This document shows positions 1-64,000 of a stretch of 64,000 nucleotides of DNA, one piece after another. The stretch is taken from the IMG/VR virus record IMGVR_UViG_3300050509_000221, positions 18,664 to 82,663 of that record. The stretch is one strand, 5' to 3'. The translations under genes and the position numbers were made by a program. The stretch is from a virus (lineage: Duplodnaviria > Caudoviricetes). Every line of letters starts with the position of its first letter. Within the stretch, counting starts at the first letter, position 1. The notes below the pieces were generated by a model. The model searched no databases. It was not told where the DNA came from and saw only the letters and a program-made list of their open reading frames with translations.

Positions 1-1515
1 CGGACCGAGGAACGCGTTGATCCCCGCACCACCGACCGCCGCCGCCTTGATCGACTCAAGGCCGGTCTTCACGAAGTCGAGCACCGCGGGGACACCCTCC
101 GCGACAGCCTTGAAGGTGACGAACCCGGCGATGCCCGGCCCAAGCGCCGGGGAAATCAGGCCAAGTCCGGATGCCACCGCGGGGAGCACCGTCCCGGCAA
201 GTTGGCCGAGGGGTTCCAGGACGGACTGCACGACAGGCCGCGCGGCGCGCAAGGTCTCCAGGGTTGGGCTGACAAGCGGCCGGCCGATCTCCGTCGCGGT
301 CGACGCGAACTCGCGGCCCAACGAGCGGACCTCGAGCAGCGAGTTCCGCGACCCGGCCTCGATGTCCGACGCGAGCCGGCCACCGAGTCGTTCCGACGCG
401 AGCGACGCGCCTGCCATGGCCTTGTCCGCGGCGGTGATCTCCTCGCGTCCGTCCGCGAGGGCGAGGGTCGCGGCACGCTGGTTGATCTCGATGCCAGAGA
501 TACCGAGCGAGAACGGCAGCAACGCCCGGTCCCGACCGGACGCAAGCGCCCGGATCATGGTCTCGGCAACGTCGCCGGTCTGACCGAGGTTGGGGTTCAG
601 CGCGACAGCACGGGCCGACAGGGCGAGGATCTCGGCGGAGAAGTCGGCGGACTCCTCACGTCCATGCCCGAACGATGTCCCAAGCTGGAACGCGTCGGCT
701 GCTGCGTTGCGCATCCCGGACCCACTGGAGCCCGTCTTGACGGCAAGGTCGGCGAGTTCGATGTTGAGGCTGCCGACCTTGATCGTCTCGACCCGTGACG
801 CGAGGGCACCCATCGTCGAGTCGAGCCGCTGTGATGCTCCCTCGGCGGAGATCGCCCCGGCGGTGAAGCCACCGAGGGTGACGACACCCGCGGCGAGGAC
901 CGTGCCGACCGAGCCGCCCTTCCCGACCAGGTTCGCGGCGGAACCGGCAAGTGCGTCCACTGAACCGGACGCCAACGAGCTCGACGTCGACACAGCGGCC
1001 GCGGCGGCGCTGGTGCCCGACAGGGACTCCTCGGCGGCGCCACCACTGCCCGCGAGGCCGTCAAGGGATTCCTCGGCGTCGGTGGTGTCCGCAGTGACCG
1101 GCACCTCAACGCTGGTGGCTTCTGCGCTGGTGACGAACCCGGCGACTTCGGCCTCAGCCGGCCCCGTGTCAGCGGTGACAGGCACGGACGGGGTCACCCC
1201 TGCGAGTGCCTCATCGACTTCTCCGGGGAGCTGTGTGGCGTCGCCCTCAACGACGACGGTGCCGTCCGTGGCCTCGAGTGCGGTCTCGATCTCGCCGGGT
1301 ACCGCGGAGGCGTCCGCGGTGACAGGCACATCCGCGAGGGCATCCGCGAGGAGGTCACCGATCTGGCCGGACGCGGTCGTGAACTGGGCCCGGAACGACT
1401 CGACCGCGCCACCAAGCGCCGCTTCAAGGGCTTCGCCGGCTTCCTGCGCGAGCCGGTCCGCGTCGCGCAACGCATCGGAGATATCGAGGCCGACTCCTTC
1501 CTCGAGGCCCGCCAC
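1..1515 (-). CDS. Tape measure protein of module A, N-terminal part (runs off the left edge; absent from the ORF track)
   Basis: My translation from GTG at 1515 (VAGLEEGVGLDISDALRDADRLAQE...) stays open to position 1. It is Ala/Gly-rich and helical-looking, and lies directly after the tail chaperone pair. Confidence 0.85.
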   Translation of the reverse strand, partial: MAGLEEGVGLDISDALRDADRLAQEAGEALEAALGGAVESFRAQFTTASGQIGDLLADALADVPVTADASAVPGEIETALEATDGTVVVEGDATQLPGEVDEALAGVTPSVPVTADTGPAEAEVAGFVTSAEATSVEVPVTADTTDAEESLDGLAGSGGAAEESLSGTSAAAAAVSTSSSLASGSVDALAGSAANLVGKGGSVGTVLAAGVVTLGGFTAGAISAEGASQRLDSTMGALASRVETIKVGSLNIELADLAVKTGSSGSGMRNAAADAFQLGTSFGHGREESADFSAEILALSARAVALNPNLGQTGDVAETMIRALASGRDRALLPFSLGISGIEINQRAATLALADGREEITAADKAMAGASLASERLGGRLASDIEAGSRNSLLEVRSLGREFASTATEIGRPLVSPTLETLRAARPVVQSVLEPLGQLAGTVLPAVASGLGLISPALGPGIAGFVTFKAVAEGVPAVLDFVKTGLESIKAAAVGGAGINAFLGP

Positions 1516-1516
1516 G

Positions 1517-1783
1517 TCAGTTCACCTCGATCACGCGTGCGACACCTACGGGTGCGGTCGGGTCGTGCGGGAGGATGAGTTGCGCGGTACCACCCGGCTG
1601 CTCTTCGTCGGAGCCGAGCAGGCTGCCGATCTGCCAGAGCTCCATCTCGCCAATCACTGGGGGGAACAGCCCGACGGGGGCCAAGGCCCGGTAGACGAGC
1701 GCGAGGATGCCCTTGACGCCCGGCAGCGACGAGGGTGGGAGTGGTTCGCCGTCTCCACCGCGGCCTCTCAGCCAGTCAAAGGG
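1517..1783 (-). CDS. Tail assembly chaperone frameshift extension (gpT-like)
   Basis: In the -1 frame relative to the upstream chaperone, reading PFDWLRGRGG...EMELWQIGSLLG. Entered at slippery heptamer C CCT TTG (1777-1783). Confidence 0.7.
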   Translation of the reverse strand, partial: PFDWLRGRGGDGEPLPPSSLPGVKGILALVYRALAPVGLFPPVIGEMELWQIGSLLGSDEEQPGGTAQLILPHDPTAPVGVARVIEVN

Positions 1784-2136
1784 AGGGCCATCCAGTGCGC
1801 GTTCAGCCGGATCGCGAACTTGGCGTCGATCATCCAGCCCGGCAGGTCGGTTTGCGCGATGGGTTGGCCGCCGAGCTCGTCGAGGATGCGGGTGTAGAGC
1901 GCCTTGTACGGGGTGGGTTCCGCGACGAGGAGACGCATCGGGCGGGGTTCGCGGTCCTTCGCGTCGATCTCTGGCTGCGTGAGCCACTCGTCGGCGGCTT
2001 CGAGTTCCTCGATGTAGGAACCCCACTCCTTCGCCTTCGGGCGCCTGAGCTCGACCTGGAAGTCGTCCCACTTGACGAGCACCGTCCCGTCCGAGCGCAG
2101 CGTGAGCGCGTCAGCCTGTTTCTCCTCGCCCGCCAT
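1768..2136 (-). CDS. Tail assembly chaperone (gpG-like), module A
   Basis: Lies just before the tape measure gene, starts MAGEEKQADAL and ends in an X XXY YYZ slippery site. Confidence 0.75.
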   Translation of the reverse strand: MAGEEKQADALTLRSDGTVLVKWDDFQVELRRPKAKEWGSYIEELEAADEWLTQPEIDAKDREPRPMRLLVAEPTPYKALYTRILDELGGQPIAQTDLPGWMIDAKFAIRLNAHWMALPLTG

Positions 2137-2231
2137 GCGGTACCTCCTCGTACGCCGACGACGTGAGCGTGACGTGAGCGTAGATGGCGGATCGCGGCAG
2201 CGGCGGACTGCGCCTGCCACACTGTGTGACC

Positions 2232-2531
2232 ATGCGACGATTCACCGTGGCTGTCTGCGTCGTGGTGTTCCTCCTCGCCGCGTGCAACGGCAGCTCAACC
2301 GGCGATGGCGACGACGCGGTCGAGCAGTACCGCAAGGCGTTCGTCGCCCGCTCAGGACACCCGATCGAGGACGAAGCGGCGTTCAAGCGGGTCGTCGCCG
2401 CGGCACGGGACACCTGTGACCTCGGTGACAGGGAACTCGAGGAGCAGTACGCACTTGCTGGCGGTCAGCGCGGCTACTTCCGTGACGAGGTCAAGGCGTT
2501 CTGCCCCGACCGGCTCGACGACCTCAGCTAG
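2232..2531 (+). CDS. Small lipoprotein, opposite strand to the tail operon
   Basis: MRRFTVAVCVVVFLLAAC gives a basic N-terminus, hydrophobic stretch and LAAC lipobox. Confidence 0.75.
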   Translation: MRRFTVAVCVVVFLLAACNGSSTGDGDDAVEQYRKAFVARSGHPIEDEAAFKRVVAAARDTCDLGDRELEEQYALAGGQRGYFRDEVKAFCPDRLDDLS

Positions 2532-3036
2532 CCGACCACGCTCTCCACTGCGCCCGGACCTTCCACTCGATTCCCGCGCAGCCCCCCGCAGGCTTCCGTG
2601 GTGTCGCGCCGAGGAGTTCGAGACCCGCGCAGCCCGCGAGGTGTTCGGCGAGGGTCCCGGCGCAGATCGCGGTGAGGAGCGCCGTGGTTATGCAGTCGAG
2701 GTCGAGCGCGAGTCCGGCTGCTGCGCTGTCGGCCTTCGCGTCGTCGAACGTGCCGTCGTCGTTGAGGGTTGGGAAGCACCGGTAGAGCCGCAGGCACACG
2801 TCGGCTGAGGGCCGCCCGGGGGGCTTCGTGACTCCGGCGGGGATGCCGGTGCGGTCGATTGTGACCGGGTTCCAGTGGCAGGTGAGGAGTCCGTGGTCAC
2901 AGCAGGACTGCACGGCGATGTCACCGTGGTACCGGATCCGTTTCGTCGCGTCAGGTACCGGCCGTCCGCATGCGGTGAGCGCGGCGGCAGCAAGGTCGAG
3001 GTGTGCCTGCTCGAGCTCGGCGAGACCCCCAGCCAT
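2524..3036 (-). CDS. Tail completion/terminator-like protein
   Basis: Position in the neck/tail block; Cys-rich with a C-terminal GGCAG motif like actinophage neck proteins. Confidence 0.55.
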   Translation of the reverse strand: MAGGLAELEQAHLDLAAAALTACGRPVPDATKRIRYHGDIAVQSCCDHGLLTCHWNPVTIDRTGIPAGVTKPPGRPSADVCLRLYRCFPTLNDDGTFDDAKADSAAAGLALDLDCITTALLTAICAGTLAEHLAGCAGLELLGATPRKPAGGCAGIEWKVRAQWRAWSAS

Positions 3037-3038
3037 GT

Positions 3039-3431
3039 TCAGTGTCCGATCACGCGGGCGACGTACTCACGCCAACGGGTGACCTTCGACGTCCACCAGT
3101 CGGTGCGGGGCACACCACTGGTCGACTTCACGAAAACCTCCGAGCCGTCTGAGGCGACGAACCGCAACGCCTTCACCCGCACCGGCAGGATTGGGCCTGG
3201 GACACCTTCGTCTTGGTAGGAGGCGTATTCGGCGGGGGCGCGGAGGTGACGGGCGATCGTCGTGGGGCTGTCGTTCTCGGTGATGGTGATGTCGTTCACC
3301 ATCGACCCGGTACGTCGCGGTGCATCCTTCTCCATGTCGAGGAGCATCGCCAGGACAGCGTCGTCGGCTCGACGGGCGAACAGCTCGCGTACGGCGTCTT
3401 GGAGGCCACGCGGGTCGACCTTGACGGCCAT
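3039..3431 (-). CDS. Neck protein (HK97 gp10-like)
   Basis: Motifs APRRTGSM, YASYQDEG and LRF...VFVKS; position in the neck block. Confidence 0.65.
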   Translation of the reverse strand: MAVKVDPRGLQDAVRELFARRADDAVLAMLLDMEKDAPRRTGSMVNDITITENDSPTTIARHLRAPAEYASYQDEGVPGPILPVRVKALRFVASDGSEVFVKSTSGVPRTDWWTSKVTRWREYVARVIGH

Positions 3432-3652
3432 CAGGCACACTCACCGCAGCCGACGCGGCCGGTCTGTGGGCATGGACGCCCAGGGGACCCTTCGAGCGAC
3501 ACGTGGACACACAAGCCGCCGTCCGAGCAGGGGCAGCGTGGGGTGCCATGCGGGCACGGGCCACACGCACCAAGGACCGGAGCGTCGCCACGGCGACGGC
3601 GATCCGCGCGGATGCCGAGGCCGAGCATGCCGACGGTGCCGACTGCGGTCAT
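3431..3652 (-). CDS. Small Cys-rich hypothetical protein
   Basis: ATGA and TGATG overlaps with both neighbours; 8 Cys in the C-terminal 46 aa. Confidence 0.45.
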   Translation of the reverse strand: MTAVGTVGMLGLGIRADRRRRGDAPVLGACGPCPHGTPRCPCSDGGLCVHVSLEGSPGRPCPQTGRVGCGECA

Positions 3653-4338
3653 GTTCCGGTCCGCCACGCGCCCGGTGCTGCGTTACCTGGGTCGAAGATC
3701 CCGCCGCCGCAACGGTGCCGGGCAACCCAGTTGTCGACGAGTTGGATCCCGACCGTTTCGCCCGGCTTCGGGGGCGCGAGGTTGATCGTGACCCCTTCAC
3801 GCGAGATCGCTTCGGCGTTCGATGGGGGTGCCCCGCAGGAGTCGACGACGTCGTGGGCGAGTTTGCAGGCGAGGGCTTGCGCGGCGAGGACACCCATCGC
3901 GGGGACCGCGACGCCTTGGGTCCAGGTGACGGTCACACCGTCGTCGGTGTCGAAGTGCTGACAGGCCGGCCAGTCGTCGCCGTCGACACGGACGAGGTAC
4001 CGCCACTCGTCCACCCGGTACGCGTCAGCGTCGAGGGTGACACCATCGACAACGACTGTGGTGACCGCGGCGACGGGGGTGGTGCCGAGGTCGAGGTACG
4101 GGTACCGGCCGCACGCGCAGTGCGGGTTCTTGTGTCGGCAGCACACCATCGGCCGGGCGGTGACGGTGCAAACCCCGAACTGGCGGCACGTTTCCTCGTA
4201 GAGCCAGTCGGACGCCGCGGTGACGATGAGACCTTGGAGGGTCTCGGTGTCCATCGGTAGTTCGGACAGGTCGATGTCGCACGGCAGGTCACACCAGGCA
4301 ACCCACGCGTCGCATGCGCCCGTGGCGGGTGCTGGCAT
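3649..4338 (-). CDS. Head-to-tail adaptor, module A
   Basis: Motifs AASDWLYEETCRQFG, YRVDEWRYLVR and ISREGVT; follows the major tail gene. Confidence 0.7.
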   Translation of the reverse strand: MPAPATGACDAWVAWCDLPCDIDLSELPMDTETLQGLIVTAASDWLYEETCRQFGVCTVTARPMVCCRHKNPHCACGRYPYLDLGTTPVAAVTTVVVDGVTLDADAYRVDEWRYLVRVDGDDWPACQHFDTDDGVTVTWTQGVAVPAMGVLAAQALACKLAHDVVDSCGAPPSNAEAISREGVTINLAPPKPGETVGIQLVDNWVARHRCGGGIFDPGNAAPGAWRTGT

Positions 4339-4364
4339 CGGCCCTCCTCAGCCGTGAACGGGTT

Positions 4365-4410
4365 GGGTCCCGGCCGCTCCCACGTGGGGAGAAGGAGGTG
4401 GCCGGGACCC
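4365..4410. terminator. GC-rich hairpin downstream of the major tail gene
   Basis: GGGTCCCGGCC (4365-4375) pairs with GGCCGGGACCC (4400-4410); no clear U-tract. Confidence 0.4.
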
Positions 4411-4430
4411 TTCCCTCCTCGGGTGCTCCG

Positions 4431-5111
4431 TCAGGACTGCGACGGCGTCGTGACGTAGCCGCAGTCCACCGACGCTGTCGGCAGGCCCGTGTCTTCGATG
4501 ACGAACCGTGCCTTGTTCGGGATCGCGAGCACCGACGACGGCCAGTCGTTGAAGGGACCGTTGCCGGCACCGTCGTTGACGCGGGCGTACCCCTTGAGCA
4601 CCATGTGGTTCGCGCCGGCCTTCATCTCCCCGTCGGTCGGGTTGAAGACGACCTTGGTGAACACGACCCGGTGGTACGGGTTCGTGGCGTCGAGCTGCGC
4701 GCATTCCTGGTTCTCGCCCCACGCCTCGAGGACGACCCCGGTCTTCGCGGTGACCGTCCCACACGCCGTGTCGACCGTGTCGGCTGCGCCGAGGACCGTG
4801 GCGCCGTTCGTGATGAGCTGCGCGCCGTATGCGAGTTCACGCAGCTCGTAGCTGGACACGAGGAGGTCGAGTTCGACGTTGAAGCCGGCGAGCTTGTCGT
4901 CGTAGTCGCGCACGACAGCGAGGTTCCCGCAGCCGTCCTTGTCGCGGATCTTGTCACCCGCGACGATGTCGGCCGTCCACTTGAGGACACCGATGCCGCC
5001 CTGCTGGGAGATCGCACCCGCGGTGTGGTTCGAGATCGGTGCGCCAGACGCGTTGAGTCGCGAGAGACGCACCGCGCAGATCGACATGGGGGAACGGCAA
5101 CCAGAGGCCAT
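4431..5111 (-). CDS. Major tail protein, module A
   Basis: 226 aa with a strong RBS (GGAG). Starts CAVRLSRLNASGAP...KDGCGNL, resembling tail tube proteins of large actinophages. Confidence 0.65.
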   Translation of the reverse strand: MASGCRSPMSICAVRLSRLNASGAPISNHTAGAISQQGGIGVLKWTADIVAGDKIRDKDGCGNLAVVRDYDDKLAGFNVELDLLVSSYELRELAYGAQLITNGATVLGAADTVDTACGTVTAKTGVVLEAWGENQECAQLDATNPYHRVVFTKVVFNPTDGEMKAGANHMVLKGYARVNDGAGNGPFNDWPSSVLAIPNKARFVIEDTGLPTASVDCGYVTTPSQS

Positions 5112-5245
5112 GGTGGCTCCTTAGGGGCGTCGCCGGGGAACGGCGACGGGGCGGGGCGGGACCTTCCGGGGGCCGTCCGAGGACTGGCTCTCCCGACGAT
5201 CGGGGACGGGCTTCGCGGCGGGCTGTCCGCAGCCGCAACCCACGG

Positions 5246-5662
5246 TCAGGTGTCCTGTCCGTCGGTGTCGACGACAGCGACACCCGCGTCGATGAGGGGC
5301 TGCACGTCACGGTCGTACGCCTGCTGCTCGGCGACGAGCTGCTGGGACTCGTAGTGATCGAGGCCGGGGGTGCGTTCCCCGAGTTGGCTGTCGGCGCTGG
5401 CCGGCGCACGGTACGGGTCGGCTTCGAGTTCGCCGATGTACTGCTCGAGTTCGGCGAGCTTCGCGTCCGCCGCGGCGAGTGCCGCTTCGAGCTCTTCGAC
5501 GTGGACCTCGAGCGCCGCGATGCGTTCGGCGTCGGCCGCGTCATCGACCGGGGCTGGCTCGGCGACGTCTGCTGGCGGGTCGGTAGGCACGACCGGTTCC
5601 GTGGAACCCTGGTCATCGGCCAGGGTGTCGTCGGCCGGTACGTCGGGGGTGTCGTCGCTCAT
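5246..5662 (-). CDS. Acidic coiled-coil protein (capsid-associated?)
   Basis: D/P-rich N-terminus followed by a heptad region ERIAALEVHVEELEAALAAADAKLAELEQ. Confidence 0.55.
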   Translation of the reverse strand: MSDDTPDVPADDTLADDQGSTEPVVPTDPPADVAEPAPVDDAADAERIAALEVHVEELEAALAAADAKLAELEQYIGELEADPYRAPASADSQLGERTPGLDHYESQQLVAEQQAYDRDVQPLIDAGVAVVDTDGQDT

Positions 5663-5673
5663 CGTGTCTCCCA

Positions 5674-6564
5674 TCACGCGGGCAGTTCGTTCGCGTACGT
5701 CGGGGCCTGCACCGCGATGGCGAACACGCAGCACGGGTCGAACCGGTGAATCGCTTGACGCAACGCCCAGTCGAGGTACTTGTTGAGCCGCGGGTTGTTC
5801 AGCACGTCACCCACCGCGACCTCCGGGGCGGACAGGGCGTACTCGACAGGCCCGGAGATGTAGACCCACGCGTCTTCGTCGCCGTCTTCGCCGTCGTCGG
5901 GCACCGCGGCGAGCGGGTAGCCAGGGCCGGGTGAGACGAGGGACCCGACCGGGCCGTGGAGGACATCGCCGATCTGGGCGACGACACCATGCGCGAGGAG
6001 GTCAGTCACGACCGACGGGGCGGCGTGAATGATGGGGCCGTTGCGTCCGTCTCCGCTTTGCTGCGTACACGCCGACCAGGCGTCGAGGAGGAGACCGACC
6101 GCGCGGACAGGATGGACCGGGGTGGCTTCGCTGATGTCCGACGCGGTCGACACCAGCGATGGGTTCTCGTCTTCGGTGTCGCCGACCATGAGCTCGCGTG
6201 ACACGTGCCATGCGCTCGCCGCGTCGAGCGCAGCCAGCGACGCTTGCGTGAACGCCGGTTCGCCCTCGGGACCGTCGGGGAGAACCCAGTCACACTCGTA
6301 CGGCAGGTACACGTCGTACGGGTAGAACGCGACCCGACTGGTCGGGGTGTCGTCGTCGAGGCCTTCCATGTCGCCCGACGCGCAGAACTCACGCCGGTAC
6401 GCCGGCCCGGCGTCACCAGCACCGCAGGTGACGAGGGGACGCCACGCAATGCCGGAACCCCAACGGGCCCCCGGGGGAAGTGCACGCGCGACGGACAGCA
6501 GCGATGCCGTGCCACGCACCGGCGCGATACCGACGATCGGCTCGAACCCTGCTCCCTTCGCCAC
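5674..6564 (-). CDS. Second capsid protein (major capsid pentamer-like)
   Basis: 296 aa directly after the large capsid gene. Pattern FYPYDVYLPYEC...HVSRELMVG resembles pentamer proteins of cluster-B-like actinophages (recognition by memory). Confidence 0.6.
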   Translation of the reverse strand: MAKGAGFEPIVGIAPVRGTASLLSVARALPPGARWGSGIAWRPLVTCGAGDAGPAYRREFCASGDMEGLDDDTPTSRVAFYPYDVYLPYECDWVLPDGPEGEPAFTQASLAALDAASAWHVSRELMVGDTEDENPSLVSTASDISEATPVHPVRAVGLLLDAWSACTQQSGDGRNGPIIHAAPSVVTDLLAHGVVAQIGDVLHGPVGSLVSPGPGYPLAAVPDDGEDGDEDAWVYISGPVEYALSAPEVAVGDVLNNPRLNKYLDWALRQAIHRFDPCCVFAIAVQAPTYANELPA

Positions 6565-6610
6565 GCGTTCACCTCCTCCCGAGAGTCGTGTTCTTCTCCG
6601 ACCGGACGGG

Positions 6611-8464
6611 TCAGCTCGCGGTGGTCGGGCAGGAGAACGCGGTGGTCAGCGCGGCGCGGGTGCCGTTCGGGCACACGGTGAGATGCAACGTGTACGCCGG
6701 GTGGCAGCCGTGCTTCGCGAGACCGACGTACTCCTCCTGGAACCACTGGAGCTGGTTGCGTCGCGCGAGGTCGGGGGACGTCTGGACGCCGGTCTCGATC
6801 TCACCGGTCGAGAAGTACAGGAACGACTCGGGGGCGAGCAGCCGGGCCTTGAAGGGACGTGTGGTCCCACCGAGGCCGGGCAACGCGACCTTCCCTGCGG
6901 TGCCTGCGGTGGGCAGCGACGCGAACGGCGTCTGCCCGGCGGTCTCGATGTCGTCGAGGTCCACGACTCGGACGTTCTTGCCGGCGTCGCTGCACGACTG
7001 CTCGATGTACGCGGCGATCTCGCCTCGCTGCGACTGGTCCAGGTACGCCTGGTTCTCCCGGTCGATGACGAGCGCGGAGAGCAGCCCGGGCGGGGCGTAG
7101 AACACGTACGGGGCGTCGTCGAGACGCTCCGGGTACTCGCCCTGCTCGAGCGTCGTCAGGATGACCTGCACGATGCCGGGCAGCGCCCCGTACGGGGTCG
7201 CGGCCTCGAAGTGGTGCGAGAACGTGTCGGCGATCTGGAGCAGCCGGCCGGTCTTCGTGCGGGCCTTCTGCGCCTTGATCTTCGACATGGCGTCCCGGAT
7301 GCGTTCCTGGTTGCTCATGTCGGTCGTCCGGTCGAAGTACATGCACGCCGTGATCGCTTCCGCGGTGACGGACAGCGGCGACGGGCACGTCACCTGGACG
7401 CACGGCTTCCACGTACCGACGGTGCCGGCCACGACGTTGCTCTGGTCGGTCTCGTCCCACACGTCGACACCCGACGAGATGGCCGAGAGACCCATCGACG
7501 GGGTGTACGTGAAGCCGAGCCGCCCGGCGGGCCGCATGGGCAGCGAGTCGGAGAACGGCTCGGTGGACTGCACGCAGTCCGGGATGTCACGCAGCGGCTC
7601 GTACGGGGTGCAGATCGCCGCGACACGGGACTCGGGGGCACGGGCGGCGTCCCACCGGGCACGCCACTCGGCGTTCGCTTCGCGGATCATCCGGTCGGTC
7701 TCCACCGCCGACTGCGAGAGACGCTCGACGCCCATCGTGTTCGGGTCGGCGTCGTAGCCGGCGATGGCCGCGATGCGGGCGGTGGCCTTCTCGGCCGGGT
7801 TGCCCTGGAGGACCTGGCCGCGCGCGGACTGGAACGCGACGGCGAGCTGCTCGTAGTCGACACCGCCGTCGCTGTCCATCACGGTCGCCGCGCCGAGACC
7901 CGCCGTGACCGCGAGGGGCGTGACCGGACGGTGACCGGCGGGGCCGCCGGGCGGGGGTGGCGACGCAGGGTCGGTGACCTGGGCCAGTTCGGCTTCGGTG
8001 ATCGCAGCGACGACCGGGACCGGCTCGGCCTCCACCGGTGCGGGCTCCGCGGCCGGCTCGGCTGCTTCCGCGGCGGGGGCTTCTGGCGCGACGGCAGGTT
8101 CGGGGAGCGGCTCCGCGAACGTGATCTCGTTCAGCGCACCGATCGCTTCGGCTTCGACGGTGGTGACGGCCGTGGCCTGCTCCGTGACCTGACGCCACTC
8201 GTCGGCGATCTCGCGGGCCCGGAGGACACCGATGCCGGGCGTGCGGGCTTCGGTCTCCAGGTGGGCGCGGTACGCGGTGAGCGACTGGCGGAGCTCGCCG
8301 AGTTGCTCGACACTCAACGCGTCGAGGGACTCGGGGACCTCGGGACGGGTCGGCGTGGTGGGCTCGCCGTCGCCGCCGCGGACACCATGCTCGAAGATTG
8401 AACGGTGGCGGGGGCTGAGGCCGGTGAGGTCGAAGCGGTCCATCTTGGGCTCCTCGTGGTGCAA
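6611..8464 (-). CDS. Major capsid protein (hexamer-like), module A
   Basis: 617 aa with a coiled/Pro-Ala-rich scaffold-like N-terminus, then ICTPYEP...GFTY...KPCVQVTCP...ACMYF, typical of the large actinophage capsid family. Confidence 0.75.
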   Translation of the reverse strand: MHHEEPKMDRFDLTGLSPRHRSIFEHGVRGGDGEPTTPTRPEVPESLDALSVEQLGELRQSLTAYRAHLETEARTPGIGVLRAREIADEWRQVTEQATAVTTVEAEAIGALNEITFAEPLPEPAVAPEAPAAEAAEPAAEPAPVEAEPVPVVAAITEAELAQVTDPASPPPPGGPAGHRPVTPLAVTAGLGAATVMDSDGGVDYEQLAVAFQSARGQVLQGNPAEKATARIAAIAGYDADPNTMGVERLSQSAVETDRMIREANAEWRARWDAARAPESRVAAICTPYEPLRDIPDCVQSTEPFSDSLPMRPAGRLGFTYTPSMGLSAISSGVDVWDETDQSNVVAGTVGTWKPCVQVTCPSPLSVTAEAITACMYFDRTTDMSNQERIRDAMSKIKAQKARTKTGRLLQIADTFSHHFEAATPYGALPGIVQVILTTLEQGEYPERLDDAPYVFYAPPGLLSALVIDRENQAYLDQSQRGEIAAYIEQSCSDAGKNVRVVDLDDIETAGQTPFASLPTAGTAGKVALPGLGGTTRPFKARLLAPESFLYFSTGEIETGVQTSPDLARRNQLQWFQEEYVGLAKHGCHPAYTLHLTVCPNGTRAALTTAFSCPTTAS

Positions 8465-8616
8465 CGGGTCACGCGCCGGTGGCGCGGGGTCTCGGTGCGA
8501 CCGCTACGAGGGAGCCTCAAGGGCTTCCGCTCCGGTGCCACAGGGGCACCGGCGTCGTCGGAGGTCAGTATGGCACGCCCGGTTGTCGTGGGCGTGGATT
8601 CTCTCTGCGGGACGCG

Positions 8617-8651
8617 ACAGCGCCCCCGTCCGCTGGAATCGGGGGCGCTGT
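8617..8651. terminator. 12-bp hairpin downstream of the tRNA
   Basis: ACAGCGCCCCCG (8617-8628) pairs with CGGGGGCGCTGT (8640-8651). Confidence 0.55.
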
Positions 8652-8669
8652 GCTCACCGCCAGGAGGGC

Positions 8670-8746
8670 TGGTGGCAGGGGCGGGCTTCGATCCCGCGAC
8701 TTCCTGGTTATGAGCCAGGCGAGCTGCCAGACTGCTCTACCCTGCT
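8670..8746 (-). tRNA. tRNA-Met (CAT), initiator-like, 77 nt, encoded CCA
   Basis: The reverse complement folds as a cloverleaf: AGCAGGG/CCCTGCC acceptor, GAGC/GCTC D-stem, CCTGG-CTCATAA-CCAGG anticodon arm, GCGGG-ATCGAAG-CCCGC T arm and 3' ACCA. Confidence 0.9.
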
Positions 8747-8756
8747 CCCCCGGACT

Positions 8757-9461
8757 CTAGTCGCCTAGACCGACAGGTGTCAACCGTTCGGCGAGTAGGG
8801 CGCGCATCTCGTCCGGTTTGCCCGACGCGTGGAGGTACCGGATCTCCAGGGCATGGTTCGTGTCGTACACCACGCCGGGGTCGGCCCGCGGGTGGTACAG
8901 GTGCCAGAGCGGAGCAACACCCCGCCAGTGGGGGCCCGCGAGGGTGTCGAGCGCATGGCCGAACGCGGCGTCTTCGCCACCCCACCCCTCGAAGCGTTCA
9001 TCGAACCCGCCGACTGTCTCCCATGCGTCGCGCGACACGACGAGGATCCCACCACCGGGGACACCGAGGTAGGGGGCACGTTGGCCGTCCTGGCGGGACA
9101 CAGGCCCGACGGCGACATGGACGCCATGCCGGTAGAGGGAGCTGGTCGTGTCGGAGTTGAGCCGGTACACCATCCGGTGCGGCACCGCCCACGATGCTCC
9201 CCGGTCGACCGCGTCGACCGCACGCTCGAGCGCGGCGGGTTCGACGAGGCAGTCGGCGTCATGAACCACGATCACACGCCCGGTCGTCGCGGTGACCGCG
9301 GCGTTCACCGCGCGGGGTTTCGACCATCCGGTGTGGGGCTCTACCGCGAAGCACGCCGGCCAGTCGGGGTGCATCGCGTGGAGGTAGCGACGGACGAACG
9401 CGGCGGCGCGAGCTCGGATGCGGGACCCGCCACGCCGGTACGGGACGATCAGGACGGGCAC
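8757..9461 (-). CDS. Glycosyltransferase, GT-A fold (GT2 / GT7C-like)
   Basis: VLIVPYR at the N-terminus, HDAD (DXD) motif, WETVGGFDERFEGWGGED motif. Confidence 0.85.
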   Translation of the reverse strand: MPVLIVPYRRGGSRIRARAAAFVRRYLHAMHPDWPACFAVEPHTGWSKPRAVNAAVTATTGRVIVVHDADCLVEPAALERAVDAVDRGASWAVPHRMVYRLNSDTTSSLYRHGVHVAVGPVSRQDGQRAPYLGVPGGGILVVSRDAWETVGGFDERFEGWGGEDAAFGHALDTLAGPHWRGVAPLWHLYHPRADPGVVYDTNHALEIRYLHASGKPDEMRALLAERLTPVGLGD

Positions 9462-10459
9462 AGCAACGCCCGGTAGCGGGGCGCCCACCGTTCCCATGAC
9501 ATCTCGTCGGCCCACGCGAGCGCACGACGCGAGAGCAGTTGTACCCGCTGAGGGTTGGTGGCGAGGTCGTCGATCGTCGCGGCGAGGACACGCGGGTCCA
9601 CGCTGTACGCGTCGAACAGGCCGCCTTTCATCCGCACCCGATCCGCCCGCGCGACAGGTACCGGCTCGACGTGCGGCCACGCAGCCTGCGGGGCGAGGTC
9701 GGACATCACGACCGGGATGCCTTGCGCGGCGGCTTCCTGCGCCGGGAGACACAACCCGCCGTATCGGCGTGGGAGGAGCATGACGTCCACGTCGTCGGGA
9801 TACGCGTCGAAGTACGCGCTGTCGGTGTGTTCGAGTTCGAGGAGCTTCACGTTCGGTGGCATGTCGCGTGGGGCACGTGCGATCTCGCCGCGGGTGCGGG
9901 CACCACGGATCACGATCTCGATGTCGGCGGTGACGTGACGGAGCGCGGCGGCGACGAGGCCCGTGCCGTTGCGGTCGGCCATCGCGGGTGACGCCGGATG
10001 GTAGAACCGGCGTGCTTCGCGCCGTTCACGCGCGGTGAACCGGTCACACGCGATGGGGACGGGCAACAACGTCGCGTGGGGGAACCGCTCGGCAAGCCAT
10101 GGTGTTGGCAGGACGACCTGGGCGCCGTGGGCTTCGCCGTCCCACATCTCCGGGTTGGCTTGGACGATCACACGGCAGCCGTGCTCGTGTGCGATGTTCA
10201 CGAAGTCGGGCGAGTAGACGGTCTCCGCGGTGAACACGACATCGAGACCATCGACGAACTTGTCGATGTGTGCCGGCTGTGGGAGGCCGGGGATCCAGGT
10301 GACGTGCTCGCCGTACCGTTCGGAGTCGCAGACACCGCGGGTGCGGTGGTCGGTGAGGACGACGAGGGTTCGGTCGGGTGTGAGGTGCCGGTAGAACTCG
10401 GCGGTCTGGACGCCAAGACCGCCCGAGTCGCATCGGGCAACGAGACCAACGTGGGTCAC
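9449..10459 (-). CDS. Glycosyltransferase, GT-B fold (GT4-like)
   Basis: GGLGVQT at the N-terminus; DVMLLPRRYGGLCLPAQEAAAQGIPVVMSD donor-binding motif. Confidence 0.85.
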   Translation of the reverse strand: MTHVGLVARCDSGGLGVQTAEFYRHLTPDRTLVVLTDHRTRGVCDSERYGEHVTWIPGLPQPAHIDKFVDGLDVVFTAETVYSPDFVNIAHEHGCRVIVQANPEMWDGEAHGAQVVLPTPWLAERFPHATLLPVPIACDRFTARERREARRFYHPASPAMADRNGTGLVAAALRHVTADIEIVIRGARTRGEIARAPRDMPPNVKLLELEHTDSAYFDAYPDDVDVMLLPRRYGGLCLPAQEAAAQGIPVVMSDLAPQAAWPHVEPVPVARADRVRMKGGLFDAYSVDPRVLAATIDDLATNPQRVQLLSRRALAWADEMSWERWAPRYRALLCPS

Positions 10460-12129
10460 GTGAACCTCATGTCGTACTTGTCGCCGTCGCCCCGCGAATC
10501 CAAGTGCGTCGAGCGTTTGATCGAACCGTCAGGCGCGTAGAGCCATAGGCGCCATTCCTCCCAGCCGGTGACGCCATGGTCACGACAGGCGTTCTCGACG
10601 ATGCCGTACACGCGGTCTTCGATCATCGACCGGGACGACTCGGGGAACACACGGTCGATGAGCTGGCGGTACCAGAGGGTGCGGGCCAGGTGGGGTCGTT
10701 GGGACCATTGCTCGGTGCGGAGCATCGGTGCGCCTGCGATGACGCGCGGTTCCCGGTCGAGCATGAGGTGACGGTGTGGTTCGAGGACGTGGGTTTCGTG
10801 GTGGAGTCGGATGACGTTCGCACGGCCGGTGTGCATCGCGGCACACAACGCCGACCAGTCGATGTCACCGACGAGGGGGGTGTCGTGCTCGACGAACAGG
10901 ACGAGTGGGGTGCGGACCTGTGTGAGTGCGTGGCGGGCGACGTTCGCCTGGTGTCCCCACGTGTCCATGAGGACGGGGACGACGTTGTGCCACCGGTGGT
11001 TCGTCAACCAGACGAGGCGACGCAGGTATTCGTCGTACGCGTCGCGGAGGTGTTCCTGTTCTGGGCGTACCCCGTCCGCGCAGACGACGATCTCGCAGTC
11101 ACCGAGCGAGGCGCGTATGGACTCGATGGTTTCTTCGATGTGCGCGGTGCTCGGATGCAACCCGGCGGGTGAGGTCGGCATGACGACGGTGATCTCGTCC
11201 GCAGGTCTGTCCATCGTGCGTGGTTCACCGCGGAGGTCCGCGAGTTGGTCGTGGAACCGGTAGGCGAGGTCGCGCTTCCACTGCTGCCACCAAGCGCCTA
11301 CCCGGTTCGCGTTCGCGGGCCAACCATCGAGGATCTCGCGCATTGTCGCCGGTGCGTGTTCCCACTCCCCCACGACCGGGAACGGTGGCGGGCCACCGAA
11401 GATGTACGTCCAGTAGTCATCCGCGCGACCGCCGGGTGTTGCACCGTCAGCGAGTGGGATGCACCCGGCTTCGAGGGCTTCGTAGAGACGGAACGTGTCG
11501 GGGGTGTGCAGCCCGGACGGGCAGGGCGCGACCTTCGCTGACGCGAGACCATGCGCGTAGTCGCCGTGTGCCCGGCCTTGCGTGAACCCTGGCGAGGGGA
11601 GCAGCAGCCCGTTCGGTTGGTCACGGAACGCGGCGGCCATGTCGTCGCGGCGTGCATGGTTGAGTTGCCCGGCGAAGTACCAGTCGAGTGGCTTGTCTGG
11701 TGCCGTGTTGGGGAGGCAGGCACGGAACCAGGGTGGGTAGCCGGACCCGAGAGGTTGCGCGCAGCCGTCCATCGCAGCAACTTGGCCGCCCATCTTCCAG
11801 ACGCGTACGCCGTCGTGGGTGACGTCACGCCACGGGAAGGCGTCTTCCTCGTCGCCGGTGAGCGCGACCAGGCACCACGCCATGCGGGTCATCTCACGCT
11901 CGAGTTCTGCGACGTGCTCGACGTTCTGGCGAGCAGCAACGACCATCACGCCACCGCGACCGTCGGGGAGGCGAGCTCCGTGCATGTTCGTGAACGAGGG
12001 CGAGCCGGGCACCCGCCACGCTGTACCAGCGAGCACGTCGGACAAGAGGCCGCGGTCCCAGTACTCGTCGTCTGCGTGGTCACCCCAGTAGAGGACGTGG
12101 GGTAGCTCAATGGCTCGTCCTACCGGCAT
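10456..12129 (-). CDS. Two-domain glycosyltransferase (exostosin/GT47-like plus GT-A domain)
   Basis: WYFAGQ...SAKVAPCPSG...TFRLYEALEAGCIP resembles exostosin; the second domain ITVVMPTS...VCADG...LFVEHD resembles GT2. Confidence 0.75.
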   Translation of the reverse strand: MPVGRAIELPHVLYWGDHADDEYWDRGLLSDVLAGTAWRVPGSPSFTNMHGARLPDGRGGVMVVAARQNVEHVAELEREMTRMAWCLVALTGDEEDAFPWRDVTHDGVRVWKMGGQVAAMDGCAQPLGSGYPPWFRACLPNTAPDKPLDWYFAGQLNHARRDDMAAAFRDQPNGLLLPSPGFTQGRAHGDYAHGLASAKVAPCPSGLHTPDTFRLYEALEAGCIPLADGATPGGRADDYWTYIFGGPPPFPVVGEWEHAPATMREILDGWPANANRVGAWWQQWKRDLAYRFHDQLADLRGEPRTMDRPADEITVVMPTSPAGLHPSTAHIEETIESIRASLGDCEIVVCADGVRPEQEHLRDAYDEYLRRLVWLTNHRWHNVVPVLMDTWGHQANVARHALTQVRTPLVLFVEHDTPLVGDIDWSALCAAMHTGRANVIRLHHETHVLEPHRHLMLDREPRVIAGAPMLRTEQWSQRPHLARTLWYRQLIDRVFPESSRSMIEDRVYGIVENACRDHGVTGWEEWRLWLYAPDGSIKRSTHLDSRGDGDKYDMRFT

Positions 12130-12995
12130 GGTGATGCGCCGTCGAGGTTGATCGCGTCTTCGCGTTCGATCGGATAGAAGAGCACGTGGTGTTCGTGGTC
12201 GTAGCCAAGATGCACCGCCCAGTACCGGTGGTCGTGCATCCAGTCGTGCAGGTCCCGCTCGTACTGGTCGTACATGTGGAACATGAACTCGGGATGCACC
12301 GAGCACCAGACGAGGGGACGCTGCTCGGTGAGTGTGTGGTCTGCGCCGCGGAGGACGTGCAGCTCGGCGCCTTCGACGTCAATGGTGATCGCGTCGGGTG
12401 GTCGACCGGTCGCGGCGGCCATCTGGTCGATGGTGATGCTGGGCACGTCGGGTCGTTCCGACAGGTTGAGAAACCCGTGGTCGCCGATGAGTGGCCCGGA
12501 CGCGCACGCAGGCCACTTGCCGTCGCGGGGAAGTACGTGCTCGGCGACGAACTCGCGCGACACCCGTTCGCCCGACCCAGCGAAACCGACCCAGGTGGCG
12601 ATCGGCGCGGCGAGAGCGTTCGCTTCCCAGATGGCACGGATGTTGGGCCACACGCGCGGGTTCGGCTCGAACAGCACCGCACCCCCTCCCCCTGTCCTCG
12701 CGCACGACTGCCACCAGCACAGCGGGCCTTGAGCCGCGCGCACATCGGTCGCGGGATACCCCCCGCAGTTGGGACAGCGGCCGGCGTCTGCGACCCATGA
12801 CGCATACAGCGCGGAGAGGTCGCCTTCTTCGGTGCCGATGTCGTAGAGCACCATGCCCGGCCGCAAGTTGGCGTGCATCGACTGGACACGCTCGACTTCC
12901 CAGCCGGTCCACTCGGGCCGCGCTGCGCGGTGCTCCGGGAGGAGCAGGTTCCAGCGGCCGTTGATCGTGGTGGGGACCATCGCTACATCAGTCAC
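12120..12995 (-). CDS. FkbM-family SAM-dependent methyltransferase
   Basis: YDIGTEEG, FEPNP and PDAITIDVEGAELHVLRGA motifs. Confidence 0.85.
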   Translation of the reverse strand: MTDVAMVPTTINGRWNLLLPEHRAARPEWTGWEVERVQSMHANLRPGMVLYDIGTEEGDLSALYASWVADAGRCPNCGGYPATDVRAAQGPLCWWQSCARTGGGGAVLFEPNPRVWPNIRAIWEANALAAPIATWVGFAGSGERVSREFVAEHVLPRDGKWPACASGPLIGDHGFLNLSERPDVPSITIDQMAAATGRPPDAITIDVEGAELHVLRGADHTLTEQRPLVWCSVHPEFMFHMYDQYERDLHDWMHDHRYWAVHLGYDHEHHVLFYPIEREDAINLDGASPCR

Positions 12996-13966
12996 GGTCG
13001 GTCTCCGAACACAGTGGCGAGGATGGTGCGGGCACGGATCGTGTACGTGTGCTCCGCACGGATCGTCGCGGCGATGCGTTGCCGGGTGCCGCCACGCGCG
13101 TACGCGTCGCCGAGCCACCCGTCGATGCAGTCACGCAACGCCGACCAGTCACCCGCGTCCCACGTGGAACCGGGGTAACCCTCCCCGAGTTGTTCGACGA
13201 GCGCGTCGACGCGCGGGTGGATGAGGAACCCGCCGCGACCCCACGTCTCCGGCACCCGATCCGACCAGTACGCACGGTCTGCACGCACGAAGCACGAGTC
13301 GCCAACGATGACCGGCACCGACGCGTAGAACCGGTTGAGGTCGCCGCCGCGGAGCGTCCCGATCGGGCCGCCGTTGCCGACATGGACGAACTGGTCGCCG
13401 TACCAGTCGGTGAGGTGTGCGACGAGCTCGCGGCGGTGCCCGTGTTCGGGGTGGTAGTTCCCGCCGAGCGCGGTGGGTGCGCTGCCGACGAATCCGACCT
13501 TGACGCCGGCCCATTTCTCGTCGGGTGTGGCGTCGTAACACTCGGGGGCGTACACGGCGGGGGGCATCCAGTGGTGGTTGATCCCGCACGTGGACCAGTC
13601 GGTGTCGTGGGCGCCGTCGGTGGAGAACAGGTGATCCATGCGGAAGAGCGGGTCGGACTTGTCGCGCACCCACCGTTCCCGTTCGGGGAGTCCCCAGAAC
13701 AAGTCAAGGTGGAACCCGACGGTTGGGATGCCCCGCTCGCGGCAACGACGTGCGAACTGTGGGGTGACCGCGGAGCGTGTCCCCCACGGGCGGGTGAGGA
13801 GGAACACGTCAGGCTGGTAGCTGTCAAGCAAGAAGAGCAGGCCGATGGGGTCGGTGTCTTGTGGTGCGACGAGCATCACGTCGTGGCCGAGGGCACGGAA
13901 CGACTCGGTGAGGTGTACCTCGGTACACCACGGGACGATGTCGTTGCCTTCGTAGAGGATCTTCAC
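12992..13966 (-). CDS. Glycosyltransferase (CgeB/YkvP-like GT-B)
   Basis: WMPPAV, VGFVGS and LNRFYASVPVIVGD...YWSDRVPETWGRGGFLI...EHTYTIR motifs. Confidence 0.8.
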   Translation of the reverse strand: MKILYEGNDIVPWCTEVHLTESFRALGHDVMLVAPQDTDPIGLLFLLDSYQPDVFLLTRPWGTRSAVTPQFARRCRERGIPTVGFHLDLFWGLPERERWVRDKSDPLFRMDHLFSTDGAHDTDWSTCGINHHWMPPAVYAPECYDATPDEKWAGVKVGFVGSAPTALGGNYHPEHGHRRELVAHLTDWYGDQFVHVGNGGPIGTLRGGDLNRFYASVPVIVGDSCFVRADRAYWSDRVPETWGRGGFLIHPRVDALVEQLGEGYPGSTWDAGDWSALRDCIDGWLGDAYARGGTRQRIAATIRAEHTYTIRARTILATVFGDRP

Positions 13967-14073
13967 TGCTCGTATCCGGCAGCGCGTGTCTCGAGTTCGG
14001 CGACGACGTTGCAGATCGCGATCGTGACGGTGAGTCCAACCGCGACGAGGAGCAGCCGTCGCCAGTGCGTCAT
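13963..14073 (-). CDS. Small membrane peptide (36 aa)
   Basis: My translation MTHWRRLLLVAVGLTVTIAICNVVAELETRAAGYEQ; overlaps both neighbours. Confidence 0.4.
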   Translation of the reverse strand: MTHWRRLLLVAVGLTVTIAICNVVAELETRAAGYEQ

Positions 14074-15422
14074 CGTGCATCCTCTCCTACCGGGGCGCGC
14101 AAGATCCGCGCGCTGAGGGCACGGTGAGCCGCGACCGGGTCGTCCAGGTGCGGCTTCGCCGCGTCAAGCAGCTCGGCGTGCGTGAGATGCGCGCCATTCA
14201 GCGCCGGGAGCGGGTAGCGGTTCGTGGATCCCGTCACGAGGTCCCCGAGACGCTGAGCCTGGTCGCCGTCGAGGGGGCCGAACTCTTCGACGAGGTCAGC
14301 GCGCCCGGGACGCACGAGCGCCGGGTCGAGCGACGCGAGGTCGTTCGTGGTCATCACGGTCACCAGCCCATGAGGGGTGGCGATCCCGTCAAGCGCGTTC
14401 AGGAGACCTGAAAGCGTGACGCCCTTGCGGTCGTCGTCGCGTGTCGTTGCCGCGTGCACGACGTCGATGTCTTCGAGGATCAGCACGGAGCGTGCGTCAA
14501 CGTTGGCGAGGAGCCCCATGAGGTGCGCGTCTGCCTCAAGGTCTGAGAGCGGGAGGAGATGCACGTCTAGGCCGAAGTGCCCAGCGAGCGCCGTTGCCAG
14601 TGACGTCTTCCCGCAGCCGGGCGGCCCGTGGAATAGCAGACCGTGATGCCATGGGATCCCGACCCGCGAGTACAGGCCCTCGGCGGCGAGGAACCCCGCG
14701 AGGTCAGCGACAATCCGCTCGCGCTGGTCGGCTGGAAGGATGACCGTGTCGAGCGACCTGAGTGGCACCTCGCGCACGCGGCGCCACTCACCCCACCGAG
14801 TCGCAATCCACATGCGTGGCCGGACCTCGCTCCCGGCGAGGCGTTCAGCGGCGAGCTGCGTGAGGAACGCAAGGACAGCGTCGCGTGACCGTTCGCCGTA
14901 GCAGGTGAACTCGACGGACTTCATGGCTCGCGACCAGGAGTCACCATGAGTGTTGACCGAGAGGGTGAGGCCTTCACCGAGGGACTTCTGGTTGATCTTC
15001 ACTGAGACACGGTGACCTGCGATGCGGACGTTCTGCGCGACGGTCCCGTCGTAGAGGGCCCGCATGTCGGGCGGGTCCGTCTGACGGGACGAGCCCTCCG
15101 GCTCTATGGGCTGATCGTCGTACGAGCTGGCGCGGCGGCGTGTACGGATGGTCAGCGCGCGCCGTGACCGCGCTGGCACTTGATCGGTGAGCCAGTCGGA
15201 GATGGCGTCGTACACCTCGTCGGCCGCTGGGACGGACACGGTGTACGTGATCCTGCCGCGGCCCTTGTCGTACGCCTTCTTGCCAACCTCATAGACGGCG
15301 AGACCGACTGTGAGCGCGCGTGCGGCGCGCAGGGTGCGCGGGCCCTTCGCGAGGGCGAGCGCAGGACGCAACCAGCCCGCCCCGGCGTTCTCGGGAACAG
15401 CGAGGCGTTCGGTCACACTCAC
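14070..15422 (-). CDS. BCS1-like AAA+ ATPase with N-terminal membrane anchor
   Basis: Walker A GPPGCGKT, Walker B LILEDID, SGLLNALDG and ALVRPGRAD arginine finger, plus YxRVGIPW. These are BCS1-type hallmarks. Confidence 0.85.
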   Translation of the reverse strand: MSVTERLAVPENAGAGWLRPALALAKGPRTLRAARALTVGLAVYEVGKKAYDKGRGRITYTVSVPAADEVYDAISDWLTDQVPARSRRALTIRTRRRASSYDDQPIEPEGSSRQTDPPDMRALYDGTVAQNVRIAGHRVSVKINQKSLGEGLTLSVNTHGDSWSRAMKSVEFTCYGERSRDAVLAFLTQLAAERLAGSEVRPRMWIATRWGEWRRVREVPLRSLDTVILPADQRERIVADLAGFLAAEGLYSRVGIPWHHGLLFHGPPGCGKTSLATALAGHFGLDVHLLPLSDLEADAHLMGLLANVDARSVLILEDIDVVHAATTRDDDRKGVTLSGLLNALDGIATPHGLVTVMTTNDLASLDPALVRPGRADLVEEFGPLDGDQAQRLGDLVTGSTNRYPLPALNGAHLTHAELLDAAKPHLDDPVAAHRALSARILRAPVGEDAR

Positions 15423-15715
15423 CGGTCGAGGGTGATGCCGTCGCGGTGTCGTTCCACGGCCGGGTCGTCGAGCACCTTGATCCGTAGTCCCGCGGCACGG
15501 ATCCACCCGAGGTTCAACGTGAGTCGCGGCTTGCCCGTCGCCACGATGCTCTCGGTGTCTGCGACGTCGTAGTCGAGGCCGCCGATGGCGATGCCGTCGT
15601 ACATGACGGTGCCGTTCGGTCGCACCTCGATCGGCCAGTCGACCTGACGTTCGATCGGCAGCCAGCCCTCGATCGGCTCGTCGATGGGCGTCGTAGGGTT
15701 GTCGTTGGTCGGCAT
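15419..15715 (-). CDS. Hypothetical protein
   Basis: RBS GAGGAGG upstream; translationally coupled to the AAA gene. Confidence 0.55.
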   Translation of the reverse strand: MPTNDNPTTPIDEPIEGWLPIERQVDWPIEVRPNGTVMYDGIAIGGLDYDVADTESIVATGKPRLTLNLGWIRAAGLRIKVLDDPAVERHRDGITLDR

Positions 15716-15747
15716 GCGTTGGGCCTCCTCGTCCCTCGGCGTGATGT

Positions 15748-16473
15748 TCAGTCCGCGGCCGCGATTGCTTCCTCGATCGCGGCGCAGTGGTCGTCGATCA
15801 GACCCCGTGCCCGTCCCGGTAGGCCGCCGAGCGCAGCGACTAGCGCGACGTCGGCGAGTCGTTCGGGGAGTTCGTCGTCGATCGCGGCGGGACCACCGTC
15901 ACCGCCGATGTACACCTCACCGGAGAGTCCCGCAGCACGGCGCATGAGCGGGAAGCCGGGGTTGTTGACGAGCTGCGCGCCGGTCATGTCCCACGCCTTC
16001 GAGTGCGGGTGGACACGCCAGTCGCCCGACAGGGCAGACGCACGCGCGACGGCGAGTTGGAGGTCGTCGACGTCGGGCCAGAGGGCACCGAGGGCGATGA
16101 TGTGCCCGTCGTGGTCCTGGTACCGGACTCGCATGATCTGGCTTGCGGTGTTGTCGTAGTGCTTCACCGCTTCGTCGAACCGGGCGGAGACCCGCGCATG
16201 GTTCACACCGCCACCGATGTTCGCGGTGTGGACGAGGTCACCTTCGGCGGTGATCGTGTCGCCCTGGTGTGCGGCGGCGTACGCCGTTGGGGAGACCGGT
16301 GGTCGCCAGCAGCCGGGTTGGCCGTCGAGGATGCACTGGTCGTGTGGCGCGATGGTCGCGGCGACACGGCCGGCTTCGTCGCCGTCGGTGACGATCGTCA
16401 GGTGTTCACCGACGGTGAACCAGTCCGGCAGTTCGTCGAACCAGGCGCGGGGCGGGTGGAGCGGGAAGAGCAC
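15748..16473 (-). CDS. Capsid maturation protease-like protein
   Basis: PPVSPTAY, HYDNT and ASALSGDWR motifs typical of cluster-B-like actinophage head protease domains. Confidence 0.65.
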   Translation of the reverse strand: MLFPLHPPRAWFDELPDWFTVGEHLTIVTDGDEAGRVAATIAPHDQCILDGQPGCWRPPVSPTAYAAAHQGDTITAEGDLVHTANIGGGVNHARVSARFDEAVKHYDNTASQIMRVRYQDHDGHIIALGALWPDVDDLQLAVARASALSGDWRVHPHSKAWDMTGAQLVNNPGFPLMRRAAGLSGEVYIGGDGGPAAIDDELPERLADVALVAALGGLPGRARGLIDDHCAAIEEAIAAAD

Positions 16474-16476
16474 CGA

Positions 16477-16671
16477 TCAGTCCGTGCCCATGCCTTGGAG
16501 GGCATCCTGGACGCCTGCTTCCTCAAGCGCGGCGAGGCGACCTTCGAGGTCAGCGACGGTTGCTTCGAGGTCGTCGATGCGGGCGTTCGGGTCGGGTGGT
16601 TCGTCGATCGGGGTGAGCGCAGCCTGACGGGCGGCGACACGGCCGGTGATCCGTTCGAGTGGGGTCTCCAT
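16477..16671 (-). CDS. Small coiled-coil protein
   Basis: IDDLEATVADLEGRLAALEE heptads. Confidence 0.5.
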   Translation of the reverse strand: METPLERITGRVAARQAALTPIDEPPDPNARIDDLEATVADLEGRLAALEEAGVQDALQGMGTD

Positions 16672-16696
16672 GCGGGGCGACGGTACGCATCGCCCC

Positions 16697-18436
16697 TCAA
16701 ACGCTCAGGGACTCCAACTCGGCGGTGGGGCCTGTCGTGTACGGCTCGTAGGACTCTTCGATCGTGCAGGTGCAGCCGTCGTGGTCGCCAGGCTGGTACA
16801 CGTCGACATACGGGAAGGCGGCGGGGTCCGCGGCGAGTTCGTCGGGTTGGGTGTCGACCCAGGTGACACCGTCGAGGGCTTGGTGTGGCTCGAACGTCCG
16901 GGCCGGGTCGCCATGGACCCATGTGGACCTGACGATCACGGGGACGTTCGTGTCGGTGAGGAGCTGCCCGGCGAGGGTGGTGCCGGGTTCGACGCGTGGG
17001 ATGGGTGTCGTGGGAACGGGACCGGGGCCGGTTTCGGCACGGAGAGGCGCGGTCGCGTTGGTGGCGCCGAGTGCCCATGTGGAACGCACGAGCGAGAACG
17101 GCACGGGCCCCGCCTGCTCCCCGAGTGCATCACCCGCGATGTCGCCGGCGAGGCGGGCACGGGCGAGAAGCGCGACACCGGCGGCGAGGAACCCGGCTGC
17201 GGTGTGGGCACGTCGGTCGATTTCGTCTTCCCACTGGTCGTCGGGTTCGACGCCAAGCGCGCGGGCCGTGGCGCGCAGCTTGCGGAGTTCGGCGGTGACG
17301 ATCCACCCTTCGGCGGCGAGGGCCAGTTCGTCGAAGCGTTTGTCGAGGAGTTCTTGTTCGGTGACACCCAACGCGGCGACCAGCGCCGGGGGGTACCGGC
17401 CGTCAGCAGCGTTGAGCGCGGCACGTTGCGCGTTGTTGCGGGCCTTCTGGTTGAGCTTCACGGTCGCGGCGCGGACTGCTTCGGCGAGGGCGACTTGGGC
17501 GGCGGCGTGGAGTTTGACGCGGAGGCGTTGGTCGGTCTGGTTGAGGGTGCGGGACAAGCCGGCGAGCCGGTCGCTCTCGACTCGTGCGAGCGCCGCGGTG
17601 ACGGGTTGGGTCCACGGGTCTGCGTGCTGGCGGTTCGTCAGCGGATAGAACGCCGAGCTGTCACCCCACACCAACGCGACCTGATCGGCGGTCCACTCGA
17701 CCGGGGCCGGAAGCGGGCCGGGTTCCATCCCTGCGGGGAGTGCATCGGCGGGCCAGTACCCGAGCGTGAGGTGGGGATGGAACGCGAACCGGTCGGAGTG
17801 TTCGATGTCGCCGAGTGCTTGGCGGAGCCGCTCACGGAGGTCATACACGGCGGGGGCACCGGTGACGAGCACCACAGGGCTGATGCCATCCTCGTTGGCC
17901 GGGAACACGTCGAGGTGCGTGAAGGACAGCGCGACGGGTTCCATCGTTGGCGTCACCGCCCGTAGCCTGTCCGCGATGCGGACGTGTTCGGCTGGTGCGA
18001 GGTCGTCGCTCTTCCCGAGGAAGAAGAGGGTGACGTGCATGTTGTCGGCCGGTTCGCCGTCCGACACGGCGAGCCGTTCCGCGATCGAAGACGGGCAAGT
18101 GAGCGCGACCATCGCGCCTGCGCCTTCCATGCCGGACACGGCGGCGACCTCGACGTCAGCTTCGTACGGTTGGATCTGGTCGACCCACACGCGGGCCGGA
18201 CGGCCGCCGTAGAGACCGGCGAGCATCGTGGACGCGTCGCCTTTCACTTCGTCGGGGTGGTCGCGATGCCAGGCGTGGAGCTCGTCGAGTTCGTGGCCGG
18301 TGACGACCCCGGTCGTGAGCGCGGTTGCGATGGTGACGCCGCGGGCGGTGCCACCCTGGCCGCGTTCGGCTCGGGTGTGGAGCGCCGCGCGGGCGGTGCG
18401 GGCGACGTCTTCGGGGACAGCGAGAAGGTCGGTCAC
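16697..18436 (-). CDS. Head-module fusion protein containing a 2H phosphoesterase domain
   Basis: Two HxT motifs (HVTL at 18035, HLTL at 17771); an N-terminal GQGGT-containing domain; a C-terminal GDHDGCTC motif like MuF/minor head proteins. Confidence 0.75.
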   Translation of the reverse strand: MTDLLAVPEDVARTARAALHTRAERGQGGTARGVTIATALTTGVVTGHELDELHAWHRDHPDEVKGDASTMLAGLYGGRPARVWVDQIQPYEADVEVAAVSGMEGAGAMVALTCPSSIAERLAVSDGEPADNMHVTLFFLGKSDDLAPAEHVRIADRLRAVTPTMEPVALSFTHLDVFPANEDGISPVVLVTGAPAVYDLRERLRQALGDIEHSDRFAFHPHLTLGYWPADALPAGMEPGPLPAPVEWTADQVALVWGDSSAFYPLTNRQHADPWTQPVTAALARVESDRLAGLSRTLNQTDQRLRVKLHAAAQVALAEAVRAATVKLNQKARNNAQRAALNAADGRYPPALVAALGVTEQELLDKRFDELALAAEGWIVTAELRKLRATARALGVEPDDQWEDEIDRRAHTAAGFLAAGVALLARARLAGDIAGDALGEQAGPVPFSLVRSTWALGATNATAPLRAETGPGPVPTTPIPRVEPGTTLAGQLLTDTNVPVIVRSTWVHGDPARTFEPHQALDGVTWVDTQPDELAADPAAFPYVDVYQPGDHDGCTCTIEESYEPYTTGPTAELESLSV

Positions 18437-18750
18437 GGCAGGGCGAGGGCGGATGGCTTCACGTCCCACCGCTTTTCTTCTGAGCCGCCGGGGCCGGTGA
18501 ACTCCACGTGCGCGGCCCACTTGCCTGAGGTGGTTGAGGTGATCGCGATGTGGAAGAGGCCGGTGTCGTCGCGGACAAGTTCGGGGTCGGTGCCGTAGGT
18601 CTTCAACGTGCCGGCGGTGCCTTCGGGGCCGTACCGGACGGTGAGGGTGTCCGGGTCCACCAGTTCAGGAGTGTCGAGTGACGCGCCGGTGTCAGGGTCG
18701 GTGAGTCGTTGGACACGGATGCGGAGCACGTGTTCGACGCCGGGGAACAT
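18433..18750 (-). CDS. BppU-like Ig-fold virion protein
   Basis: Beta-rich pattern LVRDDTGLFHIAIT...GKWAAHVEFTG. Confidence 0.5.
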   Translation of the reverse strand: MFPGVEHVLRIRVQRLTDPDTGASLDTPELVDPDTLTVRYGPEGTAGTLKTYGTDPELVRDDTGLFHIAITSTTSGKWAAHVEFTGPGGSEEKRWDVKPSALALP

Positions 18751-18776
18751 CAGCGGTGTGTCCTCTCGGGGGCCAT

Positions 18777-20150
18777 CTAACAGCACGTCTCCAGGTCGAG
18801 GTCAACGCGGACGGTAGCGACGAGACGGAGTCCTGCGGCGGTTTCGCATGCGAGCGCGAGAGAGCTGAGCGTGTCGTCGTGTTGTTCGATGACGACGAGG
18901 GTGGGGCAGGCGAGTTGGAGAGCCGCGAGCGCGGTGGGGGTTAGCGCGAGCGTGACGCACGCGTCACCGCCAGCGGGCGCAACGATGGTGACGGTCTCAG
19001 TTTCGGTGACGACCGCGGCGGCGTCGGCGTCGGTGAGTGTTGCGAGGATGTCCGCGAGGTCGTCAACCGCGATGCCTGCGTCGGTGTCTGTGACAGCGAC
19101 GGTCACTTGCTCGAGGTCGTCGCTTGTGCCCTGGTCGGTGTCGACAAGTTGGGCGGCGGCCGCTTCGGCTTCTGTCGTTGTGGCTGCCTCGCTGTCTGTC
19201 AGAGCTGCGGCGATGGCAGCTTCGAGGTCACTCGCTGTTCCGGTGTCGTTGTCCGCGACGGGAACCGCGAGGAGTTCCCCTTCGCCGCCGGTGCCGGTGT
19301 CGTCCGCGCCGGTGAGCACGATGGCCGTCTCGGCCTCGACGCCTACGGCTGCGTCGTCGCCCGCGATCGTTGCGGTCATGGTTTCGCCCGCGTCGGCTGC
19401 GGTGGCAACGTCGGAGTCAGTAAGAGCGACGCCTGCTTCGGCGTCGGCGGCAGTGGCGGTGTCGCCGTCGGACTTCTGGACGTTGGTGCCGTCGAGCTCG
19501 AGCGCGATGCCGAGGAGCCGGTCGTTCGCGGCACTGACCGTCGCGTCGATGCTCGTGTCGTTCGCTGTGCGCCACTCGAACCCGATGCGGATGGAGTCGC
19601 TGCGGTTCGCGATGGTCTGTGAGAACTCGCCGATCATCGTGAACCCGGAGCCCGCGGTGAGGTCGAGCGCACCACCCGCGTTGTCGTACGACCCGAAGAA
19701 CGCGACGGTGCCATTCGCTGCGTTCGCGAACGCTGCGAGAGTCACGGTGAGACTGTCGGCCGCGGTCTGGCCGACGGCCTTCTGCACCACGCCGTTGTTC
19801 GTCGTCGGGTTCACCCCGGCGACTTCCACGACACACCACGCCGCGCCTTCGACGGTGCCCGCACCGGTGATGCCACTGAACGTCAACGCGCCCGGCGTCA
19901 CGGACGCAGGGTCGGCCCACGCGCGGAACGCCACGAGGAACGGGTCGGTGTTGGCGCTGCCTATCACGTCGATCTGTGTCCACGTCAAGCCACACCCGGC
20001 CAGCGTGGGGACCGCCACGTCACCATTCCGCGCGACCTCAATCCCGACGAGGATGGTCGTGCCAGGCGTGGGGCTGATCGACGCGGTCGCGTAACTCGAC
20101 GCGTCGGCGTCGGAACCGTCCGCGGTGAGAACGGTCGGGCTGATCGCCAC
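18777..20150 (-). CDS. Virion surface/fibre-like protein
   Basis: Beta-rich N-terminal domain followed by acidic DxDT[A/G]T repeats. Confidence 0.55.
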   Translation of the reverse strand: MAISPTVLTADGSDADASSYATASISPTPGTTILVGIEVARNGDVAVPTLAGCGLTWTQIDVIGSANTDPFLVAFRAWADPASVTPGALTFSGITGAGTVEGAAWCVVEVAGVNPTTNNGVVQKAVGQTAADSLTVTLAAFANAANGTVAFFGSYDNAGGALDLTAGSGFTMIGEFSQTIANRSDSIRIGFEWRTANDTSIDATVSAANDRLLGIALELDGTNVQKSDGDTATAADAEAGVALTDSDVATAADAGETMTATIAGDDAAVGVEAETAIVLTGADDTGTGGEGELLAVPVADNDTGTASDLEAAIAAALTDSEAATTTEAEAAAAQLVDTDQGTSDDLEQVTVAVTDTDAGIAVDDLADILATLTDADAAAVVTETETVTIVAPAGGDACVTLALTPTALAALQLACPTLVVIEQHDDTLSSLALACETAAGLRLVATVRVDLDLETCC

Positions 20151-20157
20151 TGGCGTC

Positions 20158-20808
20158 TCAGGTGATCGTGATAGTGACCGTCAACGTCCACGCCGCAGCG
20201 GACGTCTTCGTGCCAAGCGACGTGACCTTCCGATTGATGAGCCCTGGGGTGGTGTTCCCCTCGGAGGTGACGGTCGTGCCGTCCGCGGTGCCGCCATCGA
20301 TGCCCCACTCCGACCATGCGAAGTTGGCGTCGCCGGTCTCGAACGTCGCGACGAACGTGAGGACACCCGACGACGCGCCCGTCCCAACCGCGGGTGCGGA
20401 GTCGACGAGCTCGAACTGCCGGTTGCCGGACCCCGCCGCGGCGGAGAGATCGGTGTCGGTGTTCGCGAACGCGGTGGAGCCGTTCCCGACCCCGATGCGG
20501 CAGTGTGTCGCGTCGAGCGCCTGATTCGACGCGGTGCCGGCGAGGCGGTCCATGATGCGGCGGAGGCCTTGACGGGTGAGCGCGTTGCCGACGTCCTCCA
20601 CGACTTCGTGCGGGACGAACGTCTCGTGGAGGGCCTGCGAGAGCGGGATCTGCCGCTTGACCGCGATGACCTTCGCGGCGGCTTCCTGCTCCGCGGTGAA
20701 CTTCCTGACGGTGATGCGCGGCTTCCACAACGCCGAGTCGGCGTCGCGCAGCAGCGCGTACACCTGCTCGAGGTCGAGACCTTCGGCGGTGTCGGTGTCC
20801 GTGGTCAT
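20158..20808 (-). CDS. Virion structural protein
   Basis: IGVGNGSTA...DTDL...ATFETGDANFAWSEWGI...LINRKV, a common phage structural family. Confidence 0.6.
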   Translation of the reverse strand: MTTDTDTAEGLDLEQVYALLRDADSALWKPRITVRKFTAEQEAAAKVIAVKRQIPLSQALHETFVPHEVVEDVGNALTRQGLRRIMDRLAGTASNQALDATHCRIGVGNGSTAFANTDTDLSAAAGSGNRQFELVDSAPAVGTGASSGVLTFVATFETGDANFAWSEWGIDGGTADGTTVTSEGNTTPGLINRKVTSLGTKTSAAAWTLTVTITIT

Positions 20809-21140
20809 GCGGGCTCCTCGAACGGCGGGGGCGCGTCGGGAACGCGTGTCGGGTCGTACGGCACCGGTAGTGGTGCAGGGCGACCGATCACCAAGCCGTC
20901 GAGCGCGTCGGCGTCGCGGTCCTGTTCCCACAAGACGTACTCACCCTGGTCGTCGGCGGCGAGGATCGTGACGTGTGTGATGCGCGCCTCGGGCAGGGAC
21001 CGGATGTAGTCCTTCGCCGCGTCGAGGGTGCCGAAGTCGTAGACCTTGTCTTCCCACACGTCGTCAGGTTCGCCGTCTAACCAACCCTTGAGGGGGTTCC
21101 CGGCGACGCAGGCGATGAGGCTGACTGTGACGGCGTCCAT
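20805..21140 (-). CDS. Hypothetical protein
   Basis: Coupled ORF between the portal and structural genes. Confidence 0.5.
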   Translation of the reverse strand: MDAVTVSLIACVAGNPLKGWLDGEPDDVWEDKVYDFGTLDAAKDYIRSLPEARITHVTILAADDQGEYVLWEQDRDADALDGLVIGRPAPLPVPYDPTRVPDAPPPFEEPA

Positions 21141-21181
21141 CGGCAGGCAGTTTGGCGACGGGTCTGCGACTGCTCAGGGAC

Positions 21182-22642
21182 TCAGTCGAGCCAGCCGGTC
21201 AACTCGCCCGGGAACGGCCCCAACGGGACCGTCTCACGCACACGTGACCGTGCATCGAGAGACCCCGCGACCGGCTGGCCGGGCAACACGCGGGGCGACG
21301 ACCCATCGACTGGTTGGCCGTCGCGGCGGCGGGCGATGACTGCCATGCGTTGCACCCACCGTTCCAGCTCGGCCGTGTCGGGTGCCTGCGCGACATCGAA
21401 GCCGGTGACGTCAAGCAACGCCCGGTCGGAGATCACCCCCAGGTTGTACAGCTCGATCGCGAGTTGCGACTGGTTCGGATGCACCACCACCGGTGACATG
21501 TCGAACCCGACGCGGTACCGGTCAGGGTCACCATCCCAGACGCCACGCCGGCGCAACACTTCGAGGCCGGGACGCAGGAACGAACGGGTGAGGTCACCCC
21601 AGCAGACCCGTTCGAGCGCGGGGGCGAGGGCGTTCTTCGCGAACTGTTCCTCGAGGAGCCAGTCGGCCCAGTGGTTGCCGTCACCGACACCGGCGACGAG
21701 GAGTCGTTGTGGGTAGTCGAGGCCCCGGCCGATCGCTTCGAGAGCTTCGTTACGCCAGGGGATGGCCTGCGCGTCGAACGGTTGTGACAGGTCAACCACT
21801 TCGGGCTTGCCGTACGAGTGCTTCCAACGCCACATCATCGGCGTGATCGACTCGACTGCGTCGTCGTCGGAGAACATGCGTTGCGCAGCGGCGTAGTAGT
21901 CCCGTTCGAGTTCGGTGCCGGGACCATGGCCTGTGGGATCCTGCGCGGCGCGAGCAAGGTGAGTGTGGGCTTCGTCGGGTGTCCACACAACCTTGCTCAT
22001 CCCGAGCGCACTGTCAGCGGTGCGGGCCATGCGTCGTTGCAACGACCAGTACCGCTCACAGTCAGGCAGCACCGCCTTGAGGGACGACACCGACCGGCCG
22101 TTCCACGTCTCGTCAGGGATCCACAGGCGAGCAACCTGCGCGTAGGTGAGCTCGCGGGCAGTGCCGTCACGGACGGTGCCGCCGGGGACGTCACGGATGA
22201 TGACCCGGTCGTTCTTCCATTCGACCGCACGAGGGGAGTGTATCCCGAACGACAGGCGGCCGTTCACCGCGACATGGGTTTGGAGGGCTTCGCCGAGTAC
22301 CTCGTAATGCCACAGGTGCAGACGGACCAGCTCGCGTTGGTCTTGAGTCTCGCCCCGGTATTGGCGGAGGAGGTCTTGGGGGGCGAGTTCGCGGGTGACG
22401 GGTTCCCATTCGTCGGAGCGTGGGTCGGTGAGTTTCTCGACGATCAGGTCGCATCGTGACCCCGAGTTGGCTTTGAGGCCGGCTGCGAAGCGGATGACGC
22501 CGAGGTTCTCGGAGAAGTGTGTGGCGCGTTCCCACCAGTGCTGCTTGACGGACCGGGATGTGCGCGCCCAGGTCGGGTCGATCGGGGTGGTTGCGGCGAC
22601 ACGCACGTCGGGGGTGCGTCGGAACCAGTCGCGTATGCCCAT
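21182..22642 (-). CDS. Portal protein, module A
   Basis: 486 aa after TerL; GDGNHWADW motif of the cluster-B-like portal family. Confidence 0.8.
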   Translation of the reverse strand: MGIRDWFRRTPDVRVAATTPIDPTWARTSRSVKQHWWERATHFSENLGVIRFAAGLKANSGSRCDLIVEKLTDPRSDEWEPVTRELAPQDLLRQYRGETQDQRELVRLHLWHYEVLGEALQTHVAVNGRLSFGIHSPRAVEWKNDRVIIRDVPGGTVRDGTARELTYAQVARLWIPDETWNGRSVSSLKAVLPDCERYWSLQRRMARTADSALGMSKVVWTPDEAHTHLARAAQDPTGHGPGTELERDYYAAAQRMFSDDDAVESITPMMWRWKHSYGKPEVVDLSQPFDAQAIPWRNEALEAIGRGLDYPQRLLVAGVGDGNHWADWLLEEQFAKNALAPALERVCWGDLTRSFLRPGLEVLRRRGVWDGDPDRYRVGFDMSPVVVHPNQSQLAIELYNLGVISDRALLDVTGFDVAQAPDTAELERWVQRMAVIARRRDGQPVDGSSPRVLPGQPVAGSLDARSRVRETVPLGPFPGELTGWLD

Positions 22643-23076
22643 CAGCGTCGCCGTTGCTTGCGGCGCTGCGCCCGGTTCGGGCGGACGGGCACGACATGGT
22701 CACCGTCGCGGACCATCGTGAACTCGTCCGCGGTGATTGGGGTTGTGTCCGGGTTGCCACGGAAGGTGGTGATGGTGTCGGCTTGGCGTTCGGTTGCGAC
22801 CTGTTCGTACTCGGCGTTGGTGACTTCGCGGAGGGTGCCGTCGCGGATCTCGAACCCGAGGCGGGTGAGTGCGTCGTAGGTGCCGACGTAGAACTCGGCG
22901 GGGTCGAGGGCACGGCCGAGGGGCGGCCAGTCGAACTGGACCCAGGCGGGGACGCCAGCACAGGTGATGGGTTCGACGTCGAGGGTCGCGAGGTAGGAGC
23001 GGCCGTCGTAGGACCGGGCACCCCACACGACGGGGACGGTGTCGCGGGGCACGCGAGGCACGGAGGCGATCGTCAT
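22642..23076 (-). CDS. Hypothetical protein
   Basis: Coupled ORF ending in NRAQRRKQRRR. Confidence 0.5.
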   Translation of the reverse strand: MTIASVPRVPRDTVPVVWGARSYDGRSYLATLDVEPITCAGVPAWVQFDWPPLGRALDPAEFYVGTYDALTRLGFEIRDGTLREVTNAEYEQVATERQADTITTFRGNPDTTPITADEFTMVRDGDHVVPVRPNRAQRRKQRRR

Positions 23077-23345
23077 CGGGTGCGTTCCGCTGCGGGGACG
23101 TTGACGCCGTAGCCCATGAACGACACGGTGATGTCCGACATGACGCGCGTGGTCGTTCCAGTGCTGTTCGTGTGCAGCACTCGTCGAACCCGGAGCGCCT
23201 CGGCGTGGATCGGTGTTACTCCGCCGCATCGGGAACGCCGCAGCTCGTGGGCCTTGGCGCGCAACGCCACCGCCTCAGGAGCCGGACACGCAGGGTCAGC
23301 AGCCTTGCGTTCCAACGCTTCGATCGTGCGACGCCAGTCCCTCAC
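23073..23345 (-). CDS. DUF2786-like small protein
   Basis: IEALERKAADP...EAVALRAKAHELRR; GTGA and ATGA overlaps. Confidence 0.45.
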   Translation of the reverse strand: MRDWRRTIEALERKAADPACPAPEAVALRAKAHELRRSRCGGVTPIHAEALRVRRVLHTNSTGTTTRVMSDITVSFMGYGVNVPAAERTR

Positions 23346-23683
23346 CGTGCCGGCCCGACGTCGAGACGGGCGCACAGCGCAGCACCACCCGCGACCGCGA
23401 CCGCTGCGATCGGCCCGTGAGACCAGGCCCACCATGACCACGCCGCGTAGGTACCGAGGGCGAGCCACCAGCCTGCGCAGAACGGACATGACAGCAGCCC
23501 GTAGATCCACGCCCAGCCGCGTGACTTCCGGTCCGCGCTATCGGGGTAGTCGGCGACGCCGTGGTAGGCGTGGTCCCAGACGTGGGCGCGGAGCGGCGCG
23601 GTGATGGTGTCGATCGTGACGACGCGTGCGAGTCGGTACGCGCAGAGGGCGCAGACGAGCACGGTGAGGATCAGGTTCGTCAC
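23342..23683 (-). CDS. DUF1360-like membrane protein
   Basis: YRLARVVTIDTITAPLR...LLSCPFCAGWW. Confidence 0.7.
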   Translation of the reverse strand: MTNLILTVLVCALCAYRLARVVTIDTITAPLRAHVWDHAYHGVADYPDSADRKSRGWAWIYGLLSCPFCAGWWLALGTYAAWSWWAWSHGPIAAVAVAGGAALCARLDVGPAR

Positions 23684-23958
23684 TCGACAACCGCGTCGAC
23701 CGTCTCGGCCGTGCCGGCGAGGGGGTCGGGCCAGGCGTCATCGTCACCGATCGGGCCAGCGGGGACATCGACACGCACCAGGAACCCGGCCGCGATCTCC
23801 CCCGCCCATTCCTCGATCTGCAACCGGTCGAGAACGATCGTGTCACCCGGCTTGAGGCCGTTGTGGTGGACCTGCGATTCGTACGTCGGCACGCGCGCGA
23901 CCTCCCCGGGTTGACCTTGCGTGAGGGTACGAACCGGTCGTGTCCCCCTCAGGGACAC
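23680..23958 (-). CDS. Hypothetical protein
   Basis: Coupled ORF after TerL. Confidence 0.5.
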   Translation of the reverse strand: MSLRGTRPVRTLTQGQPGEVARVPTYESQVHHNGLKPGDTIVLDRLQIEEWAGEIAAGFLVRVDVPAGPIGDDDAWPDPLAGTAETVDAVVE

Positions 23959-23961
23959 GCG

Positions 23962-26589
23962 TCAACGACGCAACGACCCCGCGGCTGCTCCCGCCGCCGC
24001 GCTGATCCCACCCGACGTTGCGCCTTCTTGGCGGATCCAGTTGAACCCATGCGCGCCCGCGTCGACTTGGTCGTCATGGTCCCCGAGGGGGAACCCCTCC
24101 AACTCGGCGAGGAACACCCGGCTCCCCGACCGGTGCCCGTCGCGGTCCGGTGCCTGCTCGACGATCGTGACGAGACCGTTTTCCATCGCGGATGCCATCC
24201 CCGCCGCCCGGTCTTCTTTCGTGCCGATCGGGGAGACCTTCGTCGCACGGAACCCGGCGAACACCTCGCGTACGAGCCGGTCGGCTTCGTCGCGGCCCAG
24301 GTCCCCCGGGCGGCGCTCCACAAGGTGAGTCACCGCGTCGATGCCGCCGCATTCGTCGGCGTCAGCGCGGGCGGTGGCACGCATGATGTTGTCGCGGGTG
24401 CCTGCGGCGTGACGGAACCGGACGATGTCCTCGATGCGGTACCGGTGCGTGTCGGGGTCGTAGGCCCATCGGACACCGACGGTCCAGTCCGGGTCGTTCT
24501 TCCCGTCGAACTCGGTGCCGGCCTGGTCCCACGCCCGGCACCGTTTCACCGTCGGCTCATACGACATCGGGCCGTCCGTCCAGTGGTCCTTCATCCAGTC
24601 CCACGCGGCGAACTTCCCACCAGAGCGGAGCTCCACCTGATGTTGCGCCTCGATGAGGAACGCGGTGCGGCCCCACAGCTTGATCTGCTGGCGGATCTGA
24701 TCGGGCCCCTGACCGTCCCAGACGATGTCACCCTCGAGGTACGTGTCGAGGCCGTCGTTGTCCTTCCCGAGCACCAGGCCCCGCACCGCGGGGACCGGGC
24801 CGTCGCCCCACATGACACGATCCTGGAGGAAATCGGCTGACTGTTCCGCGAGGCCCGCGATGCGAGCAAAGACACCGTTGGGGAGAACGAGGTTCTGCAC
24901 GGCAAGGACCGTGCCGTTCGGTGCCAGCGCGGGGAGGAACGTGCGGGTGAGTTGGTCGATCTTGCGGGCCGTGACTTTCGGGCTGTCGTTGGCGTCGTCG
25001 ATGTCGTCGAACACGATGAGGTCGGGGCGTTCCTCGTCAAGTTTCGCTCCCCGCGCAGCAGAGTCGAGACCGATCGCGTCGACGGTGAACCCGGCCGCGG
25101 AACGAAGTCGTTCGCGTCGCCATCCTCGGGAGCGGCCGAACTTGTTGACGAGTTGCTCGCCGATCTCCGGGTACAGGTCAGCGACCCGGGGCGACTCGAG
25201 AAGTTTCCCGACGTTGCCGACATGGTCTTCGGCTTGGTCTTGGGTGTCGCAGTTGTGCGATCGGGCGAAGTGCGTCCGGTAGTCACCGGTTGATGTGGTG
25301 ATGGACACGAACCGGCGTTCCGTCACCGGGTCGACGGTCTTCACCCGTGACCACAGATGGCCTTCGCCGATCCACACATCGCGGAGCTGGTTGCGATGTT
25401 GGCCTGCCGGAAGTCCCAGTGGGCGGCCGTCGAAGAACCGGAGTGCGTAGCCGGACGCCTCCCTGATGGCGCGTCCGCGGATGTGTCCTCCACCGCGGCG
25501 ATGGGGGCCACTGATCGTGCAGGCAACACCGAGACGAGCAAGCATCCGTCGGACTGCTAGGAGGCCTGGCAGATGCACGCCCGACAGATAGACGCCACGA
25601 GCGCTCACGTATCCGTCGGCGTCCACGTAGCCCCTCAGCAGGGCTGCCTGCTGAGTTGCAGGCAGCCACTCGACCCAGGCTGGCGGCGTCTTCCGACTGT
25701 TGCCGTACTTCCACGTGCGTAGCCAGTCAGCAAGGTCCGGAAGCCAGAACGACACCGAGCTCAGGCGGCCTTGACCGCGCCGCTCACCCCAGCAGACGCC
25801 ACTCCGGTCCAGGAGGCTCAGCAGGCGTCGGCGAACGGCAGGGTGGTCGTCGGACAGTGCGAAGGAAATCTGGCGTCCCTGCGGCCCGCCGAGCGTGCCG
25901 TCACCCCACCAGAGACCGGTCGCCCACCACCACTCGGGGTCCGCGAGGAGCGGACTCGGCCAGGACTCTGGCACCTCGGAAGTGGTGTCGATGGGCAACC
26001 CGAGCCACGTTGAACGGTCCAGGTTATGCGCCTCAACCCACGCAGGTTCTCCCCGAGTGATCTCGACGCGACGCCCGTGGCCGCGGTCGCGGCGCATGAT
26101 CCGACGTGCCCAGTACCGGTGCTCGGCCGTGACTACCTCGCTGCTCGGGAGTCCCACCACACGCACCTCCAGGCCATCACAGCGCCGTTCGGTGGCCGTC
26201 GGGTGCTCGTCCACGGTCATCCAGCCGAAGTCGGGATCGAGAACCTCCGTCCCGGTCTCGTGGCACACGTAGAGGACGTACCTGCGACGGCCTCTGGCGC
26301 CGGCGGCAGCGAGGGCGAGTTCGACTGAGGTTGACTTCGCTCCGCCTCGGGCCCAGATCCCCACGCCGGGCTGTTGCCACCGGTCTAGTTCCAGGGCCCA
26401 GACCCAGTTCCAGAAGTCGATGTGGTGGGGGGCGAAACCGGCGGTGACGTAGCTGGGGAACAGGTAGCGGAGCCAGGCGCCCCAGGATTCCTCGAGTTCG
26501 TCGCGCAAGCACACCATGAGCGCGGTGACGTCCGCGGGGTCGTGTGCCTGGCCGATGGCTTCCCGGTACAGGTCGAGGTCGACGGTCAC
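23962..26589 (-). CDS. terL: Terminase large subunit, module A, with intein
   Basis: Walker A ARGGAKS, Walker B LIVFDDIDD, nuclease motifs RAWDQA and HDDQVDA; interrupted by an intein. Confidence 0.9.
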   Translation of the reverse strand: MTVDLDLYREAIGQAHDPADVTALMVCLRDELEESWGAWLRYLFPSYVTAGFAPHHIDFWNWVWALELDRWQQPGVGIWARGGAKSTSVELALAAAGARGRRRYVLYVCHETGTEVLDPDFGWMTVDEHPTATERRCDGLEVRVVGLPSSEVVTAEHRYWARRIMRRDRGHGRRVEITRGEPAWVEAHNLDRSTWLGLPIDTTSEVPESWPSPLLADPEWWWATGLWWGDGTLGGPQGRQISFALSDDHPAVRRRLLSLLDRSGVCWGERRGQGRLSSVSFWLPDLADWLRTWKYGNSRKTPPAWVEWLPATQQAALLRGYVDADGYVSARGVYLSGVHLPGLLAVRRMLARLGVACTISGPHRRGGGHIRGRAIREASGYALRFFDGRPLGLPAGQHRNQLRDVWIGEGHLWSRVKTVDPVTERRFVSITTSTGDYRTHFARSHNCDTQDQAEDHVGNVGKLLESPRVADLYPEIGEQLVNKFGRSRGWRRERLRSAAGFTVDAIGLDSAARGAKLDEERPDLIVFDDIDDANDSPKVTARKIDQLTRTFLPALAPNGTVLAVQNLVLPNGVFARIAGLAEQSADFLQDRVMWGDGPVPAVRGLVLGKDNDGLDTYLEGDIVWDGQGPDQIRQQIKLWGRTAFLIEAQHQVELRSGGKFAAWDWMKDHWTDGPMSYEPTVKRCRAWDQAGTEFDGKNDPDWTVGVRWAYDPDTHRYRIEDIVRFRHAAGTRDNIMRATARADADECGGIDAVTHLVERRPGDLGRDEADRLVREVFAGFRATKVSPIGTKEDRAAGMASAMENGLVTIVEQAPDRDGHRSGSRVFLAELEGFPLGDHDDQVDAGAHGFNWIRQEGATSGGISAAAGAAAGSLRR
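25252..26265 (-). mobile_element. Intein (338 aa) with LAGLIDADG homing endonuclease
   Basis: Starts C (CHETG) after YVLYV and ends SHN before a +1 Cys (CDTQDQA). Two LAGLIDADG-like helices, WATGLWWGDG and LLRGYVDADG. Confidence 0.9.
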
Positions 26590-27152
26590 GCGGTGTGCTT
26601 CGCGCGTTGATCCGCCACCTCGTCGCGTTGCTGTGCGACCTGTTCGATGAGCTCGCGGCCTCGTGCTCGTTGCGCTTCGATTTCGACGTGTTCGACGCGG
26701 GCTTCGATCTTCACCGGCTTGTCGAGGCCGAGAAGCCGGGCGGTGCGGTCGTGGGAGGCGTGCATCTTGTCGAGCGCGGCGAGGCGCACGTCGGGCTTCT
26801 GGGCGGGGTCGAGAGCGATCGTCGCTGCGACTTGGCGGGTGCGGTCCAAGATGGCGAGTTGCCGGTCGACGTGCGCCTCGAATGTCTCGGTGGTGCGTTC
26901 ACGCCACTGGCCGCGGATCCAGATGATGTCGCGGTGGATGGTGCCGGTCCCGACATGGAGGGCGTCGGCCATGACGCGTTGCGGGGTGCCCTGGAAGAGC
27001 ATGTCGGCGACAGCTCGTCGGCGGAGCGCGATGCGGTCCTTCTTCGCTCGGCGGTGTGCCTTCGCTTCGCGTTCCGCTTCTCGGTCGGCCCATTCGGCCC
27101 GGAACCGTTGCCACCATTCGCTGTTGTTGAGCGGGGCGATCTCGGCGTTCAT
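26586..27152 (-). CDS. terS: Terminase small subunit, module A
   Basis: HTH (QRVMADALHVGTGTIHRDI) and RTARLLGLDKP; coupled to TerL. Confidence 0.7.
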   Translation of the reverse strand: MNAEIAPLNNSEWWQRFRAEWADREAEREAKAHRRAKKDRIALRRRAVADMLFQGTPQRVMADALHVGTGTIHRDIIWIRGQWRERTTETFEAHVDRQLAILDRTRQVAATIALDPAQKPDVRLAALDKMHASHDRTARLLGLDKPVKIEARVEHVEIEAQRARGRELIEQVAQQRDEVADQRAKHTA

Positions 27153-27424
27153 GCCGCTCGTCGCCGGCGACGCTGGTTCGGGTTGAGGCCACCCCACATG
27201 CCGTGGTCGATCTTGTTCACGACCGCGAAGTCGCGACACGCCGCCCGGACCGGGCACTCGGCGCAGATCCGTTTCGCTTCATGGTCGTACGCGACGGCCC
27301 CCGGGCCTGGTGGTACGAGCTCGGGGAACCAGAGGTCGGGGTTGGGGTGGTCTCGGCAGGCGGCGTCGGTCATCCAGTCGTCGTCGCCGATCGGGGCGAG
27401 GAGTGACAGGGCTGGCCCGGTCAT
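27149..27424 (-). CDS. whiB: WhiB-family transcription factor (1)
   Basis: ACR...AKRICAECPVRAAC...HGMWGG; four Cys and the G-W-G turn. Confidence 0.9.
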   Translation of the reverse strand: MTGPALSLLAPIGDDDWMTDAACRDHPNPDLWFPELVPPGPGAVAYDHEAKRICAECPVRAACRDFAVVNKIDHGMWGGLNPNQRRRRRAA

Positions 27425-27723
27425 GCTGCTGCTCCGGTGACAGCAACGCCGGCGGCTTCCCACAGGCAGTGACGCACCATCGCTTCGGTGTCGCCAAGGT
27501 TGACGGGTTGGGCCTTCACGAGACCGTCGATCATGTCGGACGCGATGGCGTGGGGGTCTCGGTCGAGTCGGATCGAGATGACCACTTGGCTGGGGTGTCG
27601 GCGGAGGGTGCGGTCGCTGTCGACGTGGGGTGGTGAACGAAACGCGGGCGCGACGAGACCGAGTCGGGTGGCCTCGACTTGGAGGCTGCGGGCTATGCGC
27701 GCGAACTCGGTGGCGCTCGTCAC
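27421..27723 (-). CDS. Hypothetical protein, paralog of 37333-37647
   Basis: EFARIAR...PAFRSPP...RTLRR...VISIRL, shared with the second copy. Confidence 0.65.
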   Translation of the reverse strand: MTSATEFARIARSLQVEATRLGLVAPAFRSPPHVDSDRTLRRHPSQVVISIRLDRDPHAIASDMIDGLVKAQPVNLGDTEAMVRHCLWEAAGVAVTGAAA

Positions 27724-27733
27724 ACCATGCGGT

Positions 27734-27988
27734 CTAACCCGTTAGAGCCTCGGGGGGTTGGACTGCGGCGTGGCGGTCACGGAGGTACTCGGCCAGTTTG
27801 CGGAGGGTCCGCATGCTGGGCGGGCCGCCGACATGCCAGTGGGTGGGGTTGAACGGGCAACGGTACGCGGCGATCTGTTCCCCTCGTTCACGTTGGTAGA
27901 CAGCGAGGCGCATCGCGCCGGCACGGGTGCGGCGCTTCTTGCGTCCGCAGACCCACCAGCGGAGCCGGTCGAGCTGCTCGGGTGCCAC
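27734..27988 (-). CDS. Hypothetical protein (Cys/His motif)
   Basis: CGRKKR...AYRCPF...HWHVG motif common in actinophages. Confidence 0.55.
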   Translation of the reverse strand: MAPEQLDRLRWWVCGRKKRRTRAGAMRLAVYQRERGEQIAAYRCPFNPTHWHVGGPPSMRTLRKLAEYLRDRHAAVQPPEALTG

Positions 27989-28160
27989 GATCTGTGCCTC
28001 CCAGTCGGGGACGGTGATCCTCCACCGTCACGCGCCCGACGAGAGGGACCAGCGGTCTAGCCGGGTAGAGCCGGGCGTGGAGGGGTTGCGGGAGCAGAAC
28101 AAATGCCATTGATGGGATTCGTTCCGAGAGTGGCAGAGGCTAGCGGGCGTCAATCGGGCG

Positions 28161-29081
28161 TCACGCCGCGGACTCCTCCGACTCACGTTCACGGTCCGCC
28201 TTGAGGCGCTCGAGCTTCTCCACCAACACCACCTCCGGGGCCTGCTCGGAGAGGTCGATCACCTCGCCCGCGTCGAGACCAAGATGGTGGATCAGACGAC
28301 GAGCCTGGCCGGTCGTGCGACCCCAGATCCCCACCGTGTACGTCGAAGCCAACGCGAGACGGAGACACTCGAACGCGACCGGGCACCGTCCACACACCTC
28401 GAGTGCGGCATCGGCTGGGATGCCCCGCTCCGGGAAGAACGGGGCCTGACGGGTGCGGGCGTCACCGTCGAGATGTCGACATGCCGCGTTGCGTCGCCAC
28501 TGGCCGTCGTCACCATCGACGATCGGCCATGCTCCTGCCGGGTCGTCACCATCCGCGACCACCGGGGGGAACACCCCGACGTGCAACGCGGCGATGCGAT
28601 CCACGGTGCGTTGCCGGGCGAACGGGCGGAGCTCCACAGCCTGGGCATGTGACCCGGCACCGAACACCTCGCGGACCAGTTCTCGTTCGGACCAGCCGGC
28701 GTCACGCAACGCGTCGAGTTGCTCACGGGCCCGGTCCGAGACGACCAGCGCGCCCGCCGCCCGAGGTGATGGCATCACGCCAAGGAGGCGTTCCTTCGTC
28801 GCTGGTCGTACCCGGTCCGCTTCACCCGCGACGATGCGGTAGACGGTCCTGGGTGCGACACCGGCACGGCGGGCGATCTCGGGAAGACCCAACCCTTCGG
28901 ACCGCAACAACTCGAGGTGGGCGCGCACCTGCCCCGGTGGCGCGAGACGCGGGACGGAGATCGCGTCGGGGCGGGCCGCGCGGCGTTTCTCGCCCCGCCA
29001 GTACGCGCGCACCGCGGTCGTGCAGTCCGGGCAGTGGCAGCCGTTCCAGTAGCCACGCACATCACGCGTGCAGTCGCTCAC
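28161..29081 (-). CDS. HTH-WhiB fusion regulator (2)
   Basis: N-terminal CHCPDC, HTH (LPEIARRAGVAPRTVYRI) and C-terminal WhiB (AAC...VCGRCPVAFEC...GIWG). Confidence 0.8.
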   Translation of the reverse strand: MSDCTRDVRGYWNGCHCPDCTTAVRAYWRGEKRRAARPDAISVPRLAPPGQVRAHLELLRSEGLGLPEIARRAGVAPRTVYRIVAGEADRVRPATKERLLGVMPSPRAAGALVVSDRAREQLDALRDAGWSERELVREVFGAGSHAQAVELRPFARQRTVDRIAALHVGVFPPVVADGDDPAGAWPIVDGDDGQWRRNAACRHLDGDARTRQAPFFPERGIPADAALEVCGRCPVAFECLRLALASTYTVGIWGRTTGQARRLIHHLGLDAGEVIDLSEQAPEVVLVEKLERLKADRERESEESAA

Positions 29082-29126
29082 CGTGTTCCTACCCTCCTGT
29101 CTTCATGAACGAGGCGACGGGCGCGC

Positions 29127-29549
29127 TCATGGGGTGTGCTCCCCACCAGCCGCCCCACGGCGACGCGCGCCGGGCCATACGCGAGCAACCATCGCGTGGT
29201 GTCCAGCTCTGGCTTCTTCGATCGTCGCGTAACGGTCCTGCTCGCCGTCGAGATCGCCACCGAACACCATCGTCTCGAAGATGACCGGAGGACCCTGCCC
29301 CCACGAGTGGTCGATGCCGATCCACGTGGTCGACACCACGACCCCGTGATGTTGCGTCAACCCGACGCGTGTCGGGTCGTCATCAGGCGTCGACCACTCG
29401 CCGCCGCCGCGCAGCCTTGCCAGCTTCAACGCCATCCACTGGTCGCCGTCGATGGGCTGTCCAGCGAGGTCGTAGTAGTCACTCACGTCCGGGTCTCCGC
29501 GTTTCCCATTTTCATTGCTCCTGTTCTTAGGTTGGGTTGAGAACCCCAC
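29127..29549 (-). CDS. Conserved phage hypothetical protein (true start probably downstream of 29549)
   Basis: VSTTWIGIDH...IFETMVFGG...RYATIEEARAGH. Confidence 0.65.
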   Translation of the reverse strand: MGFSTQPKNRSNENGKRGDPDVSDYYDLAGQPIDGDQWMALKLARLRGGGEWSTPDDDPTRVGLTQHHGVVVSTTWIGIDHSWGQGPPVIFETMVFGGDLDGEQDRYATIEEARAGHHAMVARVWPGARRRGAAGGEHTP

Positions 29550-29955
29550 CAGACGCGGGTGCGTTCTTCACGCGCCACAACACGGGAGGCTCGCTTCTGA
29601 CGATGTGATGCCCCTCGCTCGGCTCCATCGTTTCTGTGATGTGGAGTGGCAGGGTGCTCTCACCAGAACCACCACAGACCGAACATGAGTCGAACACGCG
29701 AATAGGCGCACCCGCAGCGAGGGACGCTCCTTGGTCGATACGACTCTCGCCCTCACCTGTTCCCCCGCACGTTTCGCATGGGGCTTTGACAGCGAACACC
29801 GCACGTAGAGCAACGCGCTGGGCAACCCTCATGCGCTCCCGTACGTCCTCGCTAGTTGCAGCCCACGTCAACGACGCAGGCGTCCCGTCGCTCCACGTCT
29901 GTCCCTCGTACCACGCTTTTGCGCCTGCTTCGATGAGTGCAGGGTGAATGTCCAT
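29527..29955 (-). CDS. Protein with two DnaJ-type CxxCxGxG motifs
   Basis: CETCGGTG and CSVCGGSG; visibly lower GC than its flanks. Confidence 0.55.
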   Translation of the reverse strand: MDIHPALIEAGAKAWYEGQTWSDGTPASLTWAATSEDVRERMRVAQRVALRAVFAVKAPCETCGGTGEGESRIDQGASLAAGAPIRVFDSCSVCGGSGESTLPLHITETMEPSEGHHIVRSEPPVLWRVKNAPASGGVLNPT

Positions 29956-30112
29956 CACGCTTCCTCCACACGATGTGGCCCAACGTTCGGGACGATCCGA
30001 TCCCACACCCGACGCAACACCTCGGCCCGCTCGCGGGTGTGCGTGTTCAACGAGTGCGGGGTGCCGTCCGCGCGGACAACCCGATACCTGACATCCAGCA
30101 GAGCTGGCGTGC

Positions 30113-31258
30113 TCACCTGGACTCCTCAAGACAAAGAGACGCGAGAACCGCGTGCGCGAGCCGCGGCGGAATCGCGTTGCCGATCTGCTCAAACTGCTTC
30201 GTCTTCGTACCCTGCACCGGGTAGTCGGGACGGAACGATTGCAGGATCAGCGCATCACGGACGGTGAGCTTGATCGGCTCGACACCGGTACCTTCCCCTG
30301 CGGCTGCGGCTGCGGCGTCGAGCGCGTCGCGTCCTTGCATCCCGTCGTCGTGATGGCAACGCGGCGACACACGCGGGTCACCACCCAGCGTCGTGGACGG
30401 CTGTTCCCACCACCACTGGCCCCCCGCCTTCGCCGAGAGCGCGGGCGCGGGCGCGGAACCATCGCGCGTCTGACGATTGCCGTCCTCGTCCTGACCGCGG
30501 TTCGTGTGCAACGTGAAGCGCCAGTTGCCGTTGTCGGCCGCCGACGTGATCGTCGGAGCCGGCTGCACATCGTCTCGCACACACCCGTTGCTTTGGTTGT
30601 GGTCTCCGAAGCGGAACCCTGACCAGCCGAGAGCTTCGGCCATCGACACCCACGGGGCGAGCTCACCCAACAACGTCGACGCGCCACCCCGACAATGCGT
30701 CGGCACCGGAGGCACCACCTGACGGCGACGGTGCGCCATCAAGATCGCCCGCCGGCGGGTCTGTGGCACCCCGTAATCCGCCGCGTTCAACACCCCACAC
30801 CACACCGACCAACCCAACGCCTGGAGCGTCTGGCGGTACTGCTCCCACACCGGGACCACATCAGGGACCTGCTCGAGCGCGATCCATTCGGGCACCAACG
30901 TCAACGCGTAGCGGAGCGGCTCGAGGACGAGACCGGTACGGGGATCGTCGAAGTCGGGAGCCGGATGCCAGCCGGTGACACACGACCGGACATGGTCGAT
31001 GACCTTCGCGAGGTCAGCGATCCCAGAGCGGTTCCCCGCCGTGGAGAACGTCTGGCATGGCGGCGACGCGATCAACCCCGACACGCGGCGGTACGCGGCA
31101 AGGTTGAGTGCGGCGACATCGGCGCGCATGGTCGCGTGGCCGGCTGCGGCGCGTGTCGCGCACGCAGCGGCGTCGGTCTCGATGCCGAGCGGGTACAGCT
31201 TGAGGGGCCGGGCGCCCTCGTCCCAGCCTCCCGGACCTCCGAACGGGTTGACGATCAC
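30113..31258 (-). CDS. DNA (cytosine-5) methyltransferase
   Basis: Motif I FGGPGG, IV SPPCQ, VI EQV, VIII QTRRR, X QIGNAIPP. Confidence 0.9.
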   Translation of the reverse strand: MIVNPFGGPGGWDEGARPLKLYPLGIETDAAACATRAAAGHATMRADVAALNLAAYRRVSGLIASPPCQTFSTAGNRSGIADLAKVIDHVRSCVTGWHPAPDFDDPRTGLVLEPLRYALTLVPEWIALEQVPDVVPVWEQYRQTLQALGWSVWCGVLNAADYGVPQTRRRAILMAHRRRQVVPPVPTHCRGGASTLLGELAPWVSMAEALGWSGFRFGDHNQSNGCVRDDVQPAPTITSAADNGNWRFTLHTNRGQDEDGNRQTRDGSAPAPALSAKAGGQWWWEQPSTTLGGDPRVSPRCHHDDGMQGRDALDAAAAAAGEGTGVEPIKLTVRDALILQSFRPDYPVQGTKTKQFEQIGNAIPPRLAHAVLASLCLEESR

Positions 31259-31285
31259 GTCGCACCCCGGCGCGACACTCCGTGG

Positions 31286-31510
31286 GTGGAGATCCCCGAC
31301 GACGACACCGCGATGCTCGAGCTCGCCGCCACGTACGGCCTGACCCTCGTCGAAGAGACGCGCGACGGTGTGGTGGTGTGGTCGTGTCGGGATGAGCGAC
31401 GGTCGTGGCAGCCGTACGCGTTGGAGCGGCAGATCACCGTCGACCTGATCCGTGAGCGGGTGCGCCAGCTCGGGCATGACCCGCGGCCGATGGACCAGCG
31501 TCCCGGCTGA
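31286..31510 (+). CDS. Small hypothetical protein on the opposite strand
   Basis: VEIPDDDTAMLELAATYGL... has protein-like composition, while the overlapping minus-strand reading looks like a shadow. Confidence 0.45.
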   Translation: MEIPDDDTAMLELAATYGLTLVEETRDGVVVWSCRDERRSWQPYALERQITVDLIRERVRQLGHDPRPMDQRPG

Positions 31511-31517
31511 CGGCCGC

Positions 31518-32252
31518 TCATTGCGTCCAGTCCTTCTCGGTGGGATACCAGATCACGTCCCGTCTCCTGTCGGCACGGTCGTCCTCCCACTTCGGGTACC
31601 AGAGACCGGGACGGCCTCGCATCGGAACCGGCGCGCATGTGCCACGCCCGTCGCACGTCGGGCACCGCTCGGCGTGCAGGTCGTACGACTCGTCGGGAAC
31701 GAGCAGAGTTGTCCCCCAGCAGTGGGGGCATCGACGAGACGTCGGCTCCACATCCGACAGAATCCAGGCGAAGTTCCCCGGCGAGAAGTCGCCGAACGGG
31801 CGTTGGTCCTCGATGCGAGTGCGAGTGCAGACGTCATAGCCGCCGTCAGCGCGGAAGCTGCCGGTGAGCCACAGTCCGCCCTGCTGGTGAGCGAGAGGTC
31901 CGTCGTGCGGATAGTCCGCGATACGGGCGCGCGCCCGGTCGGGGTAGCCATGACCGCTGGTGATCGGGACGCAGTCCTCAACGACGCAGGACGCCACCAC
32001 CGCACCAAGCGTCAGGACGTGCTCGACGTACGGGACGTTGCCCACGGTCCACATCTTCGGGACGGAACCGATCCATCCCCACGCCCAGCCGCCCGCTTCA
32101 CCCATCGAGCGGAACGTCGAGCCCGCGTGGAGTCGGAGTCGTCCCCCGATCAACTCCGGAGGACACGCCGACGACCGAGTGAGCATCGAGACGACACCAG
32201 CCTCGACGAGCGCAGGGAGCGGCTGGGTGAGAGTGAGCGCAGGAACGGTCAC
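31518..32252 (-). CDS. ASCH-like domain protein with Zn-ribbon insert
   Basis: ALTLTQP...RLRLHAG...FAWILSDV...PVPMRGRPGLW; RCPHC and RCPTC inserted. Confidence 0.65.
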   Translation of the reverse strand: MTVPALTLTQPLPALVEAGVVSMLTRSSACPPELIGGRLRLHAGSTFRSMGEAGGWAWGWIGSVPKMWTVGNVPYVEHVLTLGAVVASCVVEDCVPITSGHGYPDRARARIADYPHDGPLAHQQGGLWLTGSFRADGGYDVCTRTRIEDQRPFGDFSPGNFAWILSDVEPTSRRCPHCWGTTLLVPDESYDLHAERCPTCDGRGTCAPVPMRGRPGLWYPKWEDDRADRRRDVIWYPTEKDWTQ

Positions 32253-32560
32253 GACGCGTCCCCGATCGCTTCGATGCGCGCCACCGGGTTCGGTTCGGAC
32301 CAGTCGACAGGGGCCGAACGCTCGATGGTCACATTCGCCCCGTACCGAGCGAAAAGTCGAGCGCGAGCGGTCGCACCCGAGAGCGAGAAGTACGAGCGCA
32401 CCCGCGGCCACCGGAACGGAGCGGTCTCGTCCAGAGTGAACCACTCCGGCTCCCAGCCTTCGGGTTCCCAGCCGGGCGCGTCGCTGCCTTCCGGGTACTC
32501 GACCACCAGGCGGTACACGAACATCGACCGGGGCTCAGTGAGCGCAGGAACGTCAGTCAT
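32249..32560 (-). CDS. Hypothetical protein
   Basis: Coupled ORF bounded by a 16-bp direct repeat. Confidence 0.55.
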   Translation of the reverse strand: MTDVPALTEPRSMFVYRLVVEYPEGSDAPGWEPEGWEPEWFTLDETAPFRWPRVRSYFSLSGATARARLFARYGANVTIERSAPVDWSEPNPVARIEAIGDAS

Positions 32561-32757
32561 CGGCGAGCCTCGAACTTGTCGTACAGCACGCCCCACAACG
32601 GAGTGCAGCAGCCGACCGCGACGGCAACGTTCCTGAGGATGCGCCGACGATTCCGGCGCGCACGGTCCTTGCGCTCCCACTCCGCAAGTCGAATGGCCGC
32701 CTCCACCATGCTCAGGGGATCGCGCGTCGGTCGCTCACCCATTGGTGGGTTCCCCAC
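32557..32757 (-). CDS. Small membrane-associated hypothetical protein
   Basis: Coupled ORF with a basic stretch followed by a hydrophobic stretch. Confidence 0.45.
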   Translation of the reverse strand: MGNPPMGERPTRDPLSMVEAAIRLAEWERKDRARRNRRRILRNVAVAVGCCTPLWGVLYDKFEARR

Positions 32758-33514
32758 CAGAAAGCGCGGCAGCCAGCGCGGTGTGGGCGTTACCGAGGGT
32801 CGCTGTCATGATCTCCAACCGGTGACGAGCGAGCTTCACGGCCTGGTCATCGGTAACGACGGCCTTGACCGCCGCGAGTACGTCGTCACGCGACACGTAC
32901 CCCCACACCGAACGGTCGGCGTTCGACCATGTCGCGATCGGGATGCCTGTTGCTTCCTCGGCCGCAGCGACCTTGGCGCGCAGCTCCGCCAGCGCCTCGA
33001 CTCCCGACTCGCGCTCACCCTCGGCGCGACCTCGTTCGTGACCACGATCGAACCCACGGGACTCCGCCCGCTGCAACGCGCCGGACCCGGCGTCCTGTGC
33101 GGCGCGCAGTAGGCCGATGGACTGCGACCAAGTGAACGGTTCGCGCCCATGCCTCTGTGCCTGGACGACCACCGACGCAACTCCGGCCGACACCCCGAGC
33201 AGCCCCCATGCAGGCGGTAGCTCGTCACGCACCTTTGCCGTCATCTCAGACGGCACCGCGAGCCAGAAACGATCCGAGTGCGTCCACCAGCCATCCGCTT
33301 TGCCGATGTCCGCGAGTTCCTTGCGCCAGTCGGTCATCGACACCTTGATCTCAACGGCATCGACAGCGAACCCGCGGGACTTCCAGGCCGAGATCGCGAC
33401 CAGGTCGATCTTGCGTCCCTGCCGCGACGGGTCGAGCGGTGCTTCCTCGATCACCACGTAGTCGCCATCGGGCCACCGCTTATGCAGCGCCTCGCGAATC
33501 TCCGCCGCGTTCAC
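32735..33514 (-). CDS. PD-(D/E)XK nuclease-like protein (MmcB-like)
   Basis: KIDLVAI...AVEIKVSMTDWRKEL...DRFWLAVP. Confidence 0.7.
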   Translation of the reverse strand: MNAAEIREALHKRWPDGDYVVIEEAPLDPSRQGRKIDLVAISAWKSRGFAVDAVEIKVSMTDWRKELADIGKADGWWTHSDRFWLAVPSEMTAKVRDELPPAWGLLGVSAGVASVVVQAQRHGREPFTWSQSIGLLRAAQDAGSGALQRAESRGFDRGHERGRAEGERESGVEALAELRAKVAAAEEATGIPIATWSNADRSVWGYVSRDDVLAAVKAVVTDDQAVKLARHRLEIMTATLGNAHTALAAALSGGEPTNG

Positions 33515-34299
33515 TGTTCCTCCTCTGTGTCGTACCGATCCCCGACCCCGAAATCGAGCACTCCCTGCGCGAGACGCTTCGCAGCGATCTCGCAGTACCG
33601 CTCGTCGGCTTCGACCGCGATGGACCGGCATCCGTGTTGCTTCGCCGCGAGCGACGCCGATCCCGCGCCAGCGAAGAGGTCGAGCACGGTCCCGCCTGGA
33701 GGGCAGGAGTAGCGAACCAGTGGCTCGAGGATGCCGAGCGGCTTCTGCGTCGGGTGCAGCGCACGTCCGTGCTCGGAGCGGCAATAGATCACCGACCGCT
33801 GCAGCCGCGGCCCGCCATCCTCGGAGCGGTACACGTTGTCACCAGTCGCGCCGTGCCACTGCGGCGGGCGGGCCTTCTTGCGAACCGTCCGCGCTGTCGC
33901 GTCAGGCGTAGTGACAACCGCCCGATAGATGTTCGCCCATTCACCCCGGTACCACTGCACCGCCAACTCGTGAACACGGCGGAACCGATCGGCGTGGAAG
34001 TTGGAGCCGTTGTGCTTCTCCCACACGACCTCCTGGGCGATCGACCACTGTGCGAACTCGTCGCTTCGATCGAGGAACATGCGTAGCGACCCGAAGCACC
34101 ACAGGGGCGCCGACCTCGGAACCTGTTGAGCGACGGCTTGCGGCCACGAGTCGGGCCAACGGTCCCACTGCAGGTTCGTCTCCGCGTACGGCGGGTCCGC
34201 GATAACGGCGTCGATTGACAAGGTGTCGATGAGCGCGAGCACGCACACCGCGTCGCCGTGGTAGATCGTGATGCCACCCTCGTCGTAATACGGCTTCAC
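33511..34299 (-). CDS. DNA N6-adenine/N4-cytosine methyltransferase (beta class)
   Basis: IADPPY motif IV, then HPTQKP and VLDLFAGAGS motif I. Confidence 0.9.
   Translation of the reverse strand: MKPYYDEGGITIYHGDAVCVLALIDTLSIDAVIADPPYAETNLQWDRWPDSWPQAVAQQVPRSAPLWCFGSLRMFLDRSDEFAQWSIAQEVVWEKHNGSNFHADRFRRVHELAVQWYRGEWANIYRAVVTTPDATARTVRKKARPPQWHGATGDNVYRSEDGGPRLQRSVIYCRSEHGRALHPTQKPLGILEPLVRYSCPPGGTVLDLFAGAGSASLAAKQHGCRSIAVEADERYCEIAAKRLAQGVLDFGVGDRYDTEEEQ
33529..33545. repeat. 17-bp direct repeat GTCGTACCGATCCCCGA, copy 1
   Basis: Identical copy at 34311-34327; the pair flanks the methyltransferase. Confidence 0.8.
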
Positions 34300-34310
34300 G
34301 AGTCGTCCTC

Positions 34311-34327
34311 GTCGTACCGATCCCCGA
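34311..34327. repeat. 17-bp direct repeat, copy 2
   Basis: Identical to 33529-33545. Confidence 0.8.
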
Positions 34328-34399
34328 ACGCGTACGCGACTGCCACACCCACCGCCGCGCCGAACACGACGACCGCAACCGCGACCACCACACGACGCA

Positions 34400-34582
34400 T
34401 CACGACGCGTCCGTCCGCTTGCGGACACGGCGCTCGATCTCTCGGTTCAGCACGATGCCCGCGGCCGCGAAATGCAACGCCAGATCGAGCCACACAACCG
34501 GGTTGCCGAGATCGTCATGTCCGGGGTCAGCGAACGGGAACACTCCGAACAGCGCCACCCACAACAGAACCAGCGTCGTCAT
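34400..34582 (-). CDS. Small membrane protein
   Basis: MTTLVLLWVALFGVFPF..., two hydrophobic segments; TGATG overlap. Confidence 0.5.
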   Translation of the reverse strand: MTTLVLLWVALFGVFPFADPGHDDLGNPVVWLDLALHFAAAGIVLNREIERRVRKRTDAS

Positions 34583-35097
34583 CAGCAGGCGTCCCAGTTG
34601 GAGCACCCGGCACCGTTCGCCCACAGGGCACGCGCCGCGGCGTCTTGCTGCTCGGGTGTCGCCGTCGACAAGTCCAACGGTAAGCCGAGCTTCCCGGCCC
34701 ACTCGCCCGAGAACTGCCACGCGCCGTAGCAGCCGCGGCCACCACAACCCGTCGGGTTGTACGCGTTGTAGTCGCCGCCGCTCTCGCGTGCCTTCACTGA
34801 GCACGGCGGCAGATCACCGCCGCACGCGTCACCGATCACGTTCGGCACAGGCGCGGCAGGCGCGCTCGGCACCACGACCGGCGGGGCTGGTATTTCGATC
34901 TCTGGTGGGGCTACAGGCATGGGTTCCGGTTCCGGCGCGAGCGTCGTCGTCGTTGAACTTGTCGTGGTGGTCAAACTCGTGGTGGTGGGAGTCGCGACGG
35001 TCCGTTCAGACGACGGATCGTGAACGGACACGACCGCGATGACAGCCACGCACACCACGCAACCGATGACGATGGACTTCCAAGGTGAAAAGGACAC
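34582..35097 (-). CDS. Membrane-anchored Rpf-like lytic transglycosylase
   Basis: N-terminal TM helix, Thr/Pro linker and domain KARESGGDY...YGAWQF...ATPEQQDAAA...W..C with the catalytic Glu. Confidence 0.85.
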   Translation of the reverse strand: MSFSPWKSIVIGCVVCVAVIAVVSVHDPSSERTVATPTTTSLTTTTSSTTTTLAPEPEPMPVAPPEIEIPAPPVVVPSAPAAPVPNVIGDACGGDLPPCSVKARESGGDYNAYNPTGCGGRGCYGAWQFSGEWAGKLGLPLDLSTATPEQQDAAARALWANGAGCSNWDAC

Positions 35098-35159
35098 GGG
35101 TCACGGCGACTCCTGAGAGACGATGGGATCCTCCCGCGCGGCGGGGCTTCCAGAACGTG

Positions 35160-35768
35160 TCAGACGAGACGCGCACCGGCCGCTGACGGGTCGAACTCCG
35201 TCGGCCAGAGCGTCAACTGCGAATAGTTGGCGCCCCCGAGGTTGGCGCCCCTGAGGTTGGCGTCCCTGAGGTCGGCGTCCCTGAGGTCGGCGTCCCCGAG
35301 GTTGGCGCCCCTGAGGTTGGCGTCCCCGAGGTCGGCGCCCCTGAGGTCGGCGTCCCCGAGGTAGGCGCCCCTGAGGTCGGCGTCCCTGAGGTAGGCGCCC
35401 ACGTCGTAGCGCGTGTCCTTCCACGCGGCGATGGCACGCACCGCGGCGAGAACCCGCGGGTACCACTCGCCAGGCTCCTGCCCGAGTGCCCACGCGACCA
35501 CGACATCGGGCACCCACCAGGTGTCGAGCACGCCTGTTTCACCGGCGCGTACCAGCTCGGCGCGTTGCTTGGCGGTGACACCCGGCGCGTCGTTCGCGGT
35601 GATCGCCGCCGAGTTGATGATCCGGTTGGCGCACGCGAGGCGATCGGACCATGCGTCGCCGTTCACCCACGACAGCGCGGTCATCGTGCATGCGGTCTGT
35701 TCGCCGTCGCCTGTCCCGGCGATGAGGTCGAACTTCGCGAGTGCTTCGTCGATGGTGTGAGCGGTCAT
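35160..35768 (-). CDS. Pentapeptide-repeat protein
   Basis: About 12 A(D/N/Y)Lxx repeats near the C-terminus. Confidence 0.85.
35218..35400. repeat. 15-bp tandem repeats encoding the pentapeptides
   Basis: Repeated gcg(c/t)ccc(t/c)gaggt(t/c/a)g units. Confidence 0.85.
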
Positions 35769-35970
35769 CAGTTCGTCTCCTGGTGGTTCGGGGAGGTGAA
35801 GGACACACACATCGACGCGGTCACGGGCGCGTACCAATAGGGGCGCCCGCGGCAGTCGAAGCGAAGTCGGTAAGCAAACGCGACCGTCTGACCTTCTGCA
35901 CCGGACGTCTGCCCCAACCAGCGCCGCGACGCGGTCACATGAGCGGTCTTCGCCTCGTCGAAGCGCGCGC

Positions 35971-36483
35971 TCACGATTCCCCTCCCATCGAATTCCCTGT
36001 GTTTGTGTCCGCACTTCCCCGAACAGCCACAAACACAGGGAGACCCCATTCCTCCTGCAACGAACCACCGACCGACGCGCGCTTCTTGCCGGTGCGCGCG
36101 AGGTGACGCTTCGCTCGCGTCCACGCGCTCGAGACGGTGTCGGAGCGGTAGCCGCGGGGCGCGAGCACCGCGACGACTTCGGCGAGGATGCGCGCCCGAC
36201 CGTCGGCCATCAGCTCCCGGATCGCTGCTTCCGCACCGCCACGCAGGGCACGTTCACCCGCGGCGCGTGACGTCTCCGGGTCGTGGAGGTGGTAGGGCGC
36301 GTCGGGAAGTCCGGAGAGGGGCGCAGGAACTTCGTGCGCGGGCATCGGGACCCGAGCCGGGTATCGGGGAGTCTCCGGGTAGCACGACTCACAGAGAGAC
36401 CGTGGGCGTCCGTGACCGCGGTACTCGACCGGGTTGCCGCACTCCCGGCAGGTCGTCGTCAACGCGAGCTCGGCCTGGCTCAT
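35971..36483 (-). CDS. Hypothetical protein with Zn-finger and HTH-like region
   Basis: CRECG...CESC and a helical C-terminus. Confidence 0.55.
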
Positions 36484-36845
36484 GCCGCGTCGTCCGTCTC
36501 GGGAAGCGACGATCGCAACAGGCCGCGCTCACGGGCAGCGGCGGGGGCGACGTGGTGAATCCAGTCGTGACACGCACCACAGACCGCGATCAGGTTCTCG
36601 AGTACGTCGGGTCCACCGCGCCCTGACGGCCAGACGTGGTGAGCGTGGTGGGCAGTGCCGACACACACGCCTTCCACGCGGGCTTCGCACCGCCACGTTG
36701 CGCGAGCCATGACTACCGGACGCAGTTCGTCCATCCGGTCGCGGTGGGTACGGCCCTTCGATCCGACGACGCGGAGACGCTTGCGACGCTTCGGCTTCCA
36801 GTTGCCGACATCCTTGAACCGGGTGACGACCTCGCGCGACGTCAT
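36480..36845 (-). CDS. HNH endonuclease
   Basis: CE...C...HHVWPSGRGG...NLIAVCGACHDWIH. Confidence 0.85.
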   Translation of the reverse strand: MTSREVVTRFKDVGNWKPKRRKRLRVVGSKGRTHRDRMDELRPVVMARATWRCEARVEGVCVGTAHHAHHVWPSGRGGPDVLENLIAVCGACHDWIHHVAPAAARERGLLRSSLPETDDAA

Positions 36846-37336
36846 GCCGCACCTCGCGCCTTGGCCTTGAGGCGTTCACGCTTGCGGTGCGCTGATTCTT
36901 TGCGGCGCTTCGCGGTGCCGCCGAGCCGCGCGGTGCGGCGGTACTGGCGCGGGCGCCGTTCGTTGTGCTCGCGCTGCTGCTGTAGGCGGCGGTCGTAGGC
37001 GCACAGATCGGAGCACGTCACCGGCACGGCGCCAGCGCGGCGAGGGGCCACGAACGTCGCAGCGCACACGACGCACGTCAGCTCTCGCCATCCGACGTCG
37101 AACTGCGCCCGTTCCGTCGGAGTCATCCCGCCGCGGAACCCGTGCCTGTAGGAGAACCCGCGAGCGAACATCTCGCGTTCCTCGTCAAGCGCAGCGGCAA
37201 GACACGCCGCAACGACTGGACACCCGGCGCACGCTGCACGCGCGGCCGTGTACGGGCGACACCCGGAGCGCGATCCCTCCGGGTAGAAGTCGGTCACGGG
37301 CATGGACCGACACGCGGCCAGCTCACGCCAGCTCAC
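36842..37336 (-). CDS. WhiB-family protein with C-terminal Zn-finger (3)
   Basis: AACRSM...ACAGCPVVAAC...GFRGG, then CVVC...CSDLC. Confidence 0.8.
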   Translation of the reverse strand: MSWRELAACRSMPVTDFYPEGSRSGCRPYTAARAACAGCPVVAACLAAALDEEREMFARGFSYRHGFRGGMTPTERAQFDVGWRELTCVVCAATFVAPRRAGAVPVTCSDLCAYDRRLQQQREHNERRPRQYRRTARLGGTAKRRKESAHRKRERLKAKARGAA

Positions 37337-37647
37337 GCCGGCACCCCGCGTGCTGCTGCGGCGAGAGCGGACAGCGCGGGATGCGTAGCGTCCTTGCGGT
37401 TCGCCACGAGCGCGCCGAGCACCACGTCGTCGATCACGGCCTCGTCGTCTCGGTCCGCGAGGCGCACGGAGACCACCGCTCCGCCTGGGTGGAAGCGGAC
37501 CGAACGCGTCAGGTCGCGCCTCCGCGGTGGGACGCGGAACGCCGGAACGTGCAGGCCGTTCGCGAGGCAGGCCGCGCCAACTCGGCGCGCTACGGCAGAG
37601 AACTCGAGCGGCGTCACGTCGAGCCGATCGGGTGAGCGTCCAACCAC
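37333..37647 (-). CDS. Hypothetical protein, paralog of 27421-27723
   Basis: EFSAVARR...PAFRVPP...RSVRF...VVSVRL. Confidence 0.65.
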   Translation of the reverse strand: MVGRSPDRLDVTPLEFSAVARRVGAACLANGLHVPAFRVPPRRRDLTRSVRFHPGGAVVSVRLADRDDEAVIDDVVLGALVANRKDATHPALSALAAAARGVPA

Positions 37648-38564
37648 ACGGCGAGGCCGGCCGTCTGCTCGTCGGTGATGCCGACGAGGTCCATCGCGAT
37701 GCCCGAGTCATTCAGGAACTCGTCGAGCTCGCGGTGCGCCTTCGTCGCCCCGGAGACCTTCGTGGCGCGGTACTCGGCGATGCGCTCCGGGACGGACAAC
37801 TCGTCGGGCTCCGGCTCGACGTCGATGACGTTGGGGTCGTCGGTACGGGCGATCGGATCGTCGGTGTCATCGGGCCGGAAGTCGAAGACCCCTTCGTCGG
37901 CGGCGAGGGCCGCGGCGAACTCGGGCGACATGGGCAGGTAGGGGGACATGGCGCGGATCACCGTCTTGCGCGACATCGGTCCGGGGTCCGTCACCCACGG
38001 CCCGGACGACTTCGCCTTGGATCGGTTCCGCCGCTCTGCGATCTCGGCCAAGTCCATGACGTGCAGCAGTTGGCCCCCACCGGGGAACTTGGCGATGCCG
38101 TAGTACGCAATCGTCTCGCCGCGGTCGTTGAGCTTGGGGACGTGGCGCAGGAACTCGGCCGACCCGTACTCGAACGCGAAGTCGTCCTTGGTCCTGACTT
38201 CGCGCGCCACGATGTCGAGCAGTTGGCCCGACCGGCGAGCGAGGTCGATGTAGCCGCGATAGCCGATGATGAGCGAGACTTCGCCGTTGTAGGGAACGAG
38301 ATACGCCTGGCCGAGCGGTCCCGGTTCGAGGCCGAGCTGTGCGGCCTGCATCATCGAGCCGAGCAGCGACGACGGCGTGCAGGTGAGCAGCTTCTTGGTG
38401 CGCTTGCACTCGGTGAGGACGATCCGGGCGAACCGCTCGGTCGTGAGGTGGCGCGGGAGGGCGCGAGCGATCTCGTGCTTCTGCACGTCGATCAGTTGAG
38501 CGACGGTGGGCTTGGGCTTCTCGACCTCGGTCGAGCTGGCGGCGACAGACTCCGCGAGGGTCAT
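37614..38564 (-). CDS. recT: RecT single-strand annealing protein
   Basis: ALPRHL...LLGSMMQAAQLGLEP...LGQAYLVPY...IIGYRGYIDLARRSG...MSRKTV. Confidence 0.92.
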   Translation of the reverse strand: MTLAESVAASSTEVEKPKPTVAQLIDVQKHEIARALPRHLTTERFARIVLTECKRTKKLLTCTPSSLLGSMMQAAQLGLEPGPLGQAYLVPYNGEVSLIIGYRGYIDLARRSGQLLDIVAREVRTKDDFAFEYGSAEFLRHVPKLNDRGETIAYYGIAKFPGGGQLLHVMDLAEIAERRNRSKAKSSGPWVTDPGPMSRKTVIRAMSPYLPMSPEFAAALAADEGVFDFRPDDTDDPIARTDDPNVIDVEPEPDELSVPERIAEYRATKVSGATKAHRELDEFLNDSGIAMDLVGITDEQTAGLAVWLDAHPIGST

Positions 38565-39463
38565 CGCGCCCCCTTCAAGAGGAAGGCGCGAGACGGCGGG
38601 CCGGCGGGGTGCTCGCAGTCCGGGCAGTTGTGGAGGTGGTCTCGCTGCTTCCCCGCCTTCCAGGTGACGACCTGCTCGCCGTCGAGCAGACCGATCTCGG
38701 CGTTGCCAAGCAGCGCCTTCAACTCGTTCTGCACGAGATCCACGTCCGCCTTCGCGTCCGTCGCCATCTGCTTGGCGAGACGCAGTTCCTCCACGAGTCG
38801 ACGCGCGTCGTCGGGCAGGTCGACTTCCAGGTCGCGTTCGGAGAACGCGTAGAGCTGCGCGAGTGCCGTGGTGGTCGACTGGTGTCCGTCTACGGGGGGC
38901 GGGTCGCCGTCGAGCACGCGCTGCCAGAACCGTGTCTCGATCTCGACGAGGAGCGCGATGGTGTCCTCGTCGCGCTCGAACGTCCAGGTGTCGTAGTAGC
39001 GCCCGTCGAGCAGGCAGGCGAAGTGGACGCGCTCGCGGCCGGTGACGAGGAGTTGATGCTGACCCTGCACGAGCACGCGTTCGGGCGGGCCGTCGCGCCA
39101 GTCGTGACGCAAAGCGGAGGTCTTGATCTCCAGCAAAGCGACATCGCCGACGAGCCGGTCCGGCGAGCACAGCATGAACGGGTGCTCCGGGTGGCGGTAC
39201 ATGACGGTCGGCTTGGCTACCTCGAGGCCGGTGTCGTCGGCGAACTTCGCGGCGATCGGGTCCTCCAGGCGACGGCCCCACTCCATCGCCGGGTTCTCGG
39301 GCTCCTCGTCGAGCTCGCCGCGCTTGTCGAGGTAGACGACGAACGGGGAACGGAAGCGGTCCAGGCCGCAGATGGCAGGCGCGTCCGAGGAGCCGATGCC
39401 TTGGCGGCGCACATCGAGCCACTCGTCGCGGCTCATGCCGTCGATGTCGATGGTGGCGGTCAC
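38561..39463 (-). CDS. YqaJ/RecE-like exonuclease
   Basis: WLDVRRQGIGSSDA, WGRRLE, SPDRL, LEIKT and QGQHQL. Confidence 0.9.
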   Translation of the reverse strand: MTATIDIDGMSRDEWLDVRRQGIGSSDAPAICGLDRFRSPFVVYLDKRGELDEEPENPAMEWGRRLEDPIAAKFADDTGLEVAKPTVMYRHPEHPFMLCSPDRLVGDVALLEIKTSALRHDWRDGPPERVLVQGQHQLLVTGRERVHFACLLDGRYYDTWTFERDEDTIALLVEIETRFWQRVLDGDPPPVDGHQSTTTALAQLYAFSERDLEVDLPDDARRLVEELRLAKQMATDAKADVDLVQNELKALLGNAEIGLLDGEQVVTWKAGKQRDHLHNCPDCEHPAGPPSRAFLLKGAR

Positions 39464-39624
39464 AGCATCTCTCCTTGGCCCGTGCACGCGGCGACCTCTG
39501 AGGCGAGGTACGAGTAGGCGTCGTGGACCTCCGGGGGGTCCGCATCGTCGAGCGTCGACGCGATGTAGTTCGCGAGCGCGTCGGCCAGCGCGAGCGGGAG
39601 GTCGACCGAGGTCGGATAGGCCAT
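39460..39624 (-). CDS. Small hypothetical protein (54 aa)
   Basis: My translation MAYPTSVDLPL...; RBS GGAG upstream; coupled to the exonuclease. Confidence 0.45.
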   Translation of the reverse strand: MAYPTSVDLPLALADALANYIASTLDDADPPEVHDAYSYLASEVAACTGQGEML

Positions 39625-39695
39625 GCGTTACGCTCCTTGGTGTCGGGCGCTCCGACCGCTCTGCTTCCAAGGGCAGCGGTCGGAGCGTTCTCGCG

Positions 39696-40869
39696 TCAGG
39701 ACTGGTCGTTCCGGAATCGGTGCGGGTACTTCTCGAGGTTCAACACCTGACCGGAGTCCGCGAGGAACCCGGCTCCGATCGCGACGCCGAACAGGAACCG
39801 GCCGCGGTACTCGACCCGCACGCGCGGCAGAGGCTCCGGGGTGACGGGCCGACCGAGGGCGTTCACGCGTCACCTTCGATGCGGACGTAGGCCGGTGCGG
39901 GCTTGCCGTGTTGACGGTTCGGACAGGACCCGTGGATCGCGGATGATCCGGGAAGAAGGCCGATGCGGTGACCGCACGCGGAGCAGGCGAACTCTTGGAG
40001 GCTCACGCGAGCGGCGCGATCGTCTGTCCGGATGGGAGGCCCGAGAGACGCCACATGAAGTGCGCGTCGTCTGCGTGGGCGCGGAGGGCGGCGAGCTTGC
40101 GTTCGTCGAGCTGGCTGAACTTCGCCTCCAACGCGACTCTCAGGTTCGCGACTCCACGCAGGAACGCGTCGCGGTCGCCTCTCACGACTGGTCCCTCGCG
40201 GCTTCTTCACGCGCGGCTTGGAGAGACCAGCGAGCGAGACGTGACCCCGGACGCATCGAGCGGAGCGGAACAGGAACGCTTCCGGTCGTACCGTCCGGGG
40301 CCACATCGAGACCAGCCGTCCCCGACACGGCGGAAGGAGCCGTCGGGGGTTCGCTGGTCTCCACGGGGGCCAGCGGCGACGCACTCGCCTGCACCCCCGC
40401 GTTCTTGTCGCGGTGCAGCCACAGGAACCCGGCCGCGATGGCGAGCAGCGCGAGAACACCGAGTGCCGCGACGAGGAAGTCGCCCGACGTGTACTGCTCG
40501 GCGGTCACCGGCCACGCCATTCGCGTCGAAGCTGCGCGCCCCGCTGCTCGCGTTCCACATCACGCCACCGACGCGAACGCCGGACCATCAACGCGAAGTC
40601 GATCGCCGCGACAAGCACGATCCCCGCGAAGATCACCCACGCGAGCGCGCGTCCGAAGCCGGTACCGGGAGCAGTCGCCAGGAAGATCACGACTGCCTCG
40701 ACCGCAACTCGGAGAGCACGTCGTGGGCGCCGTCACGAACACCACGGTCGTAGAAGGTCATCGCGCCGGCAGCGAACCCGAGGCCGATGAGGAGGAGCAG
40801 GAAGGCGTACCCGTACAGGAACGAGAACGCGCAGACGAGGGTCAGGGCGAGGAACCCGAGCACCTTCAC
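39696..40869 (-). other. Chain of six small GTGA/ATGA-coupled early genes, three of them membrane proteins
   Basis: ORFs 39696-39866, 39863-40006, 40003-40185, 40182-40520, 40505-40690 and 40687-40869; hydrophobic segments in the last three. Confidence 0.55.
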
Positions 40870-41060
40870 GACGCGGCCTCGGTGGGCTCAGGAGCCAGCA
40901 GCCGCTCGACCTCGACGCGGCGAACACGGATACCGCGACCCGGCGTCCGGACTGCGGTGACCATCTCGTCGCGCACCCAGCGGCGCACCGTTCCGGGATG
41001 GACCCGGTAGAGATCGGCGACTTCCTGCACCGTCAGGAGCTCGGGAGAGGCGTTGGTCAC
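40866..41060 (-). CDS. Excisionase / Cro-like MerR-type HTH
   Basis: LLTVQEVADLYRVHPGTVRRWVRD...GIRVRR. Confidence 0.85.
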   Translation of the reverse strand: MTNASPELLTVQEVADLYRVHPGTVRRWVRDEMVTAVRTPGRGIRVRRVEVERLLAPEPTEAAS

Positions 41061-41067
41061 GAGCGAG

Positions 41068-41096
41068 AGCGTAGAACATTCAACGCTCGGTTGCAA
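41068..41096 (-). promoter_or_regulatory. Leftward (early) promoter TTGCAA-N17-TACGCT, probably leaderless
   Basis: -35 at 41096-41091, -10 at 41073-41068, GTG start 7 nt further on. Confidence 0.7.
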
Positions 41097-41137
41097 GACC
41101 CTTCATCACCGACTTTCAGTGTTCATCCGGCCACGCC

Positions 41138-41166
41138 TTGCAACAGGAGCGCACAATCTGTACGCT
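41138..41166 (+). promoter_or_regulatory. Rightward (repressor) promoter TTGCAA-N17-TACGCT
   Basis: -35 at 41138-41143, -10 at 41161-41166. Confidence 0.7.
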
Positions 41167-41205
41167 CTCCGGAACAGAACCCCCCGCACGGTGGAGAGAG
41201 GAACG

Positions 41206-41613
41206 ATGACGACAGCACAGGTCCTCCGAGTTGAGTGGACGATGGCCGACCGAATCAGCAAGGTTCGGCGCACCCTGGATCTCGAGCAGGAGGAGTTCGG
41301 CCAGAAGGTCGCAGGCGTGGGCTCGGCAGCGGTCTCGAAGTGGGAGCGCGACCGCGGCAAGCCGTCAGACCCGATCGGCACAGCGCGTCGCATCGAAGAC
41401 CTCGCCATCGCCAGCGGGCACCCGGAGTTCACCGCAGCATGGGTGCTCGGACTCGACTCGTACGACGAACCACGAACCGGAGGCACAATGGGCATGTTCG
41501 ACAAGATCAACGTCGAACGCCCGCAACGCTCGCGAGGCCAGAACCGCACCGGCGCAGGGCGCAACCGCGCTGGCGGAACCCGGCCCGCAGAACGCGGCCA
41601 ACGCGCTGCCTGA
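41206..41613 (+). CDS. Immunity repressor (XRE HTH)
   Basis: ISKVRRTLDLEQEEFGQKVAGVGSAAVSKWERDRGKP; divergent from the excisionase; ends QRAA. Confidence 0.85.
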   Translation: MTTAQVLRVEWTMADRISKVRRTLDLEQEEFGQKVAGVGSAAVSKWERDRGKPSDPIGTARRIEDLAIASGHPEFTAAWVLGLDSYDEPRTGGTMGMFDKINVERPQRSRGQNRTGAGRNRAGGTRPAERGQRAA

Positions 41614-41652
41614 CCCGTCAGATCCAATCGACCCCTTGCACCCATCCCCACG

Positions 41653-42552
41653 GTGAGTGAACATTCGCCCACTCGGCACCGCACGCGAACAGGGCCGGGT
41701 GGGCGAGGCCCGATGGACGGAGCCGAGATCATTCGGCGGCACGTCGCGCACATGACAAGACGCGGCTTACGACCGACCACCGTCACCTACCGCATCCGCG
41801 CGCTACGACGGCTCGAGATCCACGCAAGTCGCTCCCTGCTCCACATCCACCTCGACGACCTCCGCGCCTACCTCGACGCGCTCCCCGACGCGGGCTACCG
41901 CTCCGCAGAGACCAGCCACTTCCGCGGGTTCTTCAAGTGGGCAACGATCGAGGGCTACGTCCACGAGGACCCGACATACCGGCTGGAACGCACCCGGCGG
42001 CGGAAGTACCTGCCGAACCCGATGCCCGTCGATGACGTCGCTCGCGCGCTCCAGAACCCGCCCGCTCGGATCGCGAATGCGATGTGGCTCGCAGCGTACG
42101 CGGGTCTACGCGCCTGCGACCTCGCGCCGCTCCGGCGTGAACACCTGATGATCGACGCTCGGGTCCCGACCGTGTTCGTCGAGGAATCCAAGGGCGGGAA
42201 ACCTCGCACCGTGCCGCTCGCGCCGCTGCTCGTCGAGGCCCTGCGACTCCCCCGCTCCGGGTGGCTGTTCCCCTACCACGACGGGCGCAGCGGACACATC
42301 ACCGCCCACTACATGTCGATGCTCTGCAACGCCTACCTTCACGATCTCGGCATCGACCACACGCTCCACACGCTGCGACACCGGTTCATCACGGACTGCT
42401 ACGCCGTCGACAGGGATCTCGTCGTCACCCAGGAACTCGCCGGGCATGAGTCGATCGAGATGACCCGCCGCTACACCTGGACCGACCCTGGCGCCGCGGC
42501 GAACACTGTCGCTCAGCTCCCCGACCCACGGCGCGTGCTCACGTTCGCCTGA
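41653..42552 (+). CDS. int: Tyrosine integrase
   Basis: GLRACD (R), HTLRH (HxxR), AGH (H/W) and TRRYT (Y); short, with no arm-binding domain evident. Confidence 0.92.
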   Translation: MSEHSPTRHRTRTGPGGRGPMDGAEIIRRHVAHMTRRGLRPTTVTYRIRALRRLEIHASRSLLHIHLDDLRAYLDALPDAGYRSAETSHFRGFFKWATIEGYVHEDPTYRLERTRRRKYLPNPMPVDDVARALQNPPARIANAMWLAAYAGLRACDLAPLRREHLMIDARVPTVFVEESKGGKPRTVPLAPLLVEALRLPRSGWLFPYHDGRSGHITAHYMSMLCNAYLHDLGIDHTLHTLRHRFITDCYAVDRDLVVTQELAGHESIEMTRRYTWTDPGAAANTVAQLPDPRRVLTFA

Positions 42553-42573
42553 TTCGGTGTACCCTCCGCGTCC

Positions 42574-42831
42574 ATGCAGAAGGGAGCGCTCACCGAGACC
42601 GGCGCCCGGTTCTCGGACCGGAATCTCATCGCAGCCAACCTGTTCTCCGTCGCCCGCGTCACATGCAACATGCACGACGCACTTCTGATCGAACAGCGAC
42701 GGACGAACCAGCTTCTCGAAACCCTGATCGAGCTCGGCGGGGGCGACGTGCCCGATGTTGAGCCAGCAGTTCTGGTGGAGCACCACTCGTTAGACCCGAT
42801 GACCGGCGAACCCGTCCGGGATCGGGCCTGA
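42574..42831 (+). CDS. Hypothetical protein
   Basis: ORF directly after int. Confidence 0.45.
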   Translation: MQKGALTETGARFSDRNLIAANLFSVARVTCNMHDALLIEQRRTNQLLETLIELGGGDVPDVEPAVLVEHHSLDPMTGEPVRDRA

Positions 42832-42958
42832 GCAATCTCATCCGGTGAACGTTACGGTCCGTGATGCACTGCGCGACTCACACGGGAAGACAACCCGGCT
42901 CCAGTACGCAGCCGCAGCGAAGAAGTGCCGAGCCACCTAAGACAATTCGAGGCTCGAA

Positions 42959-43099
42959 GTGCAAGCACTCTGGAACGGTTTCTGGTACTACGGGATGTGG
43001 TTATTCCTGATCCCGTTCGGGGCAGGCGCAGGAGTGTGGATCGTTCGTCGAACGCGAAGAAGCCCCCGACCGAAGTCGGGGGCGCAACGCGTGAAGTGA
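42959..43099 (+). CDS. 46-aa single-pass membrane peptide
   Basis: My translation VQALWNGFWYYGMWLFLIPFGAGAGVWIVRRTRR...; GAGG upstream. Confidence 0.45.
   Translation: MQALWNGFWYYGMWLFLIPFGAGAGVWIVRRTRRSPRPKSGAQRVK
43064..43085 (-). terminator. Intrinsic terminator ending module B late operon
   Basis: GCCCCCGAC-CGAA-GTCGGGGGC hairpin followed by TTCTT on the minus strand. Confidence 0.7.
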
Positions 43100-43108
43100 C
43101 GGGCTAGG

Positions 43109-43474
43109 TCAGGACGCGGCGAGCACGACCCTGCGTACCTCGAACATACCCTCGAACACGCGGTCCAGAGACCCGGTCGCGCGGGCGGTGAGCTCGAACA
43201 CGTAGCTCTGCCCGGCGACCACGCTGGACGCGGCAATCTCACCCGCGCTCCACGTCACCGTGACGTTCGGGACGCCGGTCGGTTCCTTCCCGGAACCTGC
43301 CGCGCCCGTGATGCCCGAGGCCTTCGTGAGCTTCGCGGCGGAACCCTTGTCGCCGATCAGGAGCGTGAACGTGTAGCCCGTCGAGAAGTCGATGAGGGTG
43401 CCGTCGTCGTCTTCGAGCCAGAGCTTCGCGGCAGGACGATCCGCCGTGATGTGGTAGGCGAGCTTCTGGCTCAT
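43109..43474 (-). CDS. BppU-like Ig-fold virion protein, module B
   Basis: IDFSTGYTFTL...VTVTWS...YVFELT...FEGMFEV. Confidence 0.6.
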   Translation of the reverse strand: MSQKLAYHITADRPAAKLWLEDDDGTLIDFSTGYTFTLLIGDKGSAAKLTKASGITGAAGSGKEPTGVPNVTVTWSAGEIAASSVVAGQSYVFELTARATGSLDRVFEGMFEVRRVVLAAS

Positions 43475-44217
43475 CGGCGCTGCTCCCGGAGGGTGGCGGT
43501 GTGGCCGCGGTCGCGGACCGTCACGGTGTGGCCGTCGTCGTCGATCGTGGCGGTGTGGGTTCGATCTCGCAGTGTCGCGGTGTGACCGTTGCCGTCGAGG
43601 GTTGCGGTGTGGCCGCGGTCGCGGAGGGTGAGCGTGATCGGGTTGGGGTCCGCGGTGGCGCCGAACGTGCCGTCCGCGTTGATGGTGCAGCCCGCGAGCA
43701 GCGCCGCGAGGGTGCCGACCACCGACGAACCCGACGCGGCACAGAGCGCATCCGCGAGGGTCGCAGCGAGGCTTCCCGCCGCGCCCACCCCACCAGACAC
43801 GGAGCCCGTTGCGTCATCGAGCGTGGCGGCGCAGGACCCGGCGACACCATGCCCACCGGAGGCCGCGCCTGTGCAGTCCGAGAGGGTTGAGCCGAGAGCC
43901 CCGGTGACCGACGACCCGGAAGCTGCGCCGGTCGCGTCGTCGAGCGTGACGGCCAGGGTCCCAGCAGGGCCGGTGCCACCTGTCGCGGTGGAAGTCGCGT
44001 CGGCCAACGTCTGCGCGAGGGACCCGGACGGGCCATGCCCACCGGACGCGACGACGGTCGCTCCGGCGAGGGTCTGAGCAACCGTGCCGGTGACGCTCGA
44101 ACCTGAGGCCGCGCACGTCGCGTCCGCCAGTGTGACCGCGACGGTGCCGGTGACGGTCGTTCCTTCGGAGTGGGTTTGGCCTGGCGCAACCCATCCGAAC
44201 GCGTCGCCACCGAACAT
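43471..44217 (-). CDS. Repeat-rich fibre-like protein
   Basis: About 8 repeats of G(T/S)xAxTLxDATxAASG. Confidence 0.6.
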   Translation of the reverse strand: MFGGDAFGWVAPGQTHSEGTTVTGTVAVTLADATCAASGSSVTGTVAQTLAGATVVASGGHGPSGSLAQTLADATSTATGGTGPAGTLAVTLDDATGAASGSSVTGALGSTLSDCTGAASGGHGVAGSCAATLDDATGSVSGGVGAAGSLAATLADALCAASGSSVVGTLAALLAGCTINADGTFGATADPNPITLTLRDRGHTATLDGNGHTATLRDRTHTATIDDDGHTVTVRDRGHTATLREQRR

Positions 44218-44220
44218 GCG

Positions 44221-44547
44221 TCAGGACCCGTTTCGTCCGGATGCCTCGATCAGATCGGCCATGCCGTCGAAGAACGTCCCGAGCCGGTTCACGACGACTT
44301 GAAGCGTCGCTACCGCGTTTCCCGCGGTGACGGTGGTACCTCGCGCGTCGCTCGCCCACTGACGCAACGTCGGCACGGAGGCTTTGATCCTAGCGTCGCG
44401 GAGGGCGGCGAGTCCGGCGTTGGAGCCGACTTTGGGGCGATGTTCGACGGTGCCGCCATTCGCGGTGCGAGTCGCCCACGTCTCATGGTCGGCGGTCTCG
44501 GAGACCTTGGTCGGCGTGTTGAGAGGCAGGCCGTCGTACTCCGCCAT
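44221..44547 (-). CDS. Hypothetical tail-associated protein
   Basis: Coupled ORF in the fibre block. Confidence 0.5.
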   Translation of the reverse strand: MAEYDGLPLNTPTKVSETADHETWATRTANGGTVEHRPKVGSNAGLAALRDARIKASVPTLRQWASDARGTTVTAGNAVATLQVVVNRLGTFFDGMADLIEASGRNGS

Positions 44548-44548
44548 A

Positions 44549-45391
44549 TCACGACACCTCCGCGTACACGATGCGGGTCGAGTTGGCGAACGTGAACGGG
44601 TTGGGACACGACGCCGGATTCGTCAGGCTGGTGTCGGCACTGCCCCCAACCTTCGGGTTCTGACCTCCCGCGTTGCCGAACAACACCAGACCTTCCAACG
44701 TTGGGACCGTCGTGGCTTTCACCATGATCCCCACGTAGTACAACCCTGCGTACGTCGTGACGAACGTCGACGACAAGTTGAGGGTCTTGGCCGAGTTCGC
44801 CGCCCACGCCGTTGACGTGTCATCTGCGGTGACTCGCAACATCGCGCCTGCGGAGTCGAACAGGGCGAACCACTGATTCGTGCCGACGCTGAGCGCGGTG
44901 GTCGCGGAACGGAACGTGATCGACGTGCAGGTCAAGCCCTTCGGCAAGAAGATCCGGTAGACGCTGAGCCGCCCGGTGGAGAGCTCCGCGGCGTTCGCTC
45001 CAGCGAACAGACCGCGGTCGTAGGTGGAGGCGATGGAACCCGTCGTGCCGCGTGTCGCGGCTTCGCCCGTGAGATAGCTCTCGATGTCGGTGAGGGTCTT
45101 CGCGGTGATCGTCGCTGCGATCTGATCCCCAACGACGACGGTGCGTGCGCTCGTCGATTCCTGTGTGCGGGTGATCGTGAGGGTGTCGGTGGAGATGTTC
45201 GTGACCCGGACGATCTCCGCGTTCGCGGGGGTTGGGATCGTGCCGGTCGGCCAGATCGTCGCGTTGAACGGCACCGCCGGGAACCGGGCACCTTCACCGG
45301 ATGCGACGACGAGTGACGTCCCCGACGTCGCGGGGGACGGCGCGGTCGCGACGGTGGAGTACGCGAGGTTCGCGTGAGCGTCAACCGCCAC
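44549..45391 (-). CDS. Minor tail / fibre protein
   Basis: EIVRVTNISTDTLTITRTQEST...ITA, a common tail fibre N-terminal motif. Confidence 0.65.
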   Translation of the reverse strand: MAVDAHANLAYSTVATAPSPATSGTSLVVASGEGARFPAVPFNATIWPTGTIPTPANAEIVRVTNISTDTLTITRTQESTSARTVVVGDQIAATITAKTLTDIESYLTGEAATRGTTGSIASTYDRGLFAGANAAELSTGRLSVYRIFLPKGLTCTSITFRSATTALSVGTNQWFALFDSAGAMLRVTADDTSTAWAANSAKTLNLSSTFVTTYAGLYYVGIMVKATTVPTLEGLVLFGNAGGQNPKVGGSADTSLTNPASCPNPFTFANSTRIVYAEVS

Positions 45392-45393
45392 AG

Positions 45394-45786
45394 CTACGCG
45401 TTGCCCGCGGTGATGACGAACGAACTCACCGCGACCGGGCCACCTGCGACGAGCGACGTGGTGTTGAGGTTCAGATCCGAGCCCGAGGTTCCCACGTTGC
45501 CGTCGATGACGAACGTCCCACCGGAGGTGACGACACGGAACCACGTCGCGGTGCCGGTCGCGTTGGCACTGGAGTCGTTCGTGATCGCGGAGAGCGTGAG
45601 GACACCCGACGACGCGCCAGGCGCAGCGGTGGCGGACAACGCCAGCTCCGCGAGGAGTGTCGTCGCCGAACCACCCGACGCGGGCCGCGACCCGTCGTAG
45701 ATCCGCAGCAGACCATTCGATCCGATCGCAGTAGTGATCGCGTCCATCTGCGCGTTGCGGACGGTCGTCGAAAGTGCGAGGGCCAT
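45394..45786 (-). CDS. Virion structural protein
   Basis: LLRIYDGSRPA...ATGTATWFR, a widespread phage family. Confidence 0.65.
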   Translation of the reverse strand: MALALSTTVRNAQMDAITTAIGSNGLLRIYDGSRPASGGSATTLLAELALSATAAPGASSGVLTLSAITNDSSANATGTATWFRVVTSGGTFVIDGNVGTSGSDLNLNTTSLVAGGPVAVSSFVITAGNA

Positions 45787-45858
45787 CAGGTCTCCCGTGT
45801 CACTTGTTCTCGGCGTTGGGGTGGTCGGTTGCCGCCGCGCGACATCCCGACCGCGGGG

Positions 45859-46107
45859 TCACAGCCGACCGGTAAGAAGGTTCGCGACGAACAACACCAT
45901 CGCGATGACCAGCCCACACAGCTGCACGATCTGCCGCGTCCGGTTCGCGTCCATCTTCGCGTCAAGGCTGTCGAAGCGATCCTTGGTGTCCGTGCGGAAG
46001 TCGGCGACGTCGCTGCGGATCTGCACTTGATCGTTGCGGATGTGCTCCACGCGTTCAGCGAGGACCGCAACCCGGACAGTCTCCGGCTCATCACGCTTAG
46101 AGCCCAC
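45859..46107 (-). CDS. Coiled-coil protein with C-terminal TM helix
   Basis: VAVLAERVEHIR... followed by IVQLCGLVIAMVLFVA. Confidence 0.65.
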   Translation of the reverse strand: MGSKRDEPETVRVAVLAERVEHIRNDQVQIRSDVADFRTDTKDRFDSLDAKMDANRTRQIVQLCGLVIAMVLFVANLLTGRL

Positions 46108-46438
46108 GACGCTCGATCACAGCGATGAACAAGCGTGGGGTGGCGTCCAAGGCACACAGCGTCAAGTTGATCGGCCGTTCCATACCGTCTCGACCCATCG
46201 CCGACAGCGCACGACGTTGACCTGCCGCGGGTGACACGCCCGTCGCCACCGTCCGCTCGAACGATTCTTCGTGGGTTGCCCGGTACTTGTCGGGAACGAA
46301 TGCGAGGATTGGTTGACCGATCAACTGTGCCGGGGTCCACCCGATCACGTCTTCGGCGCCTGGTGTCACGTACAGCACTTGCCCTTGGCTGGTCGCCCAC
46401 ACCAGACATGCCCGTGTATCCGCTCTGGTCATCTGCAC
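46097..46438 (-). CDS. Stand-alone PAS domain protein (FixL-like)
   Basis: LYVTPGAEDVIGWTPAQLIGQPILAFVP...H...GRDG.ERPINLTL...FIAVIE matches the PAS consensus. Confidence 0.8.
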   Translation of the reverse strand: MQMTRADTRACLVWATSQGQVLYVTPGAEDVIGWTPAQLIGQPILAFVPDKYRATHEESFERTVATGVSPAAGQRRALSAMGRDGMERPINLTLCALDATPRLFIAVIERRGL

Positions 46439-46611
46439 TCCGGAAGGTCGCGAAGCAAGCGGGGATCGAACGACAGGGAGTAGTCGTGAAGACGGGCGGA
46501 GAGAACGCGGTAGGCGTGCTCACACGACGGGGGTGCATCGCTGGAGAGAATCGCAACGATGACGATCACCGCGACCGCGAGGACAGCAAGGACCGGACTC
46601 CACCGGTGCAT
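46429..46611 (-). CDS. Small membrane protein
   Basis: N-terminal TM helix PVLAVLAVAVIVIVAIL. Confidence 0.5.
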   Translation of the reverse strand: MHRWSPVLAVLAVAVIVIVAILSSDAPPSCEHAYRVLSARLHDYSLSFDPRLLRDLPECR

Positions 46612-46612
46612 G

Positions 46613-46930
46613 TCATCGCCCCTGCATCAACGCGGTGAGCAGGATTCCCAACCCGAGCGCCATCAGCCCACCGACGCCGGCCGTGAGACGATCCAGTTTC
46701 CGGTTGACTTTCTCATCTCGACCAGTGGACTTCGCGTCGAGCTCCGCGAGACGTTCACCCACCCTGGTCTCGAACCGAGAGCGCCAGTCATCCATCTCGT
46801 CAGCGTGCTCACGCTGATACCGCTCCAGACGATCCAGGTCACTGACAGCAAGACTCACGCGCAGTGCATCCGTCCACGTTGAGTCCCGGTACCACGCTTC
46901 GATCCGCGGCGCTTCTCTGCGTTCAGACAT
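46613..46930 (-). CDS. Coiled-coil protein with C-terminal TM helix
   Basis: Ends LTAGVGGLMALGLGILLTALM; common next to actinophage lysins. Confidence 0.65.
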   Translation of the reverse strand: MSERREAPRIEAWYRDSTWTDALRVSLAVSDLDRLERYQREHADEMDDWRSRFETRVGERLAELDAKSTGRDEKVNRKLDRLTAGVGGLMALGLGILLTALMQGR

Positions 46931-46934
46931 CGCG

Positions 46935-47120
46935 TCACGCTGGCGGGATGCTGTCGAACCAACCGGCGGGCAACTTCCAGATCGGGTTCTGGAACGGCCA
47001 GTTCGTCCACCACGACAGCTCGTCCCATGACGTGACAGCGCGCCGCGTCTGCCACGAGTCCTGGTCGATGATCCACACCTGACCGTTGCCAGGGTCTCGC
47101 TGGTACAGCCCGATCGCCAT
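46935..47120 (-). CDS. Small Trp-rich protein after the endolysin
   Basis: 61 aa with 6 Trp; RBS-like GAGAG upstream. Confidence 0.55.
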   Translation of the reverse strand: MAIGLYQRDPGNGQVWIIDQDSWQTRRAVTSWDELSWWTNWPFQNPIWKLPAGWFDSIPPA

Positions 47121-47280
47121 GTCAGCTCTCTTTCGCTGGTTGCGACGCGTCGGGCCTCATCGCGCCACCTGCACGGGTTCGTCATCACGGTTACATTCCC
47201 TCACCGTCGGCACCTCCTGTTAGGTGTCGGCACAGGCCCCGCGGTCGGCCCTTGAAGTTGGCCGCGGGGCCGCTCCCTGC

Positions 47281-48000
47281 TCAGGCCGGTGCGCCTGCCC
47301 CAACGAGGGCGCGGTACTGCTCGACCGACAGAAACGCGGTCGGGATCGGACACGGCACCGACGGGTGCGTGTACTGCAACACCTCACTCGGCACGCCGAA
47401 CTGTCCGTCGATCGCCCCGGCGAGCGCCCGGAGTGGACGGTCGTTCGGCGAGATCAAGTACGCCTTGCCCGACGCGACAGGCTGCGACTTCTCGTTCCAG
47501 ATCATCTCGACAGCGCAGTACATGGTCTTCCCCTTCGGGGTCGGTGCGGGAGCGTCGACACTCGGGCGCGCCCCGGAGTTGAATCGGTCGATGAAGTCGC
47601 GCAGCCCGTCACCAGGACACGCGGTCGCGACGTAGGACGAGTGCGGACGGAGCGGCCAGTCGAGGCCGTGCTGCTCGACGGCTTCCGTCGCGAAGTCCGC
47701 GATGGCCCGCTCGAGCTCGGGTGTGATCGCATCGTCGGTGCCGACCAGCGCGCAGATCGCACGCGAGCCGGGGTTGTAGTTGATGCCGTCCTGCACGCCG
47801 TTCGCGGCGGAGTCGCGGTCCCAGCCGCGGCCGATGAACCGTTCGCCGTGGATGCACGCCCCGAAGTTGTACGCACCGTCAGGGCCGTACTCGTTGGAGC
47901 GTTCCGACTTGATCCGTTCCCACTGCGCGGCGCAGCGCGCGTGGTCCGCGTTGCCCGCGGTCCCGACGACACCGAGGTAGTGGACCGACGGGTTCGCCAT
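47281..48000 (-). CDS. Endolysin, N-acetylmuramoyl-L-alanine amidase (Amidase_2/PGRP-like)
   Basis: SVHY, AYNF, GRGW, AANG and PHSSYVATACPG. Confidence 0.85.
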   Translation of the reverse strand: MANPSVHYLGVVGTAGNADHARCAAQWERIKSERSNEYGPDGAYNFGACIHGERFIGRGWDRDSAANGVQDGINYNPGSRAICALVGTDDAITPELERAIADFATEAVEQHGLDWPLRPHSSYVATACPGDGLRDFIDRFNSGARPSVDAPAPTPKGKTMYCAVEMIWNEKSQPVASGKAYLISPNDRPLRALAGAIDGQFGVPSEVLQYTHPSVPCPIPTAFLSVEQYRALVGAGAPA

Positions 48001-48176
48001 CAGGTCTGGTTCGGGACCGTGTAGACGCCGAGCGCGATAGCGAGCGCGGTCGCGCCAGCGATCCACTCGGGACCCGTGATCGCCGACGGGTCCGACGCGA
48101 CGACGAGCGTCGCCCAACCGATCGCGCCGACGACGATCGCGGTCACTGTCTTGCGGTACTTGGCAAGGACGGTCAT
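48000..48176 (-). CDS. Holin-like protein (58 aa, two TM helices)
   Basis: My translation MTVLAKYRKTVTAIVVGAIGW...LGVYTVPN; the GVYxVPN ending is typical of actinophage holins. Confidence 0.75.
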   Translation of the reverse strand: MTVLAKYRKTVTAIVVGAIGWATLVVASDPSAITGPEWIAGATALAIALGVYTVPNQT

Positions 48177-48198
48177 GGTGGTGCTCCTCTCGGAGAGG

Positions 48199-48732
48199 TC
48201 AGGTGCGGTACCAGAAGGCGAACATGGACGGCGAACCTTCGGTGTCGATGATGTTCAAGGCGCCGCCGCTGTTCTGAAACGCCAACATCTCGAAGTAGTC
48301 CGCCGCGCTCATCGCCCGAACCGTCGACAACGTGTTCGTCAACGCAGCACCGGCGTACGCGACGAACGCTTGCACCGCGATGTACGGGGTGGTTCCGTTC
48401 AACTGGAACGTGAGCGCGCGGTGCCCGGAACCGTTGGCTGCGAAGCCGATGGTGGAGCCGCAGAGGTACTTGCCGCCACCGCCGGTCGGGACGGTGACAC
48501 GCGACGGGTTGCTCGATGTCGAGTGCATCGCGGCGTTGTCGAAGCGTTCCGAGTTGAACGTGACCGCCTGGTTCGATCCGCTCGACGTGTGGGAGATCGG
48601 CGCGTTGTTGTAGATGCTGCACGATGGCGAGTCGGTCGCGATCCACGCGATGTTGTCGCGGCCGTAGGTGTTCCAGTCCGCGGCTTTCCAGGCGGTCCCC
48701 GCGACTGCGGTGAACGGCGTCCCGAACCCCAT
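48199..48732 (-). CDS. Minor tail / receptor-binding protein (C1q-like beta domain)
   Basis: WKAADWN...RDNI, then VTFNSERFD...VTVPTGGGGKY. Confidence 0.65.
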   Translation of the reverse strand: MGFGTPFTAVAGTAWKAADWNTYGRDNIAWIATDSPSCSIYNNAPISHTSSGSNQAVTFNSERFDNAAMHSTSSNPSRVTVPTGGGGKYLCGSTIGFAANGSGHRALTFQLNGTTPYIAVQAFVAYAGAALTNTLSTVRAMSAADYFEMLAFQNSGGALNIIDTEGSPSMFAFWYRT

Positions 48733-49364
48733 CAGGCAGCGTCCTTCGCTGCCTTCACCCTGCTGGTCACCATCCGGTCCAGGTACTCCTGCGGTGAGAT
48801 CAGATCGTCCGGCATATCCACCCCTGCCGCGACGAGAAGGCCGTTGCGCAGCTCTGGGGCGACGCCTTGCATCAGCACGGCTTGCACCTTGAGCTCGTCG
48901 ATCGTTTCGCCTTTGTGGGCATCCCACGACTGGTTGCTCGTCGGCCAGTCCGCGAGGACACGGATGACCGCGGCACGTTCTTTCGGGGGTTGCCATGAGA
49001 CCTCGAACACGCGGCCACACGCGAGGCACACCATGTCCGGGTTGCGGTCCCACACTGCGTTCGCCGCGGCGCACTCCAGGCACTCCGCGATCCAACGTCC
49101 CGCGTTGATGTGCGGCACGACTTGGCGTTCGTCGCGGACCGGTTCGATCGCCGGGCGAGGGAAGGGGTGCGGCGGGCATTCCCCGGCGAGGAACGCGGCT
49201 TGCCAGGCGACCACCTCGTCGAACGTCGTGCAGTGGTAGGCGTGGCGTTGGTCTTCGATGATCGCCGGGTAGGCGTCGTCGGAGTAGGTGCGCGGGTTGT
49301 CCGGGTCTGGCGGTGAGGCGTCGAGGCGCGTCGAGAGGCCAGGGACTTCCACGAAGTGCGACAC
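48732..49364 (-). CDS. Hypothetical protein in the tail block
   Basis: INAGRWIAECLEC...CLAC motif. Confidence 0.55.
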   Translation of the reverse strand: MSHFVEVPGLSTRLDASPPDPDNPRTYSDDAYPAIIEDQRHAYHCTTFDEVVAWQAAFLAGECPPHPFPRPAIEPVRDERQVVPHINAGRWIAECLECAAANAVWDRNPDMVCLACGRVFEVSWQPPKERAAVIRVLADWPTSNQSWDAHKGETIDELKVQAVLMQGVAPELRNGLLVAAGVDMPDDLISPQEYLDRMVTSRVKAAKDAA

Positions 49365-49382
49365 GTTGCAGCCTCCGTGGAG

Positions 49383-51449
49383 CTAGTACGCCAGCAGCCC
49401 AGAATCGAGCAGCCCGTAGGTGTCGTCGTCGAGGATCAGGTACGACCCGACGTTCGGATCGACGGGCGAGCAGCGGAAGGTCGTCTGCCACGACATCGGT
49501 GAGAAGCGGTGCTCGATGCCTTCGATGATCTGGTCCAGCACGATCTCGGCGTCGAGGCCGGCGGGGGTGCGTTGGATCGTGATGCGTTCGCCGATCTCGC
49601 GGTCGAGGGCTTGGGGCCAGAGCCGGTCGGGGTCTTTGCGGGGCTTGAACGCGAGGGTCTTGACGCGGGTCTGTTCGCGCTTGAAGCGGGCAAGGAGCCA
49701 CATGCCGCGGTCGCGCACGGTGGCGTCGTCGCGGTCTTCGGAGTTCGGTGCGGACCAGGAGCGGTCGCCGTAGGTGTTCTGGATCAGGTCGTCGTCGCGG
49801 ACGGTGACGGTGACGCCGTTCTCGCGGGACGTGATGACCGGGTTGCGGATCAGGGTCTCGGCACGTTCGTAGTCGAGGCCGTTGTTGTCGTACTTCAACT
49901 CTGCGGACGAATGCCCGTCGCCGAACGTCGCCTGCGAACGCGTGCTCGCGAGGTTGAGGAGCGGGTAGTGCCGGTTCCGCCAGACGACCTTGCCGTCTTT
50001 GCCCATGAAGAACTGGCCGAGTTCGGTGTCAGCCCAAGCTTGGAGGACGGAGAGGGCCGAGTTGCCCGTCGACCATTTCGCGGGACCGAGGATCGAGATA
50101 CCCGTCTCGATGTCGCGCAGCTCCGCGGGCCAGTCGATCGCGTCGAGGAACCTGTCGACGCGGGTGCCGGTGTCGTCGTCAGCCCAGCCCGTCAACGCCG
50201 CGAGGGCGTGAGCCGCAGCACGGGCCGCGGGGACGACAGTGCCATTCCAGACGCACACCTCGTCGATCGTTCCGCGTTCGTCGATCTCGTACCATTCGCC
50301 GTCCGCGAACGGAGGCTGCGGCAACTGCCTATTCGTTCCGAAGCCGTAGTCGCCCACCGCGATGTCAGTGACATTCCCGATCGTCCACCCCGACGGCACA
50401 GAGGGCGGGAAGGACGGCAACCCCGTGCCGTTGGTCGCGACCGGACCGGACGAAATCGCGCCGTCCAGGTAAACCAGGAACGAGGACGCCGACTCCCACA
50501 CACCAACGAAGTGATGCGGCGCGTCGTCATCGACCGGCACGGCGGTGAACGCGAACCGAGAGTTCGACGCCGCATCGCCCACGGCAACTCCGAGGCGACC
50601 CGAGCGCGAAGGGCTGACGTAGATTGTCACGCCCGGATCGTTGAAGTTCTCCGGGGAGTCCGAATAGCAGTTGAACACAATCGGAATGGACAGCGGATCC
50701 GATCGGATCTTGAACATCCCCGACACGGTGAACGGGTAGCCGGTGATGAGGTCCGGGTTCTGGATCGTGACGCGTTCTTCTTGCGAATGCGCGAACGCGA
50801 CCCCACCATCGGCGTCGTTCACAACCAGGCCGGGGACTCCCTGCTGGCAGTTGTCGTAGACGCCGTAGTTCCCGCCCGGTGACGAGTCCGTGAGCCGAGG
50901 CGTGTCGGACTCCCCGAGGCGGAACCACGCGTCGGGGTTGTCCTTCTGGATCTCCAACGCCCACGCGGAGGACGGGAGCTTGATCTGGTTCAGTCGCTCG
51001 AAGCCGTCCTTGACGGTGATCGTCGTCACGAACATCACGTCGTCGGGGACGGTGTGACCCCACGACGTGATGTACCCGAAGAACACCGGGTAGGTGACGC
51101 CTGCCCACTTCGCGCGGATGCGGACCTGGCGCATCGGAGTGAGCTTCCCGAAGTACGGGCCTGCCGTGTTCTCCGGGTCGTACCGGCGGTCCTCCGTGCG
51201 GATCGTGAGGGTGGCGGTCCCGGCCTCGAAGCGGTCCTGTTCGATCTGCCTGCCGCGTTTCGTGGTCCCTTCCCACGTCACCGACGTGAGTGGGACCCAT
51301 TCGCCGTTCGCGGAGTTCGGACCGGAGTCTGGCATCCAGTCGATGTACAGCTCCGGGTAGTCCTCCGACGCGGTGACCGTGATGTCCGGCGCGGGCGGGG
51401 CATCCGAGCCGCGTTGCGGGCGATGGAACCGCGGGTGACGCGGGGCCAT
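49383..51449 (-). CDS. Minor tail protein with LamG/concanavalin-like domain
   Basis: KRGRQIEQDRFEAG at the N-terminus, AWFRLGE...IDEVCVW (LamG), and a C-terminal IEGIEH. Confidence 0.75.
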   Translation of the reverse strand: MAPRHPRFHRPQRGSDAPPAPDITVTASEDYPELYIDWMPDSGPNSANGEWVPLTSVTWEGTTKRGRQIEQDRFEAGTATLTIRTEDRRYDPENTAGPYFGKLTPMRQVRIRAKWAGVTYPVFFGYITSWGHTVPDDVMFVTTITVKDGFERLNQIKLPSSAWALEIQKDNPDAWFRLGESDTPRLTDSSPGGNYGVYDNCQQGVPGLVVNDADGGVAFAHSQEERVTIQNPDLITGYPFTVSGMFKIRSDPLSIPIVFNCYSDSPENFNDPGVTIYVSPSRSGRLGVAVGDAASNSRFAFTAVPVDDDAPHHFVGVWESASSFLVYLDGAISSGPVATNGTGLPSFPPSVPSGWTIGNVTDIAVGDYGFGTNRQLPQPPFADGEWYEIDERGTIDEVCVWNGTVVPAARAAAHALAALTGWADDDTGTRVDRFLDAIDWPAELRDIETGISILGPAKWSTGNSALSVLQAWADTELGQFFMGKDGKVVWRNRHYPLLNLASTRSQATFGDGHSSAELKYDNNGLDYERAETLIRNPVITSRENGVTVTVRDDDLIQNTYGDRSWSAPNSEDRDDATVRDRGMWLLARFKREQTRVKTLAFKPRKDPDRLWPQALDREIGERITIQRTPAGLDAEIVLDQIIEGIEHRFSPMSWQTTFRCSPVDPNVGSYLILDDDTYGLLDSGLLAY

Positions 51450-52000
51450 CAGCCTGCAACGTCAGCGTTGAGGCCCTGCACCACCCACAGATGGTTCGTG
51501 ATCGTGTTCGACGCGGACGACGCCGACCATGTCGCGGTGAGATCGAGCGACATCGCGGCGACGGTCGAGACCGTCACCGCGGCAGGAGACGACGCGGGGA
51601 TGCTGAACGCGCCGACACCGCCGAGCGTCACGGAACCTTCGACGATGAGCGCACCAGACGAACCGATCGTGTCGCAGCGGACGAGCACGTCGATGAAGTA
51701 GGCGAGGTTCGCCGCGTTGTTCGAGCACGTCAACGCTGCGGACGACGCGAGCAACGTCCCGCCGGAGCCGTTCGCGAACAGACCGAACGTGAGCGTCGGG
51801 GTACCTGTCGTCGAGTGCCGACCTGCCGCGGTGACGCGCAGCACAGCGCCACGGAACAGGGCGCCGGCGCGGATCGTCAGCGGCGGGTTCGTCGTCGCGT
51901 TCGGGGAGATCGTCGCGATGGACGCCGACGACGCGAGTGGCGTGCCGTCCGTTGTGGATGCGACGCCGCCCGCGAGTGACGCCCAGGTCTGCAATGCCAC
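51449..52000 (-). CDS. Minor tail protein
   Basis: Beta-rich and Ser/Thr/Ala-rich; follows the tape measure gene. Confidence 0.6.
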   Translation of the reverse strand: MALQTWASLAGGVASTTDGTPLASSASIATISPNATTNPPLTIRAGALFRGAVLRVTAAGRHSTTGTPTLTFGLFANGSGGTLLASSAALTCSNNAANLAYFIDVLVRCDTIGSSGALIVEGSVTLGGVGAFSIPASSPAAVTVSTVAAMSLDLTATWSASSASNTITNHLWVVQGLNADVAG

Positions 52001-52010
52001 GGTCGCGCTC

Positions 52011-52196
52011 CTAGTCGTTGAGTCCGAGAGACCCGGACCGTTGCTTCTTCAACAGGCCCTCATGGACCGCGTCGACGGTCTCTTGTGAGACCTTCGTCAT
52101 CGCGCCTGTCACTTCGACCGTGCTGCCGTTCAGGGCTTCCAGCGTGGAGACCAGCTCGGCCAGATGCGGCCAGTGCTTCGCGACCAGATCAGTCAT
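52011..52196 (-). CDS. Small hypothetical protein
   Basis: Coupled to the tape measure gene. Confidence 0.45.
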   Translation of the reverse strand: MTDLVAKHWPHLAELVSTLEALNGSTVEVTGAMTKVSQETVDAVHEGLLKKQRSGSLGLND

Positions 52197-54195
52197 CGAA
52201 CATCCCTCCCGCGACCTTCACCACCGCGTTCCAGGTCCGGCTCGTCACCCGGTTCAGGGCTTCTTCCACACCGTTGATCGCCTCCTGCGCTGACGCGGTG
52301 ATGACATCCACTTCGATGCCCTTGTGTGTCGGGATCTGCGACGCGGTGAAGATGAGCCAGTTGATCTTGTCGATCTGCTCCTGCACCGCGCCCGTCGCGT
52401 CGCCGTACTTGTCCTTCGTCGCTTGCAAGTTGTTCCGCATGTCGACGAGCGCACCGACGCCCTCGTTCTTGAGCTTGTTCGCCAGCTCGGCTTCGTCGAT
52501 CGTCAACTGGTTCGCCGCCGCAGAGGCTGCGATGCGCGCCTGCTCCACGTTCAGTTCAGCGGCGCGCACCTCCTCGGCGGTCGCGTTGCCATCTGCACGC
52601 TTCTCGGCCAGTGCCTGTTCAGCTTCGATGACGTTGAGTTGCGACTGCTGGTAGCCGACCGCTCCGCCCTGCGCGGCGAGGTACGCGTTCTGGAGTTGCT
52701 GGATGGACTGCTTCGCTTCGTCCGTCGCGGCTGCAACGTCGAGGGTGCCTGCCGCGATGGCGTCGAGGTCGGCCTTGCGGGCCTTCTCCGCGGCAGCCGC
52801 TTCCTGGACCTGGCGGCGCAGTTCCGCAATGCGCGGGTTCAGCTCGTCGTGGCGGGTACGAAGACCCAGGAGCTGCTTGTTGTTTTCCTCAACGGCAGCA
52901 GACCACTGCTGAGCAGTGGTCTTCGTGTTGTCGTTACCGCGACTGAGCCTCTCCTGCACCTCGACGAGTTCGGCGATCTTCGCCTTGAGGACATCCTGCG
53001 ACCCGCGCAACGCGTCGATCTGTGCGCGTGCGTCGCCTGCCGCCTTCGCGCCCAGGATCTGCGAGTCGGCCCACCTGTGTGCGGCTTCCTTGATGCGGTC
53101 GTACTGACTCTCGCCCGCCTGGAACGCGAGCCACAGGGCTGCGAGCGCGCCAACGCCCACTGCGAGCGCGCCGCCGACGAGCACCGTGGAGAGCGACATG
53201 GCCTTGAGGGCTTCGACCGCGTACATGACCTTGAGCGCAAGGGTCTGCGCGCCACTGGCACCAGCGGCGAACCAGTCGGCAAGGCTGTTCCCGGCCTTCA
53301 TCAGTTGGCCCACAACCGTGATGACCGGACCTACCGCCGCGGCAAAGAGGAGCGTCCCCCCGACGGCCTGCTTCGCGCCGGGGCCGAGTTCGTCGAGCCA
53401 ACGCGCGAAGCCCTGCAACGCAGACGCACCTGAGCGGAGCGCGGGGGCAAACACGCCGATGATCGTCGCCCCCGCGTTCATGAGCGATTCCTTCGCTCGG
53501 CTGACCTGGCCCGCGAGGGTCTTGCCGTACGCTTCCGCGCTCCCGCCGACCTGAGTTTCGAGCTCCTTCAAGATGAGCTTCTGCGCGGAGAGGACATCGC
53601 CGCTCTCCACGAAGGACTGGATCTGTGCCTTCTGCTGATCGGTGAGCTGAACGCCAGCCTTCCCGAGGGCAGTGACACCAGCGATCGGGTCGTTGAGCGC
53701 CTTGCCGAGCATGATCGACGCGGCGTTCATGTCGGAGCCGAGAGCGACGGACAAGTCCAGGGCGATCTCAGTCGCCTGGGTGAAGATGTCGTTTCCCTTG
53801 CCCGCTTCGTTGCGAATCCGAGTGAAGGTCAACAGGAGGTTGGACCCCGACGCGATCGCTTCGTCGTCAATGCCGGACTTGGTCATCAGCGCCGACGACA
53901 GGTTCGCAACCTGCCCGGCCGTCACGTTCGCGGCGGAACCAGTCGAGCGGATCGCAGCCTCGGTCTGTGCAGCGACCTTGCCGGACTCGGCAAGCTCCCG
54001 GAACGCCAGGAACCCGAGGGCAGCGATGGGCAGCGTGACAGCCTTCGTGAGCGTCGAGCCCACCTGCGTCATCTTCTGAGCCGTGGATTCCCACTTCGAT
54101 GAGAAGCTGTCCGCCGCAGCGGCGGACTGGCTGAGTGCGCGTTGTGCGCTGGTCGCGTCGCCGACGATCGTGATGGTGACGTTCTTCGCCATCAC
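52189..54195 (-). CDS. Tape measure protein, module B (668 aa)
   Basis: NVTITIVGD at the N-terminus; LGKALNDPIAGVTALGKAGVQL. Confidence 0.9.
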   Translation of the reverse strand: MMAKNVTITIVGDATSAQRALSQSAAAADSFSSKWESTAQKMTQVGSTLTKAVTLPIAALGFLAFRELAESGKVAAQTEAAIRSTGSAANVTAGQVANLSSALMTKSGIDDEAIASGSNLLLTFTRIRNEAGKGNDIFTQATEIALDLSVALGSDMNAASIMLGKALNDPIAGVTALGKAGVQLTDQQKAQIQSFVESGDVLSAQKLILKELETQVGGSAEAYGKTLAGQVSRAKESLMNAGATIIGVFAPALRSGASALQGFARWLDELGPGAKQAVGGTLLFAAAVGPVITVVGQLMKAGNSLADWFAAGASGAQTLALKVMYAVEALKAMSLSTVLVGGALAVGVGALAALWLAFQAGESQYDRIKEAAHRWADSQILGAKAAGDARAQIDALRGSQDVLKAKIAELVEVQERLSRGNDNTKTTAQQWSAAVEENNKQLLGLRTRHDELNPRIAELRRQVQEAAAAEKARKADLDAIAAGTLDVAAATDEAKQSIQQLQNAYLAAQGGAVGYQQSQLNVIEAEQALAEKRADGNATAEEVRAAELNVEQARIAASAAANQLTIDEAELANKLKNEGVGALVDMRNNLQATKDKYGDATGAVQEQIDKINWLIFTASQIPTHKGIEVDVITASAQEAINGVEEALNRVTSRTWNAVVKVAGGMFDD

Positions 54196-54330
54196 TCACC
54201 GCCCATCTTGTTTGCCGCTTCGATATAGCCATCGAGCTCGCGGCGCGACAGGCGATGAACATCCCAGGGCAGCAGCCCGAAGTGATACGAGAGCTTGGGC
54301 CAGTACGCCGCGCACCTGGCCCTCAGGATT
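54192..54330 (-). CDS. Tail chaperone frameshift extension, module B
   Basis: The -1 frame reads ILRARCAAYWPKLSYHFGLLPWDV; the slip site is not a canonical heptamer. Confidence 0.55.
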
Positions 54331-54619
54331 CCGGGAGGTCGTCGTCCTCCCCGCCGAAGTCGACGGCGATCGTGTCGAGCTTCTCGAACTCCGGTTCCGC
54401 AATGAGGTACGGCAGGCGCGGTTCGCCGTTCGCTCGACGAGCGAGCCACCAGAGCACGCACACGGTGACGTCGGAAACGTCAGCCATCCAGGCCTCGAGC
54501 GACAACCCGGTCTCGATCTTGCACGCTCGCTTCTCGCCGAGCGACAAGTTGCCGTACACAAGCACCATCTCGTTGCCGTTAGCGGTAACGGTGAGCGCGG
54601 TCGGTTCCTCGCCTGCCAT
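54323..54619 (-). CDS. Tail assembly chaperone, module B
   Basis: Between the tail tube and tape measure genes. Confidence 0.7.
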   Translation of the reverse strand: MAGEEPTALTVTANGNEMVLVYGNLSLGEKRACKIETGLSLEAWMADVSDVTVCVLWWLARRANGEPRLPYLIAEPEFEKLDTIAVDFGGEDDDLPES

Positions 54620-54628
54620 GGTGCTCCC

Positions 54629-55096
54629 TCAGTTGATGACGTGCAGACCGCGACGCGCTTGGACGCGGCCGCCCCCTGCGTTCTCGATGATGCGGACGAG
54701 GTCGCCGAGCATCTCGTCGTACTGCTCGGCCACCTCGGACTCGTGACGACGCGCTGCGTCCCACAGGAAGGGGCGGGCGCGGATCGGGTTGCGCCCCATT
54801 CGGTTCCCTGGCGGCGAACCGACATTCCCCGTCGTGCGACCCCAATGGATCGCGCCCGCGTAACCGACTCGCGCTTGACCGGCTACGGCGCGACCGGAAC
54901 GCTGCGAGCCGAGAGCGCGAAGCGACCGGCTCAGCGCGCCGGAGCGCACAGGGACGGCGGGGAGCGCTCGATCGACGACGATCTGAGCCGCGCTCTTGTT
55001 CGCGCCCCCAAGCAGGGAGGGCAAGCCGTCGCCGGCAGAACGCAGTGCCGAGCGCAGTTCCTTGCCGCCCTCGACGCGAACCCCAAGGGAGGCCAC
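54629..55096 (-). CDS. Neck protein (HK97 gp10-like)
   Basis: VRVEGGKEL, PVRSGALSRS, YAGAIHWG and RPFLWDA. Confidence 0.75.
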   Translation of the reverse strand: MASLGVRVEGGKELRSALRSAGDGLPSLLGGANKSAAQIVVDRALPAVPVRSGALSRSLRALGSQRSGRAVAGQARVGYAGAIHWGRTTGNVGSPPGNRMGRNPIRARPFLWDAARRHESEVAEQYDEMLGDLVRIIENAGGGRVQARRGLHVIN

Positions 55097-55098
55097 GG

Positions 55099-55533
55099 TC
55101 AGGCCGTGGTGGTCGTCACGTCACCCGTGACGGTGAGCTCCACCGTGACCGCGTTCGGGTTGCCGACATCCGAGTCGACGTTCAGGCCGGACAGGAAGCA
55201 CTCTCCGGTCATCTTCGGGTACGTCGAGGTCGTGCCCGCCGGGTAGTACTCGAACGAGAGCGACCCATTGCCGGACGTGAGTCCGCCGCCGTTGCCCCAG
55301 ATCGTCGCGAAGTGGGCGTACAGCGCGCCGTCGAAGGGGCCAGCGAGGGGAATCTTGTCGCCGTCCTTCAAGCCGGGGATGCGGGTCTTGGCCGCAGCAC
55401 CGAACGTCGTGGTGTCGAGCATGTCGACCTTGAGTCCGACACCACCCTTGTTGAGGTACGCGGACAGGTCGACGAGCGAACCTGCGCCGCTGTCGACCTT
55501 GATGACCGCGTTCTTGCCGGCGGAGAAAGCCAC
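55099..55533 (-). CDS. Major tail (tube) protein, module B
   Basis: DTTTFG...IPGLKDG...YYPAG...GECFLSG...LTVTG. Confidence 0.75.
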   Translation of the reverse strand: MAFSAGKNAVIKVDSGAGSLVDLSAYLNKGGVGLKVDMLDTTTFGAAAKTRIPGLKDGDKIPLAGPFDGALYAHFATIWGNGGGLTSGNGSLSFEYYPAGTTSTYPKMTGECFLSGLNVDSDVGNPNAVTVELTVTGDVTTTTA

Positions 55534-55602
55534 AGGGGACTCCTTGGATCAGCCCGCGAGCGGGCAAGGGTGAAGGGCCGAACGAGGGGGTAACGGGGGA
55601 TG

Positions 55603-56322
55603 TCAGCGACGAGCGAAGGACATCTGGAACGTCACAGACCCGGAGCCCGTGACATCCGCGAACGCACGCAGGTACCGGTTGACGGTGCCTGTCGCGGTCT
55701 TGCGTTCCGAGCCGACCGCGGTGACGGACGCGAAGCTCACCAGGTCGCTCCACGACGAGTTGTCCGTCGAGTGCTGCACCTTGAACGCCACGCTCGTCAG
55801 GCCCGAATAGGCGGTGACGTGCAACGCGCCGGCGCCGCCGCGTGCGGAGCTGCCCGCGTTGTCGACACCGGTACCGTTCGTGTCGGTGGTGATCGCAGCA
55901 AGATCGGCGAGGGACACCCCGGTGAGGTCGAGCACGTCATCGGCTTGGAGGTCGAGGGTCCAGCCAACGACCCCGCCCACATCGGCGTCGATCGGGTAGG
56001 ACTCCTCGCGGGGCGTGCCGAGAATCACCGGGTTCCCGCGGGCGAAGCCGGTCGGCGCGTAGGAGAACACGTCCGCGGTCGCGACGCCGAGCATGTCGAA
56101 CATCTGCCGGTGTTGCGCTGTCGCGTCGGTGTCGGTGTCGAGGTAGCCAGCGACGGACACCTTGCCATCGGAATGTCCAGGAATCCGCGTGCGCGACGAG
56201 TTGACCATCGTTGTCGTCTCGAGCATGTCGATCGTGCCGGCGACACCGACCTTCGTCGCGTAGCCAGAGAGAGCGAAGTCGCCGAGGATCACCCGCGCGG
56301 CCTGAGCCGATGAAGCCGACAT
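55603..56322 (-). CDS. Tail-associated structural protein
   Basis: The N-terminal half resembles a tube protein (LETTTM...IPGHSDGKV); the C-terminal half is beta-rich. Confidence 0.6.
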   Translation of the reverse strand: MSASSAQAARVILGDFALSGYATKVGVAGTIDMLETTTMVNSSRTRIPGHSDGKVSVAGYLDTDTDATAQHRQMFDMLGVATADVFSYAPTGFARGNPVILGTPREESYPIDADVGGVVGWTLDLQADDVLDLTGVSLADLAAITTDTNGTGVDNAGSSARGGAGALHVTAYSGLTSVAFKVQHSTDNSSWSDLVSFASVTAVGSERKTATGTVNRYLRAFADVTGSGSVTFQMSFARR

Positions 56323-56474
56323 CAGCCCTCCACTTCTTCGAGCACGCCGTCAGCGAGCCACTGCTTCGCGACCTTCACGGGAACATCGGTGACGATCTCG
56401 CCAGGCTCGCCGCGCACTTCGGCGCCCTTGACGAGATAGTTGACCCCGACGAGTACGCGGTACGAGTCAGCCAT
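56322..56474 (-). CDS. Small hypothetical protein (50 aa)
   Basis: My translation MADSYRVLVGVNY...WLADGVLEEVEG; TGATG overlap. Confidence 0.55.
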   Translation of the reverse strand: MADSYRVLVGVNYLVKGAEVRGEPGEIVTDVPVKVAKQWLADGVLEEVEG

Positions 56475-56904
56475 TCGCCATCATCTCCAACTCGAAACGC
56501 GCGCCGAGGTAGGTGACGCCAGTGATCTCCAGCCAGCCGTAATCCACGATGCGCTTCACGGTCAGCCAATCGAGCACGGCTGCGATCGGGTTCTCGGTCG
56601 GGTTTGCAGGGTCGAACCGTTCGAGCGTCGCCTTCACCGACAAACTTCCAGACGACGCGCAGTAGGCGTCGAGGTTCTCCTGCGAGGTGCGATCCATCGC
56701 GGTCGACACGCAGACGGTGAGTCCGAGCGTGTAGTAGTCCGCTCCGCGCGCCATCGTGGTGTCGAAGTCGATCGCGAGTGGATGAACGAACCCGGTCGGT
56801 GGCGTGATCTTGTTCGGGACGTACGCACGTGCGCGCGTACCCAGCACGGGGATCGGTGCAAGGCTCGCTGCGATCGCTGTGCGGATCTCTGCGAGCTCGG
56901 CCAT
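56467..56904 (-). CDS. Tail terminator
   Basis: Position in the neck block; SVKATLE...YLGARFEL. Confidence 0.65.
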   Translation of the reverse strand: MAELAEIRTAIAASLAPIPVLGTRARAYVPNKITPPTGFVHPLAIDFDTTMARGADYYTLGLTVCVSTAMDRTSQENLDAYCASSGSLSVKATLERFDPANPTENPIAAVLDWLTVKRIVDYGWLEITGVTYLGARFELEMMANG

Positions 56905-57524
56905 CAGCCGATCGCCACTGACCGCGCGACGCGCCGGTACCCACTCAAGGGGCGGACGAAGTCGGGATCATCGAAGTGCGAGACGCGCACCGGACCGAAC
57001 GCCTCGAACCCCCCAAGGATGCCTTCGGGTGAGTCCTTGCGGCGGAACAGACGCGCACCTTCGATCAACGTCGCGGTACGGATCGGGGCCGGGATGCTCG
57101 ACCATCCCCACGCCGCGGTGACTTGCACCGCGGCACGGTTCGTCATCGTCGGGAACCGACGAAGCCCGACCGCGATGATCTCCTCGTACGGCCACGGACG
57201 TCCGCGCTTGAGGCCGTTCGATGGCCGCAACGCGAAGTCGGTGCCGTACGTCCAGGTCGTCTCGTACGTGCCGTCGTCGTTGTCGTCGGTCTTCACGACG
57301 AGACCGGTCGTCGACCAGAAGTCGTGGACCATCAGGTAGCCCGACGTGTCCGCGTGGTACGTCCGTGCGGACGCGTCGACGATCTCGGTCTTGTCGAAGC
57401 TCCGACCGGCCCATCCGACCGCGACGTCGCATGCGGTGTCGGCGGCAAGGTCGAACTCGGTGGAGTCCTCCGTGTCGTTGACGCCCATGTACGCGGCGAG
57501 GTCGTTCCCGGTGATGATCGGCAA
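56904..57524 (-). CDS. Head-to-tail adaptor, module B
   Basis: VQVTAAWGW..IPAPIRTATLIEGARLFRRKDSP. Confidence 0.8.
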   Translation of the reverse strand: MPIITGNDLAAYMGVNDTEDSTEFDLAADTACDVAVGWAGRSFDKTEIVDASARTYHADTSGYLMVHDFWSTTGLVVKTDDNDDGTYETTWTYGTDFALRPSNGLKRGRPWPYEEIIAVGLRRFPTMTNRAAVQVTAAWGWSSIPAPIRTATLIEGARLFRRKDSPEGILGGFEAFGPVRVSHFDDPDFVRPLSGYRRVARSVAIG

Positions 57525-57527
57525 GGG

Positions 57528-57944
57528 TCAGCCTTCGACGTCGGGGTCTTCGTCAGGGTCCGGGTCGTCGCCGGTCGCGGTCAGGGGGGTGAGCCTCTCG
57601 ACGATCGCGGCGCGGGACTTCGCGGTATCGAGGTCGATGCCGCGTTCCTCCGCGAGTGCTCGCAGCGCCTTGACGTTCAGCCCCGCGAACGGGTCGCCAC
57701 CTTCCGGTTCGGACTCGACCGCCTTGCGTACCCAGCGGGTCGTCTCGACCGTCTCGAACCCGCCGCCGGGCACGGCGACACGATCGGTCGCGGTGACGAC
57801 CTGCTCGCAGGAGTCGGGGTCGATCGGCTGGATGTCGCCCTTGGAGAGCTGCTCCTGGAACCGTTCGGCGGCGAACCCCGAGTCTGGGATGTCCAGCTCG
57901 AGGATGTCGCCGCCGACGGTCAGGAACAGGCCAGTTGCGGGCAT
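57528..57944 (-). CDS. Protein with Rho-N/HeH-like helical domain
   Basis: LNVKALRALAEERGIDL...SRAAIVERL. Confidence 0.55.
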   Translation of the reverse strand: MPATGLFLTVGGDILELDIPDSGFAAERFQEQLSKGDIQPIDPDSCEQVVTATDRVAVPGGGFETVETTRWVRKAVESEPEGGDPFAGLNVKALRALAEERGIDLDTAKSRAAIVERLTPLTATGDDPDPDEDPDVEG

Positions 57945-58309
57945 CAGCGGGGCACCCGCACCGCGGAGACGGTGCCGGCGAACGACGCGGCCAGGTCGAT
58001 CAGCAGCGTGCCGTCGTTCTGGGCGAACCGTGCCGACTCCAAGCCGGCGACGGTGATGTCGCCCGTGGTGGCGGGGACGGTGATGTCGAGGTTGCCTTGT
58101 CCGGCAGAGAGCGCCGGGGGGTTGTCGCCTGCGACGATCGTCGCGACCCGGTCGGAGCCGTTCGTGTTCGTGAAGCGGAACACGTACTCCTCCAGCGGGT
58201 AGCCGGCGAGGTCGACGATGTGGTCGTTGGTGGTGTCGGCAGTGACACCCGCGTTGGTGGTGGCACCGGTGCGGGAGAGAACGCCGACGGTGACTGCGGT
58301 ACGAGCCAT
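57944..58309 (-). CDS. Capsid decoration-like protein
   Basis: Beta-rich protein directly after the capsid gene. Confidence 0.55.
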   Translation of the reverse strand: MARTAVTVGVLSRTGATTNAGVTADTTNDHIVDLAGYPLEEYVFRFTNTNGSDRVATIVAGDNPPALSAGQGNLDITVPATTGDITVAGLESARFAQNDGTLLIDLAASFAGTVSAVRVPR

Positions 58310-58351
58310 GAGGGTTGCTCCTTGACTGGAACGGAACGTGGACGACAAGCA

Positions 58352-58378
58352 GCCCCGCCCGCGGGGAACGGGCGGGGC
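58352..58378. terminator. Hairpin after the module B capsid gene
   Basis: GCCCCGCCCG-CGGGGAA-CGGGCGGGGC, 10-bp stem. Confidence 0.5.
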
Positions 58379-58385
58379 CTACTGG

Positions 58386-59222
58386 TCAGGTGATGCTCGC
58401 GACGACCGTGGCGATCGCGTCGGGACGGACGAGCTTGGCGCCGTAGACGTGCAGCCCACGGACACCGGTGCCGAAGGTCGTCTGGAGGCGCAGGTTCTCC
58501 ACCTCGACGATCTGCTCGGCGTAGCTGATCGCCATCGGATGACCGGCGATGACGGCGTAGTCGTCGCCGGTGACGAGCGGCGCGTTGTTCGACATCAGCA
58601 CGTCGAAACCGAGACCTCGACCGATGATGCCGTTGCGCAGCGCCTGGTCGGTGCCGGACGCGTCGACTCGCACGAACCGGTCGTCTTCGAGCAGCAGGCC
58701 CTCGTACCAGGACGGCACGACGGCGTAGCGGCCTTCGAGCGGCACGTTCGCCTCGTCGAGCTTCGTCTTGAGCTTGCGGAGCTGCGTGTACGCCAGCGCT
58801 GCGGTCGTCACGGAGACGGTGCCGATCGCGTTGGCCGACTGCGCGCCGGTGTAGAGCGACGCGACGTACTGGTCTGCGAGGTCACGCAGCCCGTAGGTCG
58901 CCTCCGACAGCGCGCCGTCGAGTTCACCGCCAGGGCTCTGTGCCGTGTCGATGTCGTCGACCACGAACGAGAAGCTCTTGGCCTGGTCGATCCGCAGCAC
59001 ACGGTCGGCGTCGGTCAGGGTCTCGTAGGTGAGCGTGCCGTTCTTCGCGTACGTCGAGATCGTCGGACGCGAGATCGACCGGATGTGGACGGTGTCGCCC
59101 TGGTTGGCGATGTCTCCCTCGTAGTTGCGGTTCACCACGGTGGGCTGGCCGTACACGAGGTTCTTCTTGAGGGACTCCAGGATCTGGGCGGCCCAGATTT
59201 CCGGGATGAACGTGAGTGGCAT
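58386..59222 (-). CDS. Major capsid protein, module B (278 aa)
   Basis: FIPEIWAAQIL...NRNYEGDI...GDTVHI...GLHVYGAKLVRP. Confidence 0.9.
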   Translation of the reverse strand: MPLTFIPEIWAAQILESLKKNLVYGQPTVVNRNYEGDIANQGDTVHIRSISRPTISTYAKNGTLTYETLTDADRVLRIDQAKSFSFVVDDIDTAQSPGGELDGALSEATYGLRDLADQYVASLYTGAQSANAIGTVSVTTAALAYTQLRKLKTKLDEANVPLEGRYAVVPSWYEGLLLEDDRFVRVDASGTDQALRNGIIGRGLGFDVLMSNNAPLVTGDDYAVIAGHPMAISYAEQIVEVENLRLQTTFGTGVRGLHVYGAKLVRPDAIATVVASIT

Positions 59223-59246
59223 CGGGTTCTCCTTGACGTGAGCCGG

Positions 59247-59894
59247 CTACGTGATGCCCTGCATCTCGTCGAGTTGGCCCTTCGAGCGGGCCTCGACGAT
59301 CTGCTCGGGCGTCATGGTCTTGAGGTCGTCCCGGCGGAGCTGCGCGGGGCGGTCGCCGCGTGCGCCTCCATCGGGGCTACCGGGGCCAGTCGGCTTCGCG
59401 CCTGCGGCCAGGTAGGGCTTGTGCTTCACCAGGTCCGCGATCGCCGCGTCGATGGTCTTGTCGTCCACCGATCCGTCGTCACCCTTCGCGAGTGCAGACG
59501 CGTCGATGAGCTTGGTGGCATCGCTCGGGTCCGCGAGTTTCCCGGCGGCTCGGGCGAGGAGTTGCGCGTCGAGCAGTCGCTGCTCGTACGCGGTGGTGAC
59601 TTCGGACCGTGCAGCGTCCGCGGCTTCCTTACGGGCCGCTGCGATCGCGCGTTCGGTCTCGGACTTGTTCGCGTTCTCGAACTCGTCGAGGCGCGTCTTC
59701 AACGCATCGCGCTCAGAGGCTGCGTCGCGTGCGGCACGTTCGGCGCTCGACCGTGCGGCACGTTCGGCGTCGAGGGCACGCTTGCCTGCGTCGCCGAGCA
59801 CGTCCGGCGGCGGGTCGGCCGGGGGTGCGGGGGGTGGTGCAGGCAGAGCGGGCGGCTCGTCGGGCGCGTAGAGGTACAGGGGGTTGCGGAGCAT
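59247..59894 (-). CDS. Scaffolding protein
   Basis: LGDAGKRALDAER...KSETERA...LADPSDA...KPYLA. Confidence 0.8.
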   Translation of the reverse strand: MLRNPLYLYAPDEPPALPAPPPAPPADPPPDVLGDAGKRALDAERAARSSAERAARDAASERDALKTRLDEFENANKSETERAIAAARKEAADAARSEVTTAYEQRLLDAQLLARAAGKLADPSDATKLIDASALAKGDDGSVDDKTIDAAIADLVKHKPYLAAGAKPTGPGSPDGGARGDRPAQLRRDDLKTMTPEQIVEARSKGQLDEMQGIT

Positions 59895-59941
59895 CGCGCT
59901 CCTCCTTGATGACAGGCCGAGGCGTCGCGCCCCGACGAGGG

Positions 59942-60313
59942 TCAGTCGGCGTCGTCGAATGCGGTCCAGGCCGGTTGGGCCTTGGTCCCGCTGTTGCGAT
60001 GCCACACGCCGGTGTCGAGTCGAACGACGAGGCTTCCCTTGCCGTAGACGCCTTCGCCCGTCGCGGGCGGTGAGCCGTCCGTGTAGTCGACGGGCGCGCC
60101 TGCGGTGGTCGCGACGTACAGGTCGTTGCCGAGGTACAGCGGCGTGGACAGCGCGCCACTCACACCGGAAGCGACCGCGGCTGCCACGGTGGACGCGGAC
60201 ACCCACGACACGACACCGTCGACGACCGAGAGGTACTTCGCCTCGCCGTCCACGGCTGGCGTCGGGATGGATGCGAGTGCCGCGACGGTTGCCGCGTTGC
60301 GAGGTTCGGCCAT
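59942..60313 (-). CDS. Small virion protein between portal and scaffold
   Basis: GKGSLVVRLDTGVWHRNSGTKAQPAW resembles head-fibre motifs. Confidence 0.5.
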   Translation of the reverse strand: MAEPRNAATVAALASIPTPAVDGEAKYLSVVDGVVSWVSASTVAAAVASGVSGALSTPLYLGNDLYVATTAGAPVDYTDGSPPATGEGVYGKGSLVVRLDTGVWHRNSGTKAQPAWTAFDDAD

Positions 60314-60322
60314 CGGGCGCTC

Positions 60323-61774
60323 CTACTCGGTTGGTGCGGGTCGCGCGTCTTGGGATTGCGTGGCGTACGCGGTCGGGTCGATGCCGAGCTCGCGCATCTC
60401 GGCCATCTGCGCCTTGAACCGTTCGATCTCCGTCGGCGAGTAGCCGGCGCGTTCCCACAGCGCGGGAAGCGGAACCCCGAGAGAGCGCTGCTTCACGATG
60501 GCGTCGATGTGTTCGGCCTCGGACCGCGATTCGGGGTCGCGCCAGATCGTCTCGATGTGCGCGCCCGCGGCGCGCTTCTTGTCGCCCGCGGCGAGGAACG
60601 CGAGTCGTACGGTCGCTTCGTGTGCTTCGCCGAAGTGGCGCATCTTGCGGCGGGCCTTCGCGACCAGTCCGGTCTCGGCGCTCTTGATGCTCTCGCCGGA
60701 GGGGAACTGGCCGGACAGGTAGAAGTAGTGCGGCGGGGTGCGGGTCTGTGACGCGATGTGCTGGACGATCAACTCGATCGCGGTCGTGTAGTTGCCCAGC
60801 TCGGTGACGTCGAAGTTGCCGAACTGCGTGTCCTTGTCGGGCGACGTCCACAGCCGGTTGATCGCATGCTGGAACGACTCTGACGGCCCCTTCTCGTCGG
60901 GGTCCTCGGGGATCTCCAGGCCGGTTGCCCACCGTTGACGGAACGCCGCGAACTCCGAGGCGACCATCATGTCGGCGAGGAGCTTGTTGGTGGCGTCCTG
61001 CATCGGGATCACGTTCTTGATCTCCGACACGCCTGTCCCGCGGATGCGGGGCTTGTTGTACAGCGGCACGACGGGGACGACACCGAGCGGGTTCGGCAAC
61101 GGCCACGGCTCATCGGCGACGAGACGGGCGGTCCATCCCCCGAACGCGGTCGACGTCCAGCCCGACACGCCACCCTGCGACGCCATCGCGCCGAGGCGAC
61201 GTTCGTACTTCCACACCGCGCCCGGCAGGTACAGCGTCGCGTACAGCATCGCGGCGTCCGAATCCCGCCACACCTTCAACGCCGCGAGTCGTTCACGTCG
61301 CGCGCCGGCGGCGTGCTGGACGATCATCTCCTGCGGGTCCTCGACGCAGATCAGCGGCGTCTTCTCACCCGGCCACACCAACGTGTAGGCCATGCCGTTG
61401 ACGAGCGCCTCGGTGTGGACGAGCTGCGAATCGGCGTCGAGCTGGTTCGCCTGCCAGAACTCCCACGCGCGCTTCTCGCCGGTCTTGTCGTTCGGGAGTC
61501 GGAATCCTTCGACATCCAGGCGTTCCTCGACCGCGTCGACGACGAGCTCGGTCCAGTTGTCGGCGAACTCGGTGAACAGCCCGGCGAACGCTTCACGGAA
61601 CTTCCCGGTGGCGAACAGCAACGGGTGGTCCCCGGTGTAGTACCGGTCGTACTTAGCGATGGTCCGGTTGCGATCCGCAAGGGCTCGTTCGAGCTTCACG
61701 ACCCACGCGAGCGCCACCCTCGCATCGCTCGCCATCGAGACGTTCGAGTACTCGGCGAGGGAGGTCACGGTCAC
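60323..61774 (-). CDS. Portal protein (SPP1 gp6-like), module B
   Basis: NWTELVVDAVEERL, PSGESIKSAETGLVAK and IETIWRDPE. Confidence 0.9.
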   Translation of the reverse strand: MTVTSLAEYSNVSMASDARVALAWVVKLERALADRNRTIAKYDRYYTGDHPLLFATGKFREAFAGLFTEFADNWTELVVDAVEERLDVEGFRLPNDKTGEKRAWEFWQANQLDADSQLVHTEALVNGMAYTLVWPGEKTPLICVEDPQEMIVQHAAGARRERLAALKVWRDSDAAMLYATLYLPGAVWKYERRLGAMASQGGVSGWTSTAFGGWTARLVADEPWPLPNPLGVVPVVPLYNKPRIRGTGVSEIKNVIPMQDATNKLLADMMVASEFAAFRQRWATGLEIPEDPDEKGPSESFQHAINRLWTSPDKDTQFGNFDVTELGNYTTAIELIVQHIASQTRTPPHYFYLSGQFPSGESIKSAETGLVAKARRKMRHFGEAHEATVRLAFLAAGDKKRAAGAHIETIWRDPESRSEAEHIDAIVKQRSLGVPLPALWERAGYSPTEIERFKAQMAEMRELGIDPTAYATQSQDARPAPTE

Positions 61775-61791
61775 CGTTGCCTCCAGGCCGT

Positions 61792-63261
61792 TCAGAACGA
61801 GACGAGACGCGCCGGCTTCTTCGCTTCACGCGTCGTTGCCCACAAGTGCCGGGCGACGGTCGCCGCGACGAGCGGGCTGATGTCCACCGCCGAATCGCGC
61901 CGTGACCACTTCCACGAGTCGCCAACCTGACGGCGACCCGCACCCTCCACCGCGGCGTTCAACGCGAGCTCGCCACGATGCACGAGGGTGTGACCTACCG
62001 CGTCACGCAGGAACGCCTCGCATGCCTGCGCCGACTCACGACCGTCGAGCAGCACGAGCTTCCCGTTCGGGGTCTTCGGTCCCCGGATGACGAACCCGGC
62101 CTTCTCGAGGTCGGGAATCAACGCGCCCGCCGGGCCTGTCGGGTCCATCCCGATCGCGGAGACGTCGTGTTCGGCGTCCAGTTCAACGAGACGCGGGACG
62201 ATCCACCCGGTGCCCGGCTGATGCGCGGTGACGTGCAACGCGCCACCACAGGTGACGATCCCGCCCGACATGTGACCAGGCGCGACATCGAAGCCGAGGG
62301 TGCAGGGCTCGTCGATCGTCGCTGTCGCGTTGGTGCATGCGGCCCACGCGTCCGCCGGGATTCCACCGCCGCCGAGGGCAGGTTCGTCCCACCATCCGAG
62401 GAACTCGCGGGCGAACTCCTCCGGTGGGAGGGAGCGGCGCATCGCGGCGACGAACTCGATCGAGATACGCCGGCCGAGCGCAAGGTTGGCCTCTTGCCAC
62501 AGGGCACGGTCGTCGAGGACACAGCCGACTGAGCCGAAACGGTGGTCACAGTTCGGCGCATCACATGGTCGTTCCGTCGCGCACCATTCGATCCAGACGA
62601 GACCAGGGTCACCGCCTGGCCGACCCCGATCACGGAGGCGTCGCAGCATCTCGGAGTAGATCAGCCCGGCCGACGAGCCGTACCGGACTTGCGGGTCGCC
62701 GGTCATCGACATCGCCGCCATGGTCGGCAGCAACGAACCGAGGTGGGTGGCTTGCCCGGCGAACCACTCGTCCATGAACAACCGTGGCGCAGTGAGTCCT
62801 CGACCGCCGCCCTTCGTGCGGGCCTTGAACCGGAGGCGCTGGCCGGACATGAACTCGATGCCTTCGTCGCCGTTCGCGTGGTTGATCTTCTTCACCCGAC
62901 GGGAGATCAACGGCGAACCCTCGACGAGGTGCTCCATGTCGAGGAACGCTTCCATCGCGGTGTTGAACTCGTGCGCCGACCACACGACGAGCGGCTGATC
63001 GAACAGCAGCAGGTCGCCCCAGGCTTGCGCCTTGAAAACGTGGGTCTTGATGTTCTGGCGAGGTGCGACGATCGCAGCTTCCAACGCGGCGAGCTTGCCG
63101 TCCGCGCCGATAGCGTTGATGGCGTCGAGGGCCAGTTCCTGCTCCGGGTCGAGAGGCAACCCGATCTCGTGGGCGAGGCCAACCACTTCCGGCCCGTACG
63201 TCGAGACGTGCTCCGGCACCCACAGATGGGCGGGACGGACGAGCGTGTCAGCGGACGACAC
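61792..63261 (-). CDS. terL: Terminase large subunit, module B
   Basis: PRQNIKT (Walker A variant), FMDE, NLALG..IS, FAREFLGWW and DISPLVAA. Confidence 0.9.
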   Translation of the reverse strand: MSSADTLVRPAHLWVPEHVSTYGPEVVGLAHEIGLPLDPEQELALDAINAIGADGKLAALEAAIVAPRQNIKTHVFKAQAWGDLLLFDQPLVVWSAHEFNTAMEAFLDMEHLVEGSPLISRRVKKINHANGDEGIEFMSGQRLRFKARTKGGGRGLTAPRLFMDEWFAGQATHLGSLLPTMAAMSMTGDPQVRYGSSAGLIYSEMLRRLRDRGRPGGDPGLVWIEWCATERPCDAPNCDHRFGSVGCVLDDRALWQEANLALGRRISIEFVAAMRRSLPPEEFAREFLGWWDEPALGGGGIPADAWAACTNATATIDEPCTLGFDVAPGHMSGGIVTCGGALHVTAHQPGTGWIVPRLVELDAEHDVSAIGMDPTGPAGALIPDLEKAGFVIRGPKTPNGKLVLLDGRESAQACEAFLRDAVGHTLVHRGELALNAAVEGAGRRQVGDSWKWSRRDSAVDISPLVAATVARHLWATTREAKKPARLVSF

Positions 63262-63667
63262 TGAGCCGACGTTCGCCAGTCTTCATGCGGAGCTGGTCGA
63301 TCGGATCAGCAGCACGTTCCGCGTCCTTCAACGCGAGCTCCATCGCCGCTCGGTACTCCCTGTGCAGCGCGGCAACACTCGACCCGGAATCGCGAGCTCC
63401 GCGCATCAGACGCTCAGCGAGGAACATCGCGCTGTGCCCTTCCGGGGAACCGAGACGCCCAGCATCCTCGAGACGCTTGCGGGTCGCGGCAGCCAGATCA
63501 TCCGTCTCGCCATCAGGCGCCGGTAGCGGCAACACGACTCCGCCAGCGCGCCGTTCAGCGCGCCACACCCGATCGCGTTCACGCTTGCACTCGATCCGAT
63601 CACAGAACCGCGACCGCTTCGTCTTCGCCTCGTACGGCTCGGCGCACGCATCGCACGGACGCTCCAT
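63248..63667 (-). CDS. terS: Terminase small subunit, module B
   Basis: Upstream of TerL; SVAALHREYRAAMELAL...DPIDQLR. Confidence 0.7.
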   Translation of the reverse strand: MERPCDACAEPYEAKTKRSRFCDRIECKRERDRVWRAERRAGGVVLPLPAPDGETDDLAAATRKRLEDAGRLGSPEGHSAMFLAERLMRGARDSGSSVAALHREYRAAMELALKDAERAADPIDQLRMKTGERRLSVVR

Positions 63668-63684
63668 CGCGCGGCCTCCCGCGG

Positions 63685-63960
63685 TCACCACCCAGGCGGT
63701 GGCGGTGGGTCGAATCGGTCAGCACGACGACGGTTCGTCACCCGCGCACCAGCAGCCCGGTTGCACGACGCGTGCTCCGGTCCCGTCCACGACTTCCGAT
63801 CATCGGAATGCCCGAGGTCCCACGGATCGTCCGGCTGAATCCGATCACCACACCGCGCGCACGACGCCTGCCCTGAACGGACCAGCGGCTCGATCGACTC
63901 CCGCATCCGGCGGTGATCCGGCCCGTAACCCCTCGCAGCCGGAGACAGCTTCCGCTTCAC
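63685..63960 (-). CDS. HNH endonuclease next to the terminase
   Basis: RGYGPDH...CARCG...WDLGH...GPEHASCN. Confidence 0.85.
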   Translation of the reverse strand: MKRKLSPAARGYGPDHRRMRESIEPLVRSGQASCARCGDRIQPDDPWDLGHSDDRKSWTGPEHASCNRAAGARVTNRRRADRFDPPPPPGW

Positions 63961-64000
63961 GAACGACCGACCCCAACACCTCGGGGAGGGAGACGAAAAG

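Follow-up and report, generated by a model that had tools for sequence, protein, structure and literature searches.

The genes described here lie in a 64,000-nucleotide stretch of a caudoviral genome (Duplodnaviria; Caudoviricetes), hereafter termed the window, which comprises bases 18664-82663 of the 82.6-kb IMG/VR record IMGVR_UViG_3300050509_000221. The window has a GC content of about 67% and carries nearly all of its genes on the minus strand. Comparison of the large terminase (61792-63261, minus strand) identified actinophages as the closest cultured phages, though as distant kin only. Its closest matches are the terminases of Gordonia phage Eyre and of mycobacteriophages, among them MichelleMyBell and Phrann; we take these mycobacteriophages to belong to cluster N. 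The gene for the tape measure protein (52189-54195, minus strand) is followed by virion- or tail-type genes on the same strand down to position 48199 and then by a gene (48000-48176, minus strand) whose 58-aa product contains two hydrophobic segments. This small protein yields a weak match to a PHROG annotated as 'membrane protein' and, by its architecture and position alone, is a putative holin. Its gene is also called in L003, an independent 37.8-kb ENA contig with the same gene arrangement as the window. The stop codon overlaps by 1 nt the start of an endolysin gene (47281-48000, minus strand), the 239-aa product of which matches PHROG 1493 (E 2.3e-13) and is about 34% identical to annotated endolysins of Streptomyces and Thermobifida phages (tblastn); a Pfam search of this protein returned no match. 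After a gap of 160 nt, the largest intergenic gap of the region, five closely spaced genes follow, which are separated by another 72 nt from virion-type genes (43109-45786, minus strand). The latter were recognized by a match to PHROG 3758 'virion structural protein' (E 2.9e-33), by tail-fibre PHROGs and by relatives annotated as virion-associated.

The location of the structural genes at 43109-45786, between the lysis genes and the integrase gene (41653-42552, plus strand), is unusual. They encode, among others, a tail-fibre N-terminal domain and a 130-aa protein whose closest relatives are found in Vibrio phages (up to 57% identity). The integrase gene is adjoined by a gene for a 135-aa protein (41206-41613, plus strand) with a weak match to an MqsA-antitoxin-like helix-turn-helix domain (Pfam E 1.3e-4, below the cut-off), and this protein is probably a repressor. 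The 160-nt gap harbors a GC-rich hairpin (47235-47271, minus strand) that begins 10 nt past the endolysin stop and consists of a perfect 10-bp stem, GGCCCCGCGG / CCGCGGGGCC, and a 17-nt loop; no U tract accompanies it. Its fold energy is not significant when compared with shuffled sequences (fold of 47200-47300), and a terminator scan made no call here. Folds of intergenic stretches were likewise no better than those of shuffles, the promoter and terminator scan of the region returned zero sites, Rfam gave no match over 43000-49000, and the 9-kb region had no megablast match.

The five genes form a module (47120-45859, minus strand) in the order g61, g105, g60, PAS gene, g82, with a spacing between neighbors of -11 to +4 nt. 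The first gene, g61 (46935-47120, minus strand), encodes a 61-aa, Trp-rich protein (nine Trp) that appears to be soluble, with no transmembrane segment in the hydropathy profile, and is 38% identical to the product of a 57-aa gene at the same position in the related contigs L004 and L005. Hydropathy predicts the product of g105 (46613-46930, minus strand) to be tail-anchored, residues 82-104 at its C-terminus forming the transmembrane segment and the N-terminal part being helical and cytoplasmic. In L004 the gene at this position encodes a tail-anchored protein of 70 aa to which the N-terminus of g105 is 41% identical, and L002 has a C-terminal transmembrane fragment here. The 60-aa protein encoded by g60 (46429-46611, minus strand) has an N-terminal transmembrane anchor and two cysteines; hydropathy, alignment and translations characterize it as a short form of the 152-156-aa N-anchored proteins with a cysteine pair that precede the PAS protein in L002 and L004. 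The last gene, g82 (45859-46107, minus strand), begins with a GTG inside the final codons of the PAS gene, the two frames sharing 11 nt, and encodes a tail-anchored coiled coil with a transmembrane segment at residues 57-82, as deduced from hydropathy and from homologues in the relatives. An earlier note on this DNA had described the PAS gene as coupled to small membrane proteins, and the hydropathy profiles agree with it for all three genes, with one N-terminal (g60) and two C-terminal (g105 and g82) membrane segments. The same note had placed the group directly downstream of holin and endolysin. It does lie behind both, but the 160-nt gap and the gene for the 61-aa protein precede the membrane protein genes. 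It had gone unnoticed that the five genes form one conserved module and that virion genes, rather than the end of the operon, come next.

Within this module the PAS gene, the fourth in order, is the best conserved part. All five genes recur with unchanged order in L004 and L005 (57, 70, 156, 114 and 82 aa), and four of the five are visible in L002: the end of a tail-anchored protein, the 152-aa N-anchored Cys-pair protein, PAS and its partner. The 11-nt overlap between the PAS gene and the gene for its partner is present in all six loci found. Homologues of g82 with 34-47% identity and this very overlap occur in L004, L005, L002 (start GTG at 921) and L008, and 80-82-aa genes follow the PAS gene with the same overlap on contigs P0002 and P0003. 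The partner evolves faster than the PAS protein (dN/dS 0.3-0.7) and is never lost, and its family is characterized by a cytoplasmic amphipathic helix with an invariant AVL.ER motif. Neither g61 and g60 nor g105 and g82 gave any match in Pfam, PHROGs or PADLOC, the latter searched at E values of up to 1 with nine module proteins, those of relatives included, and g82 and g105 had none among GenBank phages. The module proteins also match no described holin or antiholin family in PHROG or Pfam. A search against the Pfam model of XhlA (PF10779) was negative for g82 and g105 at E up to 0.1 and for their L004 homologues at E up to 1. An Atlas feature search with g82 led to a cluster containing XhlA (0.93) and to clusters of XhlA-like and DUF4164-like proteins about 90-115 aa long, which we treat as a lead only. 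Paralogy of g105 and g82 was considered and rejected (BLASTP E 0.075, hhalign probability 3%), the two proteins having architecture alone in common.

The GC content at third codon positions is 0.68-0.74 in g105, g60 and the PAS gene and 0.81-0.88 in the flanking genes, which suggests, as far as base composition can tell, a different origin of the middle of the module or different expression constraints. Taken together with the hairpin after the endolysin gene, the lower GC3 is compatible with an inserted, separately regulated unit. In L004 the gene after the PAS partner (positions 1628-1795) encodes a DUF1508 (YegP-like) protein (Pfam E 7.5e-10), and the downstream flank of the module therefore differs between phages.

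The open reading frame of the PAS gene (46097-46438, minus strand) was assigned on the basis of Pfam, an AlphaFold2 model, family conservation and dN/dS. Translation likely starts at the ATG at 46432, which has GGAG 5 nt upstream, overlaps the g60 stop codon in an ATGA arrangement and yields a protein of 111 aa, as does the public gene call; a start at the GTG at 46438 would give 113 aa, and residues are numbered here according to this longer form. Pfam PF00989 matches residues 11-97 of 113 with an E value of 3.2e-8 and 34 bits against a cut-off of 22.6, so that the PAS fold proposed earlier is recovered in a profile search, and PAS_4 also scores above its threshold (27.7 versus 23.1). With a 60-row alignment AlphaFold2 returned a complete PAS topology at a pLDDT of 91, whereas an earlier model built from a 5-row family alignment had been poor (pLDDT 53.5). 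The model contains strands at residues 11-16, 20-24, 75-81, 87-97 and 103-110 and helices at 27-31, 36-39, 44-47 and 50-66, i.e. a five-stranded antiparallel sheet with flanking helices, and it superimposes on solved PAS domains with TM scores of at least 0.8. The protein stops directly after the last strand and is thus a single PAS domain without N-cap, linker or effector. The architecture of complete FixL, with a coiled-coil linker and a HisKA/HATPase kinase fused to the PAS domain, is absent. Compared with its relatives, the PAS gene exhibits dN/dS values of 0.11-0.25, synonymous sites being near saturation, and judging from this substitution pattern it is a real gene under purifying selection.

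All relatives of the PAS protein are metagenomic. They comprise five full-length proteins of 111-116 aa with 66-77% identity and a partial one in L008, and a search with the family profile gave back only the five known proteins. When 1.84 billion representatives were searched exhaustively with HMMER, a single match exceeded 40% identity, again a protein of 111 aa, while the remaining matches were PAS repeats of large sensor proteins with at most 38% identity. The stand-alone form is therefore normal for this family, in line with the earlier description of a protein of 113 aa that is almost entirely one PAS domain and lacks a kinase or any other output domain. No relative was detected by tblastn in 50,697 GenBank phages or, beyond the record of the window itself, in IMG/VR; GTDB genomes contained generic PAS matches in Methylobacterium only and JGI metagenomes distant PAS proteins only. 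The BFVD contains several short proteins from uncultured Caudovirales under the name 'PAS domain', with lower similarity (TM 0.6-0.7).

Among PAS domains of known structure, those that bind heme are the closest. A single-sequence search of the PDB gave the heme domain of Sinorhizobium meliloti FixL as the best single-domain match, followed by Bradyrhizobium japonicum FixL and EcDOS. When the family profile was used, all full-length matches at E<1e-3 were heme PAS domains (S. meliloti and B. japonicum FixL, FG214 with PDB entry 10jx, EcDOS/DosP), whereas the non-heme proteins PER and ARNT were matched in their N-terminal halves only. The structural comparison with FixL and Dos proposed in the earlier note led in the same direction: ranks 1-23 of the Foldseek search are all heme PAS domains (TM 0.79-0.83, rmsd 1.6-2.2 Å), ARNT/HIF reach a TM score of about 0.71 at an rmsd of 3.0 Å. 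Since the alignment underlying the model included FixL-like sequences, this structural result depends in part on the likeness in sequence. On the basis of sequence and model, the assignment of the phage protein as a stand-alone PAS domain of the FixL/heme-PAS class is supported.

The register pointed out previously, P-x-x-x-R-x-x-H followed by R-x-x-x-T, is reproduced by HMMER, which aligns P..YR..H.....R..ATG.....G..R without a gap to S. meliloti FixL 1d06. The gap-free stretch spans F-alpha helix through G-beta strand, and neither F-alpha nor the FG loop differs from FixL in length. The roles of the FixL pocket residues, including the proximal histidine and the oxygen-binding arginine, have been described (PMC10765370). 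His56 of the phage protein (codon 46271-46273) corresponds to the proximal histidine on F-alpha, i.e. S. meliloti His194 and B. japonicum His200, and Arg76 (codon 46211-46213) to the oxygen-binding arginine on G-beta, S. meliloti Arg214 and B. japonicum Arg220. Both residues are invariant in six of six family members; Cys11 and Cys95 are invariant as well, and the FG-loop stretch TGVSPAAGQRRAL is almost invariant across the family. Arg62 is equivalent to the propionate ligand Arg200 (S. meliloti) or Arg206 (B. japonicum) and is replaced by glutamate in the other family members. A second propionate ligand of the B. japonicum protein, His214, has its equivalent in Pro70. The distal isoleucine pair of FixL (S. 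meliloti Ile209/Ile210) is not kept, the corresponding residues being Ala71-Ala72 here and Ala-Ser in P0004. Judged from the alignments, the phage protein genuinely departs from FixL in its small distal residues and in the absence of a His214 equivalent.

These observations can be combined into a tentative picture, one that we hold to be attractive though somewhat short of probable, of a membrane-associated accessory module in the late operon of a temperate, as yet uncultured actinobacteriophage, whose five genes have at their core a cytoplasmic, output-less PAS sensor and a tail-anchored coiled-coil partner and make lysis dependent on sensing. The PAS protein would hold a cofactor in its FixL-type pocket, most likely heme b with His56 as the ligand and Arg76 on the distal side, and its state would shift with oxygen, redox state or a diatomic gas. 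Lacking N-cap, linker and effector, it would have to pass on any signal via protein contacts, i.e. in trans. PAS domains bind flanking helices in cis by a face of their beta-sheet. It is conceivable that the same face docks on the cytoplasmic helices of g82 and perhaps of g105; the conserved co-translation of the PAS protein with a membrane-anchored partner that carries an amphipathic helix makes the helix of this partner the natural docking site, a contact that we infer from the gene coupling. A prediction of the complex of PAS, heme and residues 1-58 of g82, run without controls, gave ipSAE values of 0.00 and 0.01 and permits no verdict either way. The tail-anchored proteins, finally, may exert their effect in the membrane alongside holin and endolysin, so that the membrane step of lysis would track, in its timing or efficiency, the respiratory state of the host. 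The full proposal, namely that in a clade of temperate actinophages a stand-alone heme-PAS gas or redox sensor gates holin-dependent lysis or another membrane event in trans via tail-anchored proteins and according to host oxygen or respiration, must be regarded as unlikely in its entirety.

The connection with lysis is suggested by gene position. In the window phage the module is situated behind the holin-like gene and the endolysin gene and ahead of virion-type genes, all on one strand, and the presence of virion-type genes on the same strand downstream favors late expression. On contig P0003 the arrangement is 55 aa - 261 aa - PAS - 82 aa, followed by opposite-strand HTH genes, and the sizes of the first two genes suggest holin and lysin. 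L002 encodes a 57-aa protein with two transmembrane segments 1.1 kb downstream. A linkage of the homologues to lysis genes, which the earlier note had led one to expect, holds for the window phage and probably, by gene sizes, for P0003, but no lysin is visible within the 200 nt upstream of the module in L004 and L005, and among the relatives the link can be seen in at most two of five lineages, since their contigs are short. A role in lysis, as far as position alone can tell, is our best guess, made with less than even confidence.

A different function of the module is somewhat unlikely but has a number of observations on its side. Sensor and membrane proteins could together constitute a moron, lodged in the variable stretch that separates the lysis genes from the integrase/immunity cassette and expressed on its own schedule or from the prophage, in which PAS acts as the trigger and the tail-anchored proteins as the effectors of superinfection exclusion, abortive defence or a change in host membrane physiology. 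It fits with such a function that in P0003, P0002 and L008 the PAS pair closes a rightward operon and is the last element before opposite-strand early or immunity genes, including HTH and Ead/Ea22-like ones, that the module resides only about 3.3 kb from the integrase gene in the window phage, that its GC3 is below that of its neighbors and that hairpin and 160-nt gap set it apart from the endolysin gene. The patchy distribution, with no relative in the GenBank phages or elsewhere in IMG/VR, points in the same direction. So does the resemblance of the terminase to those of MichelleMyBell and Phrann: Dedrick et al. are said to have reported in 2017 that cluster N phages hold prophage-expressed defence genes between lysis cassette and integrase. 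On the other hand, PADLOC did not recognize any of the module proteins, the scan found no promoter-like site, the module shares the strand of the late genes and has virion-type genes after it, and its five genes are coupled to each other and placed behind the holin-like gene and the endolysin gene.

With regard to the cofactor, binding of heme by the phage PAS protein is plausible from sequence and model, and we consider the chances for and against it about equal. Whole-domain alignments were obtained with heme PAS structures only, F-alpha helix and FG loop match FixL in length, and His56 is invariant in a protein under strong purifying selection. The exchange of Arg62 in the relatives is not decisive: the S. 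meliloti FixL variants R200A/Q/E/H retain heme spectra (PMC10765370), and glutamate at this site does therefore not exclude heme. A PAS protein devoid of heme, which could be combined with either the lysis or the moron setting, nevertheless has to be considered. It would bind another small ligand in an enlarged pocket, or none, and might serve as an adaptor or holdase for the tail-anchored proteins. The replacement of the distal Ile-Ile by Ala-Ala or Ala-Ser, the proline in place of His214, the lack of conservation of Arg62 and the invariance of Cys11 and Cys95 all speak for this option. Moreover, the nearest PAS relatives belong to a very large subfamily that shares the histidine and the arginine and to which proteins with 10-13 repeats belong as well. 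Heme binding as a general property of this subfamily is undocumented, and not all of its members are known heme binders. Given the features shared with FixL and the behavior of the R200 variants, we regard a heme-free protein as rather unlikely. That the open reading frame arose by chance or is a decaying, functionless fragment of a host sensor kinase is refuted by the conservation data and deserves hardly any credence, since six homologues of the same length from separate metagenomes, the low dN/dS, a Shine-Dalgarno-preceded ATG in an ATGA overlap, a conserved downstream partner gene and a Pfam score in excess of the cut-off stand against a GC3 of 0.69, which is under the average of the window genes.

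Among characterized proteins, FixL (S. meliloti 1D06/1EW0; B. japonicum 1DRM, 1XJ4, 2VV6 and 8JS5) provides the best match to the phage PAS protein in both sequence and fold, with the proximal histidine, the Arg200/Arg206 position and the oxygen-binding Arg214/Arg220 (S. meliloti/B. japonicum) in gap-free register. Sequence identity amounts to no more than about 20-24%, however, and FixL possesses an N-terminal dimerisation helix, a coiled-coil linker and a histidine kinase, whereas the phage protein has Ala-Ala in place of the distal Ile-Ile and Pro in place of His214, is phage-encoded and is coupled to membrane proteins instead of taking part in FixJ signalling. EcDOS/DosP (1S66, 1V9Y, 9CMF) and FG214 of Fimbriimonas ginsengisoli (10JX) are the next-best full-length matches in sequence and fold. 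They differ by fused effectors (GGDEF-EAL or HTH) and by six-coordinate heme, while a second axial ligand is not evident in the phage protein. The FG214 heme PAS works via changed protein association and not via enzyme control (bioRxiv 10.64898/2026.03.15.711900).

Other parallels concern the membrane proteins and the use of PAS sensors by phages. In T4 lysis inhibition, the antiholins RI, which is periplasmic and N-anchored, and RIII, which is cytoplasmic, act on holin T, and small proteins on both sides of the membrane thus tune holin triggering upon a signal. The module likewise contains one N-anchored extracytoplasmic and one small cytoplasmic protein, but the analogy to RI and RIII is functional only: the proteins are not related in sequence (no PHROG match), and the T4 signal is superinfection and not a ligand sensed by PAS. 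XhlA consists of a coiled coil and a C-terminal transmembrane segment. In the PBSX element of B. subtilis this small membrane protein of the lysis cassette acts with the holin XhlB (PMC5589764). The architecture of g82 is alike, although it does not match the XhlA family in Pfam and XhlA is not accompanied by a PAS protein. In F1-cluster mycobacteriophages, several small holin-like transmembrane proteins, LysF1a and LysF1b among them, jointly set lysis timing (PMC13056207). LysF1b is anchored N-terminally in an N-out/C-in orientation, whereas g82 and g105 are anchored C-terminally and are without a match in GenBank phages, and the F1 cassettes do not encode a sensor protein. VqmA_Phage of vibriophage VP882 is a phage-encoded PAS sensor by which a small-molecule signal governs a phage decision. 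VqmA has a DNA-binding output domain and sets the lysis-lysogeny switch by transcription, whereas the PAS protein of the window lacks an output domain and is encoded among membrane and lysis genes. We place the arrangement next to two known kinds, heme-PAS sensors and accessory membrane proteins of lysis cassettes. Our literature search yielded no description of a phage lysis cassette with a PAS or heme sensor nor of a module of this kind, in agreement with what had been stated for this arrangement at the outset.

The timing of lysis sets phage fitness and is thought to be determined mainly by holin accumulation and membrane energisation. To our knowledge, few external inputs into lysis have been described, such as T4 lysis inhibition, and none that operates via classical ligand sensors. 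Should the proposed function prove true, a cofactor-containing PAS protein wired to membrane proteins beside the holin would provide a direct route from host respiration or oxygen to burst timing. It would also be a case of minimal PAS signalling in trans, without a fused effector, and of a lysis clock that manages without an enzymatic or DNA-binding output domain. If the module is expressed from the prophage instead, it would represent a new kind of sensor-gated membrane effector. With a protein of only 111 aa and a clear readout of heme by spectroscopy, the idea can be examined at little cost.

A bacterial protein of the same PAS class was encountered on JGI contig Ga0208079_1000325 (L009, 8683-9207). 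It consists of 174 aa, combines a stand-alone PAS domain with a coiled coil, contains a P..HR..H motif and is 28% identical to the phage PAS protein. By eye, its gene adjoins a 668-aa open reading frame with a cupredoxin-like C-terminus, reminiscent of copper nitrite reductase or multicopper oxidase, and is also located beside two open reading frames of hemerythrin-like appearance. Given these neighbors, this class of PAS domain might serve gas sensing here.
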